Shown: positions 1 to 64,000, counted from the stretch's first letter. The stretch is 64,000 nucleotides of DNA from Planctomycetales bacterium (GCA_005239675.1 SBBO01000044.1:5408-69407), one strand, 5' to 3'. A program made the numbers and translations. Notes: generated by a model not told the origin, from the sequence alone.

Positions 1-1
1 G

Positions 2-850
2 TCAATGAAGGCTATCCTGTTTCTCTTTGGCCCTGGTGAAAAATTGGAACAGATTCTTCTGATCGCGCTGGATGATTACCTTACGCAAAAAGGCCAATTG
101 CTTGACTGTCCCATCGAGGGCATGGAGGATATGCTGGGCATTAGTCAAACAGATATCATCCCAGACTGAAGGTGAGGACGAGGCAATGCGGGTCAAGTCT
201 TTAAAGCCCTGCAAGGCGTGCCTAAGGGATTCGGGAGGAATCGATTCCATTAAGGCATAGGCCAACAGATGCGGCAAGTGACTTATCTGCGCAAAAATCT
301 TATCGTGCTCGTCGGGAGAAAGAAAATCTACCCTCATCCCTAGCTTGGTCCATAAAAACTTTATCTTCTCCTTGACGACAGGATTGGTCTTGGCCGTTGG
401 GGTCATAATGCAACGTGTGTTCTGAAATAAATCCGCATGCGCATGCTCGACCCCATTTTTCTCAGAACCGGTCAAAGGATGCGAACCAATAAAGAACCCT
501 GCGGTCAATAAACTCTCTGCTTTTATAACAACCTCGGATTTGACGCTGCCCATATCCGTCACGAGACACCCGCGCCTCAGGTGAGGATTGATAAGGGAGA
601 AATACTCAATGATCGTCTGCACCGGGGTTGCCAGCACTACCAATTCGGCGTTGGCAACTCCCTCTCTGACATCAGTAAACCCTAAGTCAATGGCTTGGGC
701 CTTAATCGCCCGATCCAGGGTCTCCTGATGCAAAGATATGCCAACCACTTCCCGAGCAAGCCCCTGTTTCTTGAGGGCCATCCCTAAAGAACCGCCCATA
801 AAACCAACTCCTACGATAGTCACCCGTCTAAAGATGTGTGTTCGTAACAT
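2..850 (-). CDS. tyrA: prephenate dehydrogenase
   Basis: ORF 2..1048 trimmed to the ATG at 850 (MLRTHIFRRVTIVGVGFMGGSLG, a Rossmann GxGxxG just after the start). The upstream part of the ORF overlaps the preceding gene. Stop TGA at 2-4. Lies in an aromatic amino-acid gene string. Confidence 0.85.
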   Translation of the reverse strand: MLRTHIFRRVTIVGVGFMGGSLGMALKKQGLAREVVGISLHQETLDRAIKAQAIDLGFTDVREGVANAELVVLATPVQTIIEYFSLINPHLRRGCLVTDMGSVKSEVVIKAESLLTAGFFIGSHPLTGSEKNGVEHAHADLFQNTRCIMTPTAKTNPVVKEKIKFLWTKLGMRVDFLSPDEHDKIFAQISHLPHLLAYALMESIPPESLRHALQGFKDLTRIASSSPSVWDDICLTNAQHILHALDGTVKQLAFLRKVIIQRDQKNLFQFFTRAKEKQDSLH

Positions 851-861
851 AATCTTGTCTC

Positions 862-1878
862 CTAAATCTCCCGACCCATGGCAGAGGCAATTTTCTGCAA
901 ATCTCTCATCAGGATCTCGAAATTCTCTGGCTTCAGAGACTGCGGACCGTCTGAGAAAGCTTCTTCCGGGTTTTCGTGAACCTCGATGATAAGACCGTCG
1001 CATCCAGCAGCAACCCCCGCCCTGGCCGCGGGAGCTACCAAATCCCATTTTCCCGTTGCATGACTGGGATCCACGATGACGGGCAAATGGGACAACTGTT
1101 TGACGACGGCCACGGCATTGATGTCTAAGGTATTACGGGTGGCGGTCTCAAAGGTGCGGATACCGCGCTCACACAACATCACCTTAAAGTTTCCATTGGA
1201 AAGGATGTATTCAGCGGACATAAGCCACTCTTTAATGGTGGCGCTAATCCCACGTTTCAGGAGGACCGGTTTGTCCACCTTACCGACTTCTTTTAACAAA
1301 GAAAAATTCTGCATATTGCGCGCGCCTATCTGCAGGATGTCAACGTATCGGCAGATCAGACCAACGTCGCGCGGGTCTAAGACCTCTGTCACCGTTGCCA
1401 ATCCACATTCGCGTCCAGCCTCGGCCAAATATTTCAACCCCTCCTCCCCCAATCCTTGAAACTCATAGGGAGAAGTCCTTGGTTTATAGGCCCCTCCACG
1501 CAAGATGGTCGCGCCGGCCTTCTTGACCTTGTGAGCGATTGCCCGGATCCCTTGCGCACTCTCGACCGAACAAGGACCGGCTATGACATGAAGACGGCCA
1601 CAGCCGATCTGAATCCCCTCCCGGATGGTGATGATAGAATTTTCTTTATTGAATTCCCTAGAGACAAGACGGTACGGCGCCAACACGGGCAAGACCCGCT
1701 CAACACCGGGAAACACCTCTAAAGGGATTACCTGAAGAACGTCCTCAGGACCTATTAATCCGATGATCGTTCGCTCAACCCCGCGAGAGATGTGCGTCTT
1801 AAGCCCAAGCTTCTCAACCTTTCCAAGGATATGACTAATCTGGCTATCTGTTACATCGGATTTAAGGATAATGATCAT
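862..1878 (-). CDS. aroF: 3-deoxy-7-phosphoheptulonate (DAHP) synthase, type I-beta, with N-terminal ferredoxin/ACT-like regulatory domain
   Basis: 338 aa. Motifs GPCSVES, KPRTSPY, LLKRG and VDPSHATG. Has an extra ~70-aa N-terminal domain. 4-nt overlap with the upstream aminotransferase gene. Confidence 0.85.
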
Positions 1879-2960
1879 AGAATTCCTTTCAGACTATTTA
1901 AAAAACGTTTATTCTCTAAGGGGGTGCCGATCGTCACACGGATAAAACGGCCCAACCCCCAAGGGCTCATGTCGCGGACAATCACCCCCTTGGCTAAAAG
2001 GGCCCTTACAACCAAGCCGGCCGGCCGGCCCATATCAATTAAAACAAAATTAGTACAACTTGCAACATATTTCAGACCTAATCGCTCAATACCTGCGTAA
2101 AGAATTTTACGCTGACGGGCGATCTCGCGGGCGAGGTCCTGATAGTAAAGGGGGTCATTCAAGCATGCCAGCGCCGCGGCCTGAGCCAGGGAATTGACAT
2201 TAAACGGCTCGCGCACACGGTTGAGGCAATCAATAGTTTCTTCATGAGCAATACCATAACCAATCCGTAATCCCGCAAGACCGTACATCTTAGAGAACGT
2301 ACGAGTCACGATGATATTCTTGTGCTTTTTTAATAATCCAACTGAATTCACATAATCAGGGGCCTGCACGTATTCATAATAAGCCTCATCGATAAAAACC
2401 AGGGTACGGGGACTGACGGCGCGCATAAATCCCTGCACATCATCTTGTGTCAGATATTGGCCCGAGGGGTTGTCGGGGTTGCCCAGAAAAACCATCTTCG
2501 TCTTAGCCGTAAGACACCGTTTCATTCCTTCCAGGTCATAATAAAAATTTTTCAAAGGGACGGTCTTGATCTTGGCCGCAGCAAGCTTAGCGGCAATAGC
2601 ATAAATCAGAAACGATGGTTGGGCAATGATCACCTCATCGCCTTTCTGGACAAAGGCGCGGGTGGCGAGGACAATGACCTCATCAGAACCGTTACCGAAA
2701 ATCAATTGACGAGAAGAGACCTTAAGCCGCTGAGCGAGTGCCTGGCGCAGATCATAGCAATCACCATCAGGATAACGGTTCACCTGCTGGGCGGCGCGGC
2801 AGATGGCCTTAAGCGCCTTAGGACATGGTCCATAGGGGTTTTCGTTAGAGGCAAGCTTGATGACGCTCTTTAAACCTAACTCTCTTTTGACTTCCTCAAT
2901 AGGCCGCCCTGGGACATAGGGCTGGATTTCAAAAATCGTATTTTGGGCGAGCGAACGCAT
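1875..2960 (-). CDS. hisC: histidinol-phosphate/aromatic aminotransferase (class II)
   Basis: 361 aa. Motifs [10 protein letters not shown] and [15 protein letters not shown] (PLP-Lys region). Embedded between pheA and aroF, so it may act as the aromatic aminotransferase. Confidence 0.8.
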
Positions 2961-2963
2961 GGG

Positions 2964-4034
2964 CTAATCCATGACCGGATAAGAGCCGACCACTTTGAGA
3001 TACTTGCACATGCCCTCCAGCTTCTCTAGTGCCTTGCGGACATTTTTTTCAAGACGATGTCCTTCGAAATCAACAAAAAAATAATAATCCCAGGCCTTTT
3101 TCTTGGCCGGACGCGACTCAATCTTGGTGAGGTTGATCCTGTTGTGTGCAAAAGGGGTGAGCATCGCATGCAGCGCCCCTACCTTGTCTTTAATGGAAAA
3201 TAGAATCGTCGTGCGGTCTTTACCCGTCCGAGGGGCATCATGGGCCGCCAAGACCAAAAACCGCGTTATATTATGGGCGATATCCTCAATATTACTACGC
3301 ACGATAGGAAGGCCGTAGAACTTCGCGGCCAAGCTCGAGGCAATCGCGCTGGCCCCTTTTTCCTTGCTGGCCCGGCGGACCGCCTCAGTCGTCGAGGCAA
3401 CGGCAATCTGTCCGGCCTGGGGCATATTATTGAGAAGCCAATTCCGGCACTGCCCAAATACCTGCGGGTTTGAATAAACAGATTGGATTCTCTTAAAATT
3501 ATGAGTATGCGCTAATAGATGATGGGAGACATTCATTAGAATCTGGGCGCAGGCCTTTAATTCGGAATCAACCAAAAGGTCGAAGGTGTGTGTAACTGCC
3601 CCTTCGGTCGAATTTTCAATGGGGACAACACCGTAATCGCAGTCTGCGTGTTCGACTTTCTGGAATACTTCAGCAATACCTTCGCAAGGAACATACGTCA
3701 CCCGTGAGCCAAATTTCTTGTTGGCTGCTAGATGCGTATGAGAACCTTCTGTGCCCAGATAGGCGATGCGTAATGACTTTTCTAAAGCGAGCGAACTCGA
3801 CATAATCTCTCGGTAAATCGCTTGAAAATCCTCATACGACATCGGTCCTTTGTTCAACGCCTGAATGCGCCGTAGGACCTCTTTTTCCCGGTGAGGCGAG
3901 TAGATGCCGCTACTATTTTTTGTTTTTTCTTCACCAATAGCGAGACTAAGTCCTGCCCTTTGATTCAGCAAAGTGACAAGCCGGACATCTAGCGCGTCGA
4001 TTTTCTTACGTAAACTATGAAGAGTTGTTTTCAT
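2964..4034 (-). CDS. pheA: bifunctional chorismate mutase / prephenate dehydratase (P-protein) with C-terminal ACT domain
   Basis: ORF 2964..4097 trimmed to the ATG at 4034 (MKTTLHSLRKKIDALDVRLVTLLNQR, a CM_2 helix). Followed by a PDT domain (LRIAYLGTEGSHTH) and an ACT domain (TILFSIKDKVGALH...ESRP). Confidence 0.88.
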   Translation of the reverse strand: MKTTLHSLRKKIDALDVRLVTLLNQRAGLSLAIGEEKTKNSSGIYSPHREKEVLRRIQALNKGPMSYEDFQAIYREIMSSSLALEKSLRIAYLGTEGSHTHLAANKKFGSRVTYVPCEGIAEVFQKVEHADCDYGVVPIENSTEGAVTHTFDLLVDSELKACAQILMNVSHHLLAHTHNFKRIQSVYSNPQVFGQCRNWLLNNMPQAGQIAVASTTEAVRRASKEKGASAIASSLAAKFYGLPIVRSNIEDIAHNITRFLVLAAHDAPRTGKDRTTILFSIKDKVGALHAMLTPFAHNRINLTKIESRPAKKKAWDYYFFVDFEGHRLEKNVRKALEKLEGMCKYLKVVGSYPVMD

Positions 4035-4713
4035 CGTTAACGAGATTAACGCAATGATCGGTGGGTTGATCCCCTGCGGGGTTCGTGGCCATAACACTTT
4101 CTTTTTGGGCCTCCTGGACCACCGACTGCCCCGGGGATCCTTGTGTCTGCACAGGGGTAATCAATGTCGGAAATTCCTCCAGTCGAGGAAGATCCTCCAA
4201 TGATTTCAATCCAAAATATTCTAGGAACTGTTTAGTCGTTGCATAAAAAAATGGTCGACCAGGCACGTCTTTACGTCCAACAGGTTTAATGAGCTCCTTG
4301 GTTAGAAGAAGCGCAATGACACCATCGCAATTAACCCCGCGAATAACTTCAACCTCAACCTTAGTGACTGGCTGCTTGTAAGCGATAATGGCCAACGTCT
4401 CCAATGCTGGCTTGGATAGTTTTTCCTTGTGCCTTGTCTTATAAAAATCATGGATGTAGGAGGCGTAATCAGGGTTACTAAGCATTTGATAACCACCGGC
4501 AATTTCCAAAATCCGGATACCGCTGTGTCTTCCTACATACTGAGCATTCAGGTCCTCAAGGATGCTCTTAATTTCAGGGATACTGACGGTCGCCAATGCC
4601 TTCTTCATTTGCTCGATGGTCACTGGCCGTTCATTGACAAATAAAAGCGCCTCAATGATGCCTTTAATGTAATCGGACTGTTCTTGAGTCCCTTGCGGTG
4701 TTTGTTCTGTCAT
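4015..4713 (-). CDS. scpB: segregation and condensation protein B
   Basis: 232 aa. ScpB winged-helix signatures IIEALLFVNERPVTIEQM and LETLAIIAYKQPVTKVEVEVIRGV. The 3' end overlaps the pheA start by 20 nt. Confidence 0.85.
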   Translation of the reverse strand: MTEQTPQGTQEQSDYIKGIIEALLFVNERPVTIEQMKKALATVSIPEIKSILEDLNAQYVGRHSGIRILEIAGGYQMLSNPDYASYIHDFYKTRHKEKLSKPALETLAIIAYKQPVTKVEVEVIRGVNCDGVIALLLTKELIKPVGRKDVPGRPFFYATTKQFLEYFGLKSLEDLPRLEEFPTLITPVQTQGSPGQSVVQEAQKESVMATNPAGDQPTDHCVNLVNDENNSS

Positions 4714-4759
4714 CGTATTCTCAGTTGCGTAGGGCCTGTCTCGTCCCTACATTATCCAA

Positions 4760-5413
4760 TTAATTTGATGGGGTATGGACAGTACGAATTTTTTGGTTAT
4801 AAATTTCATTCAACAATTCTTCAGCTGTTCGAATATTTTTAGAGCGTTCCAATGTCTTGGCGATCATCTCTTTGGCCTCCTGCCTACGGTACTGGAGCTG
4901 GAGCAGGATATCGAGCGCCTCCTTCTGCCAGTCGACCGATTCCCCGGTCGAAGACAAGCAAACGTTTTTGCCGTGGTCCTGGATGAGCCCAAATCGACCA
5001 ACCTTTCCTTGGAGTTTGGCGATGATCTCCTTGGCCTTCTGAATGCCGATGCCAGGGAGTGTCTTGAGATACTCGGTGTCACCTTCATGGATTGCCCGGG
5101 TGATCTGGGTGATAGGCTGGTTTAAGGCCCTGACCGCTGCCCGGGGTCCGATGCCGGAAACCTTGATGAATTGAAGAAAGAAGTCTCTTTCAATATGATT
5201 GATAAAACCAATGAGTGTAGGGATAGCGGACGACGGTCCAATCTGTAAATAATGATAGATGATCAAATGCACGTCACCTTGAGAGTCTTTGGTCTCATCG
5301 ATATGCTCGAGCACAAATGTCGGCACCATGATTTCATAAAAAACGCCGTGGACATTGACAATAATGGAATGATCTTCTCTTTGAACCAATTTTCCGGTAA
5401 TACGTGCGATCAT
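4760..5413 (-). CDS. ruvA: Holliday junction branch migration complex subunit RuvA
   Basis: 217 aa. Starts MIARITGKLV, with an OB-fold N-terminus and the HhH motif LKTLPGIGIQKAKEII. Confidence 0.92.
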   Translation of the reverse strand: MIARITGKLVQREDHSIIVNVHGVFYEIMVPTFVLEHIDETKDSQGDVHLIIYHYLQIGPSSAIPTLIGFINHIERDFFLQFIKVSGIGPRAAVRALNQPITQITRAIHEGDTEYLKTLPGIGIQKAKEIIAKLQGKVGRFGLIQDHGKNVCLSSTGESVDWQKEALDILLQLQYRRQEAKEMIAKTLERSKNIRTAEELLNEIYNQKIRTVHTPSN

Positions 5414-5901
5414 GGGCGTCGTACCCCACCACCATCCACACGAATATATCCCAGGGCTAGGGCCAAGGCGTCGCTGGCGTCCAAACTCAATTTTGCCTCA
5501 TCGATGGCCAGGAAAGAGGCCACGAACCGTCGGATCTGCACCTTAGAGGCATTGCCGTTTCCGGTTAAGACCTGACGAATCCGCTTGACGCTATATTCAA
5601 CCAGTTGAAGCCCCCGCTGCGCGCAGACAAGGCAAATAACGCCGCGGACATGCCCCAATGTACTCGCGGTGATCGGATGATTGTAGTGAGCGTATAATTT
5701 CTCTAGCACCAAGGTCTGCGGGCCATGCTCGATGATCAATTCATCAAGAACATCATGAATAGTCTTAAGACGATTTTGGAGCAATTCTTTTTGTTTCGGC
5801 TCAATCGTTCCTACCTCCAGCAGGCTCACTAACGATTGTTTACATTCCACCACCCCATAGCCGGTTGCCCGTAGGCCCGGATCGATGCCCATGATTATCA
5901 T
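5410..5901 (-). CDS. ruvC: crossover junction endodeoxyribonuclease RuvC
   Basis: 163 aa. IIMGIDPGLRATGYGVV catalytic Asp motif. 4-nt overlap with ruvA. Confidence 0.92.
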   Translation of the reverse strand: MIIMGIDPGLRATGYGVVECKQSLVSLLEVGTIEPKQKELLQNRLKTIHDVLDELIIEHGPQTLVLEKLYAHYNHPITASTLGHVRGVICLVCAQRGLQLVEYSVKRIRQVLTGNGNASKVQIRRFVASFLAIDEAKLSLDASDALALALGYIRVDGGGVRRP

Positions 5902-5907
5902 TCTTCC

Positions 5908-6654
5908 CTAAGCAATCTTATCCATCTCTTCATCAGGAATATCGAAATTAGCGTAGACGTTTTGGACATCCTCTTGCTCTTCGAGGGCCTCCATCAACCC
6001 CAACAAAGTTTTTGCCTCTTCGCCAACGATGCGAACATATGTACTGGGCAGCATCGTCATTTCAGCGGTTGCTATTGCAATTTTCCTAGCGGTGATCGCG
6101 TCTTTCACCTTTTGAAAGCTAGCGATGTCGCAGGTAATCTCGTAATTCTGCCCTTCAAGCCTGATATCTTCTGCACCGGCATCAAGGGCGATCTCCATCA
6201 GGGTCTCTTCGTTCCCCTGGGTTTTATCAACGGTGATAAAACCTTTTTTTGAGAACAAATACGACGTTGCCCCTGGGCCAGCCAAGCTACCATTCTTCTT
6301 AGATAAAATATTACGAATCTCGGCGGTAGTGCGGTTTTTGTTGTCCGTCAGACCCTCAATCAGCATCGCCACGCCACCCGGGCCATACGCGTCAAAGGTG
6401 ACTGTCTCATAAACGACACCGGGAAGCTCACCGGTCCCTTTCTTGATGGCATTGTCAATATTAACGAGCGGCATATTGATTCCCTTGGCACGGTCGATCG
6501 CCGCCCGCAGGCGCGCGTTGGATTCGACATTGCCCCCGCCATCTTTGGCTGCCGCTGTAACCTCTCGAATCATCTTGGTAAAGGCCGCCCCACGCTTCGC
6601 GTCTGCCGCAGCCTTTTTATGTTTAATACTTGCCCATTTTGAATGACCTGACAT
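5908..6654 (-). CDS. yebC: YebC/PmpR family DNA-binding transcriptional regulator
   Basis: 248 aa. N-terminal signature MSGHSKWASIKHKKAAADAKRG. Confidence 0.92.
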   Translation of the reverse strand: MSGHSKWASIKHKKAAADAKRGAAFTKMIREVTAAAKDGGGNVESNARLRAAIDRAKGINMPLVNIDNAIKKGTGELPGVVYETVTFDAYGPGGVAMLIEGLTDNKNRTTAEIRNILSKKNGSLAGPGATSYLFSKKGFITVDKTQGNEETLMEIALDAGAEDIRLEGQNYEITCDIASFQKVKDAITARKIAIATAEMTMLPSTYVRIVGEEAKTLLGLMEALEEQEDVQNVYANFDIPDEEMDKIA

Positions 6655-6705
6655 TGCTGAATACCCCCCTCCATTGACCCTGGTTAACTTTTACACGAAT
6701 TCAAA

Positions 6706-7090
6706 TGTCAGCAGGCGCGAATAAGCCGAGTTATGTCCTCTCCTCTATCGAAGAGAGTGATGGTTATTGAACTAACTCCGAAGATCGCTCTCCGGACTCT
6801 TGCGGCCTACCCAGGAATGCTAACGGGACGGATCGCCCCTCTTCCCCTATTCGGCCTTGCTCCATGCAGAGATTGCCTCGTTGCACCCTTTAACAGCGTT
6901 CCATTTTAAGCATTCCCTTTTAGGGAAAGATGAATAGAAAACGCTGTTAAAGTATCGTCACTGTGGCTCTTATCTTTCCAACCATTATAAGGGCTGGAAT
7001 CCTGGATTAACAGGATGCACTATCCTTTGGAGCTCGGACTTTCCTCCGCGCTGTGGTGAAACAGCGTGGCAACCATCTTGGCCTGCTTTT
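6706..7090 (-). ncRNA. rnpB: RNase P RNA, bacterial type A (ends approximate, +/-5 nt)
   Basis: Read on the minus strand:
- P1 is AGCAGGC (7087-7081) paired with GCCUGCU (6716-6710).
- P2 is GAUGGUU paired with AACCAUC.
- P3 is the hairpin CGCUGU-UUCACC-ACAGCG.
- Universal P4/J3-4 element GAGGAAAGUCCGAGCUCC (about 7050-7033).
- GGAGCAAGGCCGAAUAGGGG and CCUGGGUAGGCCGCAAGAGUCCGGA are present.
- 3' P4 strand is ACAUAACUCGGCUUAUUCG.
These elements are nearly identical to the E. coli M1 RNA conserved core. Confidence 0.93.
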
Positions 7091-7502
7091 TAATGATCGG
7101 TGGTGACAAGGCCCCTGTGGCCAATTTATCAGCGTGTTGGTTCTTATCCCGCGTGACGTGCACCAGCTCAACGTTATTGAACCCACGCTTGAGCTGCTGA
7201 ACTTGATCATACAAGAATTTAAGCCGTTGGTCCTTGACTTTATAGCTTCCAGTCAACTGACAGAACATGAGCTCGCTATCGGTAGAAATTCTAACCTCGT
7301 GAACTTTACGCACCAACGCCTCTTGCAGGGCACAAATCAGCGCGGTATATTCAGCAATATTGTTAGTCGCCTCTCCTATGGACCTGGCGATTTCGGCAAC
7401 AACCCGATCGCCCTCCTTGAAGACAATGCCGATGGCCGCTGGTCCCGGATTACCACGACAAGCTCCATCAACAAATATTTCTAACGCACAATTAGAGATC
7501 AT
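7020..7502 (-). CDS. rnhA: ribonuclease HI family protein
   Basis: ORF 7020..7568. The likely start is the ATG at 7502 (MISNCALEIFVDGACRGNPGPAAIG), with 7511 as an alternative. DEDD catalytic positions are in FVDGA, NNIAEY, STDSEL and HADKLA. The last ~23 codons (KKQAKMVATLFHHSAEESPSSKG) are encoded by the 5' part of rnpB. Confidence 0.8.
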   Translation of the reverse strand: MISNCALEIFVDGACRGNPGPAAIGIVFKEGDRVVAEIARSIGEATNNIAEYTALICALQEALVRKVHEVRISTDSELMFCQLTGSYKVKDQRLKFLYDQVQQLKRGFNNVELVHVTRDKNQHADKLATGALSPPIIKKQAKMVATLFHHSAEESPSSKG

Positions 7503-8217
7503 CCTCGACATATAAAATGCGCTGGCATATCTCACAAATGATGAGCTGGTCATGTGTCTTGATCGCATTGATGGTCTGGGGTGGCACGTTCATGTGACAA
7601 CCCATGCATGAGTTGTTCTTGATGGGGACAATCGCTAGGCCGTCCTTATGCGCCAAAATCCGCTCATAACGGGCAAGGCAGGCCTCATCAATGCCAACGA
7701 GAAATTGCTTACGCTGTGACGCGAGAACCTTGCTACGGTCCTCCAATAAGACGATATCGTCTTCAATAATCTTTTTTTGCGTCAGATACCGATTTTCTTG
7801 CGCTGCGACGACTATCTTTTCTTTGTTTATATCCGCCTGAACTAGGTCGGCCTCATCGTAAGAGATCAGTATCTTTTCTTCGAAAATAGATTTATCTGCC
7901 TGGATGCTGGCAATCTCGGTTAGTTTCGCCTGATATTCCTTGTTGGTCTTGATCAAAAAAAGTTGGGCGTTGAACTTGGCAATTTGGTCTTCATTGTTTT
8001 TTAAATCCAGCTCAAGCTCTTTACGCTTAAGCTGAATAGCCTTAAGCTTATTCGTGAGTGCATTGAAATGGGCCTTACTGGTTTCAAATTCTTTCTTTAG
8101 GCCTTCGATCAGTGCCGGCTTTTCAGTCAGATCAGTCCTGATTTGATGAATCTGCCCATCGATTGTCTGTAGATCAACGAGTCGCTTGACCTGATCTTTA
8201 ACAGAGATTTCCGGCAC
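7492..8217 (-). CDS. coiled-coil protein with C-terminal C4 zinc ribbon (COG1579-like)
   Basis: 241 aa. Long heptad-rich region followed by CMGCHMNVPPQ...ICEICQRILY. Confidence 0.7.
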   Translation of the reverse strand: MPEISVKDQVKRLVDLQTIDGQIHQIRTDLTEKPALIEGLKKEFETSKAHFNALTNKLKAIQLKRKELELDLKNNEDQIAKFNAQLFLIKTNKEYQAKLTEIASIQADKSIFEEKILISYDEADLVQADINKEKIVVAAQENRYLTQKKIIEDDIVLLEDRSKVLASQRKQFLVGIDEACLARYERILAHKDGLAIVPIKNNSCMGCHMNVPPQTINAIKTHDQLIICEICQRILYVEDDL

Positions 8218-8263
8218 GATACTGTGTCCTTTGCATCAATTAAAATGTCTAACCAAGACTATA

Positions 8264-8337
8264 TGGACTCAGTAGGACTTGAACCTACGACCTTCGCCAT
8301 GTGAGGGCGACGCTCTAACCAACTGAGCTATGAGTCC
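8264..8337 (-). tRNA. tRNA-Val (anticodon CAC); no encoded CCA
   Basis: Manual cloverleaf on the minus strand: GGACUCA-UA-GCUC-AGUUGGUUA-GAGC-G-UCGCC-CUCACAU-GGCGA-AGGUC-GUAGG-UUCAAGU-CCUAC-UGAGUCC-A. Confidence 0.9.
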
Positions 8338-8358
8338 GCTCTAAGCCTTAGGTCGGGA

Positions 8359-8417
8359 CCCCCAGCGTATTGATTTACGCACTTTTGCTTTTTAAAAGTG
8401 TGTAAATCAGTTGGGGG
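8359..8417 (-). other. long imperfect hairpin in the spacer between the two tRNA genes
   Basis: cccccagcgtattgatttacgcactttt (8359-8386) pairs with aaaagtgtgtaaatcagttggggg (8394-8417). About 21 bp with one bulge, and a 7-nt loop gcttttt. Confidence 0.6.
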
Positions 8418-8443
8418 CTGAGCTATGCCATATTTTTAATTTC

Positions 8444-8517
8444 TGGGCCTACCTGGACTCGAACCAGGGACCAAGTGATTATGAGTCACCTGCTCTGACC
8501 GACTGAGCTATAGGCCC
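8444..8517 (-). tRNA. tRNA with anticodon CAU, probably tRNA-Ile2 (lysidine-modified) rather than elongator or initiator Met
   Basis: Cloverleaf: GGGCCUA-UA-GCUC-AGUCGGUCA-GAGC-A-GGUGA-CUCAUAA-UCACU-UGGUC-CCUGG-UUCGAGU-CCAGG-UAGGCCC-A. It lacks the initiator features (a 1-72 mismatch, three G-C pairs in the anticodon stem). The anticodon arm, variable loop and C4/C5 in the acceptor stem resemble E. coli ileX. Confidence 0.85.
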
Positions 8518-8607
8518 TGATATAAAAATGTCATAAAAGTCGCTTAAGCATATCATAAGCCTATATTAGTTTCAACAAAAGATTACCCTCGGAATCCGCA
8601 ATGGAGA

Positions 8608-9117
8608 TCAAGGAAGAGATAACCAACCACACAACCCTAACGCGGCCAGGGTCTTGGCGTCCATAATGCGGCCGGTGCGAACGAGATCTTGGACCTCTAA
8701 TTTATTCAAAATTTTTATCTCAATAATCTCATCTGGATCTTTGACTCCTCGTTTCTTGATAAGGCGCTGGGCCTTAAAGATATGGATGATCTCGGTCGAA
8801 TATCCAGGCACAGGATAAATCTTGCCCAACCGGGTCAACCTGCCTGCGGTATAATCGGTCTCTTCGATCAATTCCCGATGGGCGCAGACAAGCGGTCGCT
8901 CACGGGCGTTAAGAGTGCCTGCGGGTAGCTCTAACAAGAATCTACCGAGCACCGGTCGGTATTGATGCAGGAAGATTAATTGATCTCTCGTCAAGAATGG
9001 AAGAATGAGGACGGCGCCAGGATGCTCTACCACATCAACATCGATGCTGGAGCCATTGGGTAGCAACTTGCGAACGACCGCGAAATTAAACTTGCTCCCT
9101 CTACATCGAACCTTCAT
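8608..9117 (-). CDS. NUDIX hydrolase (ADP-ribose pyrophosphatase-like)
   Basis: ORF 8608..9318 trimmed to the ATG at 9117 (MKVRCRG...) because the rest overlaps rpoD. NUDIX box GTLNARERPLVCAHRELIEETDY. Confidence 0.8.
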   Translation of the reverse strand: MKVRCRGSKFNFAVVRKLLPNGSSIDVDVVEHPGAVLILPFLTRDQLIFLHQYRPVLGRFLLELPAGTLNARERPLVCAHRELIEETDYTAGRLTRLGKIYPVPGYSTEIIHIFKAQRLIKKRGVKDPDEIIEIKILNKLEVQDLVRTGRIMDAKTLAALGLCGWLSLP

Positions 9118-9148
9118 GATCAAAGACCCGCACCATAGAGGGGGGTCA

Positions 9149-10771
9149 TCAATTCGCCTGATCCTCTTTAGCCGCCATGTCGAGGAATTGCTTGATCCTA
9201 CGGGAGCGGGTAGGGTGACGCAACTTACGCAAGGCCTTAGATTCAATTTGACGGACGCGTTCACGCGTGACATTGAATTCGCTTCCAACCTCTTCCAATG
9301 TCCTTGTTGTCCCGTCATGGATACCGAAGCGTAATTCCAGGATCTTACGCTCCCTTTCCTCTAAGGTATACAATACATGCGCAATCTCGTCTTTGAGCAT
9401 CGATTGAAGCGTGGCGTTAGCCGGGGAAATGGCCCGTTTGTCCTCGATAAAATCTCCAAAATGCGTATCACCTTCATCGCCAATGGGGGTCTGTAACGAA
9501 ATCGGTACCTGAGAAATCTTAAGGATCTCTTTGACCTTGCTAACCGCAATGCGCATTTGTTTGGCGATTTCCTGGGCAGAGGGTTCCCGCCCGTATTCCT
9601 GGACAAACAAACGCGAGACACGGATGATTTTATTGATGGTCTCGGTCATGTGTACCGGTATACGAATCGTGCGCGCCTGATCCGCGATTGAACGGGTGAT
9701 GGCCTGTCGAATCCACCAGGTTGCGTAGGTCGAAAATTTATAACCACGCTTATATTCAAATTTCTCGACAGCGCGAATAAGCCCCATATTACCCTCCTGA
9801 ATCAAATCCAGGAAAGAAAGCCCACGGTTGATATATTTTTTAGCAATACTGACCACCAGACGCAGATTTGCCTCCACGAGAAGCTTCTTGGCCTTATTGA
9901 ATTTGGCCTGCCGTAATTTGACGGTCCCCAACTGTTCTTTAACGATTCCTATGCCTTGGCCGAGGTCTCTGGCTAATTTTGTTCTTTGCGATCGTAACGA
10001 CCGTAGATTGGTCATCTTTTTTCTAGCCTTTAACATCTTGTCCATTTTTTCGATGCGGCTTAGAATATCTTGAATTTCATGGACCACGGCTTCGTTAAAG
10101 GATGCTGTTAGTTTAAACTTGGCAAGGGTCACGGCAGATTTTTCCGAGCCGATCTTGGTGCGGCTGACCCCCTGTTTAATCTTCTTGAGATCCCGAATCA
10201 ACTTGGGACGCCGTTCCAACTCGTCCTTAATGACATCTTCGACATTTACCTCGCCACATAGGACCTGACCGATCACCTTCAGCGCCGCCTTACGGGCATA
10301 GACCGTCTTATAAATGGCTTGGGCGAATTTAATCTCAGCGTCTTCGATCCTGCGGGCCAGATTGATCTCGTTCTCCCGGGACAACAAAGGAATGGAGCCC
10401 ATCTGCTTGAGATACATCTTCACTGGATCATCCAGCGGGATAAATTTTTCCGCATAGACCTCTTCATCCCGATTTTCCTCGCGCACGCGGCGAATCTCCT
10501 GCTCACGAGACTCCTCATCAAGCTTATCGGTCGTATCCGGCTCTTCGTCTCCATCGGGATCAGGCTCTTCAATAACCTTGATGTCCTTACCGTCGAGGAT
10601 ATCAAAAACCTTGTCAATTTCCTCAGCGGAATGCACCTCATCCGATAAAGTTTCATTGACCTCGGTATAGGTCAAGAACCCTTTTTTCTTGCCCAACTCG
10701 ACTAGCTTATCGATGTCGTTTTTAAAACCGCCTTGCGCTGTTGTCTGTTTCATGTTTTTTAAAAACCTCAT
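9149..10771 (-). CDS. rpoD: RNA polymerase primary sigma factor
   Basis: 540 aa. Acidic region 1, region 2 motif [12 protein letters not shown], and region 4.2 motif [28 protein letters not shown]. The ATG overlaps the dnaG stop (ATGA). An alternative start is at 10753. Confidence 0.93.
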
Positions 10772-12549
10772 GTCTTAACGAACCGATTAAATTGTTGAGT
10801 TAATTCACTAACGCGGGAAGAATTCCCCGCTGCCTCCGCTTCCCGAATCTGTTGCACAAACCCCTGGCGACGTATCTTCAGCTGGTTGTGCTTAATGCGA
10901 TTAATGCAGTCCTGATACATCTTCTCACGGTCGCCAACGACCTCTGCCTCAGCTACAATTCCTGAGAGCATCTCTTGGATGGCGGCGTCCTTAAAACTAC
11001 TGATCAGACTAACCGTGTCTATTCTTTTTCCATCTTGAAAAAATTCAAAGATCTTGGCAATAGCCACCCGTATGCTGGTATCTTGAAAATCCGACGGATG
11101 CAATTCCTGTTTGACCTTTGGAATGAAATCCCCCTCTTCCATCATGAGCTTGAGCAAACCGCGCTCAACGGCCTGACCCCGTAGCCCAGCCCCATGGGCC
11201 GGCAGTCCTTCCTGAATCTTCAACAAAGATGAAGAGGGCAAGGTCTGTCTGACTTTCTTGTATTCCCGAATAAGGGTCTCCTGTGTCACATCGAGCGCCC
11301 GGGCCAGCTGTTTGATATATTCCGCCTTGACTAATTCATTACCGAAACGGTATATCGTCGGGAGCATAGCTGCTGCTATCTTCGCCTTGCCATCCACGGT
11401 GTCGCTATCATGACGACGCGTCAAGACATCCAACTTATAATCGAAGATCGTCTTGGCCGCTTGGATACGTTCGCGTAACTTATTGGCTCCGTAGCGATGA
11501 ACAAAAGAATCAGGGTCTTCGCCTTCCTCAAGCATGGCGACCCTTACTTCCATGCCCTCTTCGATAAGGGTATCGAGGCTGCGCATCATCGCGGCCTCTC
11601 CCGCGGGATCCATATCAAAAAGCATTACAAGCCGCGGTGTATACCGACGCAGCAACCGGATCTGCTCAACCGTCAAGGCCGTCCCCAAAGACGCCACGAC
11701 ATTCTGAATATTGGCCTGGTGTGCCGTCAGGCAATCCACATATCCTTCCACCATCACCACGCCATCTTCATCGGCAATCGCCTGTTTGGCCAAATGAAAG
11801 CCGTACAGATGGTGGCCTTTAGTATAAAGGATTGTCTCGGGCGAATTGATGTATTTGGCTCCCTCACCTTCAACCATGGCTCGGGCCCCAAAGGCACGGC
11901 AGTGCGCACGCGTATCAAAGATGGGAAAGATAATCCGATTGCGGAAACGGTCGTAATATCCTGAGCCATTTTCCCGCGCCACGATCAATCCCGCCTTTTC
12001 CATCAAGCCAAGACTAATCCCTTCTTGGCGAAGATGCGTCAAAAGCGCATCCCAGCTATTGGGGGCGAATCCCAACTGAAACCGACGAACTATGTCTAAC
12101 TCTATGGCACGCTTTTTTAAATATTCCCGGGCGCCCTTGGCCGCGGCGGATTGATCAGCGAGTAATGTCTTATGAAAGAAATTGACTGCCAGGCCATTAA
12201 TCCGCAGTATCGCCTGGCGAATATTTGTTACATGCAGCGCATGGGGCGCCTCATCGCTGGGAATCGTCACATTGACTTTCTGGGCCAACATGCGGATGGC
12301 CTCCGGGAATTCCAGTCGCTCCTGCCTCATAACAAAATTGACAATGTTTCCCCCAACCCCGCAGCCGAAACAATGAAAAATTTGTTTTTCGGGAGTAACG
12401 ACAAACGACGGTGTCTTTTCATGATGAAAAGGGCATAGGGCCTTGAAATTACACCCCATCCGTTTGAGCGGGATATAGGAAGCGATAACTTCAACGATAT
12501 CGCAACGATCAATAACTTGCGCCACGATTTCTTCAGGAATGCGCCCCAT
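10768..12549 (-). CDS. dnaG: DNA primase
   Basis: Zinc finger [36 protein letters not shown] motifs VMVEGYVD and LFDMDPAG. The start at 12549 is preceded by GGAGG at 6-nt spacing. Confidence 0.92.
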
Positions 12550-12800
12550 GGCTGCCTCCATCCCACCCTTCTAAGCCTTGTCCTTAATCCCTTAGCCGAA
12601 GAACCCCCTCCACTGAATAGATATCGGTAGATGCGCTGAAGTATAACATAGGCCTAAGATGGTGTCAAGAAAGCGCTTCCAAAAGGTCATCAAAATATAC
12701 CTATCACAACTCTTTTATTATAAATAAGTTACAATATGATTATAAAATATCTATAGAAAATAATTAGAACAATCCATATTTTTGGCATTATTTCTTGCCA

Positions 12801-12828
12801 TCGACCTGCTTGGCAGATAAAATATAAT
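12801..12828 (+). promoter_or_regulatory. candidate sigma70-type promoter giving a leaderless transcript for the GGDEF gene
   Basis: TCGACC (12801-12806), a 16-nt spacer, then TATAAT (12823-12828). The ATG at 12836 lies 7 nt after the -10 box and no Shine-Dalgarno lies between them. Confidence 0.3.
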
Positions 12829-12835
12829 CGAACCC

Positions 12836-14017
12836 ATGAGTACTAACCTTACAACTGACATCCTGGCTCTCCAGAAAAAAATTGCCCAGGCCAACAGAGA
12901 GCTGACTGTACTCTATGAAGTCAGTAACGCCATGCGCGCGACACTGGATCTAGATCACATCCTGTACATTATCCTCACGTGCGTGACGGCCCATACGGGT
13001 CTAGGGTTCAACCGCGGAGTCCTTTTCCTGGTTAACCAAAAAGAGCGCACTCTGGAACCTCAGATGGCCATCGGGCCTGAGTCGGGAGAACACGCCGAGA
13101 AGATATGGCGATATATCTCGACTATAAAACCTCACATTGAAGATTTGATCAAAAAAGAGAATGTCGCTGCCAACATAGAGCGCTCCACATTGTTTCAATC
13201 AATCAAAGATTTGAAAATCCCCCTGGAGATCAATAGCGCGAGTCCTTTGGTTAGGGCTTACCACACCGGTGTCGGTGTCCATATCACGCATGACCAAATT
13301 GGTCACTACATCCATGATGCATTCCTACAAAGATTTAAAACACATGAACTGGTCGTCATGCCCCTCAAGACAAAAAACAACGTCAATGGCCTTATTGTCG
13401 CTGACAATCTATTTACCCAAAAACCGATTACCTCTGATGACCTGCGCATCTTCACGATGCTCTCCAACCAGGCGGGTCTGGCCATCGAGAACGCCAATCT
13501 ATACGAATTAGTACGCTCTAAAAGCCATACCGACTCCATCACCAATTTATGGAATCACGGATTCTTTCAAGAGCGACTTTCCACTGAGATTGAAGCCGCG
13601 CTCAAAGACAACCAACCCTTAAGCCTATTGATGATTGATGTCGATGACTTCAAAAGGTTAAATGATACTTATGGACACTATAACGGCGATATTGTTTTAA
13701 AAGAAATCGCCCAAATCCTAAAAGGATGCTCAAGGGAAGATAACTATGCCTGCCGTTACGGGGGTGAAGAATTCGCTATTATTCTTCCCCAAATACCCCG
13801 CGCCCAGGGGTTGGTCATCGCAGAACGTATCTGCAAGAAAGTAGCCGATCATCCTATCCAACTTGCCTCCCCGGAAGAAAAACTTCATGTCACAGTCAGT
13901 ATCGGCATCGCAACCGTGCCTGATGAGGCGCACACCAAGGCAACGTTGATCGCCAAGGCCGACAAAGCGATGTACGTCGCTAAATTCAGCGGTAAAAATC
14001 GGATATGCTGTCTTTAA
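12836..14017 (+). CDS. GAF domain-containing diguanylate cyclase (GGDEF)
   Basis: 393 aa. N-terminal GAF-like region. C-terminal GGDEF domain with LLMIDVDDFKRLNDTYGH and the active-site motif RYGGEEF. It is one of only two plus-strand coding features in the window. Confidence 0.88.
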   Translation: MSTNLTTDILALQKKIAQANRELTVLYEVSNAMRATLDLDHILYIILTCVTAHTGLGFNRGVLFLVNQKERTLEPQMAIGPESGEHAEKIWRYISTIKPHIEDLIKKENVAANIERSTLFQSIKDLKIPLEINSASPLVRAYHTGVGVHITHDQIGHYIHDAFLQRFKTHELVVMPLKTKNNVNGLIVADNLFTQKPITSDDLRIFTMLSNQAGLAIENANLYELVRSKSHTDSITNLWNHGFFQERLSTEIEAALKDNQPLSLLMIDVDDFKRLNDTYGHYNGDIVLKEIAQILKGCSREDNYACRYGGEEFAIILPQIPRAQGLVIAERICKKVADHPIQLASPEEKLHVTVSIGIATVPDEAHTKATLIAKADKAMYVAKFSGKNRICCL

Positions 14018-14086
14018 AAAGAGCGTACCGCAACCATACCCGCAGGGCTCCCTAGAACGACTGGAAATGGTCAGGAGCTACCTTCC

Positions 14087-17000
14087 TCAGGCGCTGGCAA
14101 GGGCTGGGGCCGGCTCTTCTTCCTTTTCGCTGGATAATTTGACCGAGACAATACGCGACACGCCCATCTCTGGCATCGTAATGCCATACATAATATCAGC
14201 GCTCGATATCGTCTTTTTATTGTGGGTAATAACGATGAATTGGGCGATCTTGGCAAATTCTTTCAAAAGATAGCTAAACCTGCCGACATTGGAATCATCA
14301 AGGGCGGCGTCGATCTCATCTAAGATACAAAAAGGGCTCGGGTTGACCTTGAATACCCCAAAGATAAGGGCAATCGCCGTCAAAGTTTTCTCCCCACCGG
14401 AAAGAAGGCTAATATTCTGCAATTTCTTACCCGGTGGCCGCGCGATAATATCAATGCCAGATTCTAAGACATTCTCAGTGTCTAAAAGAACTAGCTGTGC
14501 CTCCCCTCCCCCAAAAAGCATCTTAAAATAAATACGAAACTCTTCGCTCACCTTAGTGAAAGTATCCAAAAACATCTGACGGGTGGAGCGATTGATTTTA
14601 GTGATGGTATTCATCAGCTGCGATTTAGCCTCTAGAAGATCGCTTTGCTGTTGCGTTAAAAATTCAAAACGTTTCCTAAGTTCTTCCGATTCCTCAATGG
14701 CGACCAGATTAACGTTACCGAAGCCCGCGCAACGTTGACGCAGGCGCTCAATCTGCGCTAAGGTCTCCTCTACGTTGGCGCTGTCAAGCGGTGTCTCGGT
14801 CTCTGGCGATAACCCCATTTCCTCTAAATTCACTTTGTATGTTTGCAACAGCCGGTCTTTGAGCCCTTTTTCTTGATAGACCAGCCCTTGCTCTTTGAGC
14901 TCTTGGGCGTGAATGTCCCTTTGGATGCGGTCAACAGTCTGCTCGAGGTCTGCCTGGTTGGCACGGGCACAATCGATCTTCTCGCTCGCCTCCTTTTTTT
15001 GTCGCGCGTCATCAGCCAGCATCTGTGCTAATGATTCTTTTTTTCTTTTAATCACCTCGATGCGTTCAGACACGACCTGGTTCTCCTGTTCTAGCTGCAC
15101 AACACGTGCAGCGCCAGCCACCAGCTCATCATCCATGCGCTTGATTTCCTCTAACCCGCTATCCAAATCCCTAGAAAACATCTCCAGGTGTTCCTGAGAA
15201 TTCTCTAGTTTGTCTCTATACGATTCCAACTCAGCCTCTGTCTGAGCGATGGCGACCGTCACCTCTTCTTTCTCCTGTGATTTAGTGGTAATCATCTCCT
15301 GCTCAGTCTTGATATCCGCCTGAGACCAGCTGATCTCCTGATTGACCGTATCGAGCTGATAATTCAGTTGTCCTTCCTCCCTTTGGGCGCCAGCAAGAGA
15401 TTGATCGACTTCCTGCAATTCAGAAATGACTAATTCTAGTTCTTCACGCAACTTATTGGCCTTTTCGTCTAAATCCTCACGCTGGGCCTGGACAACCGAT
15501 AGGGCCCGCTCCTGGTCATGGATCGTCTGCTGGATATCGCGGAAGACCTGGACCTCGTGTTCAATCTTAGTTACATCGGCGTGTACGCGTATCCTCAATG
15601 CCTGCAGCTCGATCTGAATTGCCTCAATTTTCTTCGAGATTTCCTGTGGGTCAAGTTCAATGAATTTGGCTTCACAGGTAATTTCGTAGAGCTGCGCAAC
15701 ATCATGAGAGGCAAACGGTTCTTTTAAAAGACCAAGTTGATCGTCGTGCACAGTGTGTACTGCCTTGACCTTCCCGATAATACCCGTCTGGTGCCCCAAT
15801 GGTGCCGCCGGCGTAATTAAGCGTCCCGCAACTACTGGATCCGGCATATCGTGATATTGAGCGTGTAGGCGTTCGATAAAATCCTTCTGCGAACTATAAA
15901 ATAATGCCTTTTTCTCTAAATCATCAACGGTCTCCCTTAGGGCAGCCAAGGCAGAGCGCAACTGATCCAAGTTGACCCCTTGATCGTTTCTCGCTTTTTC
16001 CAAATCAAGTATCTTTTCCTTAAGCGCACGCATCTCTTCTTCGACCTGGGACAATCTCTTTTCCATATCCTTATTCTCGATAGAAATCTTCTCACGCTCA
16101 ATCTCCAGACGCCGCTGACGAGCAAGATCGCCCTGGATCTCTTTCATGGTGTCGGTCAATTGATTACGAATAGCGACCTGTTGAGCGCTTAATGACATGA
16201 TCTTCTCTTCGTTGTGCGCAATCTTGTCCTTCGCCGTCCTAATGGCAGATTCACAGCACTTAAGCTCAAGGCGCTTTTCCTTGAGGCCCTCTGCATTGTG
16301 CTGCAACGTTCCCTGGATTATGCTCAACTCCTGTCGTAAGTTCTCAATCTTCTCCTGTTGGAGGCGGCAGCGTTCTATAAGCTGTTTTTTTTGCTCTTTC
16401 ATACGCTCGGCGTTTTGCTGGATCTCAACTACCCTCTCCTGGTTAAAGTCGATCTGACGATTGTCCAGATCGATCTGACCATCAGTTTTGATCTCCTGAG
16501 CATGGGCATCGCTCATCTTCAACTCTAATTGAGCAAGATGGTCCATTTCCTGTGTCAGTAACCCGATATGCTCCTCCAGTTGCTGGTTCGTTTCTACTTT
16601 TTTGTCTTGAAGTACCCGGATTGCATAACCAATCTCCTCACGCCTTTGACACAACGACCGTACCTCATAACGAGCCAGGCAAATCTCGAGACGCTCGAGA
16701 TTCTTAAATTCCTCTTGAAACCTGCGCGCCTTGTTGGCTTGGCGGTCGATAGCGGCGATCTGCCGTTGAACTTCGATGATGATGTCGTTGAGACGCAAGA
16801 GGTTGTTTTCCGTATCACCCAGCTTGTTTAGGGCCTCTCTCTTTTTCGTCTTATATTTAGTGATACCAGAGGCTTCATCGAAAATCATACGCCGATCTTC
16901 AGGCTTGGCGCTCACGACCAAATCGACCTTGCCCTGTTGGATAAGTGAATATGCCTGCGCCCCAATACCCGTACCCATCAAGAGCTCCTGGATATCTTTG

Positions 17001-17362
17001 AGGCGCACAATCGTTTTATTCAGCATATATTCACTCTCACCGGAACGGAACAAGCGTCGGGTGATTGTCACCTCGTCATATTCAATGGGAAGCATGCGCG
17101 ACTGGTTAGAAAGCGTTAGACTCACCTCCGCAAACCCCAGGGAAGATTTTTGAGCTGTCCCATTAAAGATAACGTCTTCCATCGCAGCGCCGCGCAGCTC
17201 TTTAGTGCTCTGCTCACCCAACGACCAACGGATGGCATCAAAGATATTGCTTTTGCCACAACCATTGGGGCCTACGATTGCCGTGATACCCGGCTCAAAA
17301 TTTAAAACGGTTCTATCGGCAAACGACTTAAAACCAAATAGCTCCATTTTTTTAAAATACAT
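14087..17362 (-). CDS. smc: chromosome segregation protein SMC
   Basis: 1091 aa. Walker [10 protein letters not shown], long coiled coils with a hinge, signature [13 protein letters not shown], and Walker [22 protein letters not shown] precedes the ATG at 17362. Confidence 0.93.
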
Positions 17363-17438
17363 TAAGCCCTCCCATCGTTGTTTTTTAAATTCCCCCTAGA
17401 CGCTCGGGGGATTGCCCCGCGCAGGCAATGAATAACTT

Positions 17439-17705
17439 TTATTGTTTCTTTTTCAAAATATCTCGCACAATGTTGGTGGTCGTTCGTAGCGACGTAAACT
17501 TAGATAAGACCTCTTCTGGGATAACGATTCGGTATTTTTTCTCGATAGCGGCCAGGATTTCAAGGGCCATCATCGAATCCATCCCTAGATTTTTGACAAA
17601 ATGGGCATCGATGTCTATGGCCGTCGACTCCGTTTCCAATATCTCAGCGACCAGTACCCGAATATCCTGTTCTACATTGATACTTGCTGTGTTCGTATTG
17701 TTCAT
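17439..17705 (-). CDS. acyl/peptidyl carrier protein (phosphopantetheine attachment site)
   Basis: ORF 17439..17774 trimmed to the ATG at 17705, which is preceded by GGAGGA. 88 aa. Ser attachment motif FVKNLGMDSMMALEIL. Confidence 0.8.
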   Translation of the reverse strand: MNNTNTASINVEQDIRVLVAEILETESTAIDIDAHFVKNLGMDSMMALEILAAIEKKYRIVIPEEVLSKFTSLRTTTNIVRDILKKKQ

Positions 17706-17820
17706 GAACTCCTCCTTCTTCACCGCAGTAGTTGCGAAAAAAATCTTGCGCCTTGGTTTATCCGGCACTGTCAACCCTGCGACCTGGCCTTAGGGTTGAT
17801 CCTAAGGAGAGGCGAGTTGA

Positions 17821-18033
17821 TCAAGTGCCCCGGGACAAACCAGCAGAGGTAGCTTGCTTTTTTAGTGTCTTGCCATCTAACCAGGCATCAATTTTTTCTT
17901 TCTTAAAACGCCATTGTCCCACCGTCTTGATGGCGGGAATCTTCCCTTTCTTGAGCCATTCGTAAATGGTTCTTCGCTTTACCCGTAGGTATTTGGCTAC
18001 TTCATCGATTGTTAGTAGTTCATGAAATTGCAT
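17821..18033 (-). CDS. excisionase/MerR-superfamily helix-turn-helix DNA-binding protein
   Basis: About 70 aa. LLTIDEVAKYLRVKRRTIYEWLKKGKIPAIKTVGQWRF is typical of the HTH_17 family. Start is the ATG at 18033 or the TTG at 18057. Confidence 0.7.
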   Translation of the reverse strand: MQFHELLTIDEVAKYLRVKRRTIYEWLKKGKIPAIKTVGQWRFKKEKIDAWLDGKTLKKQATSAGLSRGT

Positions 18034-18307
18034 AAAATTAAGGTCTTGACCCTCCAACCAATAGACTTCTTTAATTTAGGGCGCTGACTTAAGTATGTCA
18101 ATATCTTTCTAATATTTTTCTTTTAACATCATTAAATAACAACTAATGTTAGTTAGAGTCATTAATTTACACTTATTTACATATTGTGATATATATTCCG
18201 TGGTCGCGCACATTGTAAATATTTAACGCAAATTCTACCCCGCCCCTGGGGCTACGCACGAGGGAAGCATAAAAAACGTGGGTGCATACTACAATCGAGG
18301 CTAAACG

Positions 18308-18420
18308 ATGATGAGCGATAAAAAACTATTCATTGGGGATTTGAGCAAACGAACCGATGTCCCAGTTAGGACCATCCGCTATGATGAGGATTGCCACCTC
18401 TTGGATAGACCGGAAAGAAC
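18308..18420 (+). pseudogene. truncated MerR-family regulator (N-terminal HTH remnant only)
   Basis: LFIGDLSKRTDVPVRTIRYDEDCHLLDRPERT matches the MerR HTH consensus (IGELAKxTGVSxRTIRYYExxGLLxPxR). Similarity ends about 15 nt before the convergent fabV stop. The rest of ORF 18308..18502 is antisense to fabV. Confidence 0.4.
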
Positions 18421-18434
18421 TTGGTCTAAACGGT

Positions 18435-19637
18435 TCACGGGTAAGACAAAGAAGGCAGCTTTTGTTCGGGGTCCACATCGGCGTTATAGTCAACCCCTTT
18501 GAGCCCAAAGCCAAAAAGTCTTAAAAAATCCTCGCGGTATCCATCTAAGTCCGCCAGCTGGGCGAGATTGCTATCGGTTAGCTTGTCCCAATTGTGTTGC
18601 ACTTGCGCCTGTACATCGGGGCGTATTTCAAGGTCGTCCATGCGGATGAGGCCATGATTGTCTACCAAGATCGGGCCGCTGGCATAAAGACGAGTTCTAA
18701 ACAACCGGTCGATTTGGGCAATGCAATCCTCATAAATACCTTTTTCTTTCATCGCTTTATTGAGCAATACAAAATAGAGTGGAATAACGGGTATTGCGGA
18801 ACTGGATTGCGTCACCAGGGCCTTATTTGCCGAGACAAGTGCACAACCCTTGATCTTGTGGAGACGTTCATCTAGTCTGCGTGCCGTCATCTCTAGATGA
18901 TCTTTGGCTCGGCCAATCGTCCCTTCACGGTAGATCGAGCGCGTGATCTCTGGACCAACATAGGAATACGCAACCGTCATCGCCCCCTCATTTAACAAGC
19001 CTTGCGTGGTCAAGGCATCAATCCAATATTCCCAATCTTCTCCACCCATAACCGAGACCGTTTGTTCAATCTCCTCTGGCGTGGCCGCAGGAAGCGTCAC
19101 TGTCTCCAATGTATTAGTCGCGACATCGAGCGATTGACCCACGTAAATTTTCCCAATAGGCTTTAAGACCGATTTAGCGATCTGACCTGTTCGCGGATGT
19201 TGTCGGCGAGGAGCAGCCAGGCTATAAATAACAAGATCGATGGGCCCTAGGTCCTTCTTAATAGTGGCAACGGTTTTTTGTTTTATCTCATCGGTGAACG
19301 CATCGCCATTAAAACTTTTCGCATAAAGTCCCGCCTGTGCAGCCTTCTTTTCGAAGGCAACTGCGTTGTACCAGCCGGCTGAGGCCGTGCGTTTATTCTC
19401 TGCTTCTTTTTCAAAAAATACACCTACGGTCCCTGCGCCACAACCAAAGGCAGCCGCAATACGAGAGGCCAGGCCATAACCCGTCGAGGCCCCGATGACC
19501 AAGACCTTCTTAGGGCCTTGGGCGATTTTGCCTTGCTTGAGAACATAATCAATCTGTTCCTGTACATTTTGAGCACATCCCTGAGGATGGGCGGTAGTAC
19601 AAATAAAACCTCTTATCTTAGGTTGAACAATCATCAA
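18435..19637 (-). CDS. fabV: trans-2-enoyl-CoA/ACP reductase (FabV/TER family)
   Basis: 400 aa. Starts MIVQPKIRGFICTTAHPQGC, with GASTGYGLASRIAAAFG and overall FabV length and architecture. Confidence 0.85.
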   Translation of the reverse strand: MMIVQPKIRGFICTTAHPQGCAQNVQEQIDYVLKQGKIAQGPKKVLVIGASTGYGLASRIAAAFGCGAGTVGVFFEKEAENKRTASAGWYNAVAFEKKAAQAGLYAKSFNGDAFTDEIKQKTVATIKKDLGPIDLVIYSLAAPRRQHPRTGQIAKSVLKPIGKIYVGQSLDVATNTLETVTLPAATPEEIEQTVSVMGGEDWEYWIDALTTQGLLNEGAMTVAYSYVGPEITRSIYREGTIGRAKDHLEMTARRLDERLHKIKGCALVSANKALVTQSSSAIPVIPLYFVLLNKAMKEKGIYEDCIAQIDRLFRTRLYASGPILVDNHGLIRMDDLEIRPDVQAQVQHNWDKLTDSNLAQLADLDGYREDFLRLFGFGLKGVDYNADVDPEQKLPSLSYP

Positions 19638-19645
19638 TCTTTGCT

Positions 19646-20863
19646 TTAAGCAAACACAGGCATTTTTTTAGGGACAATTACGATCCCCGATGTAGTTAAA
19701 ACAAAACGCTTCCTGTCGAGATTCACATCATAACCTATCTTGGTATAAGGTGGGATGGTTACCTCCTTGTCGATAATCGCATTTTGTATTTGGGCACCTT
19801 CCCCGATGACAACCCCCTCCATGATAACGGAATTCTTGATCCGCGCGCCCTCAGCGACCCTGACGTCCGATGATACAACCGAATACTCGATGTACCCCCC
19901 TTCAATAATACACCCCCCGGCGACCATGGAATTGATAATGGCGCCGTGGCCAGATCTGGTCGTGATGATCCGAACGGGTGGATACTGTTCATGGTAGGTG
20001 CGTATCGGCCAGGTACGGTCGTTGATATTGAACTCATTTTGGGAATTTAATAAATCCATATTGGACTGATAATAGGCATCACGTGTTCCGATGTCACGCC
20101 AATATCTAGGCTGATTATGCTCATCAACAAATCGATGCACATAAATCTTTCTCCCATGGCAGAGCATCTGCGGGATCACATTCTTACCGAAATCATGGTC
20201 GGAATCCGTATTGGCATCATTCTCAAGTTCCTCGATAAGGACATCGCGATTAAAAAGATAAATTCCCATGGAGGCAAGGATCGTGGTGGGATCTCCCGGG
20301 ATCGTCTTAGGGTCCTGAGGTTTCTCCTGAAAACCGCAGACATGATCATTGTCATCGATCTCAACCACGCCAAAATTAACCGAACTCTCCTTCGGAAACG
20401 GGATACAGGCAACCGTGACATCGGCATCTCTGGTCTTGTGATGCTTAATCATATGCTGATAATTCATCCGGTACACGTGATCACCAGCCAAGATCAAGAC
20501 CAATTGCGGATTGTAGTCGTAAAGGGCGTACAGATTTTGATAGATCGCATCGGCCGTTCCCTTATACCAATCAGAGTTGATGCGCTGCTGGGCAGGGACA
20601 ATGTCGATGAACTCTCCTAGCTGGGTGGCAACGATATCCCAGCCCGCCAAGAGATGCTTCTGGAGGGAGAAAGATTTGTATTGGGTAAGGACATAAATGC
20701 GCCGTAGCCCCGAGTTAATACAATTGCTCAAGGTAAAATCGATAATTCGATAAATCCCGCCGAAGGGGACCGCTGGCTTGGTGCGGTCTCGCGTCAGGGG
20801 ATCCAGCCGTTCGCCTCTTCCCCCCGCTAACACAAAGGTCAAAATTTTAGAAATATTATTCAT
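19646..20863 (-). CDS. glgC: glucose-1-phosphate adenylyltransferase
   Basis: 405 aa. Motifs LAGGRGERLDPLTRDRTKPAVPFGG and WYKGTADA, with a C-terminal left-handed beta-helix. Confidence 0.9.
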   Translation of the reverse strand: MNNISKILTFVLAGGRGERLDPLTRDRTKPAVPFGGIYRIIDFTLSNCINSGLRRIYVLTQYKSFSLQKHLLAGWDIVATQLGEFIDIVPAQQRINSDWYKGTADAIYQNLYALYDYNPQLVLILAGDHVYRMNYQHMIKHHKTRDADVTVACIPFPKESSVNFGVVEIDDNDHVCGFQEKPQDPKTIPGDPTTILASMGIYLFNRDVLIEELENDANTDSDHDFGKNVIPQMLCHGRKIYVHRFVDEHNQPRYWRDIGTRDAYYQSNMDLLNSQNEFNINDRTWPIRTYHEQYPPVRIITTRSGHGAIINSMVAGGCIIEGGYIEYSVVSSDVRVAEGARIKNSVIMEGVVIGEGAQIQNAIIDKEVTIPPYTKIGYDVNLDRKRFVLTTSGIVIVPKKMPVFA

Positions 20864-20923
20864 AAAATTATTTTAACAGAACCATATTATAAATTTCCAT
20901 AGGGTATTTTTCAATACAATATC

Positions 20924-23251
20924 TTAATCATTCTTAATCCCCAGCTCTTTTTTGATCTCCTCGTCCTGCGGATTGATCTCGATGGATCGCCGAAATTCCT
21001 CCAAGGCCTTGACCTTATCACCCATCGCTTTATAAGCCAATCCAATTTTTTTATACACCAGCCCCTGATCTTTTTTGGTATCCAAGGCTAGGGCGTAGGC
21101 CTGCTGGGCTATAGCCCAATTCCCCTGCTCAAAGATAACATCACCAACCCCCAGGATATCATTAACATCATCTGGCTGCAAACGATGGGCCTTGCTGAGG
21201 ATTTCAAGTGTCTTGTCATATCGTTTCTCAGAGGCGTATGTCTTTGCCAGAAGAAAATATGCCTGCGGATCCGTCGGCCAGGTCTCAATGATCTTCTGAT
21301 ACTGTTTGATGGCCCCTTTATAATCCTTCAAATCAAAATAACAAAGCGCAAAGTTATGCCGTACCTTCTTGTCTTGCGGCGACTCAAGAGTTGCGATGCG
21401 AAAATGGACGAAGGCCTCCTCGTAATTCTTGCGCTTGGCGTAAATCTTCCCCATCAAATCATAAATCTTGCCGTAGCCGGGCGCGATCTTGACTGCCTCC
21501 TTGGCTTCGGCCAGGGCTGGTTCATCAAGACCCAACGATTCAAGCGTAAAGGCCCGGAAATAATTTGGAAATGGACTAACAGGGCTTGACCCTATCTTCC
21601 TTAAATCGAGAACGCGCGGCTGCCAGAGCGTAAGGTCAATAGCAAACCGATCAATATACGTTTGATTTTCCGGCACCCGGCGCAGCAATACCACCGCATC
21701 ATAGTCAAAATACACGACCACCCAATCTTTATGTGTATAAAAATACTGCAACGTCTTTGCCGGGATGGGCGACCGGATGGAATTCAACAGCGCCCCGGTA
21801 ATATTGTATTTTTGAATGATCGATTCTAATAACGGCGCATCGCCCTCATCCCACAGCTTGAGGTACTGTTCAAAAAATTGGGCACCGTAAACCTCGGTAC
21901 GACCATCAATAAACACCTTGATATCAGGGAAGGCGCGGCCAATCAGATAAGCCCCGGAGTTAAAATCATTAAAAAAATTACCACGGATACGATGGGCGAC
22001 CAAAAAATCAAGCGCCTTATTCGGATAATTTCTCTGGGAAATCCCGCCGAATTCACTTTTACGTTCATATTTGTCGAAATCATAATAACCGTTGAGGGTC
22101 ATTCCTTGTACGTCTTGCAAGAGCCATATCAAAAACAATAATTTCATGACCGCTGAAGTCAGGTGCATAAATCTTTTCTTGGTGAATCTAAACGGAATAA
22201 CGTCCTTAGGCGAGATGGTCAAGAGATTGGTCATAATGACCAAATATGCCGCCAAGGCAAAAAAGGCGATATTGCGCGCGGCCTTAAGCGAAAAGATCAA
22301 GAAGACAAGCCAGAATAAAAGGGCGCTTATATCAAGGCGCCGACGATTAAGCACAAACGTTACCAGCGATATCAAAATTAAAAGCTTGTAGTAGGTAAAC
22401 TCATTGTTGGCAAAGATGTTATCCAACGCCAGGGGGCGTTGTAATTCCTGGATGTGCTGAAAGAATATTTTATTCTCACCAGCTAGCGAAAAAAAGACAC
22501 GCAGGGGGTACCACGCCCCCTCCCAGGTGTGAGGATTAATGAAGCAGGCAGCTACAACCAAGACAAAAGTAAATTTCAACCGATGATACTCTTCGTTAAC
22601 AAGGCGCCCTGAGGTGGCCCATTCATAAGGAAGCAGGGCGTGGCGCCTAAGCCATTCAGCAATCAGACCAATCAGGACAAAGAGTGGGCCAAAAAAGAAA
22701 AATCCATGTATATTCGTCCAAAGGACCTGGCTGATCAAGAGCACCAACGGTACCCACCTTTTGTCGATATGAAAAGAAAGTATAAAAATATAGAATGTTA
22801 AAAAAAACAGACTGTAAATATCAGGGCGTATGGTAAACCGTTGACTATACACCATCCCAACGAGATACAGCACAAAAATCAGCATCGACTGCTTATCTTT
22901 GTTGTATCCAAGGACAAGGAGGAGAAACATCGTCAGCGTCACCATAACGACCTGCATCTGAATCATTCCCTCAGGCCCCCAGGCCTGAAAGATATTGTAT
23001 ACAATGACCTGAAAGAGCCATTCATGGTTAACCCACGGTGTCCCGACAATGCTACAGGAGAGGATGTCATGCAATGGAATGATACCGTGAAGCGTAATAA
23101 ACCGTCCAACGCCGATATGAAGCCACAGGTCAAGGTCTTTTATTTCAATATGGGCCAGATAATAGACCAGTCCGAAAATCGCCCCCAGCGGTAAGAGTCC
23201 GACCCAATAACTGAACTTTCTCCAGAAATTATCGCTCATCGATGTTCTCAT
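20924..23251 (-). CDS. polytopic membrane protein (GT-C-like N-terminal domain, unverified) with C-terminal TPR repeats
   Basis: About 775 aa. The first ~400 aa contain more than 10 predicted TM helices. The C-terminal ~230 aa are tandem TPR-like repeats (AEAKEAVKIAPGYGKIYDLMGKIYAKRKNYEEA and following). Start is the ATG at 23251 or 23239, just after the oppF stop. Confidence 0.5.
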   Translation of the reverse strand: MRTSMSDNFWRKFSYWVGLLPLGAIFGLVYYLAHIEIKDLDLWLHIGVGRFITLHGIIPLHDILSCSIVGTPWVNHEWLFQVIVYNIFQAWGPEGMIQMQVVMVTLTMFLLLVLGYNKDKQSMLIFVLYLVGMVYSQRFTIRPDIYSLFFLTFYIFILSFHIDKRWVPLVLLISQVLWTNIHGFFFFGPLFVLIGLIAEWLRRHALLPYEWATSGRLVNEEYHRLKFTFVLVVAACFINPHTWEGAWYPLRVFFSLAGENKIFFQHIQELQRPLALDNIFANNEFTYYKLLILISLVTFVLNRRRLDISALLFWLVFLIFSLKAARNIAFFALAAYLVIMTNLLTISPKDVIPFRFTKKRFMHLTSAVMKLLFLIWLLQDVQGMTLNGYYDFDKYERKSEFGGISQRNYPNKALDFLVAHRIRGNFFNDFNSGAYLIGRAFPDIKVFIDGRTEVYGAQFFEQYLKLWDEGDAPLLESIIQKYNITGALLNSIRSPIPAKTLQYFYTHKDWVVVYFDYDAVVLLRRVPENQTYIDRFAIDLTLWQPRVLDLRKIGSSPVSPFPNYFRAFTLESLGLDEPALAEAKEAVKIAPGYGKIYDLMGKIYAKRKNYEEAFVHFRIATLESPQDKKVRHNFALCYFDLKDYKGAIKQYQKIIETWPTDPQAYFLLAKTYASEKRYDKTLEILSKAHRLQPDDVNDILGVGDVIFEQGNWAIAQQAYALALDTKKDQGLVYKKIGLAYKAMGDKVKALEEFRRSIEINPQDEEIKKELGIKND

Positions 23252-23252
23252 C

Positions 23253-24125
23253 TTACCCTTCCATAACAAAGTGGCCAGACCCATGGTCAACCAAGTGGGT
23301 GGTGTGCTTAGAGGTAATGGGCCTTTCCCCTGAACTCACTCGATAGTCGATGGCCGCGGCCAACAGTTCTTTGGTATAGGGGTGCAACGGATTACCCAAG
23401 AGTTCCTGGGTGGGGGCTGATTCAACAATCCTGCCTTGATACATCACGGCAATCCGGTGGCTTATCTTCGCTACGACACGCAAATTATGAGAAATAAAAA
23501 GATAACTAACAGGAAACGTTGTCTGCAATCCTGTCAGGAGTTTGAGGATCTGCCCCTGGATTAAGACATCCAGTGAGGAGACAACCTCATCTAAGATCAG
23601 CAGCTGCGGGCTGAGCATGAGGGCGCGGGCAATCGCGATGCGCTGACGCTCCCCACCGGAAAACTCATGGGGGAAGCGATCGGCCACGGATTCATTTAAC
23701 CCCACAGCGACCAGTAATTGACGAGTGCGCTCCCAGCGTTGAGCAACGGTAGGATACCGTGCCCCTTCTAATGACAGGGCCTCCTCCAAAATCCGGCGCA
23801 CCGTCCATCGTGGATCGAGGCTGCTGTAGGGATCCTGGAAGACCATCTGCATTGACTTGCGGTAAGGACGAAATTGGTGGTGACCCATGGACGTAATATC
23901 GTATCCGTTGAAAATAATGGTCCCACAGTCGGGAGTGATCAACTTTAAAATAATCCTCCCCAGCGTCGTCTTGCCACAACCGGACTCACCAACCAAGCCT
24001 AAATTCTCGCCAGCCTTAAGGGTAAGATCCACGCCGTTAACCGCCTTAACAGGGGATGGTCGTGTCTTCCAATGACCGCCGGCAACCGAAAAAAACTTTT
24101 GAACGTCTTTTAGCTCCAGGAGCAT
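23253..24125 (-). CDS. oppF: peptide/nickel-type ABC transporter ATP-binding protein
   Basis: 290 aa. Walker A GESGCGKTT, signature FSGGERQRIAIARAL, and Walker B LILDEVVSSLD. Confidence 0.85.
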   Translation of the reverse strand: MLLELKDVQKFFSVAGGHWKTRPSPVKAVNGVDLTLKAGENLGLVGESGCGKTTLGRIILKLITPDCGTIIFNGYDITSMGHHQFRPYRKSMQMVFQDPYSSLDPRWTVRRILEEALSLEGARYPTVAQRWERTRQLLVAVGLNESVADRFPHEFSGGERQRIAIARALMLSPQLLILDEVVSSLDVLIQGQILKLLTGLQTTFPVSYLFISHNLRVVAKISHRIAVMYQGRIVESAPTQELLGNPLHPYTKELLAAAIDYRVSSGERPITSKHTTHLVDHGSGHFVMEG

Positions 24126-24129
24126 AATT

Positions 24130-24912
24130 TTAAACGGCCTCCAGCAAGGCCTGTGTATACGGATGCTGTGGATTGGCCAATACTGTCTTGGTCGCCCCCG
24201 CCTCCACTACCTTCCCTTCCCTCATGACCACAACACGGTCAGCCATATGGGCAACCATCCCCAGATCATGAGTAATTAAAATGATGGATAATTTCAGCTG
24301 ATCTTTTAAATGCCGAAATAGGTCAATAATCCTTGCCTGTAGGCTCACATCGAGATTGCTAGTTGGCTCATCAGCGATAATTAATTGTGGATTAACAGCA
24401 ATCGCCTGGGCAATCATCGCGCGCTGGCGCATGCCACCGCTCAATTGATGAGGATAATAACGCACCACCCGCTTAGGGTCGGGCAACCCGACTATTTCCA
24501 AAAGGTGCAAGACCTTTTCTCGACGTTGCGATGCATTTAAAAAACTATGAAACCGTAGAACTTCCTCGATCTGATAACCAACGGAAAAAACAGGATTGAA
24601 CGCCTGCAATGGCTCCTGAAAGACCATCCCAATATCTTTACCGCGAATCAAGCGCATGTCTTTAGAGGAAATCCCAAAAAGCTCTTTACCGGCAAAAAGG
24701 ATCCGACCGCGCGTGACAACCAAGCCTAGCGGCAGCAGCCGAAGAATAGCAAGGCCCATGGTGGTCTTCCCGCTTCCAGAACCGCCCACCAAGGCCGTGA
24801 TGCTTAACGCTGGTACACCCAAATGCGCATCATCCAATAATGTCTTGGTCTGGCCCGCCACCGATACCGTTACCGTCAAATGATGCACCGCCAGTAAATC
24901 ATGAGCAACCAT
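24130..24912 (-). CDS. oppD: peptide/nickel-type ABC transporter ATP-binding protein
   Basis: 260 aa. Walker A GGSGSGKTT, signature LSGGMRQRAMIAQAI, and Walker B IIADEPTSNLD. Confidence 0.85.
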   Translation of the reverse strand: MVAHDLLAVHHLTVTVSVAGQTKTLLDDAHLGVPALSITALVGGSGSGKTTMGLAILRLLPLGLVVTRGRILFAGKELFGISSKDMRLIRGKDIGMVFQEPLQAFNPVFSVGYQIEEVLRFHSFLNASQRREKVLHLLEIVGLPDPKRVVRYYPHQLSGGMRQRAMIAQAIAVNPQLIIADEPTSNLDVSLQARIIDLFRHLKDQLKLSIILITHDLGMVAHMADRVVVMREGKVVEAGATKTVLANPQHPYTQALLEAV

Positions 24913-26013
24913 TTATTGCCGCATCTCCTCTCCTTTAAGAAGCGGATCAAAGCAATCGCGTAAGGCATCACCGATGACATTAAAACAGACGACCGTCAAA
25001 AAGATAAAGAACGCCGGCCACAGGATCCATGGTGCAAATTGAATCCGCACGATGCTCATGGCGTCGCTGAGCATATTCCCCCAGCTCGCGTAAGGGTCTT
25101 CAATGCCCAATCCAATTAGACTCAAACCAGATTCACCTAGGATGTATCCAGGAATAGAAAGCATAACAGCGAAAATCGAATAGGATAGTGTGTGCGGCAG
25201 GACGTGGTGTGCGATAATCTTGATATCCGAGACTCCCAAGGCCCTAGCCGCCAGGACATATTCCCTCTCCCGCAGCGACAAACACATCCCCCGGATAATC
25301 CGTGCTAATCCCGCCCATCCTATAAACGATAGGATGATGATAATAGCGAAATAGACTTGCAGTGAGTTGAAATCATCCGGCACCGCCGCGCGTAACGCCA
25401 ACAAAAGATAAAATCCCGGCACCATCATCACCATCTCGCACAACCGCATCAAGACGTTATCGATCGTACCCCCATAATAACCGGCGATACCCCCCACCAG
25501 CAAGCCAATTATAAAAGAAATTAAGACCCCCAATGGCCCAATCGAGAGCGAGACCTGCGCACCATATAAAAGCCGCGAAAACAGATCACGCCCTCGGGCA
25601 TCGGCCCCCAAGAGATAAATCCGGCCGGGATAATCCACGCCGAACAGATGATATCGGCATGGAAAAATCCCCAGCCAACGGTACTCATCGCCCTTGACTA
25701 AAAACTTAATTGGATATTTTATCGTGGGATCAATCGTATAGACCCGCGCATTATATTCATTAAACGTCAATTGCGTGGCCAAGGCCTGTGGCCATACCGA
25801 CCTTCCGTTCTTGGACCATTGGATCGGGGTCGGCGGGGCATAAGAATAGTTCCGGTCCTCATTGTGGAATGAATATGGTGCCAAAAATCCTGCCCCTAAG
25901 GTAGCGGCATAGAGAATCAAGAGCGCATACACGCACCAGACCGCGAGGCGGTTGCGGGTGAAACGTCGCAGCGCCAATTGAAATTCACTCAGAGGTAACC
26001 TATCTTTTTTCAT
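24913..26013 (-). CDS. oppC: peptide/nickel-type ABC transporter permease
   Basis: BPD_transp_1 core with the EAA-like loop AARALGVSDIKIIAHHVLPH. ATG at 26013 (MKKDRLPL), or the listed start at 26040. Confidence 0.85.
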   Translation of the reverse strand: MKKDRLPLSEFQLALRRFTRNRLAVWCVYALLILYAATLGAGFLAPYSFHNEDRNYSYAPPTPIQWSKNGRSVWPQALATQLTFNEYNARVYTIDPTIKYPIKFLVKGDEYRWLGIFPCRYHLFGVDYPGRIYLLGADARGRDLFSRLLYGAQVSLSIGPLGVLISFIIGLLVGGIAGYYGGTIDNVLMRLCEMVMMVPGFYLLLALRAAVPDDFNSLQVYFAIIIILSFIGWAGLARIIRGMCLSLREREYVLAARALGVSDIKIIAHHVLPHTLSYSIFAVMLSIPGYILGESGLSLIGLGIEDPYASWGNMLSDAMSIVRIQFAPWILWPAFFIFLTVVCFNVIGDALRDCFDPLLKGEEMRQ

Positions 26014-26971
26014 AGCGAATCCGTGGATCGGTCTTGGCAAGGACGATATCAGCCAATAAATTCCCGATAATAAATAGGATGCTGCCCATCATCATGCTCG
26101 CCATGACTAGATACACATCTTTGGAACGTACCGCCGTCAGTAAGAGAGACCCCAATCCGGGCCAGCTGCAGATAATCTCAATTAAGGCCGCGCCGCTTAA
26201 AAGAGACGCAAATTCATAACCCAACAGCGTAATCAATGGATTGATGGCATTGCGCAGCGCATGAGAATAAATAACCCGGTTCTCCGGTAATCCCTTGGCC
26301 CGGGCAGTCATGATATACTGCTGCCCTAAAACCTCCAGCATATTACCGCGCATAATCCGTTGCAAGGCGGCGATGGACCCAATCGATAGGGCTAATGTTG
26401 GGATTGCAAGATGTCTTAAGACATCTTGCATTTTCCCCAACATCGAGAGCCTTTCATGATTAGGACTATACATCCCACCCAAGGGCAAGATGCCTGTTTG
26501 ACTCGCCCAATACAAAAAAATCATCGCCAGAAAAAAACTCGGTAAGGACAAGGCGATATACGAAAAAAACTGGACACTGCGATCGACCCAACGGTTGCGA
26601 TTTAATGCCGCCCCTATTCCTAAAGGAATCGCAATACCCCAAGTCACCAACAGCGCGGCCAACGAAAGGGCGAAGGTATTCCATAGGCGCTCACCGATAA
26701 TCTTATACACCGGCACATGATAATGAAAAGAATACCCCAGCTCAAGACGTAGGAGATTGCACACCCAAGAGACATATTGATGAACAAGCGATTTGTCCAG
26801 CTGATACAACGCCTCGTATCGCGCAATGGTCTCTTGAGAAAATTGTGGGTCCATGCGCATTGTATCCAAATAATTACCTGGGGTCAGGCGCATCAGCACA
26901 AACGTCAATAAGGTTATCCCCAAGAGCATGGGGATAGCCAATAATAACCGTTTTAAGGCATAACGCCCCAT
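26000..26971 (-). CDS. oppB: peptide/nickel-type ABC transporter permease
   Basis: 323 aa. Starts MGRYALKRLLLAIPMLLGITLLTFVLMRLTPG, with the EAA loop TARAKGLPENRVIYSHALRNA. Confidence 0.85.
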   Translation of the reverse strand: MGRYALKRLLLAIPMLLGITLLTFVLMRLTPGNYLDTMRMDPQFSQETIARYEALYQLDKSLVHQYVSWVCNLLRLELGYSFHYHVPVYKIIGERLWNTFALSLAALLVTWGIAIPLGIGAALNRNRWVDRSVQFFSYIALSLPSFFLAMIFLYWASQTGILPLGGMYSPNHERLSMLGKMQDVLRHLAIPTLALSIGSIAALQRIMRGNMLEVLGQQYIMTARAKGLPENRVIYSHALRNAINPLITLLGYEFASLLSGAALIEIICSWPGLGSLLLTAVRSKDVYLVMASMMMGSILFIIGNLLADIVLAKTDPRIRYEKR

Positions 26972-28708
26972 TTAACGATATTCCTCCTTGATATAGATTG
27001 CCTCAAGATTATGCACTATCCCGCCATAGTTAGTTGGTTTCAAGTTGCCAAATTTATTACGCACGGCATAAAGCCGTGCGCCCAACACGGTATAGATGAG
27101 AGGTAATTGGCGCGCGACAATCTGCTGGTATTCATCGTAGAGTGCCTTACGTTTATTTTCCTCGAGCTCCTGGACGCCCTGTGTAAAAATCGCATCAATT
27201 CTTTTCTCCCAAGCAGTCGCCGGCTGTTGTTGCATGGGATGCCACATATGGAGCTGTCCCGAGGACATCCAGACGTTGTTGCCAAAATGCGGTTCAATGC
27301 CACCCGTCAACCCTAAGATCATCGCCTCCCAATCATAGCTGGATGTTAATTTACTGACCAACGTATTAAATTCTAGTGATCGGAAATTGATCTTCATCCC
27401 TAAACGCTCCAAATCTTCCCGGATGATGCCAGCGATGTCCAGCCGCTCGGTGTTGCCGGCGTTCGTGTACAGGTTAAATTCCACCCGGTTGCCCTGTGGG
27501 TCTTCAATCAATCCATCAGTGTTACGATCAATAAAACCAATAGATGCTAAGATCTCTCTGGCCTTATCTGGATTATAATCATATTCTTCTACCAACGGAT
27601 TATAGAAAAATCCTGACGCCGGCCCCATGGCGGAATGCTGCGGATAGCCCAAGTTGTTATGAACAATCTCGATAATTTTTTGTTTGTCAATCGCATGGGC
27701 CACGGCACGACGAAAATCACGATGCGTAAACCAGGCTAATTTATAAGGGGTGACAAAATCTTGTCCTGTCTTTAGATTCTTGCCGGAATTTTGATTAAAA
27801 AACAGAAACTGGCTTCCCATATCGGGCCCTAGGTCATAGACCGTGAAATTCCCTTTTTGTTCCAATGGTTTCATCAATGGATAGTCCATGCCCCTTAGGC
27901 TATAAATGTCTAAGGCCCCTTCCATAAATTTCAGCAAACCCACATCGGTATTAGGGACAATAAGATAAATAATCTTTTCTAGATACGGTAAGGAGTCGCC
28001 CTCCGGCGATTTCTTCCAATAATGGGGATTTCTTACAAAAACCAGGCGCTGGCCAGGATCATAACGGACCAGTTGAAATGGTCCAGTGCCGACAATCTCC
28101 CGCGGTGGCGCATCAATCCCCCATGTAAAATTAAACCGGCCTTCCTTAACCGCCTGTTCCAATTTGTGCCGTGGCAGGATTGCCTGGGACATGCCTCGCG
28201 CAAACACAGCGAATTTAACTGGCAACCTAAAGCGGACAGTATAATCATCGATTTTCTCAACCTCAAAGATCTTGTCATCAATGGTGAAGATATCACGCGC
28301 TGAACTCGGGATGTCAGGATTATAAATCAGATCATTAAATGTAAAGACGACGTCATCGGCACTGAATGGCTTACCGTCGTTCCAACGTACGTCCCGGCGC
28401 AGATGAAACGTCCATATCAGGCCGTCGTCGCTTATTTCCCATGATTGAGCAAGATTGGGCTCCACTTGAGTGGTGAAGGCATTGGTCGTAGTCAATCCCT
28501 CAAAAATAAGATCAGTGACGATAGTCGTCGAACTCTCTTTAGCAATAATATCGTTAAATGACTTGGGATCGGAGGTAGTGGCCAAGACGAGCTCTCCACC
28601 ATGGCGACTAGGAGAACGCGTTGGTTGTGCCGATGCAGGCGAGAAGATAAAAACAACCAAAGAGATAACGAAGGCTTGTGTTTTAAGAGAAAAAAATTTT
28701 CTCTTCAA
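26972..28708 (-). CDS. oppA: ABC transporter substrate-binding protein, family 5 (oligopeptide/nickel type)
   Basis: 578 aa. Has a signal peptide and SBP_bac_5-like architecture. Adjacent to the four transporter genes with 0-4 nt gaps. Confidence 0.8.
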   Translation of the reverse strand: MKRKFFSLKTQAFVISLVVFIFSPASAQPTRSPSRHGGELVLATTSDPKSFNDIIAKESSTTIVTDLIFEGLTTTNAFTTQVEPNLAQSWEISDDGLIWTFHLRRDVRWNDGKPFSADDVVFTFNDLIYNPDIPSSARDIFTIDDKIFEVEKIDDYTVRFRLPVKFAVFARGMSQAILPRHKLEQAVKEGRFNFTWGIDAPPREIVGTGPFQLVRYDPGQRLVFVRNPHYWKKSPEGDSLPYLEKIIYLIVPNTDVGLLKFMEGALDIYSLRGMDYPLMKPLEQKGNFTVYDLGPDMGSQFLFFNQNSGKNLKTGQDFVTPYKLAWFTHRDFRRAVAHAIDKQKIIEIVHNNLGYPQHSAMGPASGFFYNPLVEEYDYNPDKAREILASIGFIDRNTDGLIEDPQGNRVEFNLYTNAGNTERLDIAGIIREDLERLGMKINFRSLEFNTLVSKLTSSYDWEAMILGLTGGIEPHFGNNVWMSSGQLHMWHPMQQQPATAWEKRIDAIFTQGVQELEENKRKALYDEYQQIVARQLPLIYTVLGARLYAVRNKFGNLKPTNYGGIVHNLEAIYIKEEYR

Positions 28709-28712
28709 GGCA

Positions 28713-29099
28713 TTAAGGGCCTGGGCTTGGTTCTGGTTGCGCTAAAGGTGCCTGCGATGTTGAAGGGGCAGGCTGCAAGGGGGCCTTCTCCACCACTGGC
28801 GTATTCGAGATCGGTGGTTCGGTTGCTGCTGGCGCCGACACTGGAGGTATTGCCTGATTTGCCATTAATGATTGCTTTCTTTGAGAAGAAAGGATCACCA
28901 GCCCCAGGCAGGTCACCAGAAAAAGTGTAGCTAATACCGTCGTTGTCCTGACCATAAAAATGTTAGTCTTGGCGCCAAAAATTGATTCAGCCGAGGCAAA
29001 CCCCTCCGTTAAACCCCCGCGCCGGCCAGATTGCATCAGGATAACAATAATAAGAAAAATACAGACGACAACTTGAATGACTGTCAAGAATCCGATCAT
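28713..29099 (-). CDS. secG: preprotein translocase subunit SecG with Pro-rich C-terminal tail
   Basis: 128 aa. Starts MIGFLTVIQVVVCIFLIIVILMQSGRRGG and has a second TM helix. The C-terminal ~55 aa are rich in P, A and S. Confidence 0.85.
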   Translation of the reverse strand: MIGFLTVIQVVVCIFLIIVILMQSGRRGGLTEGFASAESIFGAKTNIFMVRTTTVLATLFLVTCLGLVILSSQRKQSLMANQAIPPVSAPAATEPPISNTPVVEKAPLQPAPSTSQAPLAQPEPSPGP

Positions 29100-29108
29100 A
29101 GAAAGTTC

Positions 29109-29876
29109 CTATTTTAAGATGCCAGAAGAATTTCTAACAATTTGGATAAACGTGTCGGCCTTTAAGCTCGCGCCTCCCACGAGTGCCCCATCGATATCTG
29201 GCTGAGCCATCAATTCCGCGATATTCTCAGGCTTGACGCTTCCGCCGTATTGAATGCGTATTGTCATGGCGACCTTGTCCTGATACATCTTAACCAACCA
29301 CCGACGAATGAATTGATGGACCTCCTGGGCCTGTTGGGGAGTCGCGGTCTTGCCTGTGCCAATCGCCCACACCGGCTCGTAGGCGATAATAATCTTCTTT
29401 ATCTCCTCGGCAGTTAATCCGGCCAATGATTCCTTGCACTGGGTTTCGATTGTGTCAAAAGTTTTATTGCCTTCCCGCTCTTGCAGCACTTCACCGACAC
29501 AGACAATCGGTGTTAAACCGTAGCGTAAGGCAGCACAAATCTTTTTGTTCACCGTTTGATTAGTCTCCCCGAACAATTGCCGCCGCTCGGAATGGCCAAC
29601 AATGACATACTTAACGCCAAGCTCTTTTAAGAGCGGCGCCGAGACCTCTCCGGTAAAGGCCCCGGAATCCTCCCAATACAAGTCCTGCGCGCCAACAGCG
29701 ATATTAGATTCAAAGAGTACATCATGAACAACAGGAATAGCGGTGAATACAGGACATACCACAATATCTAGCTCGGTTAGGTCGATAAAGACATTGCGCA
29801 AGGCCGTGACTAGCGCGACGGCCTCTTTTTCGGTATTGTTTAACTTCCAGTTCCCAGCGATAATCGACCTTCTCAT
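29109..29876 (-). CDS. tpiA: triose-phosphate isomerase
   Basis: 255 aa. Motifs IAGNWKLN, VIVGHSERR and AYEPVWAIGTG. Confidence 0.93.
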   Translation of the reverse strand: MRRSIIAGNWKLNNTEKEAVALVTALRNVFIDLTELDIVVCPVFTAIPVVHDVLFESNIAVGAQDLYWEDSGAFTGEVSAPLLKELGVKYVIVGHSERRQLFGETNQTVNKKICAALRYGLTPIVCVGEVLQEREGNKTFDTIETQCKESLAGLTAEEIKKIIIAYEPVWAIGTGKTATPQQAQEVHQFIRRWLVKMYQDKVAMTIRIQYGGSVKPENIAELMAQPDIDGALVGGASLKADTFIQIVRNSSGILK

Positions 29877-31072
29877 CGGGCAACCAGCCCCTCTTTGTCT
29901 CTGAGCGCGACAATACCGGGAAGCTCTTTTCCCTCCAGAAACTCTAGTGACGCCCCGCCGCCAGTTGAGATATGCGTCATGGCTCGCTCTAAGCCAAACT
30001 TGGTTATGGCGGCAGCCGAATCGCCACCACCAATAATCGTCGTCACCCCTTTCAAGGTCGCCAAGTATTGCGCGATCTCTTTTGTTCCTTCGGCAAATTC
30101 ATTGATCTCAAAGACCCCCATAGGACCGTTCCAGACAACTGTCTTGGCCGTGGCCAGGACCTTTTTGTACGACGCTCGGGTTTGGGGGCCGATATCGACC
30201 GCTTCCCATCCATCAGGGATTTCCTTGACTATCTTACGACCTTGCGGCTTATCAAAACTCTCCACAATCAGGAAATCCTCAGTTAGGGCAACCTGCACCC
30301 CAGCAGCCTTAGCCTTGACCATAAGCTCTCTAGCTAAATCAACCTTATCGTTCTCACAAATCGAATTCCCAATTTTCTTGCCCTGGGCCTTCAGGAACGT
30401 ATACGCCATGCCCCCGCCGATAATAATCGCGTTGGCCTTGGGAATCAAATTCTCAATCAATAAAATTTTATCTGATACCTTGGCCCCACCTAAGATGACT
30501 ACAAAAGGCTTAGGTGGATTCTGGATTGCCTTGCCTAAATAAGTGATCTCTGTTTCCAGAAGAAATCCGGCAACCGAAGGTAAATACTTGGTGATTCCCT
30601 CCGTCGAGGCATGCGCCCGATGCGCTGTCCCAAAGGCATCGTTGACATAAATATCCGCCAGCAGGGCGAGTTGGTGGGCGAAATTTGGGTCATTCTTGAT
30701 CTCTTCCTTATGGAATCGTAAATTCTCCAACAAGATAACCCGCTCGGAACTGGTGTCGATCGCTTTTTGAACGGTATCGCCAATACAGTCTTCTAGCCGC
30801 AGAACTCTTTCTCCTAGGAGCTCCTGAAGTCTTTGGGCAACCGGCCTAAGCCGCATATCATTAATTGCTTGGCCATCAGGACGACCCAAATGACTCATTA
30901 AGATGACTTTTCTGGCCTTCTGTCCTAGAATATATTGGATGGTGGGTAAAGAGGCCTGGATACGCCGGTCATCAGTAATCTTGAGATGATCATCCAATGG
31001 AACGTTGAAATCAACACGGACAATAACCCTCTTGCCCTTGAGATTGATATCTTTGATGGTAAGTTTATTCAT
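29873..31072 (-). CDS. pgk: phosphoglycerate kinase
   Basis: 399 aa. Motifs RVDFNVP, and GGGDS followed by STGGGASLEFLEG. Confidence 0.93.
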   Translation of the reverse strand: MNKLTIKDINLKGKRVIVRVDFNVPLDDHLKITDDRRIQASLPTIQYILGQKARKVILMSHLGRPDGQAINDMRLRPVAQRLQELLGERVLRLEDCIGDTVQKAIDTSSERVILLENLRFHKEEIKNDPNFAHQLALLADIYVNDAFGTAHRAHASTEGITKYLPSVAGFLLETEITYLGKAIQNPPKPFVVILGGAKVSDKILLIENLIPKANAIIIGGGMAYTFLKAQGKKIGNSICENDKVDLARELMVKAKAAGVQVALTEDFLIVESFDKPQGRKIVKEIPDGWEAVDIGPQTRASYKKVLATAKTVVWNGPMGVFEINEFAEGTKEIAQYLATLKGVTTIIGGGDSAAAITKFGLERAMTHISTGGGASLEFLEGKELPGIVALRDKEGLVAR

Positions 31073-31113
31073 GCTAATAAGTTAACTCTTTTTGCTAAAA
31101 ATTATTCCCAGAC

Positions 31114-31142
31114 AAATGATGATATTATAACCAATTTTTTTA
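31114..31142 (-). promoter_or_regulatory. candidate sigma70-type promoter for pgk-tpiA-secG
   Basis: Minus strand reads TTAGAC (31142-31137), a 17-nt spacer, then TATAAT (31119-31114). Lies about 40 nt upstream of the pgk ATG in an AT-rich spacer. Confidence 0.45.
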
Positions 31143-31225
31143 TTTTGTCTAACGAATTGTGTTGAAATCGAAGAATGTTATATTCATCGCTCAAAAATAT
31201 TTTATCAGTGGCTACGGACGAACCC

Positions 31226-32335
31226 TTAGTAAACTCGTGGCAAGCGACTACCAAGGCTACAGACAATCTCATAGTTGATCGTCCCTGCGGCATGGGCCAA
31301 GTCATCCGCAGAGACCTGCGCCTTCTGATCTTTTCCTAAGATAATAACCGGCATCCCTAGATACGGATTCTTAACCTTAGAGACGTCCACCATGATCTGG
31401 TCCATGGTAACACGACCCAACACAGGACAACGCTGTCCACTAATGAGGACAAAGGCCTTGGCGGAAAGTCCGCGTAAATACCCATCACTGTAACCGATGG
31501 GCAGAGTCGCAATGATCATGCGTCGAGGCGCAATAAACATGTGACCATAGCTGATGCTTCTTCCTTTCTCAATACACTTTAAGAAAATAATCCGCGAATG
31601 AACACTCATCACCGGACGGAGCTTAACCTTCTCTTTCAATTGCCGATGTGGGTAAAGACCGTAGAGCATCAACCCTGACCGCGCAAGATTGAAAATTCCA
31701 TCCGGATATTCAACCAACCCCATACTGTTCGCGGCATGAACGCAAGGGATAATAAATCCCTCCTTCCTGAGTTGCCTAACGAGCCTGGTGAATTGCTGGA
31801 TTTGCCTTTGTGTAAACGTGCGATCCGTATCTGCCGATGAAAAATGCGTATATATCCCCTCAACCCGCAGATTCGACAGGCGCCGTATATTGTCCATAAA
31901 TTCCGCTGTCACCTCATGCCAAACACCAAAACGACCCATACCCGTATCCACCTTAACATGGATATCGACCGGGCGCCTCTGTTGACGCGCATAATTGTCC
32001 AACGCCCGGGCCAACTCAAGGGTACATACTGTTGGGGTCAAATCATAATCAACAATCCCCTTCGCCTGTTCGGCCAAGGTTGTCTCAAACAAAAGGACCG
32101 GTGTGCGGATTCCGGCCTTACGTAACGTTATCCCCTCGCTGAGATTGGACAACCCGATAAAATCCACCTTCTCATCGACGAGCAGTCTCGCCACAGGGAT
32201 TATCCCATGCCCATAGGCATCCGCTTTAATCACGGTTAAGATTTTTGCTCTTCCAGCAAGTCGGCGCAGGACACGAAAATTATACCGGATGGCGTTCAAA
32301 TCAATCTGTGCCCAGGTTAAATATTTGTTCATCAT
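31226..32335 (-). CDS. alr: alanine racemase
   Basis: ORF 31226..32389 trimmed to the ATG at 32335 (MMNKYLTWAQIDLNAIRYN). PLP-Lys motif VIKADAYGHG. Confidence 0.9.
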   Translation of the reverse strand: MMNKYLTWAQIDLNAIRYNFRVLRRLAGRAKILTVIKADAYGHGIIPVARLLVDEKVDFIGLSNLSEGITLRKAGIRTPVLLFETTLAEQAKGIVDYDLTPTVCTLELARALDNYARQQRRPVDIHVKVDTGMGRFGVWHEVTAEFMDNIRRLSNLRVEGIYTHFSSADTDRTFTQRQIQQFTRLVRQLRKEGFIIPCVHAANSMGLVEYPDGIFNLARSGLMLYGLYPHRQLKEKVKLRPVMSVHSRIIFLKCIEKGRSISYGHMFIAPRRMIIATLPIGYSDGYLRGLSAKAFVLISGQRCPVLGRVTMDQIMVDVSKVKNPYLGMPVIILGKDQKAQVSADDLAHAAGTINYEIVCSLGSRLPRVY

Positions 32336-32427
32336 ACGCCTTTCGTCCTCGTCCCGTAAAAATCCCTTTGCAATTATCAACCTGCCCATTGCATCAACAT
32401 TAATGCAATTCCAATTCCATATACCCT

Positions 32428-33114
32428 CTACCCTCTTCTACCATCCTGTACTTGGCAATCCTGAGGATACAAATATAGCGGGACCAAACTTTCAATGGCA
32501 TCGTATTTCCCCGCCTTGAACCGCTCGATAGCAAGTGTCGCCAGATGTTGGGCTTGTGGATACAGCAATCTTTTAGGAACAAAATGCGGTTGGATCGTGG
32601 TAATCTTTTTAATCGCTCCCTGAAAGAGTGGTGCACTGTCACCGATAAGCGTGATCTTACCCTTAAGTCTCCTTAATACATCTTCCATATCCGTTAATAA
32701 ATATTTACTCTTCCTGCGTAGGGTCGACCCTTTCTTTTCATAAAGACAGGCATAGACGAGATTACGCCTCGCGTCACAGACCACGCAGACCTTGCCGTCA
32801 TGAGGCACGGCCATCGCTAAGGCATCTAAGCTGGGAATTCCCACAACCGGCTTACGGGTGACAAAGACCAAGCCCTTAATGGTCGCCAGGCCCACCCGCA
32901 GACTGGTAAACGACCCCGGCCCAAGCCCAACGACAAATCCATTGAGTGCGGGTAGCGTCAGATGCGATTCCCTCAAAATCGCCTCGATCGCTGACATAAT
33001 CACATCCGAAAGGACTTTCTTTGAAGAGATATTGCAGTAACGGACCAATACGCCCTCACGGACAACTGCCAAGCTAAAACGCTTAGTTGAGGTATCAATG
33101 GCTAAGAGATTCAT
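32428..33114 (-). CDS. tsaB: tRNA t6A37 biosynthesis protein TsaB
   Basis: 228 aa. Motifs MNLLAIDTSTKRFSLAV and GPGSFTSLRVG. Confidence 0.88.
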   Translation of the reverse strand: MNLLAIDTSTKRFSLAVVREGVLVRYCNISSKKVLSDVIMSAIEAILRESHLTLPALNGFVVGLGPGSFTSLRVGLATIKGLVFVTRKPVVGIPSLDALAMAVPHDGKVCVVCDARRNLVYACLYEKKGSTLRRKSKYLLTDMEDVLRRLKGKITLIGDSAPLFQGAIKKITTIQPHFVPKRLLYPQAQHLATLAIERFKAGKYDAIESLVPLYLYPQDCQVQDGRRG

Positions 33115-33575
33115 AACGCCTCTACAACTTGATGGTATCTTTTCCCAAAGGCGAATAAATTAATCAACCGCTGATCTTCGTCCTTATGCATCAGTTCGAT
33201 ACGTAAATATTCTTGGGGAGTCAGATCGCCCAACCGCTCGGCCCATTCGATCATCGCGACCCCATCCCCATATAGAAATTCCTCATAACCAATTGCGTTT
33301 ATGTCATTGACTGACTCAATCCGGTACAAGTCAAAATGGTATAACGATAGGCCTGCCTGTCCGGTGTACACGTTCATCAAGACAAACGTCGGGCTATGAA
33401 CCTGCATGGGAGAAATCCCCAGCCCCTGAGCAACGCCCTTGATCAATGTTGTCTTACCGCTTCCCAACTCGCCTTCCAAACAGACGATGTCACCCTTACG
33501 CAAATGCCTAGCCAACTGTCTGCCCAATCGTGCGGTCTGCCGCGCGCTTGTCGATAATACCTGAATTGTCTTCAT
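33111..33575 (-). CDS. tsaE: tRNA t6A37 biosynthesis ATPase TsaE
   Basis: 154 aa. Motifs GELGSGKTTLIKG and SPTFVLMNVY, and HFDLYR. Confidence 0.88.
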   Translation of the reverse strand: MKTIQVLSTSARQTARLGRQLARHLRKGDIVCLEGELGSGKTTLIKGVAQGLGISPMQVHSPTFVLMNVYTGQAGLSLYHFDLYRIESVNDINAIGYEEFLYGDGVAMIEWAERLGDLTPQEYLRIELMHKDEDQRLINLFAFGKRYHQVVEAL

Positions 33576-34477
33576 TAGAAATGGGTGTATCCCTGAGGAG
33601 AAATCTTGCTTAATATATTTTTTTGATCCCGAATCATCAATTGCCGGGGGGAGGCAACAATGGCACCGATAGGATACAATGGGAACCTAGGCTGTTTGCG
33701 TAAAGACGCGGCCGTGCGCGGTGGAATCGTAAAAATAAGCTCAAAGTCCTCCCCATCATATAGCGCCTGGCACGTGCTGGCGCCGGCGCGCCGGGGGATC
33801 AATCCTTCTCCCACCATAGCGCCCACTCGACTGGCCTTAAGAATATGTCCCAGATCCGCGGCCAGTCCGTCGGATATATCAATCATGGCGGTCGGCTTGA
33901 GGTAGCGCACCAGATACTGCGCCTCTTTAACTCGCGGGATAAATTTTAGATGCCAGCCAGTCGATAATGATCTTCCCAGCACACCCGTCACAAAAATTAT
34001 ATCCCCGGGCTGGGCGCCCTTACGGTAAATGACCTTGGTCTTCTTGGCCTCACCCGTCAAGGCGATATTAATCACAACCTTGGCGCTCTTGACCGTATCA
34101 CCACCGACGATTGCAACGCCAAATTGACGTGCCAGGGCGTCCATCCCTTTATATAAATCACGAACAAAGGCCCAGGACAGCTCTCCTGGGACACCAAGCG
34201 ACACCAACGCATAACGTGGCCTACCCCCCATCGCCGCGATATCACTTACACTGCACGCGAGCGCCTTATGCCCAATCAAATGCGGCGAGGTCTTACGTTC
34301 AAAATGCACGCCTTCTAAAAGCATATCTGTTGTCAAGAGAAGATACCTTTGGTCATCCAATGGGACAATAGCCGTATCATCTCCGATGCCCTTCATCACC
34401 GGCGCGCCGGAACCTTGATATCTTTTAAGAAGTTCAATAAGCCCGAATTCACCGAGCTGGGACAACCGTTTTGACAT
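33575..34477 (-). CDS. thiL: thiamine-monophosphate kinase
   Basis: 300 aa. GEFGLIELL followed by IGDDTAIV, with AIR synthase-like N- and C-terminal domains. Confidence 0.88.
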   Translation of the reverse strand: MSKRLSQLGEFGLIELLKRYQGSGAPVMKGIGDDTAIVPLDDQRYLLLTTDMLLEGVHFERKTSPHLIGHKALACSVSDIAAMGGRPRYALVSLGVPGELSWAFVRDLYKGMDALARQFGVAIVGGDTVKSAKVVINIALTGEAKKTKVIYRKGAQPGDIIFVTGVLGRSLSTGWHLKFIPRVKEAQYLVRYLKPTAMIDISDGLAADLGHILKASRVGAMVGEGLIPRRAGASTCQALYDGEDFELIFTIPPRTAASLRKQPRFPLYPIGAIVASPRQLMIRDQKNILSKISPQGYTHF

Positions 34478-34481
34478 CTTC

Positions 34482-35522
34482 CTAGTCCCGGAAAGTTTTC
34501 TGAATATTGCGTTTAAATGGTGGACGGATGATTCCCTTTTCAGTCACGATTGCCGTAATGAGGGCATGATCCGTGACGTCAAAGGCGGGATTATAGACCT
34601 TAACCTGTTGGGGCGCCGTTAGACGGCCGCCAAACCCTAATACCTCTTCCCGGTTTCTTTCTTCGATGGGGATCTCTTGACCTGTGGCGATGGAAAGGTC
34701 AAAACTAGACTCGGGCGCGACTACGTAGAAAGGAATTTGATGATGTCGGGCCAAGACAGCAAGATTATAGGTGCCAATTTTATTGGCCGTATCACCATTG
34801 GCGGCGATACGGTCGGCACCGGTAAAGACAGCATCAATCTTGCCCTGCCTCATCAAGGTTGCCGCCATGTTGTCACAAATAAGGGTCGTGTCAATTTTTG
34901 CCTTCAAGAGTTCCCAGGTGGTCAATCGCGCGCCTTGCAAGAGGGGACGTGTCTCGCAAGCATATACCGCAAATTTCTTGCCTTGCCTTTTGGCCGTGTA
35001 CATGACACCCAGGGCCGTTCCATAATCGACGGTCGCCAGGGCCCCAGCATTACAGACCGTCATCAGACGACTGCCCGAACGTACTAGTCGCGCCCCCCAA
35101 CTGCCCATCTGCCGACAACGCCTGCGGTCTTCTTTGCCAATTGCTAATGCCTCTTTTCTTAAAAGACTTTTTAGTTGCGTAACGCTAGCCTCAGGATAAC
35201 ACCGGATAACCTGTTTCATCCTTGCCAAGACATTAAAAAGATTAACTGCTGTTGGACGGGAAGTGGCTAGGTAAGTGCTAATCTTATCAACGTGCCAAAC
35301 AAATCGCTTCCTATCATTTCCTGGAAAACTCTTGATCCCCAATAAGACCCCTAATGCCGCCGCAACCCCCAGGGCTGGCGCACCGCGCACACTCAACCGA
35401 CGAATCGCCTGCCAGAGCGTTTTAACATCACGGCAATGGATATATTCTAGTTTCTGCGGTAGTTGGGTCTGGTCAATAAGCTTAACACAACCCTTGTGCC
35501 AACTGATTGTTGCCATAGCCAT
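34482..35522 (-). CDS. mtnA: S-methyl-5-thioribose-1-phosphate isomerase (eIF-2B alpha/beta/delta-like family)
   Basis: 346 aa. Motifs VRGAPALGVAAA, TVCNAGALAT and GADRIAANGDTANKIGTY. Confidence 0.85.
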   Translation of the reverse strand: MAMATISWHKGCVKLIDQTQLPQKLEYIHCRDVKTLWQAIRRLSVRGAPALGVAAALGVLLGIKSFPGNDRKRFVWHVDKISTYLATSRPTAVNLFNVLARMKQVIRCYPEASVTQLKSLLRKEALAIGKEDRRRCRQMGSWGARLVRSGSRLMTVCNAGALATVDYGTALGVMYTAKRQGKKFAVYACETRPLLQGARLTTWELLKAKIDTTLICDNMAATLMRQGKIDAVFTGADRIAANGDTANKIGTYNLAVLARHHQIPFYVVAPESSFDLSIATGQEIPIEERNREEVLGFGGRLTAPQQVKVYNPAFDVTDHALITAIVTEKGIIRPPFKRNIQKTFRD

Positions 35523-35530
35523 ACTGTATC

Positions 35531-37039
35531 TTATGTTTCTACCCGCGGGAAAAGCGCTTCATGACTCTTAAGTTTTATGCCCGCTTTCAACTTACCCCAA
35601 AGGGGTGCCGTCCCTGTTGCCCCAAGAATATCCAAGACGGTGTGCGTACGCCCTGGCATGACTGGCGAAAGCAAGACAGCGCTAATCCTTAAGGCCTCGG
35701 TTGACGTATAAAGAATCGTGCCTGCCCGGACCAGGTTAGTCTTAGCGACTTTCCACGGCGCCTGCACCTCTAAATACTTATTAACCTGGCGCACCAGCTG
35801 CAAGATCTCTTCAATTGCCTCATGAACGCGCATGGCGTTGATTAAATCTTGAATCTTTTGAACCAAATTATTGGCCGTGGTTCGAATTTCCTCTTCTGGC
35901 GTACCCCTTGTGCCTTCTAGAGGGACAGACCCGTTAAAGTACTTACCTATAAGACCACTGACACGGTTGAGAAGATTACCAAAATCATTAGCGAGGTCAC
36001 TATTGTAGCGCTTGATAAACGATTCTAGAGTAAAATGGGCATCTTGCCCTAAGACCATTTCGCGCATTAAATAATACCGCACCGGATCAACGCCATATTG
36101 ATCAATGAGACTCAAAGGGTCGATGACATTGCCTAAAGACTTACTCATCTTAGTCTCACCTATGAGCCACCAGCCGTGAGCAAAAATAGTCTTAGGCAAT
36201 GGTAACTCCAATGCAAACAACATCGTTGGCCAATACACCGCGTGCGTCGTTAGAATATCTTTCCCAATCAAGTGTACCGAAGCCGGCCACCAGTTCCGGA
36301 GTTTCTCCTCATCCTCAGAGTATCCGGCAGCTGTAAGATAATTAATGAGCGCATCAAACCAGACATAGGTGACATAATCCTTATCAAAAGGAATCTCAAT
36401 GCCCCAGCCCATCCGCGCCTTTGGCCGCGAGATGCACAGATCCCCCAATGGCTGGCGCAAAAACCCTAAGACTTCATTCCTGCGGTACTCAGGCTGGATG
36501 AACCCTGGATGGGTATTGATATAATCGATAAGTCTTTGTTGATACTTACTCATCTTAAAAAAATAATTACGTTCTTTAAATCTCTTAATCTCGCGGAATT
36601 GTCCTGATTCTTTTTCCGTCTGCGTGATAAACCGCTCCTCAGCAACTGAATACCATCCTTCGTACTCACTCGAATAAACATCGCCACCCTCATCAATCTT
36701 GCGCAAGGCCTTCTGCACTGCCTTGATGTGACGCTTCTGGGTTGTGCGGATAAAATCGTCGTTTTGAATATCTAGCTTTTGCCAAAGGCTTACAAAACTT
36801 GCTGCCAGTTCATCGCAATGGCTTTGCTCACAAAGCCCACGCCCCTGGGCAGCCTGCTGAACCTTCTGGCCGTGTTCGTCAAGACCAGTCAAGAAAAATA
36901 CGTCCTGCCCCTGCCAACGGTGATAACGGGCCAATACGTCCGCCAAGATCGTCGTGTAGGCATGCCCGATGTGTGGGTTATCGTTAACGTAATAAATGGG
37001 GGTTGTGACGTAGAAATCGGAGCGTAAATTCATCATCAT
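35531..37039 (-). CDS. metG: methionine--tRNA ligase (short form, no C-terminal tRNA-binding domain)
   Basis: 502 aa. HIGH motif PHIGHAYT and KMSKS motif KMSKSLGN. Confidence 0.92.
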   Translation of the reverse strand: MMMNLRSDFYVTTPIYYVNDNPHIGHAYTTILADVLARYHRWQGQDVFFLTGLDEHGQKVQQAAQGRGLCEQSHCDELAASFVSLWQKLDIQNDDFIRTTQKRHIKAVQKALRKIDEGGDVYSSEYEGWYSVAEERFITQTEKESGQFREIKRFKERNYFFKMSKYQQRLIDYINTHPGFIQPEYRRNEVLGFLRQPLGDLCISRPKARMGWGIEIPFDKDYVTYVWFDALINYLTAAGYSEDEEKLRNWWPASVHLIGKDILTTHAVYWPTMLFALELPLPKTIFAHGWWLIGETKMSKSLGNVIDPLSLIDQYGVDPVRYYLMREMVLGQDAHFTLESFIKRYNSDLANDFGNLLNRVSGLIGKYFNGSVPLEGTRGTPEEEIRTTANNLVQKIQDLINAMRVHEAIEEILQLVRQVNKYLEVQAPWKVAKTNLVRAGTILYTSTEALRISAVLLSPVMPGRTHTVLDILGATGTAPLWGKLKAGIKLKSHEALFPRVET

Positions 37040-37202
37040 GACGGGAAGGTCTTTCCGGTGCAGATTGTCATTAACGTAGGGTACTTTGTTAAAAGATATT
37101 TCTTGCGTTCATCTCAAGATAAGGGCAGCGCGTGCACAATGCTATCTGCTTTATCGAAAAATTCTTGTCTCATTGCCCAATCAATATCCCAGTAAAGACC
37201 TA

Positions 37203-37997
37203 CTAGGCATTGACCGGGAAAGCGGTCTTAACAATCTTGCCTTCGCCAAGGTCGATGGTGACCAGGCGTTTGAGGATATTGACGTCAATCACCCTTCCTT
37301 TTCCATCATCCATGATCATCTTGTCGCCAACATGAGGAAGGTCCTTGGAAAGCTCTTTGTACACCTGAAATTCATAGGCCATGCAACATTTGATGCGCCC
37401 GCAAACTCCCGATATGCGCGACGGGTTCAAGGGTAACCCCTGTTCTTTGGCCATCTTGACGGAGAGTGGATGAAAACCCTTCAGGTACGAAGAGCAACAC
37501 AGTTCCCGGCCACAAACGCCATAGCCGCCAATGATCTTGGCCTTGTCACGCACACCGATTTGTTTTAATTCAATGCGCATGCGAAACACCTTGGCCAAGT
37601 CCTTAACGAGATTACGAAAATCGATGCGGCCATCAGCTAGGAAAAAGAAAAAAATCTTGCTACTGTCAAAGGTATATTCAGCCTTGACGATATTCATCTG
37701 AAGTTGGCAGTCGTTGATCTTACCCATGCACGCATTGATGGCATCCTGCACCTTGGTGCGGTTATTGGCAATCTGTCTTAAATCGCCTTCGGTTACCTTG
37801 CGTAGAATCCGACCGCTGACCTTGCCAGCTACCTTAGTTGGGCATACGGCGCTGATCGAAGAAACAACCTGGCCAAACTCAGAACTGTGCTCCACTTCGA
37901 GAATCACATAATCACCGCGATCGCAGGCAAGATCGTTTAAGGAGTAGAAGCCCACCTCACGGTATTCCCCTAATCGGACTTGGACAATTTGGCTCAT
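37203..37997 (-). CDS. ricT: PSP1 domain protein (YaaT/RicT family)
   Basis: 264 aa. PSP1 C-terminal domain with a Cys cluster (CGRELCCSSY...CGRIKCCMAYE). Positioned after holB, as in Bacillus. Confidence 0.8.
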   Translation of the reverse strand: MSQIVQVRLGEYREVGFYSLNDLACDRGDYVILEVEHSSEFGQVVSSISAVCPTKVAGKVSGRILRKVTEGDLRQIANNRTKVQDAINACMGKINDCQLQMNIVKAEYTFDSSKIFFFFLADGRIDFRNLVKDLAKVFRMRIELKQIGVRDKAKIIGGYGVCGRELCCSSYLKGFHPLSVKMAKEQGLPLNPSRISGVCGRIKCCMAYEFQVYKELSKDLPHVGDKMIMDDGKGRVIDVNILKRLVTIDLGEGKIVKTAFPVNA

Positions 37998-38962
37998 ATC
38001 ATCTGCGCGATTAACATTAGCGGTATTTTGACATTAAGATTTTCAACACACAACCGGCACGTCTGGACAATTTCTTCATAAAGATTGACCAGTTCTTTGA
38101 AAGAAAAACGTTGCTGGAAGACCTGGATTTCTCGAATGTGATCGGCGTGTATCAGACGGATCTCTTCAACACCAGACTTGATCAACAGACAATCCCTTAC
38201 CCAGCTCAAGAGAATATCTAAGAACTCTTTAGTCTTGATTTTATCCGATAATACTTCTTTAATGAGGGATTCGCGTTCACCCCCTAAGATAAAACGCCCG
38301 ATAATCTCGTCTTTGGTTTTATCGATACCGCTTTTTCTTAAGGCACGCGCCTTGCCCGGGCACCCTTCGGCAAAATAGGCCAGAAAATGGGCCTGCCTCT
38401 TATCTTTATCATAATACTGAATCAGTCTTGCTGCAAGCTCCCTTTGTGACAGGGGCACAAATGACATCCTGCGGCACCGGGATCGGATTGTCTCAGGGAT
38501 CCGCTCTGGGATCGCCGTTGTCAGAATAAGCAAACTGCCAGGCGATGGCTCCTCCAGTGTCTTTAATAAGGCGTTCGCGGCCTCGACTGTCAGATGTTCC
38601 GCTTCCTTGATAATGCATACTTTCTTCTCAGCCATAAAGGGCTGGAGTCGAATTCTGCTAAGGAGCTGACGGATTTCGTCAATTTTAATTGACTGATCCG
38701 GCCGACCAATCAGGATGTGCACATCGGGATGATTGCCTGAATGGATATTAAGACAGGCGGGGCATCGGTTACAACAATACGGTGAAGCGTCTCTTCTGTC
38801 TTCACAGTTTAAGAATTTTGCCACAGCAAGGGCGGTCGCGCCTTTACCGATATGCGTTGGCCCGACAAATAGATACGCATGTGCGAGACGCTCTTTTTTC
38901 TCAAAGATTACAAAACGATTTAAGACATCCTTATTAATTTCTATATCTTTTCTTGTCATCAA
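37994..38962 (-). CDS. holB: DNA polymerase III subunit delta'
   Basis: 322 aa. Motif HAYLFVGPTHIGKGATA, zinc module CNRCPACLNI, and SRC motif IRSRCRR. Confidence 0.88.
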   Translation of the reverse strand: MMTRKDIEINKDVLNRFVIFEKKERLAHAYLFVGPTHIGKGATALAVAKFLNCEDRRDASPYCCNRCPACLNIHSGNHPDVHILIGRPDQSIKIDEIRQLLSRIRLQPFMAEKKVCIIKEAEHLTVEAANALLKTLEEPSPGSLLILTTAIPERIPETIRSRCRRMSFVPLSQRELAARLIQYYDKDKRQAHFLAYFAEGCPGKARALRKSGIDKTKDEIIGRFILGGERESLIKEVLSDKIKTKEFLDILLSWVRDCLLIKSGVEEIRLIHADHIREIQVFQQRFSFKELVNLYEEIVQTCRLCVENLNVKIPLMLIAQMI

Positions 38963-39606
38963 TCCAATAAGTTATCCACCAGCCGACGTACCAGCAAATG
39001 AATCTCTTGTTTATCCCCATTGACGTTGATGACCTTGATTCGTTCGGGTTCCTGGTGGGCCAGCGCGAGATACCCCTGGCGCACCCGGTTGTGATACAGA
39101 ACACTGCGTCGCTCAATACGATCTTTGGGGCCCTGAATGCGCTGTAGGCCAGCGCGTGGTTCGATGTCAAAGACAAGCGTCAAATCCGGCGTGATACCTG
39201 CCAGGGGATACCCTGCGATCTGACGAATCCACCCAACATCGACACCGCTGCCGTACCCCTGATAGGTAACCGTGGAATCTAAAAAACGATCACACAGGAC
39301 AATGACGCCTTTCCTCAATGCCGGGATAATCTTCTCATGTACTAACTGTGCCCTTGCCGCCATGTACAGCAAGGTCTCGCATCTATCGCTCATCCTGACA
39401 TTCTGAACATCAAGGAGGATACGACGGATTTTCTCACCGATTTTGGTCGCCCCTGGTTCACGCAGAGATAAAACCTTACGTTTTCTCTTTAAACTCTTCA
39501 AGGAAGAACTCTCTAAATACCGCTGGATCAGCGCCATCTGAGTGCTCTTCCCGGAACCCTCCGAACCTTCGAATGTAATCAATCTTCCCCTCACGCCCAT
39601 CGCCAC
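38959..39606 (-). CDS. tmk: dTMP kinase
   Basis: 215 aa. P-loop FEGSEGSGKST, then DRFLDSTVTYQG. Confidence 0.9.
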   Translation of the reverse strand: MAMGVRGRLITFEGSEGSGKSTQMALIQRYLESSSLKSLKRKRKVLSLREPGATKIGEKIRRILLDVQNVRMSDRCETLLYMAARAQLVHEKIIPALRKGVIVLCDRFLDSTVTYQGYGSGVDVGWIRQIAGYPLAGITPDLTLVFDIEPRAGLQRIQGPKDRIERRSVLYHNRVRQGYLALAHQEPERIKVINVNGDKQEIHLLVRRLVDNLLD

Positions 39607-40997
39607 ACCTGACCGTCTTTGGTATCTTCCACGATAATACCTTTTTCCCGCAACGCGTCGCGGATCTTGTCCGATCGCTTAAAATCTTTATTCTTTCGCG
39701 CATCCAAACGTTCGTTAAGGAGATTATTTTGCTCTTGCGTTAGATCGCTGTGCTTTTCTTGAAGAAAAAGTCCTAGGATATCCCTCGATAAACTCTCGAC
39801 AGTATCCACCGCCCGGAAAATAATATCCAAATAATTACTATCCTTGGGCGCGGTGTCGATGAATTTATTGGTGTCATTGATCAAATTAAATAACGACCCC
39901 AGCGCCATCGGCGTATTAAAATCATCGTCCATTGCTTTGATAAACTCGTTACGGTGCCTGGTAACAAATTCGGCCTCAAGAGAACCGACCGACCTTTTAG
40001 TCTCCAGCATCTGATAGGCCTTCCAAAATAGGATATCAAATCGCTCCAAGGCCTTGCGCGCCTCGGACAATTTGCCTTCCGTAAAATCCATAGGACTAGC
40101 ATAATGGGAGGACAAAAAGAACATCTTCCATTGGTCGAGACTGTATTGTTGAAGCGCCTGCGGCACGGTAATACAATTCCCTAACGATTTTGCCATTTTC
40201 TGACCATTGATCGTCAAAAGCCCATGGTGAATCCAATAGCGCGCGAAGGGTTTTCCTGTCAAAGGTTCCGCCTGGGCAATCTCGTTTTCGTGATGAGGAA
40301 AAATCAAGTCGCGGCCGCCGGCGTGAATGTCCAGAGTCTCGCAGTCTAGATGTCTTAGACTCATGCACGAACACTCAATGTGCCAGCCTGGTCGACCCCG
40401 ACCCCAGGGACTCTCCCACCACGGCTCTCCCTCTTTAGATTTTTTCCACAAAGCAAAATCTAAAGGGTCGTGTTTTTTCTCGCTTAGATCAATACGCACC
40501 GCGTCGCGCATCTTGTCCATTGTCTGTCCCGAGAGCTTCCCATACCCCTTGAATTGACGTACCTGGTAATACACATCACCGTCGACCGCATAGGCAAATC
40601 CTCTCTGGATCAATGACTCAATATCTTTAATCATCTCAGGGATATTCTGGGTTGCCTGCGGCTCGATGGTTGCCGGCGGAATACCAAGACTCTTTAAATC
40701 TGCCGTATAGGCATCGATATTTTCTCTGACAACATCTTCAAAACTTTTTCCAGTCTCCTGGGCCTTATGGATAATCTTGTCGTCGACGTCGGTAATGTTG
40801 CGTACAAAGCGCACATCGTAACCCCGATAAGTCAAATAACGACGCATGACCTCAAAGACGTACAGGCTGCGGGCATGCCCGATATGGCAGCGGTCATACA
40901 CTGTTACCCCACAGACATACATGCGAATGGTCTTACCCTCTAGGGGGACAAACTCTTCCTTCTTTTTGCTTAATGAATTGAAGATACGAATCGTCAT
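39591..40997 (-). CDS. cysS: cysteine--tRNA ligase
   Basis: 468 aa. HIGH motif CHIGHARS and KMSKS-like motif KMAKSLGN. Confidence 0.93.
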
Positions 40998-41692
40998 GAA
41001 GGAGGAGTTCCGGGGGGTTCCGAGTCTTTGTCCTCAAGCGTTTTGACCCGCCGAACGAGGTCTCGCAGATGCTGCATGATAGGGTCAGAGACATGGATGT
41101 GATCCATCAACAGATCCATCTTCTTGCCTTCTTGTCTGGTGATGTGTCCTGGCACACCCACGACCGTGGCATTGGATGGGACATCCCGGATGATGACGGC
41201 ATTCGCGCCGACATAGCTATTATCGCCAATGATGATATTACCTAACACCTTAGCGCCGGTACCGATGACGACATTGTTGCCTATGGTCGGATGCCTCTTG
41301 CCTGTTTCCTTACCGGTCCCGCCGAGCGTGACGCCTTGAAACAACGTCACATTGTCTCCGATAATTGCCGTCTCGCCGATGACGACCCCCATGCCATGGT
41401 CAATGAAAAGCCCTCGACCAATCTGGGCGCCGGGATGGATTTCTATCCCCGTGAAGAAACGTGTCCATTGAGAAAAGGCCCTGGGCAAAAATGGTATCTT
41501 CCATTGCCATAATAGATGGTTAATCCGGTGGGCCACGACCGCATGGAGGCCCGGATACAAAAGGACAATCTCCACAACACTCTTAGCAGCTGGGTCACGT
41601 TCTTTGGTCGACTGGATCTCAACACGAAAAAAAATCGACACCATTAAAATCCATACAACAAAGATCAAAAAAAACACCTGAAGAAATATCAT
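40994..41692 (-). CDS. cysE: serine O-acetyltransferase with a hydrophobic N-terminal extension
   Basis: 232 aa. Motif [21 protein letters not shown] and hexapeptide repeats [28 protein letters not shown]. The ATG at 41692 overlaps the ispF stop (ATGA). The first ~20 aa ([22 protein letters not shown]) look like a TM helix. Confidence 0.85.
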
Positions 41693-42177
41693 GGCTGCCT
41701 CTCTAATAAGACGGTTGCCCAGCAGGCGATGCCTTGGCCCTGCCCGATGGCCCCTAGGCCTTCGTTGGTTGTCGCCTTAATATTAATAAGATCTTCATCT
41801 ATATGCAAGATCTTAGCAATGACCGTGATCATTTTTGATTTATAGCTCTTTAAGTGGGGTTGCTCAGCCTGAATAACCACATCCACATTACCAACCGCAT
41901 AATGCCCTTGCGCAACAAGGGTATACACCCGCTCCAGCAAGACGACGCTCGCAATATCTTTATATTGGATATCCGTCGATGGGAAATGTTCCCCAATATC
42001 ACCCTGACCGATCGCCCCCAAGAGGGCATCAGCTACGGCATGAAGAACAACATCGGCGTCCGAATGCCCATCAAGGCCTTGAGGATAAGGGATCTTAATG
42101 CCCCCTAAGATCAGTGGACGCCCCTTCATCAGGCGATGGATATCATAACCTATTCCCACGCGATATGGAGAAGGCAT
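41689..42177 (-). CDS. ispF: 2-C-methyl-D-erythritol 2,4-cyclodiphosphate synthase
   Basis: 162 aa. Motifs GIGYDIHR and [11 protein letters not shown]. Confidence 0.93.
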
Positions 42178-42179
42178 GT

Positions 42180-42878
42180 TTAGATAACCGACGCGCGGGC
42201 ATTCAAGAGCGCCTCGGCTATAATCAAATCGGTGTTGGTCGTGATTTTAATATTCTCGTAATCACCTTTGATAATCTTAACAGGCATCTCAAGCTGCTCA
42301 ACAAGATTCGCATCATCTGTAGGAATGGTGCTATTTTTTCTCATTCGGGCATAAGCCTGCTGTAGGATTTCTTTCCTAAAGACTTGGGGTGTCTGGGCCT
42401 CCCATAACTCGTCACGACTCAAAGTCTCCTGAACCAACAAGGTGCGCGGATCAACTCGCTTAATGGTCGGATTCACCGGAACAGCAACAACAACGGCCCC
42501 ATGAATAGCGCAGGCGCTGATGGCCTCCTGAATTGTGTTAGGCCTCACGAGTGGCCTGGCCCCATCGTGAACGACGACGATATTCGTCTCTTTACCCACC
42601 TCCTGAAGGCCGTTATAGACAGAGGCACAGCGCGTGGCACCGCCTTTGACAATACGCTCTACCTTCTGGAGCTTGTAATGATTCACCACATTTTCAAAGT
42701 CCAGGATATGATCTTCGTGAATAACGACAATAACACCATCAATACTAGGACATTGCTCAAAGACCTCAAGGCAATACACGCACAAGGGCTTACCGCTCAC
42801 AATCACCAACGGCTTTGGGGTCGCAGTCTTTAGGCGCGTCCCCAAACCACCAGCCGCTATAATCACCTTGGTTATCAT
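42180..42878 (-). CDS. ispD: 2-C-methyl-D-erythritol 4-phosphate cytidylyltransferase
   Basis: 232 aa. Motifs IIAAGGLGTRL and VVVHDGARP. Confidence 0.92.
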   Translation of the reverse strand: MITKVIIAAGGLGTRLKTATPKPLVIVSGKPLCVYCLEVFEQCPSIDGVIVVIHEDHILDFENVVNHYKLQKVERIVKGGATRCASVYNGLQEVGKETNIVVVHDGARPLVRPNTIQEAISACAIHGAVVVAVPVNPTIKRVDPRTLLVQETLSRDELWEAQTPQVFRKEILQQAYARMRKNSTIPTDDANLVEQLEMPVKIIKGDYENIKITTNTDLIIAEALLNARASVI

Positions 42879-42897
42879 AAAAAATTAAAAATTACAC

Positions 42898-43875
42898 CTA
42901 GATTAGTTTGGCAAAGATTATTTTACCGCCCTGAGTCGGTAGGATGGAAGTCACGATAACAGGCACCTTCTTACCGAGCAGGCCCTTAGCATCACTGACC
43001 ACGATCATCGTGCCATCTTCCAAGAAGGCGACTGCCTGATTGGGTTCTTTGCCCTCCCGGACGAGAAGCACCTCTAACCGTTCGTCGGTCAACACAGTCA
43101 ATCTAACGGCATTGGCTAGCTCATGGACATTTAATACCTCCACCCCTTGAAGGGTAGCAAGGTGACCCAGGTTTAAATCCGTGGTGCATATGCGCGCATC
43201 CATCATCTTGGCAAGTCTAACGAGTTTTTCGTCCACTTGGGAGATCTCGGACAAGTCGTCCTCGTGAATATAGATATGGACCTTGGTGTCATTCTGCATC
43301 TGGCGTAGCAATTCCAGGGCTCTTCGACCGCGCCCGCGCCTAAGGCTATCACCAGAATCAGCTATTTTTTGTAACTCCTGCAAGACACAGCGAGGCACGA
43401 CCAATCTTCCAGATAGAAAATGCGTCTTATAAATATCCATTATTCTGCCATCGATAATGACGCTCGTATCAAGCAGGAGATCCTCTCCATGTAGGTCCTG
43501 ACGCTTGAAGCGGACGTAAGGGATAATCACGCTAAATTCATCTTTACTGCGCAATGCCATGACCGCCCCGAAATACGAAAAAACAAGCGTCAGGATGACC
43601 CGCAAAACGGCATGCAGGGCCATATCAAGAGACAATAGCGCAATAATGTCGGAGATCAGTTTGGCCATGAAAATCCCCAGCAAAAGACCAAAGACCATAC
43701 TGGAAAGCCCTTTGACCGAAACCCGCTGAAGGCGTTTCTCCACAAAGATGATCAGAAATCCACTTAAAAGACCGATCTGTGTGCCCAATAAAGAGTCCTG
43801 GGTGAAGGTGCCGATGTAATAGCCAACAACCCCGCTCATGATCACGAATAAACTGCGGATGAATAATAATGTCAT
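42898..43875 (-). CDS. yacL: membrane-anchored PIN/TRAM domain protein (YacL-like)
   Basis: 325 aa. Four N-terminal TM helices, a PIN domain (LLLDTSVIIDGR), and a C-terminal TRAM-like beta domain. Positioned between radA and ispD, as in Bacillus. Confidence 0.8.
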   Translation of the reverse strand: MTLLFIRSLFVIMSGVVGYYIGTFTQDSLLGTQIGLLSGFLIIFVEKRLQRVSVKGLSSMVFGLLLGIFMAKLISDIIALLSLDMALHAVLRVILTLVFSYFGAVMALRSKDEFSVIIPYVRFKRQDLHGEDLLLDTSVIIDGRIMDIYKTHFLSGRLVVPRCVLQELQKIADSGDSLRRGRGRRALELLRQMQNDTKVHIYIHEDDLSEISQVDEKLVRLAKMMDARICTTDLNLGHLATLQGVEVLNVHELANAVRLTVLTDERLEVLLVREGKEPNQAVAFLEDGTMIVVSDAKGLLGKKVPVIVTSILPTQGGKIIFAKLI

Positions 43876-43892
43876 TTAAAAATCACCAGATA

Positions 43893-45254
43893 TTATGTTA
43901 GTCTATCTACAGCTTGCTTGACTGTTTCGACACCGACAACTTTTATCTTTTGGGCATTCAAGTCTATATTCATTCTCAGATTATTTTGTGGAACAATGCA
44001 GCGTTTAAACCCAAGTTTTTGTGCCTCATGGATACGGACAGCAAGCTGCGGCACGCTACGTACCTCTGCCGAAAGCCCGACCTCCCCCAAGATAATCGTA
44101 TCAAAGGCAATCGGTTTGTCCAATAACGCTGAGGCCAGAGCCACGATGACCCCTAAATCGGCAGCTGGATCCATTAGTTTAACGCCGCCAACAACATTTA
44201 AAAAAATGTCTTTATCCTGGAGATTCAACTCTAATCTTTTTTCCAAGACCGCGACCAGCATGGCCAGACGATTAGGGTCGAAACCTTGAGCCTTATGGCG
44301 CACCATCCCAAAGGTAGAGCGGCTGATTAAGCCCTGGACCTCCACCAACAATGGACGCGTCCCTTCAATGATGGGGATCACCACTGAACCGGAAGTATCC
44401 ACGGGACGTTCCGATAAGAATATTTCAGACGGATTGAGCACCTCCCGCAAACCATCAGCGGCCATCTCAAAAACACCTATTTCGTTGGTCGAACCAAACC
44501 TGTTTTTGATGGCCCGCAGCACCCGATACATGGAATAACGCTCGCCTTCAAAATAGAGAACCGTATCGACGATGTGCTCCAAGACTCGTGGACCAGCCAG
44601 CATACCATCTTTAGTGACGTGTCCGATAATAAAGAGGCCAATACCTTTCGTCTTGGCCAGATGGGTCAGTATGGCTGCACATTCCCTGACCTGGCTGACA
44701 CTTCCTGGCGAGGAAGTGATTTCACGATCGTAAAGGACCTGAATGGAATCAATCACCACCACCTCCGGCGCCATTTTTTCGATGTATCCCAGGATCACGC
44801 CCAGATCCACCTGATTGACGATATATAAAGTCTTGTTCTTCCGAGCCCCGAGGCGCTGAGCGCGCAATCGCGTCTGCTGGACAGACTCCTCCCCGCTGAC
44901 ATAAAGAATGCGGTAACCTTTTTCGCTCAAGGCCGAGCCAATTTGTAGGGAAAGTGTTGATTTTCCAATGCCCGGATCTCCACCGATGAGCGTGACCGAA
45001 CCGCGGACTATGCCACCGCCAAGCACGCGGTCAAACTCACCGACCTGTGTCTTCCAGCGCTCTTCTTGTTCCAAGGATATCTCATGGAGGAGTACCGGTT
45101 CATCCCTGAAGACGATGTTGCCTTTTCTTTCCGTCAGAGGCTGGACATGCTCCTCAACATAAGTATTCCAGTCCTGGCAGTTCGGGCAGCGGCCGAGCCA
45201 CTTAGGCGATTGGGTACCACAATTTTGACAAACAAAGAGGGTCTTAATTTTCAT
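43893..45254 (-). CDS. radA: DNA repair protein RadA/Sms
   Basis: ORF trimmed to the ATG at 45254 (MKIKTLFVCQNCG), which overlaps the mlaD stop (ATGA). Zinc finger CQNCG...CPNC, Walker A GDPGIGKST, the KNRFG motif, and a Lon-like C-terminal domain. Confidence 0.93.
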   Translation of the reverse strand: MKIKTLFVCQNCGTQSPKWLGRCPNCQDWNTYVEEHVQPLTERKGNIVFRDEPVLLHEISLEQEERWKTQVGEFDRVLGGGIVRGSVTLIGGDPGIGKSTLSLQIGSALSEKGYRILYVSGEESVQQTRLRAQRLGARKNKTLYIVNQVDLGVILGYIEKMAPEVVVIDSIQVLYDREITSSPGSVSQVRECAAILTHLAKTKGIGLFIIGHVTKDGMLAGPRVLEHIVDTVLYFEGERYSMYRVLRAIKNRFGSTNEIGVFEMAADGLREVLNPSEIFLSERPVDTSGSVVIPIIEGTRPLLVEVQGLISRSTFGMVRHKAQGFDPNRLAMLVAVLEKRLELNLQDKDIFLNVVGGVKLMDPAADLGVIVALASALLDKPIAFDTIILGEVGLSAEVRSVPQLAVRIHEAQKLGFKRCIVPQNNLRMNIDLNAQKIKVVGVETVKQAVDRLT

Positions 45255-45937
45255 TTTCTCGGTCGATACAATAACTTCCACGGATTGGCCCGCAAATCCG
45301 CCGTTAACCCATGCAAATCTTCGTACATGCGCCGATCATATAAAAGCATCCCTAGGGTGCCTTGGCCGCCTCGGATATCAGAGGTAATCTGGGTTAAATT
45401 TTCTGTCAACAGACTGAAATCATTCCAGGTATCGCCAATAGATGCTTTGATGGTTTTGTCATTGATCATTTTATCGAGACCAGTCGCCACCTCCATAATC
45501 TTTTGGGCAATGGCCTCTTGGGCGACAGGGTCTATCCCGACAAGCGCTTGGTCTTCTCCAAGAAACTCTGTCGTATCCTTGCCCGGTATAATTTCTATAT
45601 ATTTTTCCCCCATCAATCCCAATTGGTTGATCATAATGACCGAATCCTGCGGGATCTGCAGCTCTTTTTTGATCCACAGGTTGATTTGCGCTTTTATCTT
45701 TTGATCCTTGGCATCAAAGAAAAGCTGTAAGTCCTTAACGATCCCCTGGTCCACGCCAGCAACCCTTACCGGGGCACTCTTCTTGAGGCCATTGGCAAAT
45801 CCAAAAACGACTTTGAGGGTATTACCTTGTTCAAAAACAGGAGAATCTGATATGGAAAAAATAAAGAATATCAGCAAGATGATGGCCAAAGAAACAAACA
45901 AACCGACCTTAAATGCTAAGTTCTTTTCTTGAGGCAT
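45251..45937 (-). CDS. mlaD: MCE-domain outer-membrane lipid asymmetry protein MlaD
   Basis: 228 aa. N-terminal TM anchor plus an MCE domain (VVFGFANGLKKSAPVRVAGVDQGIV). Confidence 0.82.
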   Translation of the reverse strand: MPQEKNLAFKVGLFVSLAIILLIFFIFSISDSPVFEQGNTLKVVFGFANGLKKSAPVRVAGVDQGIVKDLQLFFDAKDQKIKAQINLWIKKELQIPQDSVIMINQLGLMGEKYIEIIPGKDTTEFLGEDQALVGIDPVAQEAIAQKIMEVATGLDKMINDKTIKASIGDTWNDFSLLTENLTQITSDIRGGQGTLGMLLYDRRMYEDLHGLTADLRANPWKLLYRPRK

Positions 45938-45984
45938 CGCGTCTCTCCTTATATGGTCGACATGCTAGTACCTCGTCAGAAACA

Positions 45985-46758
45985 TTAGTCCGTGTATCCA
46001 AAAATCAGATTTTCGTTCTCCGTGATTGGCCCTTTAGCCTCGCCCTTAATGAACTGCCGAACAACAGGGTGTTGGGTGTCTCGGATCTCCTGCGGTGTGC
46101 CCTCAGCGAGGATATGTCCGAGATACAGCATCACGATATGATCAGCCACCTTGTAGGCCGAATTTATGTCGTGGGTCACTACAATGGAGGTGACTTTCAG
46201 TTTATGCCGCAAATCAATAATCAAATTATTGATGACATCCGAGGTAATAGGATCCACCCCTGTTGTCGGCTCATCATAAAAAATAATGCGTGGCTCCATG
46301 CACAGGACCCTGGCAAGACTGACACGCTTTCTCATCCCTCCGCTTAATTCAGAGGGCATCATTTTTTCTATCCCGGATAGACCCACCATCCCTAGGCACC
46401 GCTCGACTTTAGCCTGAATGGCCTTTTTATCCAGCTTCATAAACTCGTTGAGCACAAAGGACACGTTCTCACCAACATTCATCGAGTCGAACAAGGCACC
46501 TCCCTGAAAGACCATACCCATCAGCATGCGGATCTTGTTGTATTCCCGTTCGTTTAAAGTGGTAACCTCAACGCCGTTGATTTTAATTGAACCCGAGTCA
46601 GGCCTCAATATTCCTATGATATTCTTTAACAGCACACTCTTGCCGGTCCCCGAGCGGCCGATGATAACCTTAGTCTCCCCTTCGTGGATCGTCAAATTAC
46701 AATCGTTAAGGATGATGTGATTGCCGAAAGACTTATGTAAATTTTTTATCTCAATCAT
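45985..46758 (-). CDS. mlaF: ABC transporter ATP-binding protein MlaF
   Basis: ORF trimmed to the ATG at 46758 (MIEIKNLHKSFG). Walker A GRSGTGKS, signature LSGGMRKRVSLARVL, and Walker B IFYDEPTTGVD. Confidence 0.85.
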   Translation of the reverse strand: MIEIKNLHKSFGNHIILNDCNLTIHEGETKVIIGRSGTGKSVLLKNIIGILRPDSGSIKINGVEVTTLNEREYNKIRMLMGMVFQGGALFDSMNVGENVSFVLNEFMKLDKKAIQAKVERCLGMVGLSGIEKMMPSELSGGMRKRVSLARVLCMEPRIIFYDEPTTGVDPITSDVINNLIIDLRHKLKVTSIVVTHDINSAYKVADHIVMLYLGHILAEGTPQEIRDTQHPVVRQFIKGEAKGPITENENLIFGYTD

Positions 46759-47546
46759 TACGTGTTGAAGATAAAATAAAATAGGGTCGTAAACAAACAA
46801 TCTGTCATGATAATTAAAATAAAGGAGGACACAACCGATATAGTGGTTGCCCTGCCTACCCCTTCTGCGCCGCTACGAACATTTAAACCATGATGACACC
46901 CGACTAAGGCAATGATGGCCCCGAAAGAAATGGTCTTAAGTAAACCCGTTACAACGTCTCTGATCTCCAATGAATCGGCGATCATCGTGATATAAAGCGC
47001 AGGGCTGATATACAGCTTGGTCGTGCAGATCGCAAACCCACCCACAATACCTATCAAGTCGGCAAAGATAGTCAATACCGGCAGCATAAGGATAAGCCCC
47101 AGGAATCGGGGCACGACCAGATACTTGACTGGATTAACGGCAAAGGCCTTAAGGGCCTCAATCTGCTCGGTTACTGCCATAGAACCTAATTCCGCCGTGA
47201 TACCGGCACCTATCCTTCCGGCTACAATCAGTGCGGTTAAGACAGGGGCAAGTTCTCGGGTAAGAGAGACCGCAATCACATTAGGGATGTAGATCTCCGC
47301 AGAGAGTTTGGTCATCTGATAGGCCATCTGAAGGGCCATAATCACTCCAATAAAAAAGGCAATCAATGCCGAGATAAAAAAACTCCCTGGGCCTATGCGC
47401 TGAGCCTGGACCAGCACCCGAGACCATTTAAATGGAGGGACACAGGCGAGATATACGGCTTGTCCACCAAGAATCGATAATTCCCCAATGTACAGAATCA
47501 GTCGGGAAATGGTACTTCTAAAGAACGTTAAGAGATATCCTATCAT
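46758..47546 (-). CDS. mlaE: ABC transporter permease MlaE
   Basis: 262 aa. Typical MlaE/Ttg2B topology and motifs (TRELAPVLTALIVAGRIGAGITAELGSM). Confidence 0.85.
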   Translation of the reverse strand: MIGYLLTFFRSTISRLILYIGELSILGGQAVYLACVPPFKWSRVLVQAQRIGPGSFFISALIAFFIGVIMALQMAYQMTKLSAEIYIPNVIAVSLTRELAPVLTALIVAGRIGAGITAELGSMAVTEQIEALKAFAVNPVKYLVVPRFLGLILMLPVLTIFADLIGIVGGFAICTTKLYISPALYITMIADSLEIRDVVTGLLKTISFGAIIALVGCHHGLNVRSGAEGVGRATTISVVSSFILIIMTDCLFTTLFYFIFNT

Positions 47547-47567
47547 ACGCGATCGTCATTTATTTGC

Positions 47568-47708
47568 TAGATATCAACATATCGTGAGTTCTAAATTCGC
47601 AGCACGAAATCCTAGCCGCCGTCCGCTTATGTCCCGCTTCACATCCCCCTTCGGGGATAACCAGGGGCTTCGATATTCGGCTTTCAGATTTAATGTTGCT
47701 GATATCTA
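47568..47708 (-). other. unassigned structured intergenic element directly after the clpC stop
   Basis: Closing inverted repeat tagatatcaacat (47568-47580) pairs with atgttgctgatatcta (47693-47708). An internal 6-bp hairpin atcccc-cttc-ggggat lies at 47643-47658 (loop GAAG on the minus strand). The 73-aa ORF covering it has no protein-like features. Confidence 0.3.
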
Positions 47709-47712
47709 ACAG

Positions 47713-50151
47713 TTAAGAAATATTGCTGGGCGTTACGAATGTCAATTGCTCTGCTTTCCGACCGACTTTAACCTTACTGCCTTCCTTAAAGTTCCCCATA
47801 AGAATCTCTTCTGCCAGAGGATCTTCAAGAAGACGCTGAATGGTCCTTTTAAGGGGCCTTGCCCCATACACCGGGTCAAAACCCTTCTCGACAAGCAACT
47901 CAATGGCATCGAGGTCAAGCTCGATTTCAATTCGTTTGTCTTCCAGGCGTTTTTTGACATCAGCGATCTCGAGCTTAATGATATCGTAAAGACCCTCTTT
48001 GGTCAGTGACTTAAAGACAATAATATCATCGACACGGTTCAAGAATTCCGGCTTAAACGTTTTCTTGACCTCTTCTAATAGGCGCAGTTTTATGTCTTCG
48101 TAGGTGACATCTTCTTTCTGTGCCATAAAACCCAGGGACCCTTGCCTGCGCAGCATATCAGCCCCGACGTTGGAGGTCATGAGAATGATAGTATTACGAA
48201 AATCGACCTTCCTTCCCAGGCTGTCCGTCAGGCGCCCCTCTTCAAAGACCTGCAGAAGGATATTAAATACGTCTGGATGTGCCTTTTCAATTTCATCCAG
48301 CAAAATGACGGAATATGGTTTACGCCGGACTTTTTCAGTTAATTGGCCACCTTCTTCATAGCCCACGTAGCCTGGGGGGGCCCCTATTAAACGCGAGACA
48401 TTGAACTTATCCATATACTCAGACATATCTATCTGCACCAGGGCCCCTTTGCTGCCGAACATGAACTCCGCCAAGGCCTGCGCCAGGAGTGTCTTACCCA
48501 CACCCGTCGGACCCAAGAAAACAAATGAACCAATTGGGCGGCGTGGATTTTTAATCCCAGCGCGAGAGCGCCGGACAGCACGGGCAATCGCGTTAATGGG
48601 ATCCTCTTGACCAACGACCACTTTCTTTAGATGCTCTTCCATCTTCAAAAGTTTTTTCGTCTCTTCTTCCTCGAGCTGGACTAACGGGATCTTAGTCCAT
48701 TGGGAGACGATCCTGGCTATATCCTCATAACCGATGACCAGCGTTGCTTTATCCCGCTCTTGCGACCACTTCTTCTTGATCTCTTCCAATTCGGCACGCG
48801 CCTCCCGCTCCAGATCGCGCACCTTGGCGGCCTTTTCGAAATCCTGGCTTTTGATATGTGACTCTTTTTCTTTCTTGAATGATTCTATACTTCCTTCCAA
48901 TCCCTTCATATTATCAGGAACAACCATCGCATTGAGTCGCGCACGCGACCCGGCCTCATCGAGGATGTCCACTGCTTTATCCGGTAGCGCTCGTCCCGAG
49001 ATATAACGATCTGAGAGGCGGACAGCCGCGTCCAACGATTCATCCGAAAATTTGACCCGGTGATGGGCCTCGTATTTATCCCGCAGGCCATTGAGGATTT
49101 GAATGGCCTCATCGACGGAAGGAGGCTCTACCATAATCGTTTGGAATCGACGTTCGAGCGCAGCGTCCTTCTCAATATGCTTACGATATTCATCCAGCGT
49201 TGTTGCGCCAATGCATTGTATCTCACCGCGGGCCAGGGCGGGTTTAAGGATGTTGGCCGCATCGATAGCCCCCTCGGCGGCACCAGCACCCACCAGCGTA
49301 TGCAACTCATCGATAAAAAGAATAATCTTTCCAGAACGCTTAATCTCATCCATGACTGCCTTGATACGCTCCTCGAACTGTCCACGGTATTTTGTGCCGG
49401 CAATCATTAATGCTAGGTCCAAGACAACAATGGTCTTATCGCGCAGCACCTCTGGTACCTCACCTTTTACGATGAGCTGCGCGAGACCCTCAACAATAGC
49501 CGTCTTTCCCACCCCCGCCTCACCCAACAGGACTGGATTGTTCTTCGTCCGGCGGCTCAAGATCTGTAAGATACGTTCGATCTCTTCTTTACGCCCGATG
49601 ACAGGGTCGAGCTTCCCCTCTCTGGCCAATTTGTTGAGATTGCGCCCATAGGCGTCGATCGCGGGTGTCTTATCGGATGACTTGACAGGCTCCTGGGTAC
49701 CATACCCAGGGATACCGGAGCCCAAAAGCTCCATGACTTCATTACGCAATTTTGCAAGATCCAGTCCTAAATTCAACAACACGCGGTACGCCATGCCTTC
49801 GCCTTCCTTGACTAATCCCAATAATAGATGCTCGGTGCCGATGTAATTGTGTCCCAACGCCCGAGCCTCTTCGGCAGAAAGCTCGAGTGCCTTTTTCGAA
49901 CGCGGCGTAAACGGGATATCACCTAAGACCTGAGTTTGCGGCCCAGGCTGCACCAATTTCTCCACTTCAATGCGAATCGTCTCCAAATTGATTCCCAGCT
50001 TCTGCAAAACGGCGGCAGCGACTCCTTCACCCTCACGCACGAGGCCTAAGAGAAGGTGTTCTGTTCCAATATAGTCGTGGTTGAAACGTCGCGCCTCCTC
50101 CTTAGCGTAAACAATGACCTTACGCGCCCTTTCGGTAAATCTATTAAACAT
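47713..50151 (-). CDS. clpC: ATP-dependent Clp protease ATP-binding subunit ClpC
   Basis: 812 aa. Duplicated Clp_N repeats, two AAA+ modules (GEAGVGKT and GPTGVGKT), and a UVR-like middle domain. Confidence 0.92.
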
Positions 50152-50154
50152 GGA

Positions 50155-51204
50155 TCATCCTCCTAATTTCTTACGAATAAGACTGGCTCTTTGAGTGTCC
50201 CGTTCAGTCGATGACAATTTCCTTCCTTCTAACTTCTGTAAATGTGCCGGCTGGATCATGATGAATAATTCGTTAATCGCATGGCGAGTCACGTCCTTGA
50301 TAACACCCAGATCAATCCCCAGGCGTAGCATGGAGAGCAACTCCACCGTTTCTTGGCTGGAAATGATATGGGCATTGCGCAGCACCCCATAAGAACGAAA
50401 AATTTTATCCTCCAGGACTGGGCGGTTCTGAAGGATCAATGCCTGTCGGGCTTGCTCTTCCTGCTCAATGACCTGACAGATAAGTCCATGGATGTTCGAA
50501 ATGACATCCTGTTCGCTGTGGCCCATCGAGACCTGGTTCGATATCTGATAAAAATTGCCACTAGCCTGGGTGCCTTCACCATAAAAACCCCGTGAGGCAA
50601 AATTCAGCTTCGAGATAGCATTTAAGACCTTACTGATCTGTTTAGTCATGACCAGCGCTGGCAAATGCAGCATAACCGACCCACGCATGGCGGTGCCTGT
50701 ATTCGTTGGACAAGCAGTCAGATACCCCCACTGCAGCGAATAGGCAAAATCCAATTTCTGGGCGAGGGTGTCGTCGATCGTATCGGCTATTTTCCACGTC
50801 TCATCCAAATCAAAACCAGGCTTCATCACCTGAAGGCGTAGGTGATCTTCCTCGTTGATCATAACCGACAGCACTTCTTCCTTAGAGACGACCAAGGCCT
50901 TTCCTTCCGGATTAGCCGCATGCTCATGGCTCATCAGATGACGCTCGATCAAAAACTGCTTATCCACATTGTCCAGATCATTGATCTTGATAAAAAGCGA
51001 ATTCTTGAAATAATCAATAGCCTTCATGGCTGCCTGAACCATCTCCATGACATCTTGGAGATCCTTTTTCCTGGCTTTATTCGGCAACGGCCGCTTGACC
51101 AGATTTCTAGCCAGACGTATCCGTGAGGACATGACGATATTGGCGTTTGTCCCTGCCCCCAGCAACCACTGACCTGTTGTATGAACAAAATCGTTGAGTT
51201 CCAT
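50155..51204 (-). CDS. mcsB: protein arginine kinase McsB
   Basis: 349 aa. Phosphagen-kinase catalytic domain with CPTNTGTAMRGSVMLHLP. Lies between mcsA and clpC. Confidence 0.88.
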   Translation of the reverse strand: MELNDFVHTTGQWLLGAGTNANIVMSSRIRLARNLVKRPLPNKARKKDLQDVMEMVQAAMKAIDYFKNSLFIKINDLDNVDKQFLIERHLMSHEHAANPEGKALVVSKEEVLSVMINEEDHLRLQVMKPGFDLDETWKIADTIDDTLAQKLDFAYSLQWGYLTACPTNTGTAMRGSVMLHLPALVMTKQISKVLNAISKLNFASRGFYGEGTQASGNFYQISNQVSMGHSEQDVISNIHGLICQVIEQEEQARQALILQNRPVLEDKIFRSYGVLRNAHIISSQETVELLSMLRLGIDLGVIKDVTRHAINELFIMIQPAHLQKLEGRKLSSTERDTQRASLIRKKLGG

Positions 51205-51222
51205 AATCTCTTATAGCCGCTA

Positions 51223-51738
51223 CTATCCTTTCTTTTTTTCTTTTTTCTCCATTTTCTCCGCTTCTCTGATCTTGTCGCGCAGTTGTGCGGCCTTCTCAAA
51301 GTCTTCCATCTGGATCGCCTGCATTAACTGACTGCGCAATTCTTGGATAGTCTCGATACGTCGCTTCTCTGCCTGGGGCATGCGAATTGGGGTCTTACCA
51401 AGATGCTGGTTCGAGCCGTGAATTTTCTTTAAGAGCGTACCCAAATAACTCTTGAAGGCCTCATAACATTCGCTGCATCCCAGTCGACCGAATTTTCTGA
51501 ATTCCTCATAAGTCATCGCGCAGCTAGGGCACTGAAGATCGATCTTCTCAGTCTCAGTAATCGGCTTACCGAAATCAGCCAGACCGGCCAAGAGGTCTGC
51601 CAAGCCAAACTGCTGCTCCATCTGGACAGATTTCTGACGGGCACATTCTTCGCACAGATGCATCTCGGACATCTGTTCATCCACAATCTCGGTTAGATGC
51701 ACCGTCGCCTTCTTCTTCCCGCAGATATCGCACATCAT
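51223..51738 (-). CDS. mcsA: McsA (UvrB/UvrC-motif protein, activator of McsB)
   Basis: 171 aa. Two CxxC zinc-finger pairs (CDICGKK...CEEC, CPSC...CSEC) and a C-terminal UVR motif FEKAAQLRDKIREAE. Confidence 0.85.
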   Translation of the reverse strand: MMCDICGKKKATVHLTEIVDEQMSEMHLCEECARQKSVQMEQQFGLADLLAGLADFGKPITETEKIDLQCPSCAMTYEEFRKFGRLGCSECYEAFKSYLGTLLKKIHGSNQHLGKTPIRMPQAEKRRIETIQELRSQLMQAIQMEDFEKAAQLRDKIREAEKMEKKEKKKG

Positions 51739-51771
51739 AAAATGATAATCCTTTTTAAGATATCCTGACCA

Positions 51772-52635
51772 TTAATAGCTCACACCACTTTTCCGCGTCA
51801 AGGCCTTGAACATGGCCATCATCTTCAACGTGATCTCTCCTGGTTTGCCGTCAGCGATGACCCGACCATCGACTTTAACAACCGGGATGATCTCGGCCGC
51901 CGTCCCAGTCAAGAAACATTCATCCGCTGTATACACCTCATGACGAGTGATGAACCGTTCCCGCGCCTCGATGGTGCGGCTGCGGGCCAACATGAGAACC
52001 GTATCCAACGTAATCCCCTTCAGGCGCCCCTGGCTAGGCGTTGACAGCACGCCATTTTTGACGATAAAGATGTTGTCTCCCGTGCATTCGGCCACATAGC
52101 CCTGATTATCCAGCATGATGGCCTCAGCGTAACCGGCGTTATTTGCCTCAATCTTGGCTAAGATATTGTTCAGATAATTGAGCGATTTAAGCTGGGGATT
52201 AAGCGCCTCTGGGTAATTACGCACCGTCGGCACCGTGATAATCTCCATGCCCTTATTATACAATTCTTTGGCATAAAGCGTAATCTTATCTGCGATAATA
52301 ATCACATTAGGGCGCCCAATACACTTGCGCGGGTCAAGGCCAAGATCTCCTTCGCCACGGGTGACAATGACGCGGATATAGGCATCATCCAAACTATTAA
52401 CCTTAAGGGTCGCGACAATGGCGCTTCTCATCTCTTCCTTGGCTAAGGGAATCTGAATCATCAAGGTGTGGGCCGTTTCATAAAGGCGATCGATATGTTC
52501 CTTTAATCTAAACACACGTCTTTTATAGGAGCGGATCCCCTCAAAGGCCCCGTCGCCATAAAGAAACCCATGGTCAAAAATAGACACCTTCGCTTCTTTT
52601 TGCGGGAAAAATTCTCCATTAATATAAATTTTCAT
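51772..52635 (-). CDS. ilvE: branched-chain amino acid aminotransferase (class IV PLP enzyme)
   Basis: 287 aa. Motif FDHGFLYGDGAFEGIR and the overall class IV pattern. I cannot exclude a D-amino-acid aminotransferase. Confidence 0.8.
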   Translation of the reverse strand: MKIYINGEFFPQKEAKVSIFDHGFLYGDGAFEGIRSYKRRVFRLKEHIDRLYETAHTLMIQIPLAKEEMRSAIVATLKVNSLDDAYIRVIVTRGEGDLGLDPRKCIGRPNVIIIADKITLYAKELYNKGMEIITVPTVRNYPEALNPQLKSLNYLNNILAKIEANNAGYAEAIMLDNQGYVAECTGDNIFIVKNGVLSTPSQGRLKGITLDTVLMLARSRTIEARERFITRHEVYTADECFLTGTAAEIIPVVKVDGRVIADGKPGEITLKMMAMFKALTRKSGVSY

Positions 52636-53336
52636 GTCAATCTCCCATCCTGCAAATGAATTATCCGGTGGCTCATGCGAGCAATCTGTTCATCATGAGT
52701 CACCACAACCAAGGCCTGCTTATTGCGCGCGTTCAGCTCCTTGAGGAGCTCGATGATGGCGTGACCAGTCTCTGCATCAAGGTTTCCTGTCGGTTCATCA
52801 CAAAAAATAATCTTCGGCTGGTTGATCAGCGCGCGGGCGATCGCCACCCGCTGTTGTTCGCCGCCGGACAATTGAGAAGGTCGGTGCCGCGATCTTTCCT
52901 GCAAACCCACCCGTTGCAGCATGGCCATACCCTGGGCCTCCAGCGAATCCATCCGCTTCTCATCCGCCTTGATTAGCGCTGGTAGTAAGACATTTTCTAA
53001 CGCCGTAAATTCTTGAAGCAAATGGTAGAATTGAAAAATAAATCCTATCTTGCTATTTCTTAGCCTGGCGCGTTGACGATCGTCTAAATGGTAAATATCC
53101 TCACCCGCTAGATAAACGTTGCCTTCATCGGGCGCGTCCAACCCACCGAGGACATGTAGTAAGGTCGATTTCCCAGCGCCTGAAGGCCCCACCATGGCAA
53201 CCATTTCACCGTCACCGACCCTGACATCAATGCCCTTTAAGACATGAAGGGTATCCCCAGCGTCATGGTAAGACTTGTTAATATTGACCGCCTGCAACAG
53301 CATGTCTTCTGTGGGGCCATTGAGCCGGTTACTCAT
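52632..53336 (-). CDS. lolD: lipoprotein-releasing ABC transporter ATP-binding protein LolD
   Basis: 234 aa. Walker [10 protein letters not shown], signature [15 protein letters not shown], and Walker [12 protein letters not shown]. Overlaps the permease gene by 8 nt. Confidence 0.82.
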
Positions 53337-54522
53337 AACGCAGTGCTTCCACAGGCTGCAATCTGGCCGCCTTTGCCGCTGGATAAATAGTCGCCAAATA
53401 ACTAATACCTAAGGCGGTAACGACAATGACTATCATATCAAATGGTTGCAATTCCACCGGCACATGATCAATCGAATAAATTTCCCGGGGAACATGCACG
53501 TAGGTTCTTAAGACATGGCTTAATCCCACCCCCGCCACAACCCCCCAGAACGTGCCCAGACAACCTATGAAAATACCTTGTTTGGTAAAAATTCTGCGGA
53601 TAGAACTCTTGGGCACGCCAATGGACTGCAAAATACCGATATCGTGTACCTTACTAGTCACCGTCACGATGAGGGTGCTGATGATGTTAAAGGAAGCCAC
53701 CACGACCATGAGCATCAGGATAAGAAAAAGTCCCCATTTTTCCAGAATCAAAGCGTCAAAGAGGTTGCGGTTCATGTCAATCCAGGTCTTTGCCACAAAC
53801 CCATACCCGATAAGGCCGTGGATGACGTCTTTAATCTGTCTGGCCTGATTGGGGTCGTACAATCTCACGCCGATGCCGCTGGCCGTATTTTCTGGAAGAT
53901 GAAATATCTGCTGGGCGCGGTGGAGATGCACGAGGATGAGGTTCGTGTCATAATCGACCATGCCCGTTGTAAAAATTCCAACGACCTTCAGATTATACCG
54001 CCAATCACTACCGGCAATCCCAGAACCAGGCGAGATGATGTTGATCGTATCACCCGGCGTATACCCAAAATACCTTGCCAGCTCACTACCGATGATGACA
54101 CTATCAGCGTCTAGATCAGCAAGATTGCCTTCAACTAAATATTTACTAACACTGGTGATTTGCTTCTCGGTCTGCGGCATAATGCCACGCGCTATAAGAC
54201 CAGTCGCCTGGCCCGTGTTTTCCAAGAAGACATTACCCTGGATATATGCAGAAGTGGCCTGGACGCCGGCAATGGTGTTGACCTCTTGGCGCACGGCTTC
54301 AAAATCGCGGATACCACCTTCTTTCTCGAGCATGATATGGGGGGTCGTACCGATAATCTTCTCGCGTAGATTATTGCCAAACCCGGTCATGACGCCGGTA
54401 ACGACAATCAAAGACGCAACACCAATAGCCACTCCCCCAATCGAAATACAATTAAGGAAGCGCAGGAATCTCCCCTGGCTGGCACGCATATACCGATAAC
54501 TAATCCAATTTTCGTAATTCAT
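53329..54522 (-). CDS. lolE: lipoprotein-releasing system permease, LolC/E family
   Basis: 397 aa. N-terminus ISYRYMRASQGRFLRFLNCISIGGVAIGVASLIVVTGVMTGF, a periplasmic domain, and a C-terminal FtsX module. Confidence 0.8.
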   Translation of the reverse strand: MNYENWISYRYMRASQGRFLRFLNCISIGGVAIGVASLIVVTGVMTGFGNNLREKIIGTTPHIMLEKEGGIRDFEAVRQEVNTIAGVQATSAYIQGNVFLENTGQATGLIARGIMPQTEKQITSVSKYLVEGNLADLDADSVIIGSELARYFGYTPGDTINIISPGSGIAGSDWRYNLKVVGIFTTGMVDYDTNLILVHLHRAQQIFHLPENTASGIGVRLYDPNQARQIKDVIHGLIGYGFVAKTWIDMNRNLFDALILEKWGLFLILMLMVVVASFNIISTLIVTVTSKVHDIGILQSIGVPKSSIRRIFTKQGIFIGCLGTFWGVVAGVGLSHVLRTYVHVPREIYSIDHVPVELQPFDMIVIVVTALGISYLATIYPAAKAARLQPVEALRYE

Positions 54523-54538
54523 TGCGCAAGTTCAATCA

Positions 54539-56041
54539 TTAATGAATATCTATGTTTCCAGCACTCGCGTTACTCGCCGCGCTCGCCATGCTCACCATGC
54601 TCGCCGGCTTCAGGAGCGGGAACAAAATGACATCCCGAATGGACGCCGCATCTGTCAACAGCATCACCAACCGGTCAATACCGATCCCCAATCCCCCCGC
54701 TGGCGGCATGCCATATTCCAAGGCGTGCACAAAATCTTCATCGATCATCCGATTGCCCGTCTCTGCATCATCCTCAAGATCCTCGAGCAATCTCTTGCGC
54801 TGTTCGGTGGGGTCATTGAGCTCTGAATAGGCATTGCCTATTTCTAGGCCAGCGATAAACACCTCAAAGCGCTGGGAAATAGCGCGGTTATCCGACATGG
54901 TCTTGGCCAAAGGACACAGGAACGTAAAATATTCTGTAAAAAAAACTGGATTGACGATCGCCTCTTCTTCCAGCATTTCTTCAACGATCTTCATGATACC
55001 GGAACGGGTCAACTTATCGAGCTTGGTGGCATGCGCTTTGTGTTGGTGTAATTTCACCAGCATGGTCTTAGCATCGTCTTCTGGCTCAATACCAAATTTC
55101 TCTTTAACAACTCGGGCAAAAGACCTGCGTTCCCAGGGCGGGGTAAAATCAATGACCCTGCCCTGATAAGTCACCTGATAGGAACCGTTCATCTCCTTGA
55201 CTAAGCCACTTATTAAATCCTCCGTGAGACGCATCATGTCCTCGTAATTCCCGTAGGCCTGATAAGCCTCCAGCATAGTAAATTCAGGGTTATGGCGCGT
55301 TGAGATGCCTTCGTTGCGAAAATTACGGTTCATCTCGTAAACACGCTCTAGGCCGCCGACGAGCAGCCGCTTAAGATAAAGTTCCGGGGCAATCCGCAGG
55401 AATACCTCCATGTCATAGGCGTTGTGAACACTTTTAAACGGCCGACCGCGGGCGCCACCAGCCATAGGCTGCAAGATCGGCGTCTCCACCTCAAGAAATC
55501 CACGATTGTCCAAAAAAGAACGTATGTAACGGATAATGCGACTGCGCTTCATGAATAGATCCCGCGTATCTTTATTAACAATCAAATCCACGTATCTCTG
55601 ACGATAGCGCGTCTCGGTATCTTTAAGTCCATGCCATTTTTCAGGAAGGCTCATCAAAGATTTGCAGAGGACCTGAAGGTGGGATACCCGCACGCTTTGT
55701 TGCCCAGTCTTTGTCATAAAGAGCACCCCCTGAACTCCAATGATATCCCCAATATCGAGGTCCCCCACTATATCAAACGCAACCTGACTTCCGGCATCTG
55801 CTTTAATAAAAAGCTGGATTCTACCTGTTTGGTCCTGGATGTCGGCAAAGACAACCTTGCCGTGGCTTCGATTGGCCAAGAGTCGCCCTGCCAGAGCAAC
55901 CTCCTGGCCTTCTTGAAAGGACGCGAGCACATCCGTGATATTGGCTGACGGTGTGAAGCCGCCGGCGTATGGATCAATGCCGCTTTTCCTCAAATGATCG
56001 AGCTTTTCTAACCTAACTCTTTTTATCTCATCAGGTTCCAT
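54539..56041 (-). CDS. lysS: lysine--tRNA ligase (class II)
   Basis: 500 aa. OB anticodon-binding domain and class II motifs (FLEVETPILQ, YLRIAPELYLKRL, GGLGIGIDRLVMLL). Confidence 0.93.
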   Translation of the reverse strand: MEPDEIKRVRLEKLDHLRKSGIDPYAGGFTPSANITDVLASFQEGQEVALAGRLLANRSHGKVVFADIQDQTGRIQLFIKADAGSQVAFDIVGDLDIGDIIGVQGVLFMTKTGQQSVRVSHLQVLCKSLMSLPEKWHGLKDTETRYRQRYVDLIVNKDTRDLFMKRSRIIRYIRSFLDNRGFLEVETPILQPMAGGARGRPFKSVHNAYDMEVFLRIAPELYLKRLLVGGLERVYEMNRNFRNEGISTRHNPEFTMLEAYQAYGNYEDMMRLTEDLISGLVKEMNGSYQVTYQGRVIDFTPPWERRSFARVVKEKFGIEPEDDAKTMLVKLHQHKAHATKLDKLTRSGIMKIVEEMLEEEAIVNPVFFTEYFTFLCPLAKTMSDNRAISQRFEVFIAGLEIGNAYSELNDPTEQRKRLLEDLEDDAETGNRMIDEDFVHALEYGMPPAGGLGIGIDRLVMLLTDAASIRDVILFPLLKPASMVSMASAASNASAGNIDIH

Positions 56042-56085
56042 AAGACAGTGAAAAATATAATATTCATAAAAAAAATAATATGATG

Positions 56086-56114
56086 ATTATATGGGAAAAT
56101 AGAGGGCGTGTCAA
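56086..56114 (-). promoter_or_regulatory. consensus sigma70 promoter upstream of lysS
   Basis: Minus strand reads TTGACA (56114-56109), exactly 17 nt, then TATAAT (56091-56086). Lies about 45 nt upstream of the lysS ATG. Confidence 0.6.
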
Positions 56115-56154
56115 TGCCTTGATACAGATAGGTGCGCACAGATGTGGCGGGACA

Positions 56155-56484
56155 TTACCATTTTCTAAATATAAAAAATACTGCCAGGATAATCATTAAA
56201 AACCCTACTATATAATTCCATTTTAATTCTTCTTTAAGGTACACGACCGAAAATACACAAAAAATAATAAGGGTGATCACCTCCTGGATGGTTTTTAATT
56301 GAGCGACACTAAATTGCGCATGCCCTATCCGATTAGCTGGCACCTGAAAACAATATTCCGCAAAGGCAATGAGCCAACTAACAAGGACAACGATCCATAA
56401 GGGAGATGATTTATATCGAAGATGTCCATACCACGCTATAGTCATAAAAATATTGGCTATCGTCAATAGGACAATCGTTTTCAT
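56155..56484 (-). CDS. DMT-superfamily small membrane protein (DUF486-like)
   Basis: 109 aa with 4 TM helices. Starts MKTIVLLTIANIFMTIAWYGHLRYK, typical of this family. Confidence 0.7.
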   Translation of the reverse strand: MKTIVLLTIANIFMTIAWYGHLRYKSSPLWIVVLVSWLIAFAEYCFQVPANRIGHAQFSVAQLKTIQEVITLIIFCVFSVVYLKEELKWNYIVGFLMIILAVFFIFRKW

Positions 56485-56506
56485 AGGGGCTATCGTTAGT
56501 CTACGG

Positions 56507-57103
56507 CTAACTCATCCACAGCTCAACGATTCCCTTGCGGATCATCATCACGGCAATGGCGGCGAGGAAAAGGGACATAATCTTGGACAGCGCTCTCGAG
56601 CCGGCCTGTCCTAGTGTCTTTATCAAGACATCAGACCAAGTAAATATTACTCCAACTAGACAGATATTGAGCACTGCAGAGATGACCGTGGCGACCAAGC
56701 CGTACTCCTCGATAATGATAAGCGAGGTCGTCAATACAGCGGGACCGACAATCAAAGGCGTTCCTAGCGGGACCGCCCCCAGGTCATCGACAGGCCGGCG
56801 CCACTGTTTGCCCGGTACCAGCAAATCGCTCACGGAAAGACACATAAGAACAAGACCACCGGCAACCATGAAATCACCAACACTGATCCCCATCATGCGG
56901 AACACCCATTTTCCGACAAAAATAAACACAATTGCAACTGACAAGGCCGTTATAACCGATTGAACAATGATCTTCTGTTTTTCCTTTTTCCCTATTCTGT
57001 GGGTCAGCGCCACAAAGACCGGCAACAATCCAATGGGATCCACCGCAATAAAAACCGGTATAAAAGCCAGGAATATTTCGCTTGCCATAACTTTAGAGTC
57101 CAA
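56507..57103 (-). CDS. MarC family (UPF0056) membrane protein
   Basis: 198 aa with 6 TM helices and MarC-type motifs (DPIGLLPVF..., GAVPLGTPLIVGPA). Confidence 0.8.
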   Translation of the reverse strand: MDSKVMASEIFLAFIPVFIAVDPIGLLPVFVALTHRIGKKEKQKIIVQSVITALSVAIVFIFVGKWVFRMMGISVGDFMVAGGLVLMCLSVSDLLVPGKQWRRPVDDLGAVPLGTPLIVGPAVLTTSLIIIEEYGLVATVISAVLNICLVGVIFTWSDVLIKTLGQAGSRALSKIMSLFLAAIAVMMIRKGIVELWMS

Positions 57104-57452
57104 GAATGGTCTTCACCTTAGAGGTCAAGACCTTGTCCCCATCGGCCTTATTGTAATAGTCGGTGGCCCGCGGGATGCGCAATTCTTGCTCCCGTACCGG
57201 AAGAACACTCGTGACCATAATCGGGACAGCAGAGGTGTAATCCGTAATAATCTCGTAGACGCCGCGGCCATCCACTTCAGGCATCTGGATATCCAACAAT
57301 ATAAGATCCAATTCGCGAGAGCTACGCATCAGGATATTCACTACCTCGAGAGCATCGGGGGCCTCGAGCACCTCGAGCTTCATCTTTTCTAAAATCTTAC
57401 GACAACGGCTACGCATCTCCTTGTTATCATCGACAATCAGTATCTTTCCCAT
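57093..57452 (-). CDS. stand-alone response-regulator receiver domain protein (CheY-like)
   Basis: ORF trimmed to the ATG at 57452, which is preceded by AAGGAGA. 119 aa. Has ILIVDDN, the phospho-acceptor LILLDIQMPEVDG, and the conserved T/K positions. No output domain. Overlaps the MarC start by 11 nt. Confidence 0.85.
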   Translation of the reverse strand: MGKILIVDDNKEMRSRCRKILEKMKLEVLEAPDALEVVNILMRSSRELDLILLDIQMPEVDGRGVYEIITDYTSAVPIMVTSVLPVREQELRIPRATDYYNKADGDKVLTSKVKTILGL

Positions 57453-57462
57453 ATTAATCTCC

Positions 57463-57750
57463 TTTCTCACCGCTAGTCGCGGTGAGAAATCCCTGCGCTT
57501 TGATTCATCTCGTACTATCAAATACCCCGAGATGAATTAGCAGGGATAATGCTTACACCCAACCGCTAGTCGCGGTGAGAAATCCCTGCGTTTTGATTCA
57601 TCCTGTACTATTATTCGCCGCAGAGGCGGCGAATAATCCCTGCGCTTTGATTCATCTTGTACTATCAAATACTCAAGATGAATCAGCAGGGATCAAATAC
57701 CCCTGGCTGAATCAGCAGGGATCAAATACTTCAGAATGAATCCTAGGAGG
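57463..57750. repeat. cluster of nested inverted and direct repeats filling the xth / receiver-gene spacer
   Basis: - Forward motif aatccctgcg[c/t]tttgattcatc occurs at 57488, 57581 and 57635.
- Its reverse complement gatgaat[t/c]agcagggat occurs at 57531, 57677 and 57707, with a degenerate copy at 57735.
- Twin long hairpins lie at 57490-57546 and 57637-57692.
- A perfect 12-bp hairpin lies at 57610-57637.
- An 11-bp hairpin lies at 57463-57489.
- A 48-nt block is directly duplicated at 57470 and 57563.
- Tandem units of about 29 nt start at 57664, 57692 and 57721. Confidence 0.9.
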
Positions 57751-57770
57751 CAATGTGATCTGTTTCCACT

Positions 57771-58523
57771 CTATTTTAACTCAATTCCTACCGGACAATG
57801 ATCAGATCCCATGATCTCTTTTAAGATGAATGCGTCTTTAAGGCGCGGACGTAACACCGGTGAGATCAAGAAATAATCAATGCGCCAGCCAATATTCCGT
57901 TTGCGGCAATTCCCCATTGGGCTCCACCAGGTGTAATGCCCCTCGCTCTGTTCAAACACGCGCAACGTATCAATAAAGCCGCTCTCAATGATGCGCTCGA
58001 ACCCCAAACGCTCCTCGGGGGTAAACCCATGATTTTTCTCGTTACCCTTTGGATTGGCGAGATCAAGGGGGGTGTGCGCCACGTTGAGGTCCCCACAAAA
58101 GATAACCGGTTTTTTCTTCTCAATTCTCTTAAGGTAACTAAGCAGATCCACGTCCCACTCCCGGGTGCGGTACGGGAGACGGTCGAGACCACGCTTAGAA
58201 TTGGGCACATAGACGTTCACAAGGAAGAAGTCCTTGTATTCCAGCGTCATAACCCTCCCTTCATTGTCATGCTTGGAAATCCCCATGCCGTTCGTGACAC
58301 AAAGAGGGATGGGTTGACTAAAGACAGCCGTTCCAGAATAACCGACTTTCTGGGCATGGTTCCAATACTGCTGATAACCTGGCAAATTGATCTTTACCGC
58401 CTCACCAGGAGATTTGGTCTCCTGAAGGCACACGATATCTGGCTTAAATTTCTTAATAAAATCGAGCAGGCCTTTATTAAGCGCAGACCTAATCCCGTTA
58501 AGGTTCCACGAAAGAAGCTTCAT
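57771..58523 (-). CDS. xth: exodeoxyribonuclease III
   Basis: ORF trimmed to the ATG at 58523 (MKLLSWNLNGIRS). Motifs CLQETK, GDLNVAHT and SDHCPV. Confidence 0.9.
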   Translation of the reverse strand: MKLLSWNLNGIRSALNKGLLDFIKKFKPDIVCLQETKSPGEAVKINLPGYQQYWNHAQKVGYSGTAVFSQPIPLCVTNGMGISKHDNEGRVMTLEYKDFFLVNVYVPNSKRGLDRLPYRTREWDVDLLSYLKRIEKKKPVIFCGDLNVAHTPLDLANPKGNEKNHGFTPEERLGFERIIESGFIDTLRVFEQSEGHYTWWSPMGNCRKRNIGWRIDYFLISPVLRPRLKDAFILKEIMGSDHCPVGIELK

Positions 58524-58614
58524 GATGTTGTTTATTCTAAGGCAGCCAAAGAATATGCACAACAGTTTTCTTGGATGGGTAAATTAAAGATAAAAAAGGG
58601 GTATTTAACTCTGC

Positions 58615-59046
58615 TTAACGTTGGAAGGCATAATCGTGGCTTACCACCAGGCGCCCCTGCATCATCAGGGCATGGAGACTGCACTCATACTTCATCTCTT
58701 TCTCATCCCTGGGGGCTGTAAAAAGGACTGCGTCCTTTTCTCCATAATCGAGTATACGGCTCGCCACATCGGTACCCTGAATAACAAAATCATGCTTCAT
58801 CCCTGCATCCAGATTATGAATAATAAACCGTACGGTCTCTCCTGGCTTCAGATAGATGGCGGGGTTATTATTTCCAAAACTCATATTCTGAATTTTAAGA
58901 AGAATTTCCCGTGGGTTTGGTGAATCCTGAGCAGAGCTGTTGCTTTCTAAATCTCTCCAACCAATCAACAGGAGCGCACCAAGCACGATCATCAGCGTCA
59001 ATCTCCCTCGATGGGTCTTGATTTCTTTTTTAATTCTTTCTACCAT
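58615..59046 (-). CDS. membrane-anchored type-1 copper (cupredoxin) protein
   Basis: 143 aa with one N-terminal TM helix. Ligand pattern is H (GMKHDFVI), then C-x2-H-x2-M (YECSLHALMM), the same spacing as amicyanin. SD AAGGTGA precedes the ATG. Confidence 0.7.
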   Translation of the reverse strand: MVERIKKEIKTHRGRLTLMIVLGALLLIGWRDLESNSSAQDSPNPREILLKIQNMSFGNNNPAIYLKPGETVRFIIHNLDAGMKHDFVIQGTDVASRILDYGEKDAVLFTAPRDEKEMKYECSLHALMMQGRLVVSHDYAFQR

Positions 59047-59064
59047 AATGATTCACCTTGGCTG

Positions 59065-60252
59065 CTAGGAACTGGCAACCCAAAGACCTGTTAAATACAT
59101 GATTAGATATCCAACAAGAAGTCCTGTCAAATTTAAAGGACGTAAAATCTCTTTTATGCCATGTTGACCAATAATGACCGCAATCACCTGTAAAATAGCC
59201 CCAGCGCCCATGGCAAGAAAAAATAAAGACCATACGGGAGAATACGTAAAGGCACCCATCCAACAACCTAAAATGGTTGGTGCGCCAGCCAGGACCCCAA
59301 GCCCCATGAGTCTCTTTAATGAAAACTTCTCTTGTAAAATCGGTGAAACAATCGCGATGCCTTCGGTTGTGTTGTGAATAGCAAAGCCCAGGACAAGCAT
59401 GGCGCCCAAGGTCAATTCTCCCAAGACATAGGCCGAGCCAATCGCTAGGCCTTCCCCTAGATTATGCAGGCCAATCCCCAAGGCAATGAGCCAGGACAAG
59501 ACAGGACCAAAGGTATTCGATGCCTGACGCTGTTGGATGCAATAGCTGACTCCTAATAAGAATAAATAGGTGCCAACGACGCCTAGGACCAACAAAGCGG
59601 GGCCATGAAAACTGCCTGGCAAGCCCTCAGTTAATTCAAGGCTCTCTGCCAGGGCATCCACAACAAGAAAGGCCAAAAGGCCGACGGTTAAATAAAGAAA
59701 AAAATCTAAACCTTTTTTTCCTAATCGACGTAGGAATGGAAACCAACACAACCCTAAAAAGACCGGGATGACACCGACATAGACCCCCAATAAGGCAAAA
59801 CGTGCAAGGGCGGGTAAAGTAATTGCTGGGGTTATACTCGCTACGTCAATGCCATAATCAAACGTAACGCCCGTAGAAGTTACCAAAAGGATTTCGACCG
59901 GCTCACCGACGTTCCATGGATAAGGGATTAACACCTGAGCCCTCTTAAGAGGATCCAGGGTCCTCTGAGGAGAAATTTCGTGGTACCAAAAGGCGCCACG
60001 CACCATGACCTGGGCAATAGTCACCGGATCAGGCCCAGCATTAATCACTTCCAACGTGATCTCATCTTTTGCGAGAGCATGGCGCAAGACATGCAGTTCT
60101 TCTACGGCCGGAAGATCACTCTGGAAAATCTTAGTTGGCCCTCCGGATAGAAAGGCGCCAATCATCAAACCCAGGAGCACTAAAGGCCCCAAGGCAAGCG
60201 AGATCATCTTAAGTCTGGTTACTTTATTTTCTGAACGTATCGGTTCCATCAT
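59065..60252 (-). CDS. ZIP-family metal permease with an extra N-terminal TM helix and a ~130-aa extracytoplasmic domain
   Basis: 395 aa. ZIP metal-site motifs GLHNLGEGLAIG and AIHNTTEGIAI. The N-terminal region (residues ~40-165) lies outside the ZIP core. Confidence 0.75.
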   Translation of the reverse strand: MMEPIRSENKVTRLKMISLALGPLVLLGLMIGAFLSGGPTKIFQSDLPAVEELHVLRHALAKDEITLEVINAGPDPVTIAQVMVRGAFWYHEISPQRTLDPLKRAQVLIPYPWNVGEPVEILLVTSTGVTFDYGIDVASITPAITLPALARFALLGVYVGVIPVFLGLCWFPFLRRLGKKGLDFFLYLTVGLLAFLVVDALAESLELTEGLPGSFHGPALLVLGVVGTYLFLLGVSYCIQQRQASNTFGPVLSWLIALGIGLHNLGEGLAIGSAYVLGELTLGAMLVLGFAIHNTTEGIAIVSPILQEKFSLKRLMGLGVLAGAPTILGCWMGAFTYSPVWSLFFLAMGAGAILQVIAVIIGQHGIKEILRPLNLTGLLVGYLIMYLTGLWVASS

Positions 60253-60256
60253 CCTC

Positions 60257-61354
60257 TCACTTAACTAAATCATGGTGTCCATGTTGTACTGTTGTCTTTT
60301 CATCCGTAGGCATCACACGGAATAATCCCATCCAGCCACGTTCCGCAAATTCAGTCTTATGGGCATGAAACATATAATCGCCAGGCTCAGGAAAACGCAC
60401 CTCAATAATCCCACGCTCTGCCTGACCCAGGATAATGGTATCCGTATAATCCCGCGGCTCTTTTTGAGTACCCGTTGGATAATAATCAAAAAATGTGGCG
60501 TGGATATGAAATGAATTAATCTGGTCGAATTCCAGCATATTAGCTAAATAGAGGCGCACCAGCTCATTTTGCTTGACCTCAATAGGGTGTCTATTGTAAT
60601 GAAAGGCAACGGTATTAACCGCATAGACCTCATTTTCTTCGTCAAAATTAGGATCAAACCCATTCATGATCATGTACATCTCCTTGGCGGGTGCACGCCC
60701 CTCTTTAGGGTCGACAATCCACAATCCATAAAGTCCGTTGTGGAGATGCTGAATTAAAGGGGTCGCGTGGCAATGATACAGATGAACCCCTACTGGATCG
60801 GCATCAAATTCATACACAAAGGTCCCCTGCGGTGGCACTAACTGATGGGCATGGGATCCATCCATCGCTGCCGCATGGAATCCATGAAAATGCATGGTAT
60901 GCGGCCGGTCTCCTAAATTTTTAAAGTTGACACGAATCCGTTCGCCCTCTTTGGCCCTTAACGTAGGACCGGGGACGTGACCATTGTAGGTCCATGCCGG
61001 GAAAAATATCCCTGGCGCAATCTCAATTTCTTTATTAATGGCATAGATTTCAAAAGTACGCAGTGTCCTTCCATCCGGCAAGGTGCTCACCGTCGAAGGT
61101 AAGACATCCGTTAAATACTTTGTGGGATCCAAACGAGAATGATCCACATCGCCTACAGTGCCCATCATGTAAGGTCTTAAATGAAGTCCGTTTAAACCAT
61201 ATTCAGAATCCCCATGACCCATCATGGCAGTACTGGGGAATGTCACTGCCAAGGATAAGGCAAGGACGATAATCAAAATTCCAGCGGCGCAAAACAAGGC
61301 TGACCGATTTTGTCTCAATTTAGATGATAAAAGATAGTTGATATAGTGTCTCAT
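60257..61354 (-). CDS. two-domain multicopper oxidase, N-terminally anchored
   Basis: 365 aa. Copper motifs HTMHFHG, YHCHATPLIQHLHNGL (T1 Cys in domain 1, Leu at the axial position), SFHIHA and MFHAHKTEFAERGWMG. Confidence 0.75.
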   Translation of the reverse strand: MRHYINYLLSSKLRQNRSALFCAAGILIIVLALSLAVTFPSTAMMGHGDSEYGLNGLHLRPYMMGTVGDVDHSRLDPTKYLTDVLPSTVSTLPDGRTLRTFEIYAINKEIEIAPGIFFPAWTYNGHVPGPTLRAKEGERIRVNFKNLGDRPHTMHFHGFHAAAMDGSHAHQLVPPQGTFVYEFDADPVGVHLYHCHATPLIQHLHNGLYGLWIVDPKEGRAPAKEMYMIMNGFDPNFDEENEVYAVNTVAFHYNRHPIEVKQNELVRLYLANMLEFDQINSFHIHATFFDYYPTGTQKEPRDYTDTIILGQAERGIIEVRFPEPGDYMFHAHKTEFAERGWMGLFRVMPTDEKTTVQHGHHDLVK

Positions 61355-61381
61355 CGGTGGTTTAAAAAATTTTTACTGCCA

Positions 61382-61834
61382 TTAAAAACACTTTTGACAC
61401 AACCCATAAAAATGCAATTCATGGCCCAAGACATGAAAGCCTTTCTTCTCTAATAAAGGAAGATAGGGTTGATTGGAGTCCTGGCACGGCATTTCAATGA
61501 CATCATGGCAACGGATGCAACGAGCATGATGATGAAGCTTCTCATCATAAATATGTTCGTAATGCTGGTGTTTCTCTCCAAAGGCGGTCTCACGGATAAT
61601 ACCAGCCTCTAGGAGTTCGCGTAGCCCACGATAAATGGTGGCCCGCGAGACCCGACACTGACGAGCCTTGCATTGCTTCACAAGCTCTTCAGCGGCAAAA
61701 TGACCGTGCGTATGAATGGCCACATTAAAGACAATCGTGCGACAGGCCGTTAATTTAACCCCCGCCTTATTGAGATAACGCTCAAATCGGCTGTACTCTT
61801 CATCAATTCTATTTTTAAAACTATTCACTCTCAC
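61382..61834 (-). CDS. Fur-family metalloregulator
   Basis: 150 aa. Winged helix RVSRATIYRGLRELLEAGII, a His-rich regulatory site (HQHYEHIYDEKLHHHARC), and two CxxC pairs (CIRC, CQKC). GTG start at 61834 or 61828. No upstream ATG or SD. Confidence 0.85.
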   Translation of the reverse strand: MRVNSFKNRIDEEYSRFERYLNKAGVKLTACRTIVFNVAIHTHGHFAAEELVKQCKARQCRVSRATIYRGLRELLEAGIIRETAFGEKHQHYEHIYDEKLHHHARCIRCHDVIEMPCQDSNQPYLPLLEKKGFHVLGHELHFYGLCQKCF

Positions 61835-61841
61835 AAGAGAC

Positions 61842-61869
61842 AGTGTATCATATCTAAACCAAAAGTCAA
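61842..61869 (-). promoter_or_regulatory. candidate promoter of the Fur-family gene
   Basis: Minus strand reads TTGACT (61869-61864), a 16-nt spacer, then TACACT (61847-61842). Directly preceded by three tandem heptamers at 61875-61895 (plus strand aaatgct aaatgct aaatgtt). The predicted TSS falls at or next to the GTG start. Confidence 0.3.
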
Positions 61870-62065
61870 GGAAAAAATGCTAAATGCTAAATGTTATTGC
61901 TGGAAGTTTTTCCTCGCGCTCAATAATTATTTGACGAATCTTTGGCTCTGCTTCAGATAATTTTACATAAAATTCCTTGGCGACCGACATTTCGGTTTGA
62001 GCAGAAAAAGATGACAATCGTTGTGTAATCGAACTTATTCATCCATGCTTGCTTTTCTGTATTAA

Positions 62066-62114
62066 AATAGCGGATGGCCGCTTAAGACTAGACACTAGGC
62101 GTCCATCCGCTATT
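62066..62114 (-). terminator. intrinsic terminator-like hairpin after the EHGG-repeat gene
   Basis: 12-bp stem aatagcggatgg (62066-62077) with ccatccgctatt (62103-62114). The 25-nt loop has an inner CTAG palindrome. On the minus strand the stem runs into UUUUAAU. Begins 8 nt after the stop codon. Confidence 0.55.
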
Positions 62115-62121
62115 GCCTTTT

Positions 62122-62682
62122 TTAATTTCCTCCGTGCTCTTTGTGCGCTGCCCCGCCATGTTCCACAGGGCTGCCTTCCGTCTGGGTAACCTCAGCCTTG
62201 ACAGGAACCCGATTGTCATTCTCATCGTAAGTGTAACGTTCTTTCCCGTCGAGCTTGTGGATCCTCACATCAACGATACTTAGTTCTCCTCCTTTATCTT
62301 CGACATCTAAATCCAGGTCGAGCATTTGACCAGTCTTGGTATCTTTGAAATCCGCGCAAGAGTAATAATAGTTGCCGGTCTTTCCCACCCGCTCATGCAC
62401 CCGAATCAATTCCAATGCACGGGTCTCGCCTGTCTGAGGGTCAAGAATATCAAATACGCCAGACGCTTTGGACTTTGCCATGACATGATCTTTCATGGCT
62501 GAACGAATAGCAGTGGCTGATGGTGCGCTCTTTCCCTCGTCTTCTTTTTTTGCTGTCCCGCCATGCTCCTTGCCGCCATGTTCTTTCCCAACAGCCGTCC
62601 CGCCATGCTCACCGGCAGAAACAAATGAACCACCCCAAAACATGATGCCTATGGCAACTATTAAACTCAATGTCTTACTCAT
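62122..62682 (-). CDS. exported His-rich protein with terminal EHGG repeats around an unassigned central domain
   Basis: 186 aa. Signal peptide MSKTLSLIVAIGIMFWGGSFVSA. N-terminal repeats GEHGGTAVGKEHGGKEHGGTAKK and C-terminal repeats VEHGGAAHKEHGGN. Strong SD AGGAGGG. Confidence 0.6.
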   Translation of the reverse strand: MSKTLSLIVAIGIMFWGGSFVSAGEHGGTAVGKEHGGKEHGGTAKKEDEGKSAPSATAIRSAMKDHVMAKSKASGVFDILDPQTGETRALELIRVHERVGKTGNYYYSCADFKDTKTGQMLDLDLDVEDKGGELSIVDVRIHKLDGKERYTYDENDNRVPVKAEVTQTEGSPVEHGGAAHKEHGGN

Positions 62683-62727
62683 TACATCCCTCCTGTTTTT
62701 ATTTCGATTTATATCACTTTCTTTCCT

Positions 62728-63762
62728 CTAATATATTAACGATGGTTTATCTTGCGGTAATCTTTCCCGAATCAGCCTGCTCACCTCCTCTCCTATGTTT
62801 ACATCCTCAAATCGAAGCGATGTCTTGACCTGCGAAAACTTCTTCCCATCCACCTCGACATAAGGATAAAAGAAATAATTAAGGGGTTCTGTGTTGGCAT
62901 TGGGCTCTAAAACGATGTCACGGCCGACACTAACCTCCAAGCGGTCAGCCCCGATTGCCCCGAAATAATACTCATATTTTGACTTGTTCTTCCATGCCTG
63001 TGAGATATCGACAGGTACCCATCCTAATTCTTCATCATAAAATTCCGCCCAGCAATGATAGCCAGGGATTTCCCCTTCCCTTTTGTCATTCGGCAGAGGA
63101 ACACCCATGATGAATTTGGCCGGAATCCGTGAAGCACGCGCCAGAGAGATAAATAGGGAATGAAAATCGGTGCAGTTGCCTGCCTTCAGTAAACAAACCC
63201 GTTCCGTATCACCATTACCCCAGCCGGGAATAACTTTGTCGTAAGAAACATTGGTAAAGACATAATCATAAATCGCCCGGGCCTTGTCCATGGTCGTTGT
63301 CTTCGCTTGGGTGATTTCCTCAGCTATCGCCTTAACCTTCGAGCTGATTGTGACCAGCCGGTCGGCGCGAAGATATTTACTTAAATCTTCTTTGGGCAAA
63401 GACCCCGAGGGAACGTATCTATTGGAATACTCAGAACGTTTGACTCGATAGCGCACATTAAATCTCAAGGAAGAATCCTGTGGTGAGGCAATCATATAGT
63501 TGAGAATCTTATTGTAGTAGGTCTTATCGTAACTGATCTTGCCGCCTTCCTGTGGTTCGATATTGATCTCCTGAATATCTTGATAAGGGGTCTGCGGTAA
63601 GATAGGGAGCCAGACTTTCAATTCTTTGGTCTCTTTGGGAATGCCTTCAATAAAAAACTCATAGCTAAAATCGACTGTCCTGAACTCAGGGACATTCGCC
63701 TGGGCGACGAACCACACTCCTGCCCCTGCCAATGTTAAGGCAATAAAGAATATCTTTCTCAT
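62728..63762 (-). CDS. exported transglutaminase-like (papain-fold Cys-His-Asp) protein
   Basis: 344 aa. Signal peptide. Catalytic-core motifs GNCTDFHSLFISLARASRIPAKF, GYHCWAEFY and GWVPVDIS. SD AAGGAG. Confidence 0.78.
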   Translation of the reverse strand: MRKIFFIALTLAGAGVWFVAQANVPEFRTVDFSYEFFIEGIPKETKELKVWLPILPQTPYQDIQEINIEPQEGGKISYDKTYYNKILNYMIASPQDSSLRFNVRYRVKRSEYSNRYVPSGSLPKEDLSKYLRADRLVTISSKVKAIAEEITQAKTTTMDKARAIYDYVFTNVSYDKVIPGWGNGDTERVCLLKAGNCTDFHSLFISLARASRIPAKFIMGVPLPNDKREGEIPGYHCWAEFYDEELGWVPVDISQAWKNKSKYEYYFGAIGADRLEVSVGRDIVLEPNANTEPLNYFFYPYVEVDGKKFSQVKTSLRFEDVNIGEEVSRLIRERLPQDKPSLIY

Positions 63763-64000
63763 TCTAAGGCTCCTTTGAAATTGAATCGCTGGGTAACCAC
63801 AATTAAACCAATCACAAAAAATGTAATTTTTATATTCATTACTTGAGCGTTAGATAATGGGACGCCTGGCCCGAATCTTTATCGCGTGCTTTAAACGCGA
63901 ATGGATGTAGTGTGGGTCTTCAGGATTTCGGCCCGTGCCGGCCGGGGCGAACCTTTATCCTCCGGCTTACGTCTCGCTCAATATCCCTCCTTTTTATCGC

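Follow-up and report, generated by a model that had tools for sequence, protein, structure and literature searches.

A repeat-built spacer upstream of a stand-alone receiver gene in an Omnitrophota genome and its likeness to REP-type hairpin repeats

The question raised by this locus is what kind of element can fill a whole intergenic spacer with repeats. The spacer lies between the stop codon of xth and the start codon of a stand-alone receiver gene (57453-57770, 318 nt, transcribed on the minus strand) in the window, that is, the entire stretch of 64,000 nucleotides analysed here, and nearly all of it is made of repeats. The xth gene (Exo_endo_phos, 57771-58523, minus strand) lies upstream of the cluster and ends with a TAG codon at 57773-57771, while the receiver gene (Response_reg, 57093-57452, minus strand) starts with the ATG at 57452-57450 and is followed by the genes for MarC and DMT_6/DUF486; the named homologues of the receiver protein belong to Candidatus Omnitrophota. 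A preliminary description of the spacer had offered four options, of which a REP/BIME-like or MITE-like cluster fits best, the other three (a duplicated cis-regulatory RNA, a structured non-coding RNA and an array of protein-binding sites) being less supported. With a probability of roughly 0.6, we consider the spacer to be a locally amplified cluster of genome-specific, insertional hairpin repeats of the REP/REPIN/BIME-like kind, a reading that draws on the anatomy of the spacer, its paralogous copies, the absence of the element from orthologous loci, an empty site and compensatory changes in the helices.

The basic unit of the family is a bulged hairpin of 59 nt, often followed by an accessory hairpin of 11-12 bp. 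Its two inverted arms, of about 20 nt each, flank a loop of about 15 nt, and they form an outer helix of 8 bp (ATCCCTGC/GCAGGGAT) and an inner helix of 12 bp (TGATTCATCTYG/CRAGATGAATCA), while the 3' side carries an AAGC bulge of 4 nt; the loop contains GTATTTGATAGTA, and the loop motif that recurs among units is TAGTAC. The main locus holds two complete units together with orphan and degenerate half-units. Read 5' to 3' on the minus strand, the first half of the spacer begins, immediately 3' of the xth stop codon, with a short non-repeated tail (57750-57770), followed by a degenerate 5'-arm unit, U0 (57721-57749; u model, E = 6e-5), an orphan 5'-arm unit of 29 nt, U1 (57692-57720), whose mutations make it self-folding, the complete bulged hairpin M1 (57636-57693, 58 nt, 78.0 bits with the covariance model) and the accessory hairpin hp1 (57610-57637), a perfect 12-bp stem of ATTATTCGCCGC/GCGGCGAATAAT. 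The second half continues with B2 (57581-57611), an orphan 3' arm with half of a loop that can pair only in part with U1, a truncated copy of the accessory hairpin (hp2', 57556-57582), a non-repeated linker (57548-57561), the second complete unit M3 (57489-57547, 59 nt, 78.9 bits), which has a P1 helix of 8 bp, a P2 helix of 12 bp, a 15-nt loop and the 4-nt AAGC bulge on its 3' side, and the accessory hairpin hp2 (57463-57489), an 11-bp stem of the form TTTCTCACCGC-gacta-GCGGTGAGAAA. The GGAG Shine-Dalgarno (SD) sequence of the receiver gene (57459-57462) stands immediately 3' of hp2, and then comes the ATG. Compensation is visible already between these local copies, since M1 and M3 differ at one compensated pair (CTTG/CAAG in M1 versus CTCG/CGAG in M3) and hp1 and hp2 differ at three pairs, all fully compensated.

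All the sequence features listed in the preliminary description lie where it placed them. The 22-mer AATCCCTGCGYTTTGATTCATC has exactly three plus-strand copies (57488, 57581 and 57635) where shuffled sequences predict none, and its partner motif TGAATCAGCAGGGAT is found at 57533 (with one mismatch), 57679 and 57708, the degenerate fourth copy proposed earlier corresponding to the unit at 57721-57749. Both accessory hairpins, the perfect one of 12 bp at 57610-57637 and the one of 11 bp at 57463-57489 that ends against the SD sequence, are present, as are the tandem units with a period of 28-29 nt. The directly duplicated block of 48 nt, placed 93 nt apart, stood as a duplication but not in its size and number: the block has 50 nt and occurs three times, at 57469, 57562 (94% identical) and 57616 (78%), with spacings of 93 and 54 nt. 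Tandem duplication at the locus thus shows three periods: 93, 54 and 28-29 nt. For the first of these, whose block includes the linker, the boundary cuts through the 3' arm of the accessory hairpin hp2'; therefore, the amplification was blind tandem duplication rather than insertion module by module. The three mini-ORFs reported on the transcribed strand exist as they were read and lack an SD sequence, and they were rejected as leader peptides; their ATG is absent from both diverged copies of the element (s2 and s3, described below), so we regard them as by-products of the repeats.

The folding of the spacer is equally unusual. On the transcribed strand, the 318 nt reach a minimum free energy of -137 kcal/mol (z = -9.2 against shuffles), and the opposite strand reaches -131 kcal/mol (z = -9.5), while the 13 other spacers in the window have z values from -4.2 to +1.8. 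The repeats and these folding scores together make the xth-to-receiver spacer exceptional within its own genome neighbourhood. The second most structured spacer of the window is the one upstream of mcsA/mcsB/clpC (47547-47712, z = -4.2), where a 15-bp inverted repeat, TTAGATATCAGCAACAT … ATGTTGATATCTAGCAA, encloses about 130 nt and could be a heat-shock operator or leader. The SD sequence of the receiver gene lies outside the hairpins, 3' of the last one, and its predicted pairing probability is 0.05 when folded with local context (120 nt) and 0.78 with 330 nt. In the minimum-energy fold, a CUCCU at 57745-57749 is predicted to pair with the SD at long range (P of about 0.75), but this anti-SD model was rejected because 38-56% of 32 ordinary genes of the window also reach an SD pairing probability of at least 0.7. 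An RNA thermometer or SD-sequestering leader was discarded likewise, the pairing of the SD being no stronger than for ordinary genes.

Two independent Logan contigs from the same sample, L001 and L002, stop within the repeats, at 57498 and 57716. They cover 46 nt and 56 nt of the spacer, respectively, and so break off at the margins of the cluster; both ends match the window exactly and already include repeat units. The flanks of the cluster are thus confirmed and the internal number of units rests on one assembly. The same breaks show that the repeats fragment short-read assemblies of this genome. The other end of L001 falls inside the tRNA-Met gene, at about 8471.

According to the preliminary description, no similar motif occurs elsewhere in the window. 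This holds for near-exact copies, but profile searches revealed two diverged ones, at 17716-17850 and 8359-8417, both on the transcribed strand of unrelated spacers and with about 46-65% identity, so that the family has three loci within 64 kb. The second copy, s2 (17716-17850, minus strand), occupies the spacer between an HTH_17 gene and an acyl carrier protein gene (ACP) and is significant from sequence alone (nhmmer E = 5e-5; local alignment score of 60.5 against 27.3 +/- 5.0 for shuffles, z = 6.7). Its parts follow the order of the main locus, with a 5' arm, a 3' arm carrying a 4-nt AGGC bulge, an accessory hairpin and an SD sequence, and it contains inner hairpins inserted between the 5' and 3' arms. 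The inner helix of s2, TGGTTTGTCC/GGATAAACCA, differs from that of the main locus by three two-sided changes and one G-U pair, which is valid on the transcribed strand only. The region at 8359-8417 (s3, minus strand), between tRNA-Met and tRNA-Val, is a probable third copy. It has the geometry of the unit (an 8-bp helix, a 12-bp helix, a 15-nt loop and a 4-nt bulge on the 3' side) and scores 21.1 bits with a covariance model built from M1 and M3 only, for which the E-value of about 0.02 is a rough one; the top score of the same model in 85 kb of control DNA was 14.8 bits, and the strong hairpins of the relatives scored 9-13 bits. We call it probable because it was found by the structure-aware search and had no support from the sequence-only search. 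The tRNA genes on its two sides are tRNA-Val(CAC) at 8264-8337 and tRNA-Met(CAT) at 8444-8517, both on the minus strand.

When the four copies are aligned, 91% of the pair cells hold standard pairs and 8 of the 19 pairs show two-sided changes, while controls with the alignment slid out of register were 33-43% paired. As s3 was chosen by a structure-aware tool, the independent weight for maintenance of the helices comes from s2. A covariance model built from the four sequences found no further member in the window and none in 122 kb of the relatives' loci. The units are confined to spacers, except that the HTH_17 ORF has its tail in the 5' arm of s2.

The site of that exception is empty in a relative. 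In the closest available relative for ACP (L024, with 86% identity in ACP), the HTH_17 gene hardly differs as far as ...LDGK, ends as …LDGKH* and is separated by 13 nt from the ACP start codon, whereas the window has about 130 nt extra at this point, which is s2. In the window, the HTH_17 ORF takes its final 15 codons (17821-17865, minus strand; …TLKKQATSAGLSRGT*) from s2; judging from the sequences, the insertion of the repeat appears to have lengthened the HTH_17 coding region by 15 codons. In another relative (L021-L023), the same spacer measures 159 nt and contains three hairpins (z = -6.4) that are unrelated to s2 and have no second occurrence in 20 kb. Depending on the lineage, this spacer is therefore empty, or filled with one hairpin set or with another, which argues for insertional repeat DNA and not for an inherited regulatory RNA. 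The hairpins of L021 (9842-10000) are three consecutive stable ones, of which the third also occurs in L020, whose contig begins inside that hairpin. No relationship was found between the ACP-leader hairpins of L021 and the receiver-leader hairpins of the relatives (all z at most 1.0).

A comparable turnover is observed at the xth-to-receiver spacer itself. The xth-receiver-MarC order is kept in relatives whose receiver is 67-86% identical, but their spacers measure only 48-138 nt and are unrelated in sequence to that of the window, and for this reason the element is not a conserved leader; the comparison with homologous loci proposed in the preliminary description thus found the motif to be absent from them. 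A long mirror hairpin of GTAAGTS heptads is found in L004, L005 and L006, L007, L011 and L012 have GC-rich GAAGCGGGC-type hairpins whose motif copy number is expanded between L007 (87 nt) and L011 (138 nt), and L014-L016, in which the neighbouring genes are different, have a TTAGGGAC hairpin. The spacer of L010 (48 nt) has no significant structure, and L017-L019 show nothing notable, L017 being also without significant structure. L011 has 42 nt of its receiver-leader repeat a second time, with 93% identity, in the neighbouring M48-to-xth spacer, so that a different hairpin motif appears to have spread to at least two spacers in that lineage; the two copies of this GC-rich repeat are located at 2044-2085 and 2900-2941, in the spacers on both sides of xth. 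As for the mirror hairpins, those of L004 (877-960) and L006 (4912-4972) have arms made of tandem GTAAGTS heptads, and in L006 the 5' arm extends over the stop codon of xth and adds 3 codons to this gene.

Taken as a group, the receiver leaders exceed 29 control spacers in structure (median z of -3.6 versus -0.4), with a one-sided Mann-Whitney p of 0.013 that is generous because the lineages are not independent, and p = 0.033 when the window is left out; this excess is, for the same reason, only suggestive. It could mean that structure is selected at this site, and not merely that the site is permissive.

Such selection is the core of another explanation, which we regard as unlikely although it merits serious attention: the spacer would be a cis-acting RNA leader in which hairpins 5' of the receiver SD are required, only the fold matters and the sequence turns over quickly, its role being perhaps to insulate the ribosome-binding site, to stabilise the mRNA from a 5' or intercistronic position, to be cleaved by RNase III or to bind an RNA-binding protein. 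Of seven other lineages, five have hairpin-rich receiver leaders, which fall into four sequence types that are unrelated, and one of these lineages (L014) has different neighbouring genes; this distribution agrees with such a leader, as do the excess of structure over control spacers, hairpins that stop 0-10 nt ahead of the SD, the stronger sense-strand folds and more numerous G-U pairs of L007 and L011, and the compensatory changes inside the family. Two orthologues, L010 and L017, nevertheless manage without significant structure, the family also lies between two tRNA genes and in an ACP leader that is empty in a close relative, the duplication boundaries disregard those of the hairpins, no Rfam family matches, and the lineages behind the p value of 0.013 are not independent. 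A broader version, somewhat more doubtful still, would treat the xth-to-receiver and HTH_17-to-ACP spacers of Omnitrophota as hairpin niches in which stable stem-loops just upstream of the SD are selected while their sequence is replaced by lineage; one family would have been recruited here to both niches and to the tRNA spacer as a shared signal for post-transcriptional control or processing, and it would then be a fast-evolving, structure-only cis-regulatory module and not junk.

Local events might also have built the cluster, and the near identity of its tandem copies (94-100%), the expansion of their own motifs by relatives at the same site (87 nt in L007 versus 138 nt in L011), the lack of sequence-only support for s3 and the failure to find exact copies in the public collections searched all suit a product of slippage or template switching at a palindrome hotspot, with neither mobility nor function and with chance look-alikes at the other two loci. 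We find this rather improbable: s2 is significant from sequence alone and shares the order of arm, bulge, accessory hairpin and SD with the main locus, and s3 lies 6 bits above every hairpin of the control DNA (85 kb), strong ones from relatives among them. The protein-binding option is disfavoured more strongly. Direct and inverted units of 28-29 bp with conserved cores might serve as operators or iteron-like sites, for example for the small HTH_17 protein encoded beside s2, but the arms change together between loci with their complementarity kept and no half-site is constant, a spacing of 28-29 bp does not amount to a whole number of helical turns, the transcribed strand of the spacer has no promoter-like site and the HTH_17-ACP pair occurs in relatives without the element; such an array is thus very improbable. 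Least credible of all is an artefact in which a repeat was mis-joined or mis-counted in this metagenome-assembled contig. The breakage of the same-sample contigs 46 and 56 nt into the spacer, which leaves its interior to one assembly, would allow it, but both contig ends equal the window exactly and contain repeat units, the xth-to-receiver synteny is the same in relatives and the diverged copies stand elsewhere in uninterrupted sequence.

Searches for described classes of elements gave little. At the gathering level, Rfam matched nothing in the window besides RNase P and tRNAs, and a permissive scan returned only noise at E values up to 10. A riboswitch or another described RNA family was therefore set aside, with no Rfam match and with orthologous leaders that are unrelated, and the earlier suggestion of a duplicated cis-regulatory RNA or structured non-coding RNA, understood as a conserved element, is not supported, on the same two grounds, though the more structured receiver leaders of relatives leave it a little room. 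On the transcribed (minus) strand the spacer contains neither a sigma-70-like promoter nor a site resembling an intrinsic terminator; A-rich or mixed sequence follows its hairpins, and an intrinsic terminator in the sense of a GC-rich hairpin with a U tract was rejected. A CRISPR array was rejected too, as the 28-29-nt units abut without spacers and occur in both orientations. An ORF of 54 aa on the plus strand (57575-57739) has no homologues, and a six-frame translation of the spacer, meant to catch spurious ORFs over copies, matched none of 5.8 billion proteins. The exact 21-mer GATGAATCAAARCGCAGGGAT and its variants gave one chance match in GTDB representatives, in a Treponema coding region, two chance matches in JGI metagenomes, also coding, and none in IMG/VR; plasmids searched with the motif by blastn gave none. 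These exact-motif scans are blind to copies as diverged as s2 and s3 and say little about copy number. The preliminary description had named several outcomes that would speak against a locus-specific regulatory element; two of them were obtained, absence from orthologous loci among them, but dozens of copies were not found.

Comparison with known repeat systems clarifies how far the name REP-like can be carried. REPs and REPINs are hairpin-forming inverted doublets in which compensatory changes have been documented, and REPIN clusters contain near-identical units repeated in tandem along with the sequences that flank them, besides singlets that decay (PMC3116915). The repeats described here share with the REP/REPIN elements of Pseudomonas and enterobacteria that they are short, extragenic, imperfect palindromes, that their inverted arms and spacer would form a hairpin in single-stranded DNA or mRNA and show compensatory changes, that near-identical units are arranged in tandem together with flanks (the 50-nt block present three times, with 78-94% identity), and that decaying orphan singlets and lineage-specific sequence are found. 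REPINs go with a cognate RAYT gene, which encodes a Y1 HUH transposase and usually has the repeats on its two sides; in RAYT recognition, a conserved tetranucleotide of the GTAG type marks the 5' end of the palindrome. In contrast, a GTAG-type tetranucleotide is absent from every unit here, and among ten small or unannotated ORFs of the window compared with Pfam, neither a RAYT nor another transposase was detected. REPINs are dispersed in tens to hundreds of copies per genome; for the present family, in an Omnitrophota MAG, the count of three loci refers to the 64 kb of the window. The outlying copies are also far more diverged than typical active REPIN populations, which we count against our reading; because of this unusual divergence and the lack of a GTAG-type motif, we do not assign the family to the REP class that RAYT mobilises.

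The BIMEs of E. coli offer a second parallel, as mosaics of alternating palindromic units with recurring linkers that lie in operons between co-directional genes. Their sequences differ from ours, the array studied here also has direct tandem half-units, and the BIME subclasses are defined by binding of IHF, gyrase and Pol I. Bacterial MITEs such as Correia, RUP and Nezha resemble the family in their non-autonomous insertion, terminal inverted repeats and hairpin fold, and they can extend or create ORF ends, as s2 does with the last 15 codons of HTH_17; the unit described here is short, at about 59 nt, it has no known parent IS and, despite the terminal inverted arms of 8 bp, no target-site duplication was clearly recognised at either junction. 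Structured cis-regulatory leaders (riboswitches, thermometers and SD-sequestering leaders) have in common with the cluster its leader position, its high degree of structure and its contact with the SD, but differ in that the cluster has no Rfam match, no conservation in orthologues and an SD outside the hairpins.

Under the insertional reading that we prefer, we hypothesize that the repeats were inserted into permissive spacers between co-directional genes and that, at the main locus, blind tandem duplication or slippage (93, 54 and 28-29 nt) produced further copies of a unit together with its flanks, leaving two complete hairpins with orphan and degenerate half-units. Mobility, transcription and any effect on the mRNA are what we infer from this picture. 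Because it lies inside the xth-receiver-MarC-DUF486 transcription unit, the cluster is presumably transcribed, and it would appear in the mRNA as five or six stem-loops that fold independently of one another. BIME/REP hairpins located between cistrons stabilise the mRNA upstream of them. The most probable effect of the stem-loops is structural: they would be a barrier or a processing site in the polycistronic mRNA, setting the stability and expression of xth relative to the receiver, and the last hairpin would leave the receiver SD unpaired. The sequence analyses of the cluster gave no indication of ligand sensing.

If this reading is right, REP/REPIN-like hairpin repeats would be exemplified in Candidatus Omnitrophota, where they would extend a coding region by 15 codons and break short-read assemblies at the locus; a search of full-text literature for Omnitrophota, intergenic and hairpin combined found no paper. 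It also carries a warning that the spacer should not be annotated as a riboswitch-like leader. The turnover of hairpins by lineage in two spacers may be the more interesting part, since the same two spacers, holding unrelated hairpin sets or nothing depending on the lineage, provide a route to ask whether such sites are permissive or selected for structure.

Some minor observations were made along the way. In L006, a structured leader (384-626, z = -3.5) upstream of an amino-acid permease gene looks riboswitch-like and ends in a canonical hairpin with a U-tract terminator; therefore, ordinary intrinsic terminators are in use by these bacteria. Nearly all genes of the window are on the minus strand, as is a class A RNase P RNA at 6705-7088, and a perfect palindrome of 26 bp, TGCAAGATGTCTTAAGACATCTTGCA, lies within a coding region at 26405-26430.
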